Positions 1 to 33,732 of a stretch of DNA of 33,732 nt are shown piece by piece; positions within the stretch are counted from its first letter, which is position 1, and the number at the start of each line of letters is the position of its first letter. The notes below the pieces were generated by a model, which saw only the letters and a program-made list of their open reading frames with translations, was not told the origin of the DNA and made no database searches. A program made the position numbers and the translations under genes. This DNA comes from Reticulomyxa filosa (Eukaryota > Protista > Foraminifera): positions 1 through 33,732 of the forward strand of contig ASPP01006696.1 in the NCBI GenBank assembly GCA_000512085.1, given 5' to 3'.

Positions 1-77
1 AAAATTGAACAAGACAAAAAAAAAAAAACAAATGGCAATAAACGGTGAGTTTGTATGTTGTGTTGCACATTACACAG

Positions 78-2461
78 GCACAAATTTTCATTTCATTCCA
101 TGGCTGGCCTGAAAATGTTCAATCTTTGCCAAAATCTCTCTTGCGTCAAAAAAACCAAAGTAAAGAGATACACACAACAACAAAAAAAAAGGAGGGAGGG
201 GAGTTTGAATAATTAATCCAAAAGTTGCGTGCTGTTGTACGTGTTACCAAAGGAGACCATTGACGGTAGCAAATATTGATTCCAAGATCATCGAAGTGAG
301 CGAAGACTTGTTGAAATTAAGCTCTTCTGATTTGAAAGAGATACCACAAAAATATCCGCGTATGTTTAATTCAACAGAAGCTACGTTTTGATTTGTGCAT
401 GTTGGATTGCTGTTTTTTTTTTTTTTCATTTGTTTGTTGAATTCGTTTTTTTTAATTATATACTCCCCCTTCCTTAGCCCTCTTCTTCTTGCATACAAAA
501 GAACTATATATATGATGTAAATATTATATAATATGTGTATATATACATGTATATACACATATACATAGGCTTGTTTATTTATTTTATTTAAATAGCACTA
601 TGCATACATGATCTCATGGGTTGTACTGTGTGTTTCGATTGTGAGAGAATAGGGTTAACACTTATGTTGATCAAACCGGAACGCAGACAAGTGATTATTG
701 TCGGAACAAAATCTGTTGTCAAAATGGTTAGTGGTCTGATTGAAAGCATTTTTCAAAAACGAAGAGAGCTCATGGAAATAGAACGAAAAGTCCGCGAAAA
801 AGAAGAAGAAGTCGAAGTATGACAAAAAAAAAAAAGAAAAACATTAAACAAAACAATACATGAAAACATACACATACAAAAAAAAAACCCCAACACTATT
901 GATATGTTATAACACATGCACACGACATTTTAAAAAAAAACAACATACTTTATAAAACAAGAGTGGAAGGGTTGGGAGCAGCAAATATGCGTTTTTGCGA
1001 GGGAGGGGTTAAAAAAACAAAACAAAGAAATTATTGAAGGTATTCGATTTGCTTCAACTTCCTTTTTAAAAAAAAAAATTGAAATGAGACGAAGAAGACA
1101 AAAGGAAGCGAAGTGTTGAAATAAAAAGAAACTTGCAAAAAACTAACAATAAGAAAAACAATGAGGATTGAAAAGAATAACAAAAATGACTGTTGTCATT
1201 GTATAGAAACAAAAAGAAGAAGAAGCAAAGGCAGCAAAAGACTCGTTTCGCATTCACCCATTTTTGACAGGATACGTGTATGGAAAAGACCGGAAACGTC
1301 TGGAACATTTGGATGGCTTGTACCGAGTGGATGTGAAAGATGGCCTGTGTGAAATAACGGGGAAAACACCTGAAGCAGTAAACCGAGCAATGGAAGAATT
1401 GCAAGTGGCTGCCAAAAAAGTATTGCTGCATACCTCTCAGGTCGGAAGCATATTTGGCCACGAGGCCAAGCGCATTTTGTTCTTGCGTGAACATTGCAAA
1501 GGAGTTCGGATCATATCATTGGAGAAATTTCCCAGACAATTTGAATTGTTGAAAGAGGGAGTAATCAAAAGACTCAGACCCAAACATAACCGCTCCAAAA
1601 AAAACAACCACGAGAACAGACAAGAAGAGGAAATTGAAGTGCCGGAAGAGATTGAAAATGCCGAACCCGATTCCTTGTTTACGGAAGATGATATCATCAA
1701 TTTATGCGGTGATGACGAATCTCCGGAGGATGCTTTGATTCTGATTGGCCGTAAAACGTCAGTTGAAGCGTGCATTGTCATGATTGAACTGACGTTGCAA
1801 CACTTGCAACAAGCACGTGCTCGTCGACAAAAATTGTATGAATTGAGAGACAAAATTAAAGAACTGAAAGGCTTGCCAGTTCGAACTCCAAACAAAAATA
1901 TCAGAGCGGCCCAAGAGGAGGCAGAAAACGGACAACGAGGACGCAGAAAAGGCCAAAGAAAAGACACTGCTGCATCTCGCAGAGGAGCTAAAAAACACCC
2001 ACCACAAGAAGAATACCCAGAGGTGGAACCGGAAGAACAAGAGGAGCAAGAACAACCCCAATCACAAAAGCATAAACGAAGATTAAAAAAAAATAAGCAG
2101 AAACAAAAGCAAAAACAAGCTGAAACAAGAGGACAAGAAGAGGAAACAGAAGCACCTCAACAAGAAGATGTGCCACCCTCGAAACCAACAAAGCAAAAAA
2201 AAAAAAGAACAAAAAGAAAACAGAAATAGTGACGTCTGAAGATGCCGCAGAAAATAATGAGGAAACATTGGAACATGAGCCCACTCCACCTGCACCAGAA
2301 ATAACTGATGCTGGTGAAGAAGAACACGGCGAGACTGAACAAACGGAGCAAGTAGACGAAGAGCAGCCTGCACAACAACCTGTCACGGACAACCAAGCTT
2401 CAAAAAAAAAAAGAAAAGAAGAAAAGGTGCTAACAAACAGGTCGCCGTGGAAGAAAACTAA
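78..2461 (+). CDS. Fragile-X-related (FMR1/FXR-like) Tudor/Agenet-KH0-KH1-KH2 protein, probably 5'-truncated by the window, with a K/E/Q-rich tail
   Basis: Inferred exons 78-144, 225-359, 653-816, 1207-~2461 with GT-AG introns. The joined translation reads IFISFHGWPENVQSLPKSLL...PLTVANIDSKIIEVSEDL...PERRQVIIVG...LIESIFQKRRELMEI...LTGYVYGKDRKRL...EITGKTPEAVNRAMEELQ...QVGSIFGHEAKRI...LIGRKTSVEACIVMIELTLQHLQQ. This is colinear with my recollection of FMRP. The tail needs one extra A in each of the A-runs 2195-2206 and 2402-2412. Confidence 0.7.
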
Positions 2462-3487
2462 TCAAAAAAGGATACGTTCATGAATTTCCATTTCTTAATT
2501 CCCTTTACTCGGCTTCTCTTTCTGTTGGCCTTGTTGTTTTTTTTTTGCTTTGTTTGTTTTGCACCATTAAAACCATAACGTAATGACAGGCTTTTTAATT
2601 TTTAACAAACGATGCTTGTGAACGAAACTGATGAGACAATAAACTTTTTGCAACTTTTTTTTTTTAACAGCTGTTTTGTTTTTCTGTTTTCTCCACCCCT
2701 TTGTAACACTGGATGCTCACATCCCGTTTTTATTATTGCTTCGTTTTATGATATTTTCAAAAATTTGTTGTGTGATTTTTTTGTTTCTTGATTCAAAAGA
2801 ACGAGAATCGCCGCTTTTTGTCTTGCTCTCTTTGTCTTCAATTTTTTTTTATCTTCCCATAGGAGTTTTGCAAATTCTTGTTGTGTGTTTTGTTGGTGCC
2901 AAATTATTGATGTTATTGCTCTTTTTTTTACTTTATTTGGTCATTGGAAAGAGAAGACTAAATTCAGAAATTTTAAAAACGTTCCAATATTTTTCCGATT
3001 TTGAAATCCGGCAGGATGAAACACAAGGTCGATAACAAGTACATCAACGAGATCATTTGTTGCAAATTTTTTTAATTGAAACTATTCTTATTTTGTTTGA
3101 TCTAAATTTTTGTGGGGACAACCTTTCTGCAATAGGAAAGTGTAATAAGAAAGATTTCTCTTTAAGAGGTTTCAATAAAAACAACTTAAATTAACAAAAA
3201 GAAGTGCAAAAAAATGAGCAAGATCGAAACAGGAAGCAACTGACAAGTTTGTTCCGTATTGCTACCTTCTTTGAAAAGTCTAACGTAAGAATTTTTTAGT
3301 AAAAAAGACCTTTTATTTTAGTGTAGCTGAACGTTGAAAGCAAATGTGTATACAATAATCTCAAACAACCAGAGACGATACGGAAAAAAAAATCGCAACA
3401 AAACTATGTGTCATCGTTCAACCAAGGGTAGGGAAGGATTAAAAAAAAAAAAATTTGACAATGGAGCCAACACTTTGTTTGATTTTG

Positions 3488-4897
3488 TTATTGCGTGGCA
3501 TCAGCATTGGCGTTTTGATTGGTAGTATGATTATTATTGTTTTGGTGATTATTATTATTATTATTATTATTATTGTTATTATTGTTATTATTGTTGTTAT
3601 TATTGGCGGTAGCAACATTAGTATTTTGGGCATTATTTAAAGGTAAAGCTTGCCAAAGAGTCCTACAGTAGGGACACCTGTTATTTGTCTCACCATATTT
3701 TTTTAAGCATTCAATGTGCATGGGATGAGAGCATGGATTCCAAAAAGTGACCGGCTTCAAGCTGTTGTGCAAATATTCATGGCAAATGGGACAATCCGAT
3801 TTCAGCACTCTTTCGACACATTTGTGTCGACGATGCCACGTCTATAAAAAAAAACAAACGTAAACAAATCCCAAAAAAAAAAAAAAAAAACAAACAAAAA
3901 AAAACTTTATGTAAGCAGGCATCACAAGTTGGACAATGGATAAAATCTTCCATTTTTCCAATTCGACACAGATGGCATTTATCGCAATGGAAAATGTCTT
4001 TGTCTTCACTGTTGTCCCACAGATGGCACACATCACAATAATATTTTCCCATGCAACGTTTGCACTCAGGATTGGCACAATACTGAGCACAGTCTTGAAT
4101 CATTTGACAAAACATGCATTTCATGATTTTCGTGTTGTAGCGATTCATCTTGTGGCCTTGCATGTCATCATCCGCATCTTCAATTTCGTCATGACAGTGT
4201 CGACAAACATACCACCTTTGACAACAATCCGCCAACACAAAGCAGTTTTTTGGGTAGTGTTTACATCCAAAAATTTTTTGAGGAGGCGGAGGACTTTTGC
4301 TCTTCGATCTTGCTGCGTGTATATCTTTGTATTGGCACTTCTTTTCCGTTGTTGTATGCTCATTACTGCTGTTTCGTTCATATGGCAATAGCAAGTAATG
4401 GTTTTGTCTTACCCGCTCGTTGTGATTACTTTCCTCGTCTTCGTCTGCATCGGCGTTCTCATCGTGAACTTCTTCATCGTAAAAGTCGTCTTCTCCAGTG
4501 TGTGTGTCTTTATGGTCATTATCTGAATCGTCAAGTCCTCCACTTTGATGATGTTGATGTTGATGTTGCTGCTCTTCTTCTTCTTCTTCTTCTTCTACTT
4601 CTTCTTGGTCTTCGTGGTCTTGCTGTTGATCCCCTTTTTCGTTCACCTTTGTCGTATTTTGAAACCCCCGACATTGTATATGTTAACAAAAAAAAAACTT
4701 GCCGATTTTTTTTTTTTTAGAAATAAAGGGGCTAAAAAATTCTGTCAATAAAGGAGGAAAAAAGATAGACCTACCCAGTAGCTGACTAGTGTTTGCTTTT
4801 CAAATGCTGATTTTGGACTGCTGCATCGTGGGGAGGGTGACAATTGGAAGGAAGAAAACTCTAATTTTGGAGAATTGGACGAGGGTACTTGTGTCAT
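3488..4897 (-). CDS. CHY zinc finger / CTCHY / RING-H2 E3 ubiquitin ligase (RCHY1/Pirh2-like)
   Basis: Exons 4897-4775, 4646-3906, 3841-3488. Motifs GCKHYPKNC..ADCCQRWYVCRHCHD, YYCDVCHLWD, FHCDKCHLCRIG, HKCVERVLKSDCPICHEYL, CSHPMHIEC, RCPYC. Acidic/His-rich N-terminus and poly-Asn tail. Confidence 0.92.
3547..3604. repeat. (ATT/GTT)n trinucleotide repeat encoding poly-Asn on the minus strand
   Basis: attattattattattattattattgttattattgttattattgttgttattatt. Confidence 0.9.
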
Positions 4898-5456
4898 TTT
4901 TTTAACAAAAATTTACGGTACAACGAAGGGGATCCAAATAAACAACTTTTCTTCATCCTTCAATCCTGCAAAAACAGAAGGAGTCTGAATCAGATGTAAA
5001 AAGCGATTATTAAACTGTTGCAATAGCCAATTTTTTCTCTTTAGTTTGTTATTGACGTTACGATTTCACAATCAAATTGTAAACTAAATAGACTAAAGCT
5101 CAATGAAATAAAACATGAATATTTTGAAATGTCACTGTGTCAAAAACTCTTCCGAATATTAATTTCCCTAGATAATAATTCGTAATTATTTATAGTACGT
5201 GTAGTTCGTTGAATTATGTACATTATTTTAGTGCTACTCGCAAACAAGTACAAAAGAGGTAAAGCCAAATGCTACGACAGTCAAGTCTAAAGAGGTTACT
5301 ATGACACACATGCACAAACAGTAACATATTGGTAGCACTCTATCAAATGGAAAGCAACATCATATTCAACATCTGCGTCCGGCTTGAAGTTACGGGTTTT
5401 TTGGAGGGACGTGAATAATTTAAAAGATTGAACAAGGGGGAAAAACTAAGAGCCCC

Positions 5457-7490
5457 ATGGCAGCCACCACTGAGAATGTAGCCCAAGATTCAGCAAAAGA
5501 GGGGTTATCTGTCTCACAATGGCTGAAATCCGAGCAATTGGACTGTTTAATACCAAAGTTTGAAAGCTATCCAGTAAAACTCTCGTTTGAAGACTTTGCC
5601 GACTTTACGGAAGAAGACGTGCGGTAAGTTTAAAAACAAAATGATAATGAGGAAATCAGTGAACAAGACAACAAACAAGGAAGGCACCCTTTGCAAAAAA
5701 AAAAAAAAAAAAGTGATTTGTGCAAAGAGCTTGGGTTGCAAGCAGGAGAACGTGTACGTTTACTGAAGGCAGTAAAAAAACTACCGAATTCAAGATGTTT
5801 GCAATCGACACGGGTAGTGCACGTATTTTTGGGTCCAGAAGAGAGACAAATTATGGAAAAACTACACACGACACACGACCAAGCAGTTTCTTCCATTCAA
5901 ATTCTTGAAGCACGAATGCAATGTAATAGCTTGTTTTAAGCAAAAGCAGCCATATTTATCATATGCATATACATGTATATGTGTATATGTGTATACACAT
6001 AACAAAGTGTTGGAATTGAGTGCGAAGAAATGTGATGTGCAAATCCGTATGACATTTGACCAATTGTCGAAATCTTTATTTGCATTCCATCAAAAGCTGC
6101 TGCAAGATGTTGACACTACTAAAAAAACAAAATCGACTCCAATTGAAGATTTGATTGAAAAACACAAAAGTTTTTTTTTTTTTTTTTAAGAAATTCCCCC
6201 CCCCCTCTTTCTCCAAAAAAAGGGGGGAGGGCAAACAAATTAATAATAATAATAAAAATCCAAACACCAAACACCAAACACACACACAAAAAGAGGACTT
6301 GACACAATTAAGCAAAGCCAAAGAAGAGTTCAAAAACATAGTGTCCAATTCAAATATTAACAGCGTCACGCGGACACAGAAGCTGGAAGAACTGCAAAAG
6401 AATCTGCCCAAGTACGATCACGTGATTACCATTCCGGCACTTTGCGCACAAAGTAACGACAGATCCAAAAAAAAAATGGACAAACAAATGGCAGTGAATG
6501 ACGGCAACAAACGACAAGAAATTAAAATGAACATTGACAAAAGTGAAAAGGATGATGATGACAATAATAATAATAATAATAATAATAACAATGATAATGA
6601 GACAATGGTAATTGGAAATGGAGAAGAGAAAGAAGAAAAAATAGAAACTGACAAAAACAAGGACAGAAACAAAGACAAAGAAGAAGAGAAATATGAAAAG
6701 GAACAAAGATCCGACGAGTGCATTGACGAACAAGCGAAGAAGCCATTGATTGGTGTTGTGTTTGACAAAACTCATTGGAACGAAAGTTTGAAGGAACATT
6801 TGCAGATTTCGGCTACCAACTCCTATCGCATACTGACATTCGGGCCACGCTTCCCGGAAAGTGAAGTGGTTTTATCACATAACAACACCATCGCTATGAG
6901 GCGGTTGGATATTAAAAATGGTCATTGCTATGTCATCGCCGAAGACAACCCCGTTTATCAAGGCGCCCATTGTTGGAGAATTCGAGTTTTGTTTTATCTT
7001 TTCGCTTTATTACACATATATATATATGTATACATATACGTGTATATACATATAGACACACAATCCAATGACTGGATTAGGATGGGTCATGTGGGGCATA
7101 TGTCAAGCCAATCGTCGATATAAGAGCTACTCTTGTCGAGATCCTTGCGTTTGGGGGATGGCTCCGATGAACTATTATTACGGGAGCAAGGAATTAATTT
7201 ATGATAAAACCATTAAAAATGACCACTTCAAACAGAAGGATATTTGTGTAGATATGCATTTGGACTTAAGCTCGGGCCAATTAAGATTTGTCATTGTTGA
7301 TTTTGACAAGTCCAATCATCCCGAAGTAGTCTTAAGAGGGATCCCCCGGAACAATACCAATGGCTGGGTTCCACATTTCAACATTCACACCAGTGGCCTC
7401 TGGATCAGGGTCGCCAAAATTCCTCCACGCTGGTATGGCCGGGGATTGAAAAGAATACCAGAGTTTGTGGAAAACTTAAACAGCTCTTGA
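5457..7490 (+). CDS. SAM domain - coiled coil - B30.2/SPRY-like protein
   Basis: Exons 5457-5623, 5714-5922, 6008-6169, 6294-6985, 7056-7490, all in phase. SAM-like VSQWLKSEQLDCLIPKFE...FTEEDVRDLCKELGLQAGERVRLLKAVKKL. SPRY-like VVLSHNNTIA..PVYQGAHCWRIR..WVMWGI..VDMHLDLSSGQLRF..GWVPHFN. Confidence 0.8.
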
Positions 7491-8018
7491 ATTTCTCACT
7501 TTCTCTACATATTCAATTTACTTAATTTTTTGATCAAACTATTCTCTATCATCCATTAAATTACTACAATTAAAATTATCGAAATTTTGTCAATTTAATA
7601 AAACCATTGATTTGCAATGCCTTATTTTGATAAATTTTTTTTCTTCACAAAATGCAATTTTTTTCAGGCTAAAACTAATGTGCTCTCACAAAATATAAAA
7701 AACGTTTTTTTTTGTGTAAAAATTTATAAAGAATAAGAAAAACATGCCGCAAATCCAAAAATAACAAGATTTTATAAAAAATGTAAATTTATCATAAATT
7801 TATTAAAATTATAATACACATGCCGACAATAGCTGTTAAGTTAACGATGTCTAACACTATACAGAAGAAAGTCGACTACTTTATCATACTTCTTGCACAT
7901 AATTCTATGAGGAATACATAAGGAAATAATTGTGCAAAAAAAAAATAAAATTCTTTTGGATTTTGTCCCCCCTTTGGGAATGAAAATAATTGATTATTAA
8001 AAAATAAGATTAAAATAA

Positions 8019-10698
8019 ATGCTTCGAGATAAACAAATAAGACGGTCTGGAAGGAACCAAAAAATTGTGCCAGGAGGCTCGAGAACGCTTCAATGGGGGC
8101 GTTATGTGACCTGGCTGGTAGTTGGAGCATTTGTGGTTTGGCTATTGTTTGTTGGATACTTTGCAATTGAAATGGGATTATTTTCCAATGACCCGATTTT
8201 CGACCACACAAAAAGGAGAGCATCGGACCACATGGGAAATGTGGTACCAAAAAATAACAAAGCCAGAGTAATTTAATGCACTCCCCAAAAACAGACGACT
8301 ATTCTTATTTTGAGCAATACTGTTAAACACATTAATAGCTATTCATATGCCACATGTAACTGGTGCGCACACACGCATACAAAAAATAAAATAAAAACAA
8401 TTAAAAAAAAAAAAAAAAATAAAAACATGGCACAATATTGATGAACATTAGCAAACGCTTCAGAAAGAAGAGCAAACATTTTTTAAGCCAATAGCGTTGG
8501 CCGAGTTTCCATACCGCCAATCATTGGAATCGCACAAACTGGTCTTTGAAAATTTTTGGAACGCCGAATGGAAGCCCGAGTTTGAACAAGAAATAGTCGA
8601 GCAATTGCAACAGCAGTCACAAAGTAAACAGTTTCAATCCACTGTCACAAATGATTTGTCGTATCTATTCTTTGCAAATTAAAAAAAAAATAAAACATTG
8701 AATACATATATAAATATATATACATATACATACACATAAATATTTATGTATGTATATATGCATATGAATAGACAATAAGAAAAGACAAAAGAAATATGAG
8801 TGCCTGTATTATTGCGAGAACGTCCACGAACGCGAGTGCGTGTTGCGACACATAGAATATTGGCGAAAGGGTAACGAGCGCGTGGACGAGTTGTACGAGA
8901 AGCTAGAGAGCGACCCGGAGAGGTACTATGAATGGGTCGGGTCGCAGCCTAATCTGCAGCGAATGGGCAAGGAGCGGTTGGCAAGCACATATCCGTATGC
9001 AAACAGTCAGGGTTATCTCACGTTCAAAAATGACTGCGGCGGGTTCAACAACATCCGACAAGCCTTTGAATTCTTTATCACCGTTGCTTGGCTAACACAA
9101 AGGACTTTGGTGTTTCCAGTCACTGAAGTTGAATTCTTTTTTCAATTCGCGATTGCTTTTTTTTTTTTTAACTTTGTTTCATTTTGCTGCACCCAAGGGG
9201 GAATCTCAAAAAAAAAAAAAAAAAAAGGGATGGTATCTCATAGACTGGGGACCAATGAAAAGAGCAGTTCCGGAAAACACGGCGGGCGTGTCGAATTATT
9301 GGACGTTCTTTGATGTGCATGACATGAGCAAAACGATCGCCGTAATGAATCTGACGACGTTTTTGGGATTGGAATGGGACAACTTGCATATCGACGAAGC
9401 GCAAGTGTTTGAAAAACAAGAGGATCCCAATGGGGTCGTCCGAGAGTCGGAGAAGTGGAATTGGGACACTCGCCAGCGATTCAAGAAGTGGCTGAATCAA
9501 GTCTCAGTTCAAAACGGATTTGCGCTGTCTTGGGGACCTTCGCATAATGTCCTCATGTGGCCCAACAAACAAAGTGTGTTGCAAAGTAGTCTGTCTCGGT
9601 TTAGTCAACCCGAATTACAAATTAAAGACGCACGAAACAACTCGGTCGATTTAGATCGCTACATTGGTTCACGAGATCAAATGTTAACTTTGATACCAAA
9701 AAAAATAAAAAATAAAAAAAATCCAGTGTTTTATTTGTCCTCTTGTTATTCATCATTTTATCCACTATTTTTGAATAAGAACAATCACAATAATTAATAA
9801 AAATAAAAGTGAATACATTGGAAAAGAAAAATATCACGAAAAAACGCACTTGCACTTTCCATCGTGTTATGAAGACGACATGGGCCATTGGCGCTACTTG
9901 TGTCAAGTGGCGACTACTACGGCTTTTGCGGATTTTGAAAATGAAAAGAAATTCAAACGGCTCATTCGCGACCATGTCCATTTGGTGCCGGAAGCCTTTG
10001 AAATTGCGTCGTATGTGATTGCGGAACTAGGCCTCTTTCAGTACGCCAGCGCACATATTCGAAGAAATGACTTCCAGTTCAAAGGCTCTTGGGTCAATGC
10101 ACAAGACTCCTTCGACAACATGCAAGAGTATTGGGACAATGCACAACCCATCTACGTTGCCTCTGATGCCCCCTCCACTTTTTTTAAGAGTGTATGTTAT
10201 CTCTTATTTACATATTTATGTATGTGTACGTATACATAATACTGGTAAAGAATTGAAGTTACAATCTTGTATTCTCTTTTGTTTGAAAAGATAAAAACCA
10301 AAGGGCCGATTTATCGGTGGCAAGACTTTTTTGGGGATGATTTTGAACCTGATTTCGAGGATGTCAACGGAGAACCTATCAAAGAATTTCAAAAGTATGT
10401 CAAATCAAAACAGGCTAAACAGAAGGGAATAATCAGGGAAAAGTATCCAAATCTACTTGTTCCTAGAAAATTAGTTGGAGTCATTGAAATGATCATATGC
10501 GCTGGGGGTCATGTTTTTTTTGGCACTACTGCCTCCACTTATTCCGCTTATATACAGAGATTAAGAGGTTACATTGACGCCCCTGACAAACACGTCTTGT
10601 ATCACAACCAAAAGGGGCCGGAACACTGGGGATACCATCCCACTGAATATATGAGAGAGTTTGAGGATATGTGGGAAGACATCAAAGATTATTGCTAA
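8019..10698 (+). CDS. GDP-fucose protein O-fucosyltransferase family (POFUT-like), type II membrane protein
   Basis: Exons ~8019-8267, 8452-8623, 8772-9127, 9228-9682, 9810-10191, 10291-10698. N-terminal TM segment [22 protein letters not shown]. Motifs [63 protein letters not shown]. Confidence 0.88.
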
Positions 10699-11139
10699 TC
10701 TTTGCCATATTTCGTTCATTTGTGTCAACATTTATTTCTACACTTAAGGCTGGATGTCTTTCTAATCCAAAATCAATTTTTAAAAAATTACGTCTGCATG
10801 CTGAAGAAAAGTGTAAACTATGTTATGGTACTGCACTTAAATCGCTGCAAAAATCTTTGTATTGCTGGATTTACTCATTCATACAATCAAATATCTGAAG
10901 CATCACAAATGAAACAAACACAATTTTCTGATTCAAAATGAATATCAGGAAATTTCAACTGACACCACAACCAAAAGACGCAGTAACTGGCACGAATAAA
11001 CGTTCCGTTTTCAATATTTTTTTAATGTAAAATTTAATCCCATGTTAACAATTCAAAAAAACATGACAAACTTTCAAAAAATTTTTAAAAACTGATTAAA
11101 TATCAAATATTAGTTTAAAGTCAATTAATCAAAAAGTAT

Positions 11140-11480
11140 TTGAAATTATGCTACTGTTATATCCAAAGAATGTCCGTCTAGTGTTTGCAATTTGGGTCTG
11201 GATGCCAAATCCATAATCGAATTGTTTTGTCGCCAGAATTTGATACAACAGCGCGACTATCGAGTGAAAACTGAGCTTATGACACACATCCAAGGTGTCC
11301 TTTTAATTTGTGTAACTGCATTGTCGAATCTAATTTAAATATTTAAACTGTTTTATCTCTTGAAGATGACACAACGCTTCGATCATCTAGTGAAAACTCA
11401 CTTTTATCACATAATCTGAACGCACCTGCAATTGATTTAATTCTCTAAAGTATTTGGCCTGTTGATTTCATTTCAGCCAA
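11140..11480 (-). pseudogene. Degenerate WD40-repeat fragment
   Basis: Minus strand reads EFSLDDRSVVSSSRDKTV*IFKLDSTMQLHKLKGHLGCVS*AQFSLDSRAVVSNSGDKTIRLW/DLASRPKLQTLDGHSLDITVA*F. These are GH...WD repeats with three TAA stops and a frameshift. Confidence 0.85.
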
Positions 11481-12426
11481 ATACATTACATATTATATTG
11501 TATAAACACACAATTATAATTCATTGTATTTACATCGAACTAAACATATTTGCAATTATTATGCTGAAATATTCAATATATCACTAGCAATGAACACAAC
11601 TATTGTAGGATAAGTCCATATTATACAATATCAAATACTAAGTGAACTGTGGGACCCCGGTGGCTTAAAACACTATTCACAACGCAACTCACTTTTGTGT
11701 TTTCCTTGTGTTTAAATTATTTTTGTTAATTTAATTTCCTTTTACTGAAGTTGCTTTTTGGAACTAAGTTCCTTTCGTATTACACTTAGTCGTCTCAATA
11801 TTCCTACACTATCGAAGTCAAAATTTAATGATCGTCTTTATTCTATATAATTCTTCATTTTAATTTTTTTTTAAGCTAATTTTAAAAAAATTATGTGTAT
11901 AAAGCGACTAATGAACTTGGAAATCAAAAAACAAAACAAAATAACTAATCTTTTTTAAAACATTAATTTCAACAATAAGAACTAACACAAACCTTAGTGT
12001 TTTGTTTTAAACTTTGTATCCGACTACGCAGTAAATAAACATTGTTAGCCAAAATATTGTAATACTTTAGTTATTTTTTCTGTTTTATATATTTTGTTTT
12101 TTTCTTATAATCTTTCGCTATACATTTTTTGCTTTAAATCAAAATTATTTTACAAGCAGAACAAAAGAAAAAATATATAATCTGACATTATTTGCTAAAA
12201 GATTTTGTTTTGTTTTATTGTGCTGACAAGACAGCCGCAAAACATATTACTAAAACCACAGCAAAATGTTGAGAAATCGTGATCTTATGAAGAATGTTTT
12301 TCTTGCTATTAAAACTACATATTCAAGCACAAAAAAAAATTGTCATATGCCAGTTTTCGCACTGTTTTTTTTGAAGTTCAGCAAACGGGGTTACTGAAGC
12401 CAATTTTTTTATACTGGTATAAAAAA

Positions 12427-13205
12427 ATGCCAAAGCGGAAATTAGAAACAAAAAGCTGGTCCGAACTAAACCTGAAAGATTTAAGCGGAAAAGATCTGAG
12501 ACAACTGTTGTCAACTCGAGGGGTGTCAAACATTCCGTCAAAACGTGCTGAAATGGAGCAGCTGTTAAAAACAAAGCCAGTGGAAATCGAATATGAAGAA
12601 GAGATGACACTAAAGCAAATAAAAGCGGAGTTGCGACTGCTTGGACGAGATGATTCCACCGCCAAAAAGGAAGTGCTGTTGCAACGACTAACAGGAGATA
12701 TTGCAGCACCACTAAAAAAAGACATAAACTAGCAAAAGGGAAAAAAAGCAAAGCCCTCGGAGCAAAGGTGTTTGTTCTTGTCCGTGAACAGTCATCTTCA
12801 ACCGCAATACATTTAGGTCCATTTGTAGTACATTTTTTTTTTTGCAAAAGGGGGAAAGCGCGTGTACCTTTTATATGTTAGCGGAGTTTTTGCTGTTGTA
12901 CATTTTTTTTGGATAGTTTTTGAGACAGCGTATAACTAAGGGTTTTGTATAAACGAACAGAAACGAAATCCTCAAAGGTTTTAGGAGTGTTCACCTCTGA
13001 ACAAAGTGCGTATGATGCGGCGATTGACCAATTGTTTGAGGAGCTGCTACAGAAAAACCAAGAATATTTGCAAAGTAAAGGCGAAACAGCAAATGGTAAA
13101 AATGTTTCTTCTTCGGCATTCGGAAGAGATTCCATTGTTTGTGTTCCACCTTGGAATCCAGAAGACTTGCCTGAGGCTTGGATTCTTGAAGTCGATGTTC
13201 AGTAA
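12427..13205 (+). CDS. Protein with two SAP-like helix-extension-helix motifs and a C-terminal alpha/beta segment; frameshifted, splice junction unresolved
   Basis: ATG at 12427. LSGKDLRQLLSTRGV..KRAEMEQLL and MTLKQIKAELRLLGRDDSTAKKEVLLQRL. One extra A at 12714-12720 continues the frame as KKRHKLAKGKKSKALGAKVFVLVREQ. A downstream exon reads SKVLGVFTSEQSAYDAAIDQL (12945-13205). Confidence 0.6.
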
Positions 13206-13819
13206 TAAATAAAAAAAGATGCAATACCAAGTTCATCGACTCCTTCGTAGAGTGTTGGCCCTAGTAAAATAACATATTGTTTTTCTTTCTTTTTTTTATT
13301 ATCATTGTCAAGTTCTTTTTTTTCTTGAGGTATATATGTATCGTTGGAAAGAAGGGAGAGAATGAATTTTTGTGAACGTTGGGTTTGAGATGTGCAATGT
13401 ACATTTAATGCAATATTGCAAGTGGACTTGTTACCTTGTAACGGTTCATTTTGCAAGCAAAACAATTAGAGTTTGGTTTCAATTGAAATTTCTTATGTTT
13501 CAAGAGTGAAAAATGCAATATTTGCCCAAAAAGTGACCAATATGATACTAATTAACACTGCAATATCTTGACATAAAATAAAAAAAAGAACATTGATAAA
13601 TTTTTCAAACAGTTTACTCGATAAAGTTAGAGACCGTTATTGAATTGAGAGGGGCAACGACTACATTAAAGAAAGGGATTGTTATATTAAATGGGTTAAA
13701 TTCGTATCACTGACCATTGTTACTACGTAAACAGTTACAATTGTTTACCAAAAGCGGGAACATTTTTTTTTTTTTTACCCTCTTTTTTATGTGTCAATCA
13801 TTGACAGATTTTTGGCGTT

Positions 13820-16800
13820 ATGGGATGTTGTGCAAGCAGCGTCCCTCAAGGTACGTTTCTCTCTCCAATCTTTTGAGTACCTGGTAAGCGGTCATTCCAT
13901 GAACTTGTATACACACGTCAGACGCTGAGAAGTCAGAAGCAGGAGCTCAAGGCGACTCAAACAAGCAAGAGACTCAAGGAAAAGAAGAAAATAAATCTAG
14001 CGAAGCAGATAATATGTCAAGTAAACGCGTTGAAGAATACCAGGAGGAAACTGAAAAGTTGCGAGTGGAATTGGTCCAAACAAAAAAAAGTTGACTAATT
14101 TTTTTAAAATATGAATATATCTGTTTCGTGCCCTTTCTCTCCCCCGACCTCTTTTTCTCCCTTACATTTTTATGTATGCACAAAACTCTAAAAATATCTC
14201 AAAACAGGATTGGATACCACGTCCACCGACCTTACAACTAATCAGTCCACCATCAAACGTAAACTGTTTTTTTGTATAAATTTATTATTTGTTCCATTGA
14301 AAAAGGAAATCAAAAAAATTATATGTGTATGCATAAAAATAGAACTTCAAGATGAAGTGAGGGTATTAAAAATGCAATTGGAAACAACTCGAGCAGAACT
14401 GACAGCAGTAGCGGATGAGAAAAGTGGAGATAGCAAAGCAAGCCATGAACGTAGGCAATCGGTCGCAAATGTTTTGAAAATGAGTAATGAGATGGAAAAA
14501 TTGCAGCAACAAATCGTCGAAAAAGACGAAAGTTGACAATTTTTTTTTGTTATATGTCAGTGAGGCGTTTCTAGAAAAAAAAAACTTGATTTAAAAAGTT
14601 TTGTTAAAAAAAAAAACAGTTGTAGCAAAATTGAAAAATGCGAACACTCAGCTAGAAAGCAAAATCAACAATAATGAAGTAGAGTTGCAACAGTTTGCAA
14701 GTAAATGGGCTGCCATTCAGGCCGCAAATGAAAAGTTGGAAACCCAACAAAAGGATTTGGAAAAACAATTAGAATTTGAAAACATAGACACGCAAATGAT
14801 TCGTTGCAAAAAGAAACAGAAATTATTGGTAATAAAAAATCTTTTTGATTTTTATTTGATTGTACGTATAAAAAAAAAGTTACCAATAGTGATTTGCCAG
14901 ATTAGAGGGAAAGGGGGTGGTTGTCGTTTTGATTTTGTGGACGGAATTGTAAACAGAGTTGCGACAACAAGTCCATTCGTTGCGAAATGAATCGGCTCGT
15001 CGCAGTGTATCGTATTCAAAATCAATGCAAGCGGAAGATCACTTGCAATTGGAAAATGCCCAATTGAAAAAAGACTTTCCACTTTACAAAGCCAACAAAC
15101 AACCTTCCGAGAAATCCAAAGAGAGTATCAGGATGAATTGCAGAAACTAAAAGAACGTGATCCCGAGTTTTTGCAGCAATTATTTAACGAACGAGAAGAA
15201 TTGAAGAAACGATTGACAGCTGTACAATCGAATTTCAAGTCCAAGTCTTACGGTTAGGATATACATTTTGTTTAATAATCATATACGCGTTTGAGTTTAA
15301 AAAAAAAAAAATTGTCAGAGTACGATCTGAAAATTGAAGAGTTGAACCGTGACAAAGAAGCATTTAGCAAAAAATTTCAAGATTACGAACAGATTGCGGT
15401 GAAACACGAAAAAGAAATGACTGCATTGCAATTAAGACTAGATTTGCTCAACAAAGAAAAACAAGGCGTGGAAAAGCAAATGACCGACCTCACCATTGAG
15501 CTACAAAATTTGAAAAATAATGCCGCTACTCCCACCTCGAATGAAGAAAGCGCCGTAAACACTCAAAAGTTGTTGAAAGGTCTGTTTGGAAGAAACAATG
15601 CAGCCGCGAATGCTGGTTCGAGCGACGAAAAAAGTGGTGAAAAAAAAGGAACCACTGCCAAAGAGGGACAACAGGGCCAAGGCCAAGGACAACAAGGCCA
15701 AGGACAACAAGGTCAAGGCCAAGGACAACAGGGCCAAGGCCAACAGGGCCAAGGCCAATCGAGCCAAGAAGGCGAAACTACAGGCACTGTGGCAAGCGCA
15801 GATGCCCCGAAGAAATTGACATTGGCGGAAAAAATTGCACTCGCTAAAAAGGCACAGGAAGAGCAGGGAAAAAAAAATAGTGAAGGTACATCCGCAGAAG
15901 GAAAACCTGACGCAGCGGCTGATGCATCTAAAGATCCAAAACAAAAGTGTTACGTTTTTTTTTTTATTTTTGTTTTGTGATTTTTTTGTTTTTGGTTGAT
16001 TTTGAATTGATTAGTGTTGGAAGGATTGCTGAAAAAGTCAGCAAATAAAGCCACACCAGCGCCTCAAGAAGCAACAACTGAAACAGCCGGAGCCTCGCCA
16101 TCACCAATGACACCACTGTCCGAAGCTGCAGATCGTTTCGCAAAATACGAAAAAATGAAAAAAGTTGGAATGCCCCCACAGGCCATTAGAAACAAAATGA
16201 AAACAGACAAAATATCAGACGAAGATATCGCCAAATTCTTTGGAGAAACGCCACCTGCGAGCGCCACGCCTAAACCAGCAGAGGCAGCTGTCGATTTGTC
16301 GAAACATGATTTAAGTAAGTACGACAAAATGAAAAAAGTTGGCATGCCAGATGGTGCAATTCGCAACAAAATGAAACAAGACAAAATCGATGAGAAAGTA
16401 ATTGCCGCCTACTTTGGCGATCCTATTCCACAAGGAGCTGAAACCGGGGCAGGAGCAGGAGCTGGAGCTGAAGAAGAGGAAGAAGAAATGAAACCTCCTG
16501 GAGAAAAACCTGATCTAACAAAATATGAACGCTTTAAAAAAATTAACATGCCTCCCCCAGCCATTCGCCAAAAAATGAAGCAAGACCAAATCCACGAATA
16601 TTGGATATGCACCTTCCTTGGAGAGCCCATACCAAAAATCAAAAAAGGTGCCAAGCCACCTCCACCAAAACCAGACCTGGGAAAGTTTAATCAAAAATAT
16701 ACACACACACAAAAAAAAAAAGCAAGAGTGAGACAATTTAGGATCGCCATACTAATTTTATTTGCTTGTCTGTGTGCGTACGTGCCTTCGCACGATACTG

Positions 16801-19558
16801 CTTTTTATTTTAAAAAAGATATGAAACGATGAAAAAAGTTGGAATGCCTGAAGGTGCAATCCGAAACAAAATGAAACAAGATAAGATCGATGAGTATTGG
16901 ATCGCATTTTTCTTTGGAGAGCCGTTGCCTGGTGGTGCGGCAACCAAAAAACCAGCAAAGAAAGTACAACGCAATGTAAAACCGTTCCATTGGCGAAAAA
17001 AATCAGATTGCGAGTGGGAAAAAACAATTTGGGGAGAAGTCAAAATAGATGACAGCTTTTTCGACAAACAAATGCAAGGAATGATAGAAAACAACTTTCG
17101 AAATGTGGACCCAGCAGATAAAAAAAAAGATGATAAAAAAAAACAAGACAAGAAAGAACCAGAAGAAATCACCTTATTGGATGGAAAGAGAAGCTTCAAC
17201 ATTAACGTAGGGTTGTCCAGAGTTAATATGACAGACATTGAAATACGAGATTGCTTGCTGACCATGGATGAAACAGTTGATTTTTATCATAAAAGATAAA
17301 AAAAAACATGCCATATGATAACACATAAAAGATTGCAAAATAAACAATAGAAAATGGATCGTGAGTTAATTCAAAAATTACTCAAGTACGTGCCCACTAA
17401 TGATGAATTGAATCTAGTTCGATCTTTCAAAGGGGATAAGACTAAAGCTGGGTAGAGCCGAAAAATTATTTGACGTGTTGAGTATGATGACAGATATTCC
17501 TTTAAGGTTAGAGTTGTGGGATTTCAAACTGGGCTTCTATGACAAAGTATCCGATATCGAGATGCGAATCACGACTGTAGATTCCACCTTGACTTTATTA
17601 AGGTTGTGCCAAAAATTCATTTCTCTGTGTTTCCTTTTTTTTATTTGTTTGAATGTTTTATTTTTTGGGTGCCCCTGTGATCTACTTGCATAGAGACTCA
17701 CCACATATCCGAAAATTTATGGAAGTATGTTTAGCAGTTGGCAACTTTATCAATGAAGGAACGAACCGTGGTGACGCAAAAGGATTTCGCTTGGAGACAT
17801 TCGATCGAGTTAGGAGAAAAAAAAAAGTCTACTGACAAACTTAATTTCAGTTGGATTGTTAACCGTAATTTGTAACTGTGACATAGCTGGAATCACTGAA
17901 AACAACTGACGGAAAAATGACAATGTTTATGTTTATTGTACAAATCATCGACAACAATCATAAGGAATTGTTTACAGACTTTCCTGACAATCTTACGAAA
18001 GTCGTTGAAAATGCCAAGAAAAGTGTGTTACACTTTCTGTTTGTGTTTCCCTTGCTTCGCTTTTTTCAACACTTATGACAAAACAATGGATTGGATTTCA
18101 CAAATGAAATAGTGGAATCGAAAGCAATTCGTGATGCAATTGGAGATATGGAAGATGCAATGGAGAGAATTGGCAAAAAGATACGACGAGCAAATCGAAA
18201 TTTAAAAGATCTGCAAAACCAATTTAACAAACGAGCCGGAACTGTATTAAATATTTTTGCGAAATTGAAGGCGACAAGTTCTCAAGTAAAACAGGAATCT
18301 CGAGCCAATGTCCTGAAACTGGGTGCAGGTGGCGGTGGCGGTGGCGGTGGTGGCATTCTCGCCCGAGTGAGAGCAAGCAAAGCAGCAGCAGTGGCAGAGA
18401 GAGACCGTTCTTCCACTTTAGCAAACCCACTTGGTAATTTTTATTTAAATAAAATACAACAATAATAAATTTGAATTTGCTTGGTTGGAATATCATACTA
18501 TGTTACAGAAAAAGAATCAAAAGGTGAGCCAGGAGAAGGTGAACTCAGTGAAACCGAAGATAGTGAGAATAGAATAAAACGAGCGCGTAGTGCTACCCTG
18601 AAAAAACCACCAGAGGATGGTCAACCAGTAGTACCGAATCAGAATGCCGGCCCACCAGCAGATCGATTTGACTCAGCCATGACTGGATTTCATACTCGTG
18701 CTGAAAACAAAGTTTCACAATTGAAGGAGTCATTTGCTCAGCTTAAAAAAGAGCTGGAGATACTGCGTTTCGTAGAAAACTCTACAGTTTTTTGTATGAG
18801 GGCAGATCTATGTATGTACATATGTAATCAAGATAAAATAAAATGAAATAAAATAGAGAATTTTTTGGAGAACATGATGACTTGGAATGGGAGCAAATGT
18901 TCAAAATATTTTTAAAATTTTTTGAGCAATACTCGGTATGTTGTCTTCATTGCTTATCTTTTGAACTTTCAAACGTATGATGTCTGTGTCTTTTAACCTG
19001 ATATTGCTGTTAGAAATCTCACAAAGCCTTGCAAGATATGAAAAAAAAAGGTATTCGTTACTTTTTTGTCTTATTTTAAAAAGTGCACTGTAACACTTGC
19101 TTGCACTAATAAATTGAATGGTGTGTATGAAAATGGGCTATAAAGAGGAAAAGGAACGTGAAAAAAAAGAAAAAGAAGAAAAGAAGAAACTGCAAGGAGA
19201 GAAAAAAGGCCCTAAAAATAAGCTTAGTGGTAGTGGGCCAGAGCCTTCAAACGTATTGGAAGAAATACGCTTAAAGTCGGCTCGTGGAGTTTTGTTACCG
19301 GAAAAAATCCAGAAAACCGAAACCAGTCCTTCAACACCAACAGGAAATATGCCTACCACCGAAAATGCTCCTACAATAACTGAAAATACATCCAAAACGA
19401 CTGTAGATGAACCCAAAATAACCGACACCGCGCCCACGTCACCACAAAACAATCCAACTTCACCACAAATTAATGAAGGCGACAATGAGATTGGAGAAGA
19501 TGACGTGTGGCTGGACGAAATCACAAGCGGGTTGTTGGAAGAAGAAACTTCCTCATAA
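13820..19558 (+). CDS. Formin (FH2) with N-terminal MGCC acylation motif, long coiled coil, four WASHC3/CCDC53-like repeats and a C-terminal WH2/DAD-like motif
   Basis: About 17 exons; introns include 13851-13921, 14090-14207, 14259-14342, 14532-14619, 14829-14956, 15253-15318, 15949-16014. FH2 motifs VKPFHW, TIW, LLDGKRSFNINVGLSR, KYVPTNDE, RLELWDFK, LAVGNFINEG, AKGFRLETFDRLESLKTTD, DRFDSAMTGF, FFGE. Apparent frameshifts at 14779-82, 15067-72 and 17444-46. Confidence 0.9.
15665..15758 (+). repeat. Coding tandem repeat encoding (GQ/GQQ)n within the formin
   Basis: Units such as ggacaacagggccaaggccaa translate to GQQGQGQGQQGQGQQGQGQGQQGQGQQGQGQ. Confidence 0.9.
16130..16930 (+). repeat. Four ~35-aa repeats KY(E/D)xxKK(V/I)(G/N)MPxxAIRxKMKxDxI within the formin
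   Basis: KYEKMKKVGMPPQAIRNKMKTDKI; KYDKMKKVGMPDGAIRNKMKQDKI; KYERFKKINMPPPAIRQKMKQDQI; (spliced) KYETMKKVGMPEGAIRNKMKQDKI. Each is followed by a (F/Y)(F/L)G(E/D) motif. Confidence 0.92.
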
Positions 19559-21508
19559 ATGTATAAATGTGAATTGTTATTTTTCTTGTGTTTTTATGTT
19601 TTTATCCCGGGATGAAACGATAAATGGGGGAGAGGACATGGGCGTGTTAATACCTTAATGGCATGCAATTTCTTTTGCACTTATACCACTGCATTTCAAA
19701 TGCAGATTCACAAATAGAAATTCGCAAAACTAAGCGTCATTCTATTCCTTTACTTTGTTGTCAACTTTTTACATTTTTTGACGCACTATTTTAAGTCACT
19801 TGTACTGCTATGTCTGAGGGTATAATTGAGTAACTTCTTTATTAATGCTTGGATTATTTTTTCAAAGCAAGATACAAAAGTAAAGGAATCATCAGATCTT
19901 TCTGGAATGAGATATCGCTTGGCAGAAGTAAAAAAAGAAGACACATTAAAAAATGTATCATCAATTACTTGATTTTTACAAAATTATGTGTTAACACTTT
20001 ATTAATCATTGACACTCACATTATTGCTTTTTTATAATTTCAGCCAAATAAATAATTTTTCTAGTGATGAAAATACAATATTGCAAAAAAAGTTACTACC
20101 TAAATGGCACGAACAGAATCTATTTCTATGAAAACAAACATTTAACGCTAATTTTTAAAAATATGTACAAATACTGTAGTTTTTAAATATGAGTTGGTTT
20201 TATAATAACTTTTTTCTATCTTAATCAAAAACATCACTTTTTCATGTGATTTTTCAAAATTTCGCAAGTTAACTTGTGTCACCAAGACGAAATTTTTAAA
20301 TTTTTGTTTCTTTTTTAGGAATCTTCCAGTCACGTACATACTTTTTAAAAATTCAACAATTAAAGTTTAATTTTAAACTATTTTTTTGTATAATTCGAAT
20401 TTTATCTTCGAAATTTTATTTATGTATTGACTTGTTGTAATAATTTTTATAATATAAGCAATACAACATGTTGTTTTTTTTCATATATTTATAAATTTTA
20501 GAGCTGACTTACAATATTTTGCAGATGTAGGAAGTTGGTAACTGGTCTCGACAGGAATAGCAAGTGTAATACGAATAGTTGCTCTTTAAGCAATATTCAA
20601 AAACGAAACTAGTTTAAATAAAAGAATATAAAACAACAACAAGATAATAAGAGAAGTTGTAAGAAAAGGTAAGTAAGTTGTTGTAAAAAAGAGGTTTCCT
20701 AGGTTACGCAAGAACTTCCCTTTACACTGTTAGGGCCTTGTCCTACACAGGTATGCATAACGCATTTTTAACCAAAACAATCTCAAATTATGATAAAATC
20801 TTTTCAGTTTTGATTTAATCTTTTTCAAGCGATTTGATTCAATCACTTCCACGCAAATTAATCTTTGTCTAATCTAAAGATACAGCTCACAGTAACATAT
20901 ATCTGGTATTTGTACATGTTTATAAATTCGAAGCATGAATTTACTATATCCAAGTTTGGCTTTTTCTTCTTAGTCGCTGCAATTAAGCTATTTCAAAAAG
21001 TCAAATTTTTCACAACTAAAAATCTTAGAAAAACAGCCAAACACATAAAAAAAATTAATATTTAAAACGACGATATTTATATATTCTTTAAAAAATTAGT
21101 GTTAAATGTTATTAATAATTTCATATTTTACCAAATAGATCCAAAGATAATACTGAAACAAGTCACATTAGGCTAATTGTAGTTAAAAAGTTTAGAGTTG
21201 AGACGGATATGCTAGAGTAAAACTAGATATTTATTTCAGTCTGCTAATTTTATTTCGTGTTGTGTCTTTTGTCTAAAAAGTGCAGATTCAAAGTTAAAAA
21301 TTCGTCACTCGACATATACAGGTTATAATTGTTAATGTGGAAATTCAATAACAAATTCTCCAACAAGCCAACACTTGTTTAAAAATTGTTATATATGCTT
21401 GGTTTTTTGAAGTTGCGTACGCCTCTCGCATGCACACAAAAATGCTTATTTACAAAATACCTCCTCTACTTGTCAATTGTTCGTTATTCAATAATTATTT
21501 AATTTAGT

Positions 21509-22520
21509 TTATGTATTTTTATTTTCTGGATCTTCTTCCGCATCAAACTCTTTGTTGTTAACTTGTGGAGACAACGATTCTTCTTCATTATCGTCGTCAT
21601 CGCCATCGTCCATTCCAACCCATGTGCACAGTCCGTAGACAAACTCGGGAAACTCAATGGTTTTATCACCGTTAAAGTCCAATTCCTTCAAGCGCTCATT
21701 AATCAGATCGTCTTGTTTCATACTCAAAAACGCGCCCTTTAGTTCATTAAAATCGATTTCTCCGCTCTTGTCTTTATCGATTTTGTCAAAAGCTTGGCGA
21801 ACAACCTGAGAACAAATCAAGCCATTAAAAAAGGAAAAATATACGAACGCAAAAAAAATAAATAACTAAAAATCCTTCACGAATTTCTTGAAACTTTTGG
21901 GTCTGACTCTCTCCACTTTTTTTGAGAAATAAACCAACAGCAGAAGCAATCAACAATTCTTTGAATTCGATCTTGTCATCCCCATCCAAGTTACTTGTTT
22001 GGATTATCTCATTGACCACTTCTTCCGTCAATTCTTCTTCTTTTGCACCTAATTCAATCAAGATTGGTTTCACCAATGACTTTGGGACCCACTTTTTATC
22101 TCCTGCATGCTTATTAAATATTTCTTGGATTGCCCGAAATGACTGTATCATTTTTATGTAAAGTTTTTTTTCTGGAAGCTCCTTTTTTTTTTAGACATAG
22201 TTGATAAACAGAATGCAACTCTTCTAATTTTTGGAAATTTAATGGCGATTTGTGTCATGACACCATGTTGGGTCACTCTTCGACTCGATGTTTTTTCATG
22301 CTTGCCCTTTATTGTAATCACGTATTGTAGCAAACAAAACTTTTTTTAATCTTTTTTTTGGTATTTGTGCTTTCAAAGTCGTGATCATTCAATTTTTGAA
22401 CAAAATTTTTTTGAAAACTGATGACAAGGCGATTTGTGTCAAATGATCGTTGGTCGTGTTTGTCGTTTGTGGTTGCTCGCCAGGTTCAATTTTCTGTCCG
22501 CGATTGCAACAACCGCCCAT
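21509..22520 (-). CDS. Calmodulin-like EF-hand Ca2+-binding protein with N-terminal MGGCC acylation motif
   Basis: Exons 22520-~22419, ~22339-22220, 22142-21867, 21804-21509; the first junction is tentative. MGGCCNRG...QIAIKFPKIRRSFRAIQEIF. EF loops NLDGDDKIEFKE, DKDKSGEIDFNE, DFNGDKTIEFPE; the first EF-hand is degenerate. Confidence 0.85.
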
Positions 22521-23009
22521 TGTTTTGTCTATATTAGAAATCGCCAAAATAATTGTTTAAAGGCCCCGTTACTTCACTGCACCTTTCGTTTACTGTTCTT
22601 TTGTGTAGTAAAAAAGAGTGATTGTATTTATTTTTTGCTTTAATCTCATTGTTTGTTTGGCTTGCACGATTTCTACCTTCTTTAGACGCTGAAGATAATA
22701 AGAAGTTTGTCATTAGGCTTATTAATATATACAATAAACAATTATATTTTTTTAGTGTGTCATACTGGCCCAGTGGGAATATGAGTTAGTCTTTAATCCC
22801 AAATCTCAGAACAACAAAAATCAGTTTTTAGTAAAAGTGAATTCATCAACCATAAAAAAAGTATTCTGTTTGACAAATAGAGAAAAAGATCTCACTATTG
22901 AAGCGTTACCGTAATGTACTACTAACAAAAAGAGTAATCTACAAGAAAAAATAGAGACAGTGTTGTCAGGAGTCCTCCAAAACCGAAACGAACGCCAAAA
23001 AAAAGTAGT

Positions 23010-24056
23010 TTAAAGTTTGGCTGGTGGTTTGGTTTTTAAAACGAAATGGGCGGGCTCGAGGTATCGCAAAACAACTTCGGCAGTAGAGAGATGTCTTGGA
23101 GTGCGGTCATAAAAAATGACAGCAATAAAAGTACGGGCATTAGGCAACATGACATTTTGACAAAATTGGAATACAACAGGATGGAAGCGAGAGCGATTCG
23201 CCTTGAGCAAGTCCATAAACGTTTTACCGTCACTGAAAACAAGATCTTGCAGGAAAAGGGAATAGTCGTATGTAAACTCTGGGATTTTGATTGGATCCGG
23301 ACGAATTTTCATGTTGGCTTCAAAGTGGAAATAGTACTGATAGCCCAAGAGATAAGGAAGTACGTACATAGGCAGACGTAAAATCATTTGAAGATGTTCG
23401 CCGGTGTTTTGTGGTTTGAGACAATAGTACATCCCATAATTAGCGATTCTCCATTTGACCTTGTCGCGGTTCACCGAAGGCGTTAGCGCTTTCGCGCTGC
23501 CGTCAGACGAGCGTTTATTATACGTCAACAATTGTTGGATCAACGGATGGAATGTGATGTACTTGGCTTCCAATTCGCAGTCATATTTCATTTCGTCCGT
23601 CGCCACGTCAAATATCTCGTAAAATGTGTCCATGTGCATCACGTCAAAACATATCACCAAACCCACAACCGTGTGCGTTTGTGCGTCCAATACACAAGTG
23701 CTCATTCCAAATGCAATTGCCAAGTGTACGATTGTGTGCATATAAAACAACATTTCACGTAAATCGGCGCTCAGTAACATTTGCTCCACTCCTCCCATCC
23801 CTGCAAATTGATATGCTGCCAAACCAATACATTCCTCCGCGTGTTCTTGCGACATTTGCTGCAACTCGTACTTGCCCTTTACTCCGTACTTTTCAAATGC
23901 TTTCAATACTGTGGGATCGTTGGAATACTTTTCGAGTGCCTCCCGATAATCTTTTTTTAAACGCAAGGCCTCTGGGCACAGTGTCAGTGTCAATTTATCC
24001 CTTGACAATGATGGACCAGAGGCAATTGGTGGAATGGTATAAGTGTTGTTTGACAT
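23010..24056 (-). CDS. Intronless 348-aa protein, putative GNAT (arylalkylamine N-acetyltransferase-like) fold, C-terminal PTS1 (-AKL)
   Basis: Long ORF. YELQQMSQEHAEECIGLAAYQF...GMSTCVLDAQTHTVVGLVICFD fits the beta1-alpha1..beta2-beta3 pattern of insect-type AANATs by eye. Ends KTKPPAKL*. Confidence 0.6.
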   Translation of the reverse strand: MSNNTYTIPPIASGPSLSRDKLTLTLCPEALRLKKDYREALEKYSNDPTVLKAFEKYGVKGKYELQQMSQEHAEECIGLAAYQFAGMGGVEQMLLSADLREMLFYMHTIVHLAIAFGMSTCVLDAQTHTVVGLVICFDVMHMDTFYEIFDVATDEMKYDCELEAKYITFHPLIQQLLTYNKRSSDGSAKALTPSVNRDKVKWRIANYGMYYCLKPQNTGEHLQMILRLPMYVLPYLLGYQYYFHFEANMKIRPDPIKIPEFTYDYSLFLQDLVFSDGKTFMDLLKANRSRFHPVVFQFCQNVMLPNARTFIAVIFYDRTPRHLSTAEVVLRYLEPAHFVLKTKPPAKL

Positions 24057-24606
24057 AGTTTGTTTTCTTACAATGTAGACGTTTCCTGAACAACTAGTTT
24101 TTTTTGGGTACTACTTAGTAACGGTAGTATCAAAATGCAGATCAACTGCGAAAAAAAAATGACTGAAAAGTCACCGGCATAACAGAAGTTTTTTCGTACA
24201 AAGCGTAAATACAAAATTGTATTGTTAAGGTGTTTGTGAAAAAATGCGTTCGTAAAGATATTCTTTTTCAGTTTGTGATAGTGTATAAAAAAAAGGGCTA
24301 TGCAGAAGCGCTTTGACACTTGTTTTAAAGTTTATTCGACAATATGATCTTACTTGCAACAATTGGTAGATGTAAAGATTTGCATTGAGCGATGGACTTC
24401 GGATGTTATATATGTTAATACACGTAAATGTGTTGTGTGTAATGATGGAGCCTCGAATATAGCAAGAGTGAAAAATTGAAAAAAAGGAAGGTAAACATTC
24501 CGCATGAGAGTCATTGCCAGTGTTGTGTTTGCGCACAGTAAACACAAACGGTACTGCGAAATGTTCGCAGACAAACAATGAAGACAAAAACCAGTTGGTT
24601 CAATGG

Positions 24607-26759
24607 TTAATCCCAGTATTGTATAGTGCCGTCCCACGAACATGTAGCGACTTTGCTTGTCATGACAGGATGCCAAATGCATCCCATGACAACCTTATGC
24701 GAGGCCTTCAAGGTTTCGTATACACGAGAGGTCTTCCAGTCCCAAAAGAACACTCGTCCCTGAGCGTCGCCACTCATTACAAAGCGCCCGTCCGGAGAAA
24801 CATCGATCTGACACGAGTATCCGGCGACCATGTGTCCACGGAAATGCTTTTTGCTGTTTGGAGAGAAGCGATTGGCGGCACCATAGACCACAATCTGATT
24901 GTCGAGAGACGTGCCCAGGAACCATTTTTTGTTGGGATGCAGGGTCAAAAAGGGAACCGAGTGCAAAGAGGGATCTGCAATGTGTTTGATAACCACAGGG
25001 ACACCGTAGTCCCAAATGAATATTTTCTTGTCGTCACTTGAAGTAACGAATCTGCGATTGTCATCAATGAACAATATTGCATTTACAGCCTGTAAATGTT
25101 CTTCATAGTTTTGGACAATTTTGTTGGCGCGAATGTCCCATTGAACTGCGATTTTGTTTTTTTGTCCACATAAGAACTCATTTTCATTTTCAGGATAGAG
25201 TTTGGCGTCGAATGGAATTTTACCACTGCTGCCACGCCATATGACTTTGCCAGTTTCTGTGTCCCATAGCTAATTATATATGTTTGTGTTGTTGTCTTAT
25301 TATTATTGTATGTATATGTATATGTATATGCATATATCGTAAAAGTAAAAAGCAACCCAACTTTGAGCCATCGGTCGAAAGAGGTAGTCAAAAACTTGGA
25401 ACCATCGTGATTGAAGCAAATATTCCGCACACCAGCAGTGTGTCCATTATAAGAACGCAAACATCTCCGATCGTTATGCACGTCCCAAAGCTTCACCGTG
25501 GTGTCGTTGGAACAAGATAACAACAAATGGCCTGTCTTTGGAAACCATTTGATCGAGTTGACTCCATCCTTGTGTCCCAGCCATGTGTGTATTTTCTTCT
25601 TTGGGATGTAGTATTTGCCCTCGCTGTTCGACCGTTTCTTTTTGTCGGGAGGACAGTACATGTATGTTCTTCCTTGATAATCGTGTTCATTTTCTCCAAA
25701 GAATTCTGTGCCTTCGATTGCCATTTGCTATTCCACATATATATATGCATATATAATATATATAATATATATAATATATATATAAACTTCTTCATATCGC
25801 TGTTTTCGTTTCAATTCTCTCTTCTGCTCTTCTTCAGCGTCTCCTTCCTCTTCATCGTCGCCCCGGTTTTGCGTGCCTTCCATCCCATCGTCATCCGCAT
25901 CCGCGGTTGTGTTATTGATGTCCGGATTCATTCGTCTCCGATTTCTTCGCTGTTCATTTTCGGGATGCTGTCTTTGCCAGTCTTCTTTTCGCTTTGTCAA
26001 CTCCTCCTCCCATTGCTTCTGCTCTTCGTCCGTCTTGATTTGGGGCGCCCACGGTCCCAAGTAACCTCCCACGTCTTCCGCGTCCCCTCGTCGCACCCGC
26101 TTTCGCGCCTTCTTTTTACGCTCTTTGTCCTCTTGTACCGACTGATTGAACACCGTCATTGATTGATTCTGGTGCAGCGCATCCTTATCTCCAATGTGCC
26201 GGCTGTTGTCCGACGGTGTCGTCACTCCCTTCGACGGATCGATAGCATATCTGTTCGTCCAATCCATTTTACAAAAAAACATTGATGTTCAACCATTGTT
26301 TTGTTGTTATTGTTGTTTTTTCGACTTTTTTTTTCTCCCCAAAAAAATTTGTCCAAATCAAATCCTCTCCCCCCTTTTTTTTTTTTTTTTTTTTGTTTAC
26401 CCCCGGTTTTGAAACGTGTAGTATTGCTCATTAAAGATGAAATCATCTATGTGGTCGACTTCAGCGTGTCCTGTCAACGTAGTCTTGGGGGGCTTGAAAG
26501 CTTCCTCACGGGTTGTGCCTTCGGGCAACGGCCCTTGCATTGGCGCAAACAATACATCCGCGGTCGGATTGTGTCGAATCTCTTTTGCGTCGATGCGATG
26601 GTATTTTTGAAGTGAGGTTGTCATCGTTGCGATATCCACGCTTGGAGCGACGTTCACTAACGTAGACAACGCTTGACTATTTGTATTCACTGATCTCGAC
26701 ATAGAGTCGTCATCCGTGGAATCCGAATCCCCACCATAAAACTTGACAATATCTTCCAT
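24607..26759 (-). CDS. CDC40: Pre-mRNA-processing factor 17 (WD40 second-step splicing factor)
   Basis: Four exons (26759-26401, 26250-25788, 25727-25362, 25270-24607). HNPTADVLFAPMQGP, TLTGHAE..IDDFIFNEQYYTFQNRGYAIDPS, GYLGPWA, DYQGRTYM, YIPKKKIHTWLGH, FRGHMVAGYSCQ, WHPVMTSKVATCSWDGTIQYWD. Confidence 0.96.
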
Positions 26760-27212
26760 TTTTTTCAGATATCAAATGCACCACAAAAAAAAAGGTTCAC
26801 GTTTCGATGGGATTATTTGGTTAGATTCCCCAAAACGTCTTGAAAAGTTCCGTTATCCAGTCGCAAGCTTCAGCAATGAAACCGGTCTTCCACCAACTAA
26901 ATTAAATAAAACCGTTTGTATGCTTAAATTTTTTTTTTTTCTTAAAATATTCGCAAAAGTGAGCAGTTATGTATTCGGTGTCAATCTCAAAAATCGGAGT
27001 CAAAATCTCTAAAACTGTGATAACAATTTTTTTACCACGCAATGTTGTCCATGGGATTCAAAGAAAAATAGTTTGCATTTCCTCAGAAGGCTGCAATTCC
27101 ATGACGAGTACAAGTACTTTGTTATAGTAGAAAAGAAAATGTATATAGCGCAAGAACCGCTTTTTTTTTTTGGGTTGAAGTATTTGTATGTTTTAGACTG
27201 TCTTTGATTGAA
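26760..27212. promoter_or_regulatory. Short divergent intergenic region, candidate bidirectional promoter (CDC40 / CAP-Gly-CDPK)
   Basis: Head-to-head start codons with 453 bp between them. No specific motif identified. Confidence 0.4.
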
Positions 27213-30082
27213 ATGGCGAAACATACACGTCCCTTCTCAGATGTACTCCACAAGACAGATGAAAGAGTTTGTGTAGGAGATATGGTGGAGATTGTGAACA
27301 GCAAATGCCGCACAGGCTGCGTGCAATATATAGGCCCTGATGAGAGTTTCACAAAAGTGTGGTATGGAATAGAATTGGACACTGCAGGCGGACCACATAA
27401 CGGAAGGCCAAGCGAAAGCGCACGACAGTATTTTAAGTGTAAGGCGAATCATGGAATATTTGTGGAGCGCAATCAAATAATCCAGGTGCTAAGGAAGAGT
27501 CCCACACCAGTGAGGATCAGCGTGAACGACCGAGTGTTTGTGAACGACCAAGTGTTAGTGAACAAGCGCGGCAAAGTGTTATTTGTGGGGCCAGTGGCAA
27601 AAACAGAGGGATTTTGGTATGGAATCGAATTGGATGAGAAGATCGGCCACCACAATGGAACGATAGGAGGAGTAGAATACTTTCGGTGTTCACTCTCCAA
27701 AGGTATCCACATGAGAAGTATGGCATTGACGTTGATCACATCGACGCGACCTATGACGGGCAAGAAGGTGAAGTCAGATCAAGGTTTATTGGCGCGATCG
27801 TCTGAAGGAGACCCGCGCAAGAAAGAAGTCTCGCAGAAGGATGAGGACAAGAGCAAAAGCAAAGATAAGGACAAGAGTAAGGACGAAGATAGTGAGTTGA
27901 AGCAAGACGAAGTGGACATGCTGCGCACAGATACCGACCGTCAGTTTAAGAGGCAAGACCCCAATAGTCAACATAAGCTACGACAGATCCTGGGAAATGT
28001 GTTACCGAAGAGACAAAACACGGTTGAAATATTGCCCGAAAATGATGCCGGACGGATGCGCAAATTTACTGACGATTATGCATGCAATTGGGAAACTGAT
28101 TTTTTGGGATGTGGAGAGTTTGGCAATTGCTACAAATGTCGAAGTAAAACCAAGTTCTTCCAAAACAAACATCGAATGTTCGCTGTTAAGAAGATCTCCA
28201 AGGCAAGATTCCGACAAGACAAAGTTGTTGTTGGAATGATGCAACACGAGTTGGAAATATTGCGAACATTGAAGAAAAAAACACGAAATAAAAAGATTGT
28301 TGGATATCGTAACATTATTAAAGTTTGTTGTTTTTTTTTTTCATTACAAGACTAAACACAGGAGAAGGAGGATCAATAACAAAAAAATAAAAAACAAAAC
28401 ATAAAAAAAACTCTCAATCAATTAATAACAAAAGTACGTTACTTTTTTTTGCTGTTTTGATAGACCAAACTTTATACGTATTCAATGTGGGTAGAGAGGG
28501 GAGGAGGAAACAACTTATGTTTATTGTTTGCTAATAGATATCACATAATGTATGTGTGTGTTACAGTTGTATGATGTGTACGAAGATCGGAATTATCTGT
28601 ATCTAGTAACGAATTATTGCGGTGGAGGGACACTAGACGATCATATGAGCAAAAAGCGCGACTTGCGTGAGATCGACGTCGCGCAAATAATGAAGCAGGT
28701 ATTGGAAGGCGTGCAATTTCTACACGGCAACTACATTGCACATTTGGATCTGAAGCCGAGCAACATAATGTTTGCTAACAAGAACAAGGACTCTCCTGTG
28801 CAATTGGTCGATTTCGGCGTATCCCACGGCGTGCCTCGACTGACAAAGCGCAAAGGACTGGTTGGCACGGTACACTTTATAGCGCCGGAGGTGATCAACG
28901 GACAGTACGATGCGGCCGCGGACATTTGGAGCTGTGGCATTATTTTGTATTTTATGTTGTTTGGATATCCGCCTTTTTTCGACGACAAAACAGCTCTCAA
29001 TCTCAGCAGCAACGAGCGCATATTTTCTAAGATCCTCGAAGGATTTCAGCCCATCCAGAAAGGAGGGCCTGGGGCCGTGGTTCCCCGCCAATCACGTGGT
29101 CTCGCAGGACGTGAAGGATCTGATCGCGCGGATGCTCAACAAACATGTAAAGGATCGCATCACCGTGCGCGAAGCGCTCGATCACGATTGGTTCAAATCG
29201 GCCAGCGACAAAACCTTGGATCATACCATTCACGACGCATTGACCAAGTTCAGCAATCAATGCAAGTTCCGCGTACTGATATCGCAGATTCTGGCCCACA
29301 AGCTACCCAATTCCGAATTCAAAAAGCTCGAGACGTGGTTCAAAAATGCCGACGAAAACAACGACAACAAATTATCCTTACTCGAGTTCAAAAAGGTAAT
29401 GCACAGCTACAAACTGGGCTACACCGAGGTCGAGCTTGAACGCATGTTCGAGGCTGTCGACTTGGATCATTCCAACGAAATCGATTTTCAGGAGCTGCTC
29501 ACTGCCTTTGCGTTTCAACGCATGATTGCCACCGACGAGCGATTGTACGAGACCTTTCGGGAGCTCGATAAAGACAATGACGGATTCATCACCAAGAAAG
29601 AGCTCCAAGAAAAAATCCTTGAATTGGAAAATGATGAAGCGAAGAATGAAAAAGCGCTCAAGTTACTCGGACTTGACGACTCCAATACATCCAAATCACG
29701 CAAGACTCCTCATTTGCAAGTCACCAGATTGGACACCGCCGTCGATTGGGCCGACATTGACTTGGACGGAAAAATTAACTATGAAGAATTTCTCGCTGCT
29801 TTGCATCCCGATTTCAGCGAACCCAATGTGCGCAGGCCTGACACTCCCTCCAAAAGTGCCACCGAGTCCGATTATTTGCATATCAATTGGATCTCTCACA
29901 GCAACGTCACTGAAATATCTCAAAAACGTCTACACGACAGCGAAACTGAAACGGAAGTCGAGACCGAAGTCGAAAGTGATGAGGAGATCGCTGTTGATGA
30001 GGAGGAAAGAAAGTCTGACGGAGAAATTGAAACCGCCTCTGAAAATGAAGATTTAGTGCCGGGGATGTTTTCTTTATTCTGA
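27213..30082 (+). CDS. Tandem CAP-Gly + calcium-dependent protein kinase (kinase + 4 EF-hands); one apparent frameshift
   Basis: Exon 27213-28322, intron 28323-28566, exon 28567-30082. CAP-Gly motifs WYGIELDTAGGPHNG..YFKCKANHGIFV and WYGIELDEKIGHHNGTIGGVEYFRC. Kinase motifs LGCGEFG, AVKKISK, HLDLKPSN, DFG, APE, DIWSCG. EF loops DENNDNKLSLLE, DLDHSNEIDFQE, DKDNDGFITKKE, DIDLDGKINYEE. Extra A at 29059-29061. Confidence 0.93.
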
Positions 30083-31019
30083 AACAAATCTGTCCGGCAA
30101 GTCAAAGTCTCACGTAAACATTGTCAAGTGAAAAGTATTTCGTTTGATAATGCGTTTCCTCATTAAACATGAGACAAATGTACGTGTATGGAAGAGGAAA
30201 TTGATTTGTAACCTTGTAAATCCTTTTGGTCGTTTGCCTTTCAAACTAAAAGATAGCCATATCCTCTTATAAATGCAAAGCATTGTTGTTTGTTTCCACG
30301 CAAGTACTTTAAGACTTATCTTAATATCAACTTTTATATTAGTTGTTATTTCTCTATTCAAATTTTCTTCTCATTTTTTTCTTTTCTTTCGATTATACGC
30401 TATAGTTTTAGTTTTTCTCATCAACCATTTTTTTTTTAAGTTGAGATACAAGGTAATTTTCATATTTGAATTAGCTTCACAAAAGAAGAATATTAGAGCT
30501 CAAATACACTTAGCATATAAGTGCAAAGTACAGTGCATCAATGTCAGATATTGGAAACGTTTAGTCTATTTATTATGGATTTTCAGTATAATATATGGAG
30601 TAAAGTACTGATTCTTTGCATTTTGATATCAAAGCTAATATGACAATCACAGACAATTTACGATCATTAAAAATGAACAAGACACTTTAAGTTTTTCCTT
30701 TTTCAACATTAATAGGGTAGACAATATGGCTAAATTCCAAAAGTTCTTTTTTAACTTGCGAGCTACAGGACCCAGAGGATTTGGTTGAGCAATACTGTAA
30801 TCGCCACTGACGATCCACGTGGAAGAGCTATAATTGTTTTCACACAGCTGAAGATCTCGACTTACAATTTTTGAGCTTAATTTATTTTTTTGGATATTTT
30901 AATGATCAACCAAAACTTGAAATATGTTTTTTCGCTTCCTGTTGTCGATTGTGTGTTTGATAAATTTTTGTGGATCTTTTCCTTTTGCTTTTTGTTTTTC
31001 TTTAGAGGTGCTATTTTTT

Positions 31020-32094
31020 AACTAGGATATGTGTGACGTCTGCTGCTAAGAAACTGCATTAATGTAATACGAAAAGGTTTACTCAAAAAGAGATTGATTT
31101 TTGACAAAACAAAAGTAAACTAAGTAAATTAAAGATGAATGACACAATAAAAGAAACAAAGAGTGAAGAAAGTTGGTGGAGAAGTTTAGCACAGTGGGGG
31201 CTTCTAAACTCTTTATCTATAGTAGGGACTTGCCATACAGATAAGATCTTTCTCGCTAAAAAAAAGAATTTTTTCACTATGTTCTAACTGGAAATAACAC
31301 TAATAATGATCTTTCAAAACGAACGTTTTTTGCTTCATTGTCAATTTTTGATATCGTTGAAACTATTTGCAAGGTAAATAAGCTGATGCTCGCTGACGTC
31401 AACTGCTAGCATTCGATCAGTAGCAAAGAAATTTAATGTAATTATAGCTTCGCTTCGATTTTGGCTGGTGCCATATAAGTGTAATGGAATCGTAAAAAGA
31501 AAAGCTGGATCTGGCAGGACAGAGAAGATTTATCATGTCACAAAGCTAAAGAAATAATATATTGGTTTAAAGAAAATAATATAGAACTGATAAATTTCTT
31601 CATAATTCACCAGACATAAATTCAATTGGGAATATTTGGTGGATAATTAAAGTAAAATTATACAAAGTCAATAAAATTAACAAACTTTGGAAAAAATATG
31701 GAAAAAAACTGTCATTAAACTATGTTAAGCTCTAGTTGAGTCCATGCTAAGGAGATTTGAAGCTGTAATCAATGCACAAGGAAAACCAACAAAATGTAAA
31801 AACATAAAAAATATTTTTTAAAAAAGTATCTATGTAACTTGAAGATTCCTAAAATGAAAATAAAAAGATTTAAAAATTTATTATTTTCAGGTTCAATTTA
31901 TATGAACTACTTTGAAATTTTTAAAAATCATATTTTTGATCTACCTGGAAAAAACTTATTATAAAACCAATATTATAGTTAAAAACTATATATTTTAAAA
32001 AATTAGGTTTAATCTTTATTTTTAACGGAGAAATCGATTCTCTTCATATAATGCCATTTAGGTATGACAGTTTTTTTTTTTGCAATCTACTGTA
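31020..32094 (+). mobile_element. Decayed Tc1/mariner (Tc1-type DDE) transposon
   Basis: 31520-31800 translates, with frameshifts, to EDLSCHKAKEIIYWFKENNIELINF/HNSPDINSIGNIWWIIK...ALVESMLRRFEAVINAQGKPTKC*. This matches the Tc1 C-terminal motifs DNAPxH, SPDLNPIENxW and LVxSMPRRxxAVIxAxGxxTKY. Candidate right end ...CTACTG|TA at 32087-32094. Weak LGY..AAKK..RLIF trace near 31020-31105; the left boundary is uncertain. Confidence 0.8.
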
Positions 32095-32149
32095 TTAAGA
32101 AATTTGAAATTTATAAAATTATTTGAATTTTTTAAACTTTGGCACGATC

Positions 32150-32487
32150 AACCAGGACGCAAAAACAGGGTCCAAAGTTCTATTTATGGAATAGAGATAC
32201 AAAAATTTGCGTATCAAGTGCTTTGAAACAATGATTGATAAAGCAAACAAAAGAAGATCGTCTGCGGAAATCAAACTGTAAGATCGCAATTCACTAAACG
32301 TTCAAGACCATAAGATGATGATAAAAATGAACATAGAAATACTTGAAGAAAAGGTAATGAATTCAATAAAGAGAAGTGTGATAATTACAACGTCCAAGAT
32401 TACGCTTATTCAATGTAAGAAATGCTCCATTTCGCAAAAGACTGCATGAAAGTGAAAGTATGTAAGTATTGTGGAAGAAAAATTAAA
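32150..32487 (+). mobile_element. Relic of a zinc-knuckle (gag-like/ORF1) retroelement protein
   Basis: Across frameshifts: RPRL / LIQCKKC (32405-32425) / HFAKDCMKVKVCKYCGRK (32428-32481). This resembles the tandem CCHC knuckles of non-LTR ORF1 proteins. The left boundary is approximate. Confidence 0.5.
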
Positions 32488-33732
32488 TTTCAGGATATAT
32501 TATGTAAAGGACATCATCTAAATGATTCCGTTGTATGTCCTGTTCCGAGGGTCGGGTAAAAAAAAATTCATTGATATAACTTTTGTCAAAAAAGTTATAT
32601 TTTACTGTGTCTGAACTATTTTGGTTTTTTTGGCAACTCATTGGTTGGCATTTATTTGAGTAGGGTGGTTGTCGTCGGTTCTTCAGCAAAAAAAAAATAT
32701 TAGGGTCCCTTCATCATTGGCAACCAAAAGCAAAAGTAGGGAAAAAAACAGCCAACGCTCTAGGGAAGGGACAAAATGTTCAAAATACATCTAATAATGG
32801 AGGCATGGCAAAAGTCAAAATTATTTTCAGAGTGAAAAGTCCAGCAGTAAAAAAAATGACATTGCGTAGGACTTGCAAAGACCAAAGAGTATCAATTGAC
32901 CAAAGTAATTGATTATTTTTATTTCATTGGTGACAATTCTCATTTAGCAACACAACCAGTTGAAACAAACTCCACGCTATATCCTTTCTTGTGAGCTACT
33001 GATTTCTTTATGGAATCTAAATGCTTTGTGATGTTCCATTTTTTTTCACTAAATTTCTTTGTTATTAAACCTTTATTTTGCTTTTATTATTTGTCTCTTT
33101 GGTTGGTTTAAGTGTTATTGCATGAATATGCGCAATGTTATATTTATTGATTAGTTTGTAAGCATTGTAATTTAAGTATTGTATTCCGTGTGAGTGAGGT
33201 GCTTGGTTACGATGTTTTTCTTTTCGTTTTTGGAATTTCAATATTCTCTATCAGCTAAAAAAAAATCAGCATAACTCCCCCACCACCAAAGTAAGCGGCT
33301 AAATAAAAGTATAGTCAGACCATCATCATTTAGTGTTGTTACGATTGTATATATTCAATGTGCAGACATAATCGAGAACTTCCATACTCAGGCCTAGAAG
33401 CACAGGCTCTTAAAAGAATTTCTGCTTTTATTGGCCCGTATTTTGCGCTTGAAAAAGAGGCTGTCCGAGCATTAAAACTTTGTGCAATTCAAAATAAGGC
33501 GCACCATGCAAATTTTCAAACTTCAGAGTAATTCTGGTATTGACATTCACAATTCTGGGATTCCGTTATTACAAAGATTAAAAAAAATCCTATATCAGAT
33601 CATCGTGACGATCTGGCACGTTCTAAGTGAAAACTCGTTGGAACAGGTGTAAAACTTCAAGATACTTCAGTCTCTCAAAAAGAGCAAACTCGATATTGAG
33701 ATATCAAGATCAAGATATCTTAAGATAACAAC

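Follow-up and report, generated by a model that had tools for sequence, protein, structure and literature searches.

Gene Structure and Annotation

The window analysed is positions 1-33,732 of contig ASPP01006696.1 from the foraminifer Reticulomyxa filosa. On its forward strand, which carries every feature given below, positions 27213-30082 encode two CAP-Gly domains followed in order by a low-complexity linker, a CAMK-type kinase, a junction of the calcium-dependent protein kinase (CDPK) type, four EF-hands and an acidic tail. The start was placed at the ATG at 27213, the first in-frame ATG past an in-frame stop at 27102-27104. Exon 1 (27213-28322), defined as one open frame and by Pfam, contains the start codon, both CAP-Gly domains, the linker and the kinase N-lobe, and ends in ...GYRNIIK. 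CAP-Gly domain 1 (27267-27488), with the loop GPHNG, was delimited by Pfam, an AlphaFold2 model and Foldseek, and domain 2 (27513-27734), with the loop GHHNG, by Pfam (best stretch, residues 109-171), by sequence matches in the PDB to CLIPR-59 and CLIP-170 and by alignment. The linker (27735-28076), recognised by paralogue comparison, is rich in K, D and S and ends in the basic motif KRQNTVEIL (28008-28034). The kinase N-lobe (28077-28322), assigned by Pfam and alignment, follows with the Gly-loop GCGEFG, the Lys of AVKK and the alpha-C Glu.

A phase 0 intron with GT..AG borders (28323-28566) separates the two lobes of the kinase; it was placed from the sequence, its site is kept in the paralogues L001 and L003, and the GenBank model RFI_09602 splices here. 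Exon 2 opens with the residues LYDVYED... and encodes the kinase C-lobe (28567-29194), which includes the HLD catalytic loop at 28741-28749, DFG and APE, and ends in ...DHDWF. Inside the C-lobe, comparison with the paralogues showed that the run aaagg at 29059-29063 has one base too many, which breaks the frame. The CDPK-type junction (29195-29323), a predicted autoinhibitory segment with the motif ...FSNQCKFRVLISQ..., was assigned from the collinearity of a paralogue with solved CDPKs. It is followed by a calmodulin-like domain (29324-29815) with four canonical EF-hand loops, identified by Pfam EF-hand families and a check of the loop pattern, and by the acidic C-terminal tail (29816-30082), read from the sequence, which has the ending GMFSLF, of a pattern common to the paralogues, before the stop codon at 30080-30082.

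In GenBank this gene is split into RFI_08747, named "hypothetical protein", and RFI_08748, named "calcium-dependent protein kinase". RFI_08747, the sole match in a word search with exon 1, agrees with this exon at every residue (100% identity), and the 3' part likewise matches RFI_08748. The RFI_08747 model continues from exon 1 into the intron, and the RFI_08748 model starts within the kinase and drops 33 conserved kinase residues, stepping over the frame break; the architecture is therefore hidden in the annotation. An earlier note, made from the letters of this DNA, had placed the two CAP-Gly domains and the kinase N-lobe in the same exon and frame and had held the fusion to be independent of gene prediction. 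Both claims stand, as the frame from 27213 to 28322 is uninterrupted and is shared by the CAP-Gly pair, the Gly-loop, the catalytic Lys and the alpha-C Glu. The CAP-Gly and catalytic loops, GPHNG, GHHNG and HLD, also read as the note had given them. As far as the sequence goes, 27213-30082 is a single gene, not two. Searches, structure predictions and codon counts were run on exons and pieces separately rather than on the joined spliced product.

Kinase, Junction and EF-Hands

In the frame 28552-29439, Pfam matched positions 60-210 of Pkinase with an E value of 6.2e-44, and in the frame 28910-30082 the end of Pkinase together with EF-hand_1 (E 7.4e-23) and also EF-hand_5, _6, _7 and _8. The catalytic motifs are complete in the window copy, which has GxGxxG, the Lys of AVKK, the alpha-C Glu, H-L-D-L-K-P-S-N, DFG and APE. 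The EF-hand loops, 12 residues each, lie at 29351-29386, 29459-29494, 29567-29602 and 29753-29788, and all four fit the pattern D-x-[DNS]-x-[DNSG]-x6-[ED]. When the paralogue was used as the query, the best solved relatives were apicomplexan CDPKs (E 3e-64 to 1e-52), ahead of CaMKI, CaMKII and DAPK, and the paralogue was collinear with the solved CDPKs from the N-lobe via the junction into the EF-hands. The window segment at the junction shares 65-69% identity with the paralogues. The claim that the kinase is followed by a junction and four intact EF-hands was thus upheld by the Pfam families, the four canonical loops and this collinearity.

With a CAMK-group kinase, a junction and four EF-hands, the kinase part is a genuine CDPK as judged by its sequence, and the CDPK mechanism is the best-supported function for it, drawn from homology. 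By analogy with solved CDPKs, the junction would block the kinase at low Ca2+, and Ca2+ bound to the four EF-hands would pull the junction off and switch the kinase on. The presence of HLD instead of HRD is a trait of the CAP-Gly-linked kinase family, whereas ordinary CDPK-like matches have HRD. Such a non-RD catalytic loop points to a kinase that needs no phosphorylation of its activation loop. In the environmental relative P0112, described below, the catalytic-loop Lys is also changed, to Asn.

The usual CDPK N-terminus is short, variable and often acylated, and CDPKs with other N-terminal targeting domains occur in Apicomplexa, such as CBM20 in TgCDPK2 and PH in CDPK7. The R. filosa protein shares with apicomplexan and plant CDPKs (TgCDPK1, CpCDPK1 and CDPK3) the order of CAMK-type kinase, autoinhibitory junction and four EF-hands, but differs from them in its N-terminus, where a tandem CAP-Gly and a long linker are found and Gly2 is missing, in the HLD loop in place of HRD, in its long acidic C-terminal tail and in its lineage, the Rhizaria.

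Paralogues and Relatives

The same architecture was found in a second R. filosa gene, the paralogue L001 (ASPP01004467.1), which encodes two CAP-Gly domains, an N-lobe ending in GYRNIIK, the C-lobe, the junction, four EF-hands and the acidic tail. L001 has the intron at the same site as the window gene, a much longer low-complexity linker and no frame break, and it is likewise divided in GenBank into two gene calls, of 643 and 495 residues. A third paralogue, L003 (RFI_09602), is cut by a contig end and lacks its N-terminus in the assembly. Its frame is kept and its intron lies at the same site, which makes the intron position after GYRNIIK common to the three R. filosa paralogues.

A HMMER search with exon 1 over 1.84 billion representative sequences gave 2289 matches, and the best 150 were screened for kinase and EF-hand parts. 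Three relevant sequences were found among these best 150 of 2289. The first, P0112, comes from a JGI environmental contig of 3108 nt and is a single frame of 981 amino acids with CAP_GLY twice, Pkinase and EF-hands. In the second, P0122 (NCBI assembly GCA_024449935.1), Pkinase and EF-hands accompany a CAP_GLY that is cut at its 5' end. The third, P0047, is a transcriptome-derived sequence of the foraminifer Bolivina argentea, 3'-truncated, in which CAP_GLY twice and the kinase N-lobe occur in one mRNA-derived sequence. Signatures common to the family members are the HLD catalytic loop, a GxHxG CAP-Gly loop and a QCKFRVL junction. These sequence comparisons show the CAP-Gly-CDPK design to be conserved among the R. 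filosa paralogues and, beyond them, in other foraminifera.

Other searches returned less. A word search with the family profile was swamped by low-complexity words of the linker and gave P0112 (the first sequence) and one plant kinase, a result that carries no information on distribution. A metagenome scan with generic kinase patterns gave 80 ordinary CAMK-like loci of about 30% identity, with no CAP-Gly nearby in a six-frame check, which does not count as a negative finding. In the ESM Atlas the nearest large clusters were ordinary CDPKs, and CAP_GLY was absent from the families shown, which is a weak indication.

The possibility that the fusion is an artefact, in which a CAP-Gly gene and a CDPK gene lie side by side or the contig is chimeric, draws on the two GenBank models at this locus and the two for the paralogue. 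It is considered highly improbable, since one open frame holds both the CAP-Gly domains and the kinase N-lobe, and RFI_08748 alone would be a kinase with neither Gly-loop nor catalytic Lys. This domain order moreover recurs in an independent paralogue, in the Bolivina transcript and in the single-frame environmental contig, and the intron site is kept in three paralogues.

Frame Break in the Window Copy

The DNA at 29056-29065 reads cag-aaag-gag where the three paralogues encode Q-K-E, which is a +1 shift; one base of aaagg is therefore surplus. The paralogues run through this site uninterrupted as PIQKEGLG or PVQKEGLG. A mini-intron was ruled out, as the conserved codons on either side are just four bases apart, and programmed frameshifting is very unlikely, as every paralogue reads straight through the site.

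In a codon comparison of the three paralogues, synonymous sites were saturated (pS 0.76-0.98) and pN was 0.14-0.23, and the copies are therefore old and constrained. Among the codon changes specific to the window copy and lying 3' of the break, 34 were synonymous and 9 non-synonymous; the same count gave 42 and 9 for the intact L001, and 31 and 25 for L003. Purifying selection thus acted on the window-specific changes even past the break, and the break must accordingly be either very recent or an error of the assembly. The draft assembly of R. filosa comprises 50,809 scaffolds with an N50 of 3.6 kb (PMC13746701). An assembly error is considered likely from these sequence data, and it would most likely be a homopolymer error in this fragmented draft.

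Alternatively, the window copy may be a recently inactivated pseudogene in which the frameshift is real, function being carried by the intact paralogues. The assembly as given does hold the surplus base, and with at least two further paralogues redundancy is plausible. This explanation is nevertheless unlikely, since no second lesion was found across about 2.6 kb of coding sequence, 340 codons past the break are still open, the ratio of changes after the break resembles that of the intact paralogue, and the surplus base falls within a short homopolymer context of a draft that is highly fragmented. The CAP-Gly-kinase family and the intact paralogue stand whichever way the break is read.

CAP-Gly Pair and Its Putative Ligand

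In the frame 27204-28355, Pfam gave CAP_GLY with an E value of 1.3e-33 and 115.2 bits against a cut-off of 26.5, in two stretches, together with the first approximately 60 positions of Pkinase. The AlphaFold2 model of the CAP-Gly pair, built with 20 aligned tandem CAP-Gly sequences, had a pLDDT of 90.7 and a pTM of 0.84. With Foldseek, each half was placed on the CAP-Gly domains of p150Glued and CLIP-170 with a target TM of 0.88-0.93, an rmsd of 1.1-1.5 Å and a probability of 1.00. The CAP-Gly fold is thus confirmed by profile and by predicted structure. Compared with CLIP-170 and p150Glued, the R. filosa pair has the same fold at 33-43% identity and, as in CLIP-170, two N-terminal CAP-Gly domains, but both of its GKNDG loops are altered and a kinase is attached. 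A coiled coil of the CLIP-170 type and C-terminal zinc knuckles were absent from the Pfam results, which gave CAP_GLY, Pkinase and EF-hand families only. The same N-terminal tandem CAP-Gly cassette opens many other proteins among the HMMER matches.

The ligand loop is where the pair departs from the well-known domains. In p150Glued numbering, as we transfer it by alignment, domain 1 carries Glu at the position matching R90, and in domain 2 the counterparts of F52 and F88 are Lys and His, respectively; these are positions of the binding groove. The Lys and Asn of GKNDG, which have been tied to microtubule tracking and EEY/F binding (PMC9062740), are replaced in both window domains. Ligand specificity is, we infer, altered because of this replacement.

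Binding of the CAP-Gly pair to microtubules or EB tails is plausible, yet the motif evidence gives it no support; the kinase may, we infer, be tethered to microtubules. The pair would act as a localisation or partner-recognition module, for which tubulin or a microtubule-associated protein would most likely supply the ligand, in the form of an acidic-aromatic C-terminal tail. A serious alternative, although a less probable one, is that the pair binds neither microtubules nor tubulin or EB tails and serves another partner, as the CAP-Gly of CYLD does, or intramolecular regulation, which would leave an untethered Ca2+ kinase. This alternative agrees with the change from GKNDG to GPHNG and GHHNG in the window copy and to GQHNG and GQHSG in the paralogue, and with domain 2 of all kinase-linked members, which reads G-I-H-M-R where other CAP-Gly domains have G-x-F-x-R, the His for Phe being specific to these members. 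The PDB neighbours also include CAP-Gly domains with non-tubulin ligands, such as CYLD bound to ubiquitin. Against it, the fold and most of the core aromatics (W-Y-G, Y-F-x-C) are kept, the loops of Bolivina, P0112 and P0122 (GRHDG, GKHSG and GKHGG) retain Lys or Arg, and His at the third loop position is frequent in ordinary CAP-Gly proteins (GKHDG, GMHDG and GRHDG), being found in 44 of 298 loops among the matches.

The reading as a whole is favoured with moderate confidence: one gene of a foraminiferal CDPK family in which a tandem CAP-Gly and a disordered linker replace the usual N-terminus, encoding a Ca2+-switched kinase with a CAP-Gly localisation module, the frame break being an error.

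Relation to Known Kinases and Significance

The microtubule dynamics and transport of foraminiferal reticulopodia are among the fastest known, and to our knowledge the control of reticulopodial microtubule dynamics by Ca2+ is poorly understood. The family offers a conserved and clonable candidate for a link from Ca2+ to the cytoskeleton, in which a Ca2+ switch and a module of the tubulin-tail-reader type would be combined in one kinase. A tie to reticulopodial dynamics is speculation. The family would also extend CDPKs with a dedicated targeting domain to the Rhizaria, and two GenBank gene pairs, each splitting one protein, are corrected.

The earlier note knew of no characterised protein with this architecture. 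A literature search for the CAP-Gly-CDPK architecture found no characterised protein or paper, and a preprint on the cytoskeleton of Filoreta is silent on it, so this much of the claim was sustained; however, the occurrence of a kinase with CAP-Gly is, in general terms, already on record. Each trypanosomatid species was listed with a single CAMK that bears a cap-gly domain (Parsons et al. 2005, PMC1266030), and this kinase resembles the R. filosa protein in joining a CAMK-group kinase to CAP-Gly, as compared by its kinome-table entry only. In choanoflagellates, the RTKC family has a C-terminal CAP-Gly for which contact with the cytoskeleton was proposed (PMC10263333). RTKC of Monosiga brevicollis likewise joins a kinase to CAP-Gly, but it is a transmembrane receptor tyrosine kinase with a single, C-terminal CAP-Gly and no Ca2+ module. 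Kinases with CAP-Gly were therefore known, uncharacterised in that respect, and the combination of CAP-Gly with a CDPK is undescribed in the literature found.

Linker and C-Terminal Tail

The linker varies in length and sequence between the paralogues, and a basic R-x-x-T motif is kept in the R. filosa paralogues, Bolivina and P0122. Lying before the kinase, this motif fits a basophilic kinase site. At the other end of the protein, the three R. filosa paralogues finish in an acidic run and then G[MV]F[SN][LM]F, and P0112 finishes in ...SSSEDY. These acidic and aromatic endings recall the acidic-aromatic C-termini that are read by CAP-Gly domains. A complex prediction for the CAP-Gly pair with its own 49-residue tail gave a score of 0.00, which speaks neither way.

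In CLIP-170, the CAP-Gly domains are bound by the C-terminus of the same molecule. By analogy, the acidic-aromatic tail of the R. filosa protein might be an intramolecular ligand of its own CAP-Gly pair and the kinase a two-input switch, an idea that is regarded as a long shot. If it were true, Ca2+ would open the junction and the tails of tubulin or EB would compete open the clamp between CAP-Gly and tail, and activity of the kinase would be confined to places where a calcium signal meets microtubule ends, such as reticulopodia. With such a clamp, the R-x-x-T motif before the kinase could be an autophosphorylation site.

Gene models

The genes RFI_08747 and RFI_08748 (window 27090-28355 and 28552-30082) are one gene, divided by the GenBank models. 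In the RFI_08747 model, reading continues past the exon into the intron (28323-28566), while the RFI_08748 model leaves out 33 conserved kinase residues and so bypasses the frame break (within 29059-29063). The paralogue on ASPP01004467.1 (L001) was also annotated as two genes, of 643 and 495 residues. Upstream of the CAP-Gly-CDPK gene, and divergent from it, lies a WD40-repeat gene on the minus strand (window 25083-26759, WD40 E-value of 8.5e-18), which appears to be unrelated to the CAP-Gly-CDPK finding.

Sequence features of the family

CAP-Gly domain 2 (window 27513-27734) carries one His in the G-x-H-x-G loop and a second in G-[IVL]-H-x-R, a pair located in the putative ligand groove. In the alignment of CAP-Gly domains (A5), the pair was found in all kinase-linked members with the domain 2 segment, with the exception of P0122 (from GCA_024449935.1), which has G-I-C-C-R; other CAP-Gly domains present Phe at the second site. 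Judged from this alignment, the pair is specific to the kinase-linked family. Multi-CAP-Gly proteins are numerous in Foraminifera, such as P0026 and P0170 of Elphidium margaritaceum and P0022 (RFI_31450; 2604 aa, 15 matched stretches), and the tandem cassette at the kinase N-terminus also starts many other unnamed proteins.

About 15 residues N-terminal to the kinase domain, a basic R-x-x-T motif is conserved in the window (28008-28034), L001 exon 1, the Bolivina argentea transcript protein P0047 (residues 394-402) and P0122 (residues 136-144), with the versions KRQNTVEIL, KRGGTIAVL and TRGKTIKIL. This motif is a candidate autophosphorylation or pseudosubstrate site. At the other end, three R. 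filosa paralogues (window 30035-30079 and the C-termini of P0003 and P0024) share a tail in which G[MV]F[SN][LM]F comes after a stretch of acidic residues, and the environmental member P0112 ends in SSSEDY; these tails resemble those read by CAP-Gly domains in their acidic-aromatic character. The catalytic loop of P0112 (L002 30-2975) reads H-L-D-L-N-P-N-N, with Asn in place of the catalytic-loop Lys, a substitution by which kinase activity may be altered or lost.

The JGI metagenome proteins P0171 / P0004 represent a CDPK of ordinary length (536 aa) without CAP-Gly. Its catalytic loop is HCD, its junction is similar to that of the CAP-Gly-CDPK family, and it shares with the family the ending after EF-hand 4, DGKINYEEFL-ALHPDFNE, being the nearest relative lacking CAP-Gly among the sequences examined.
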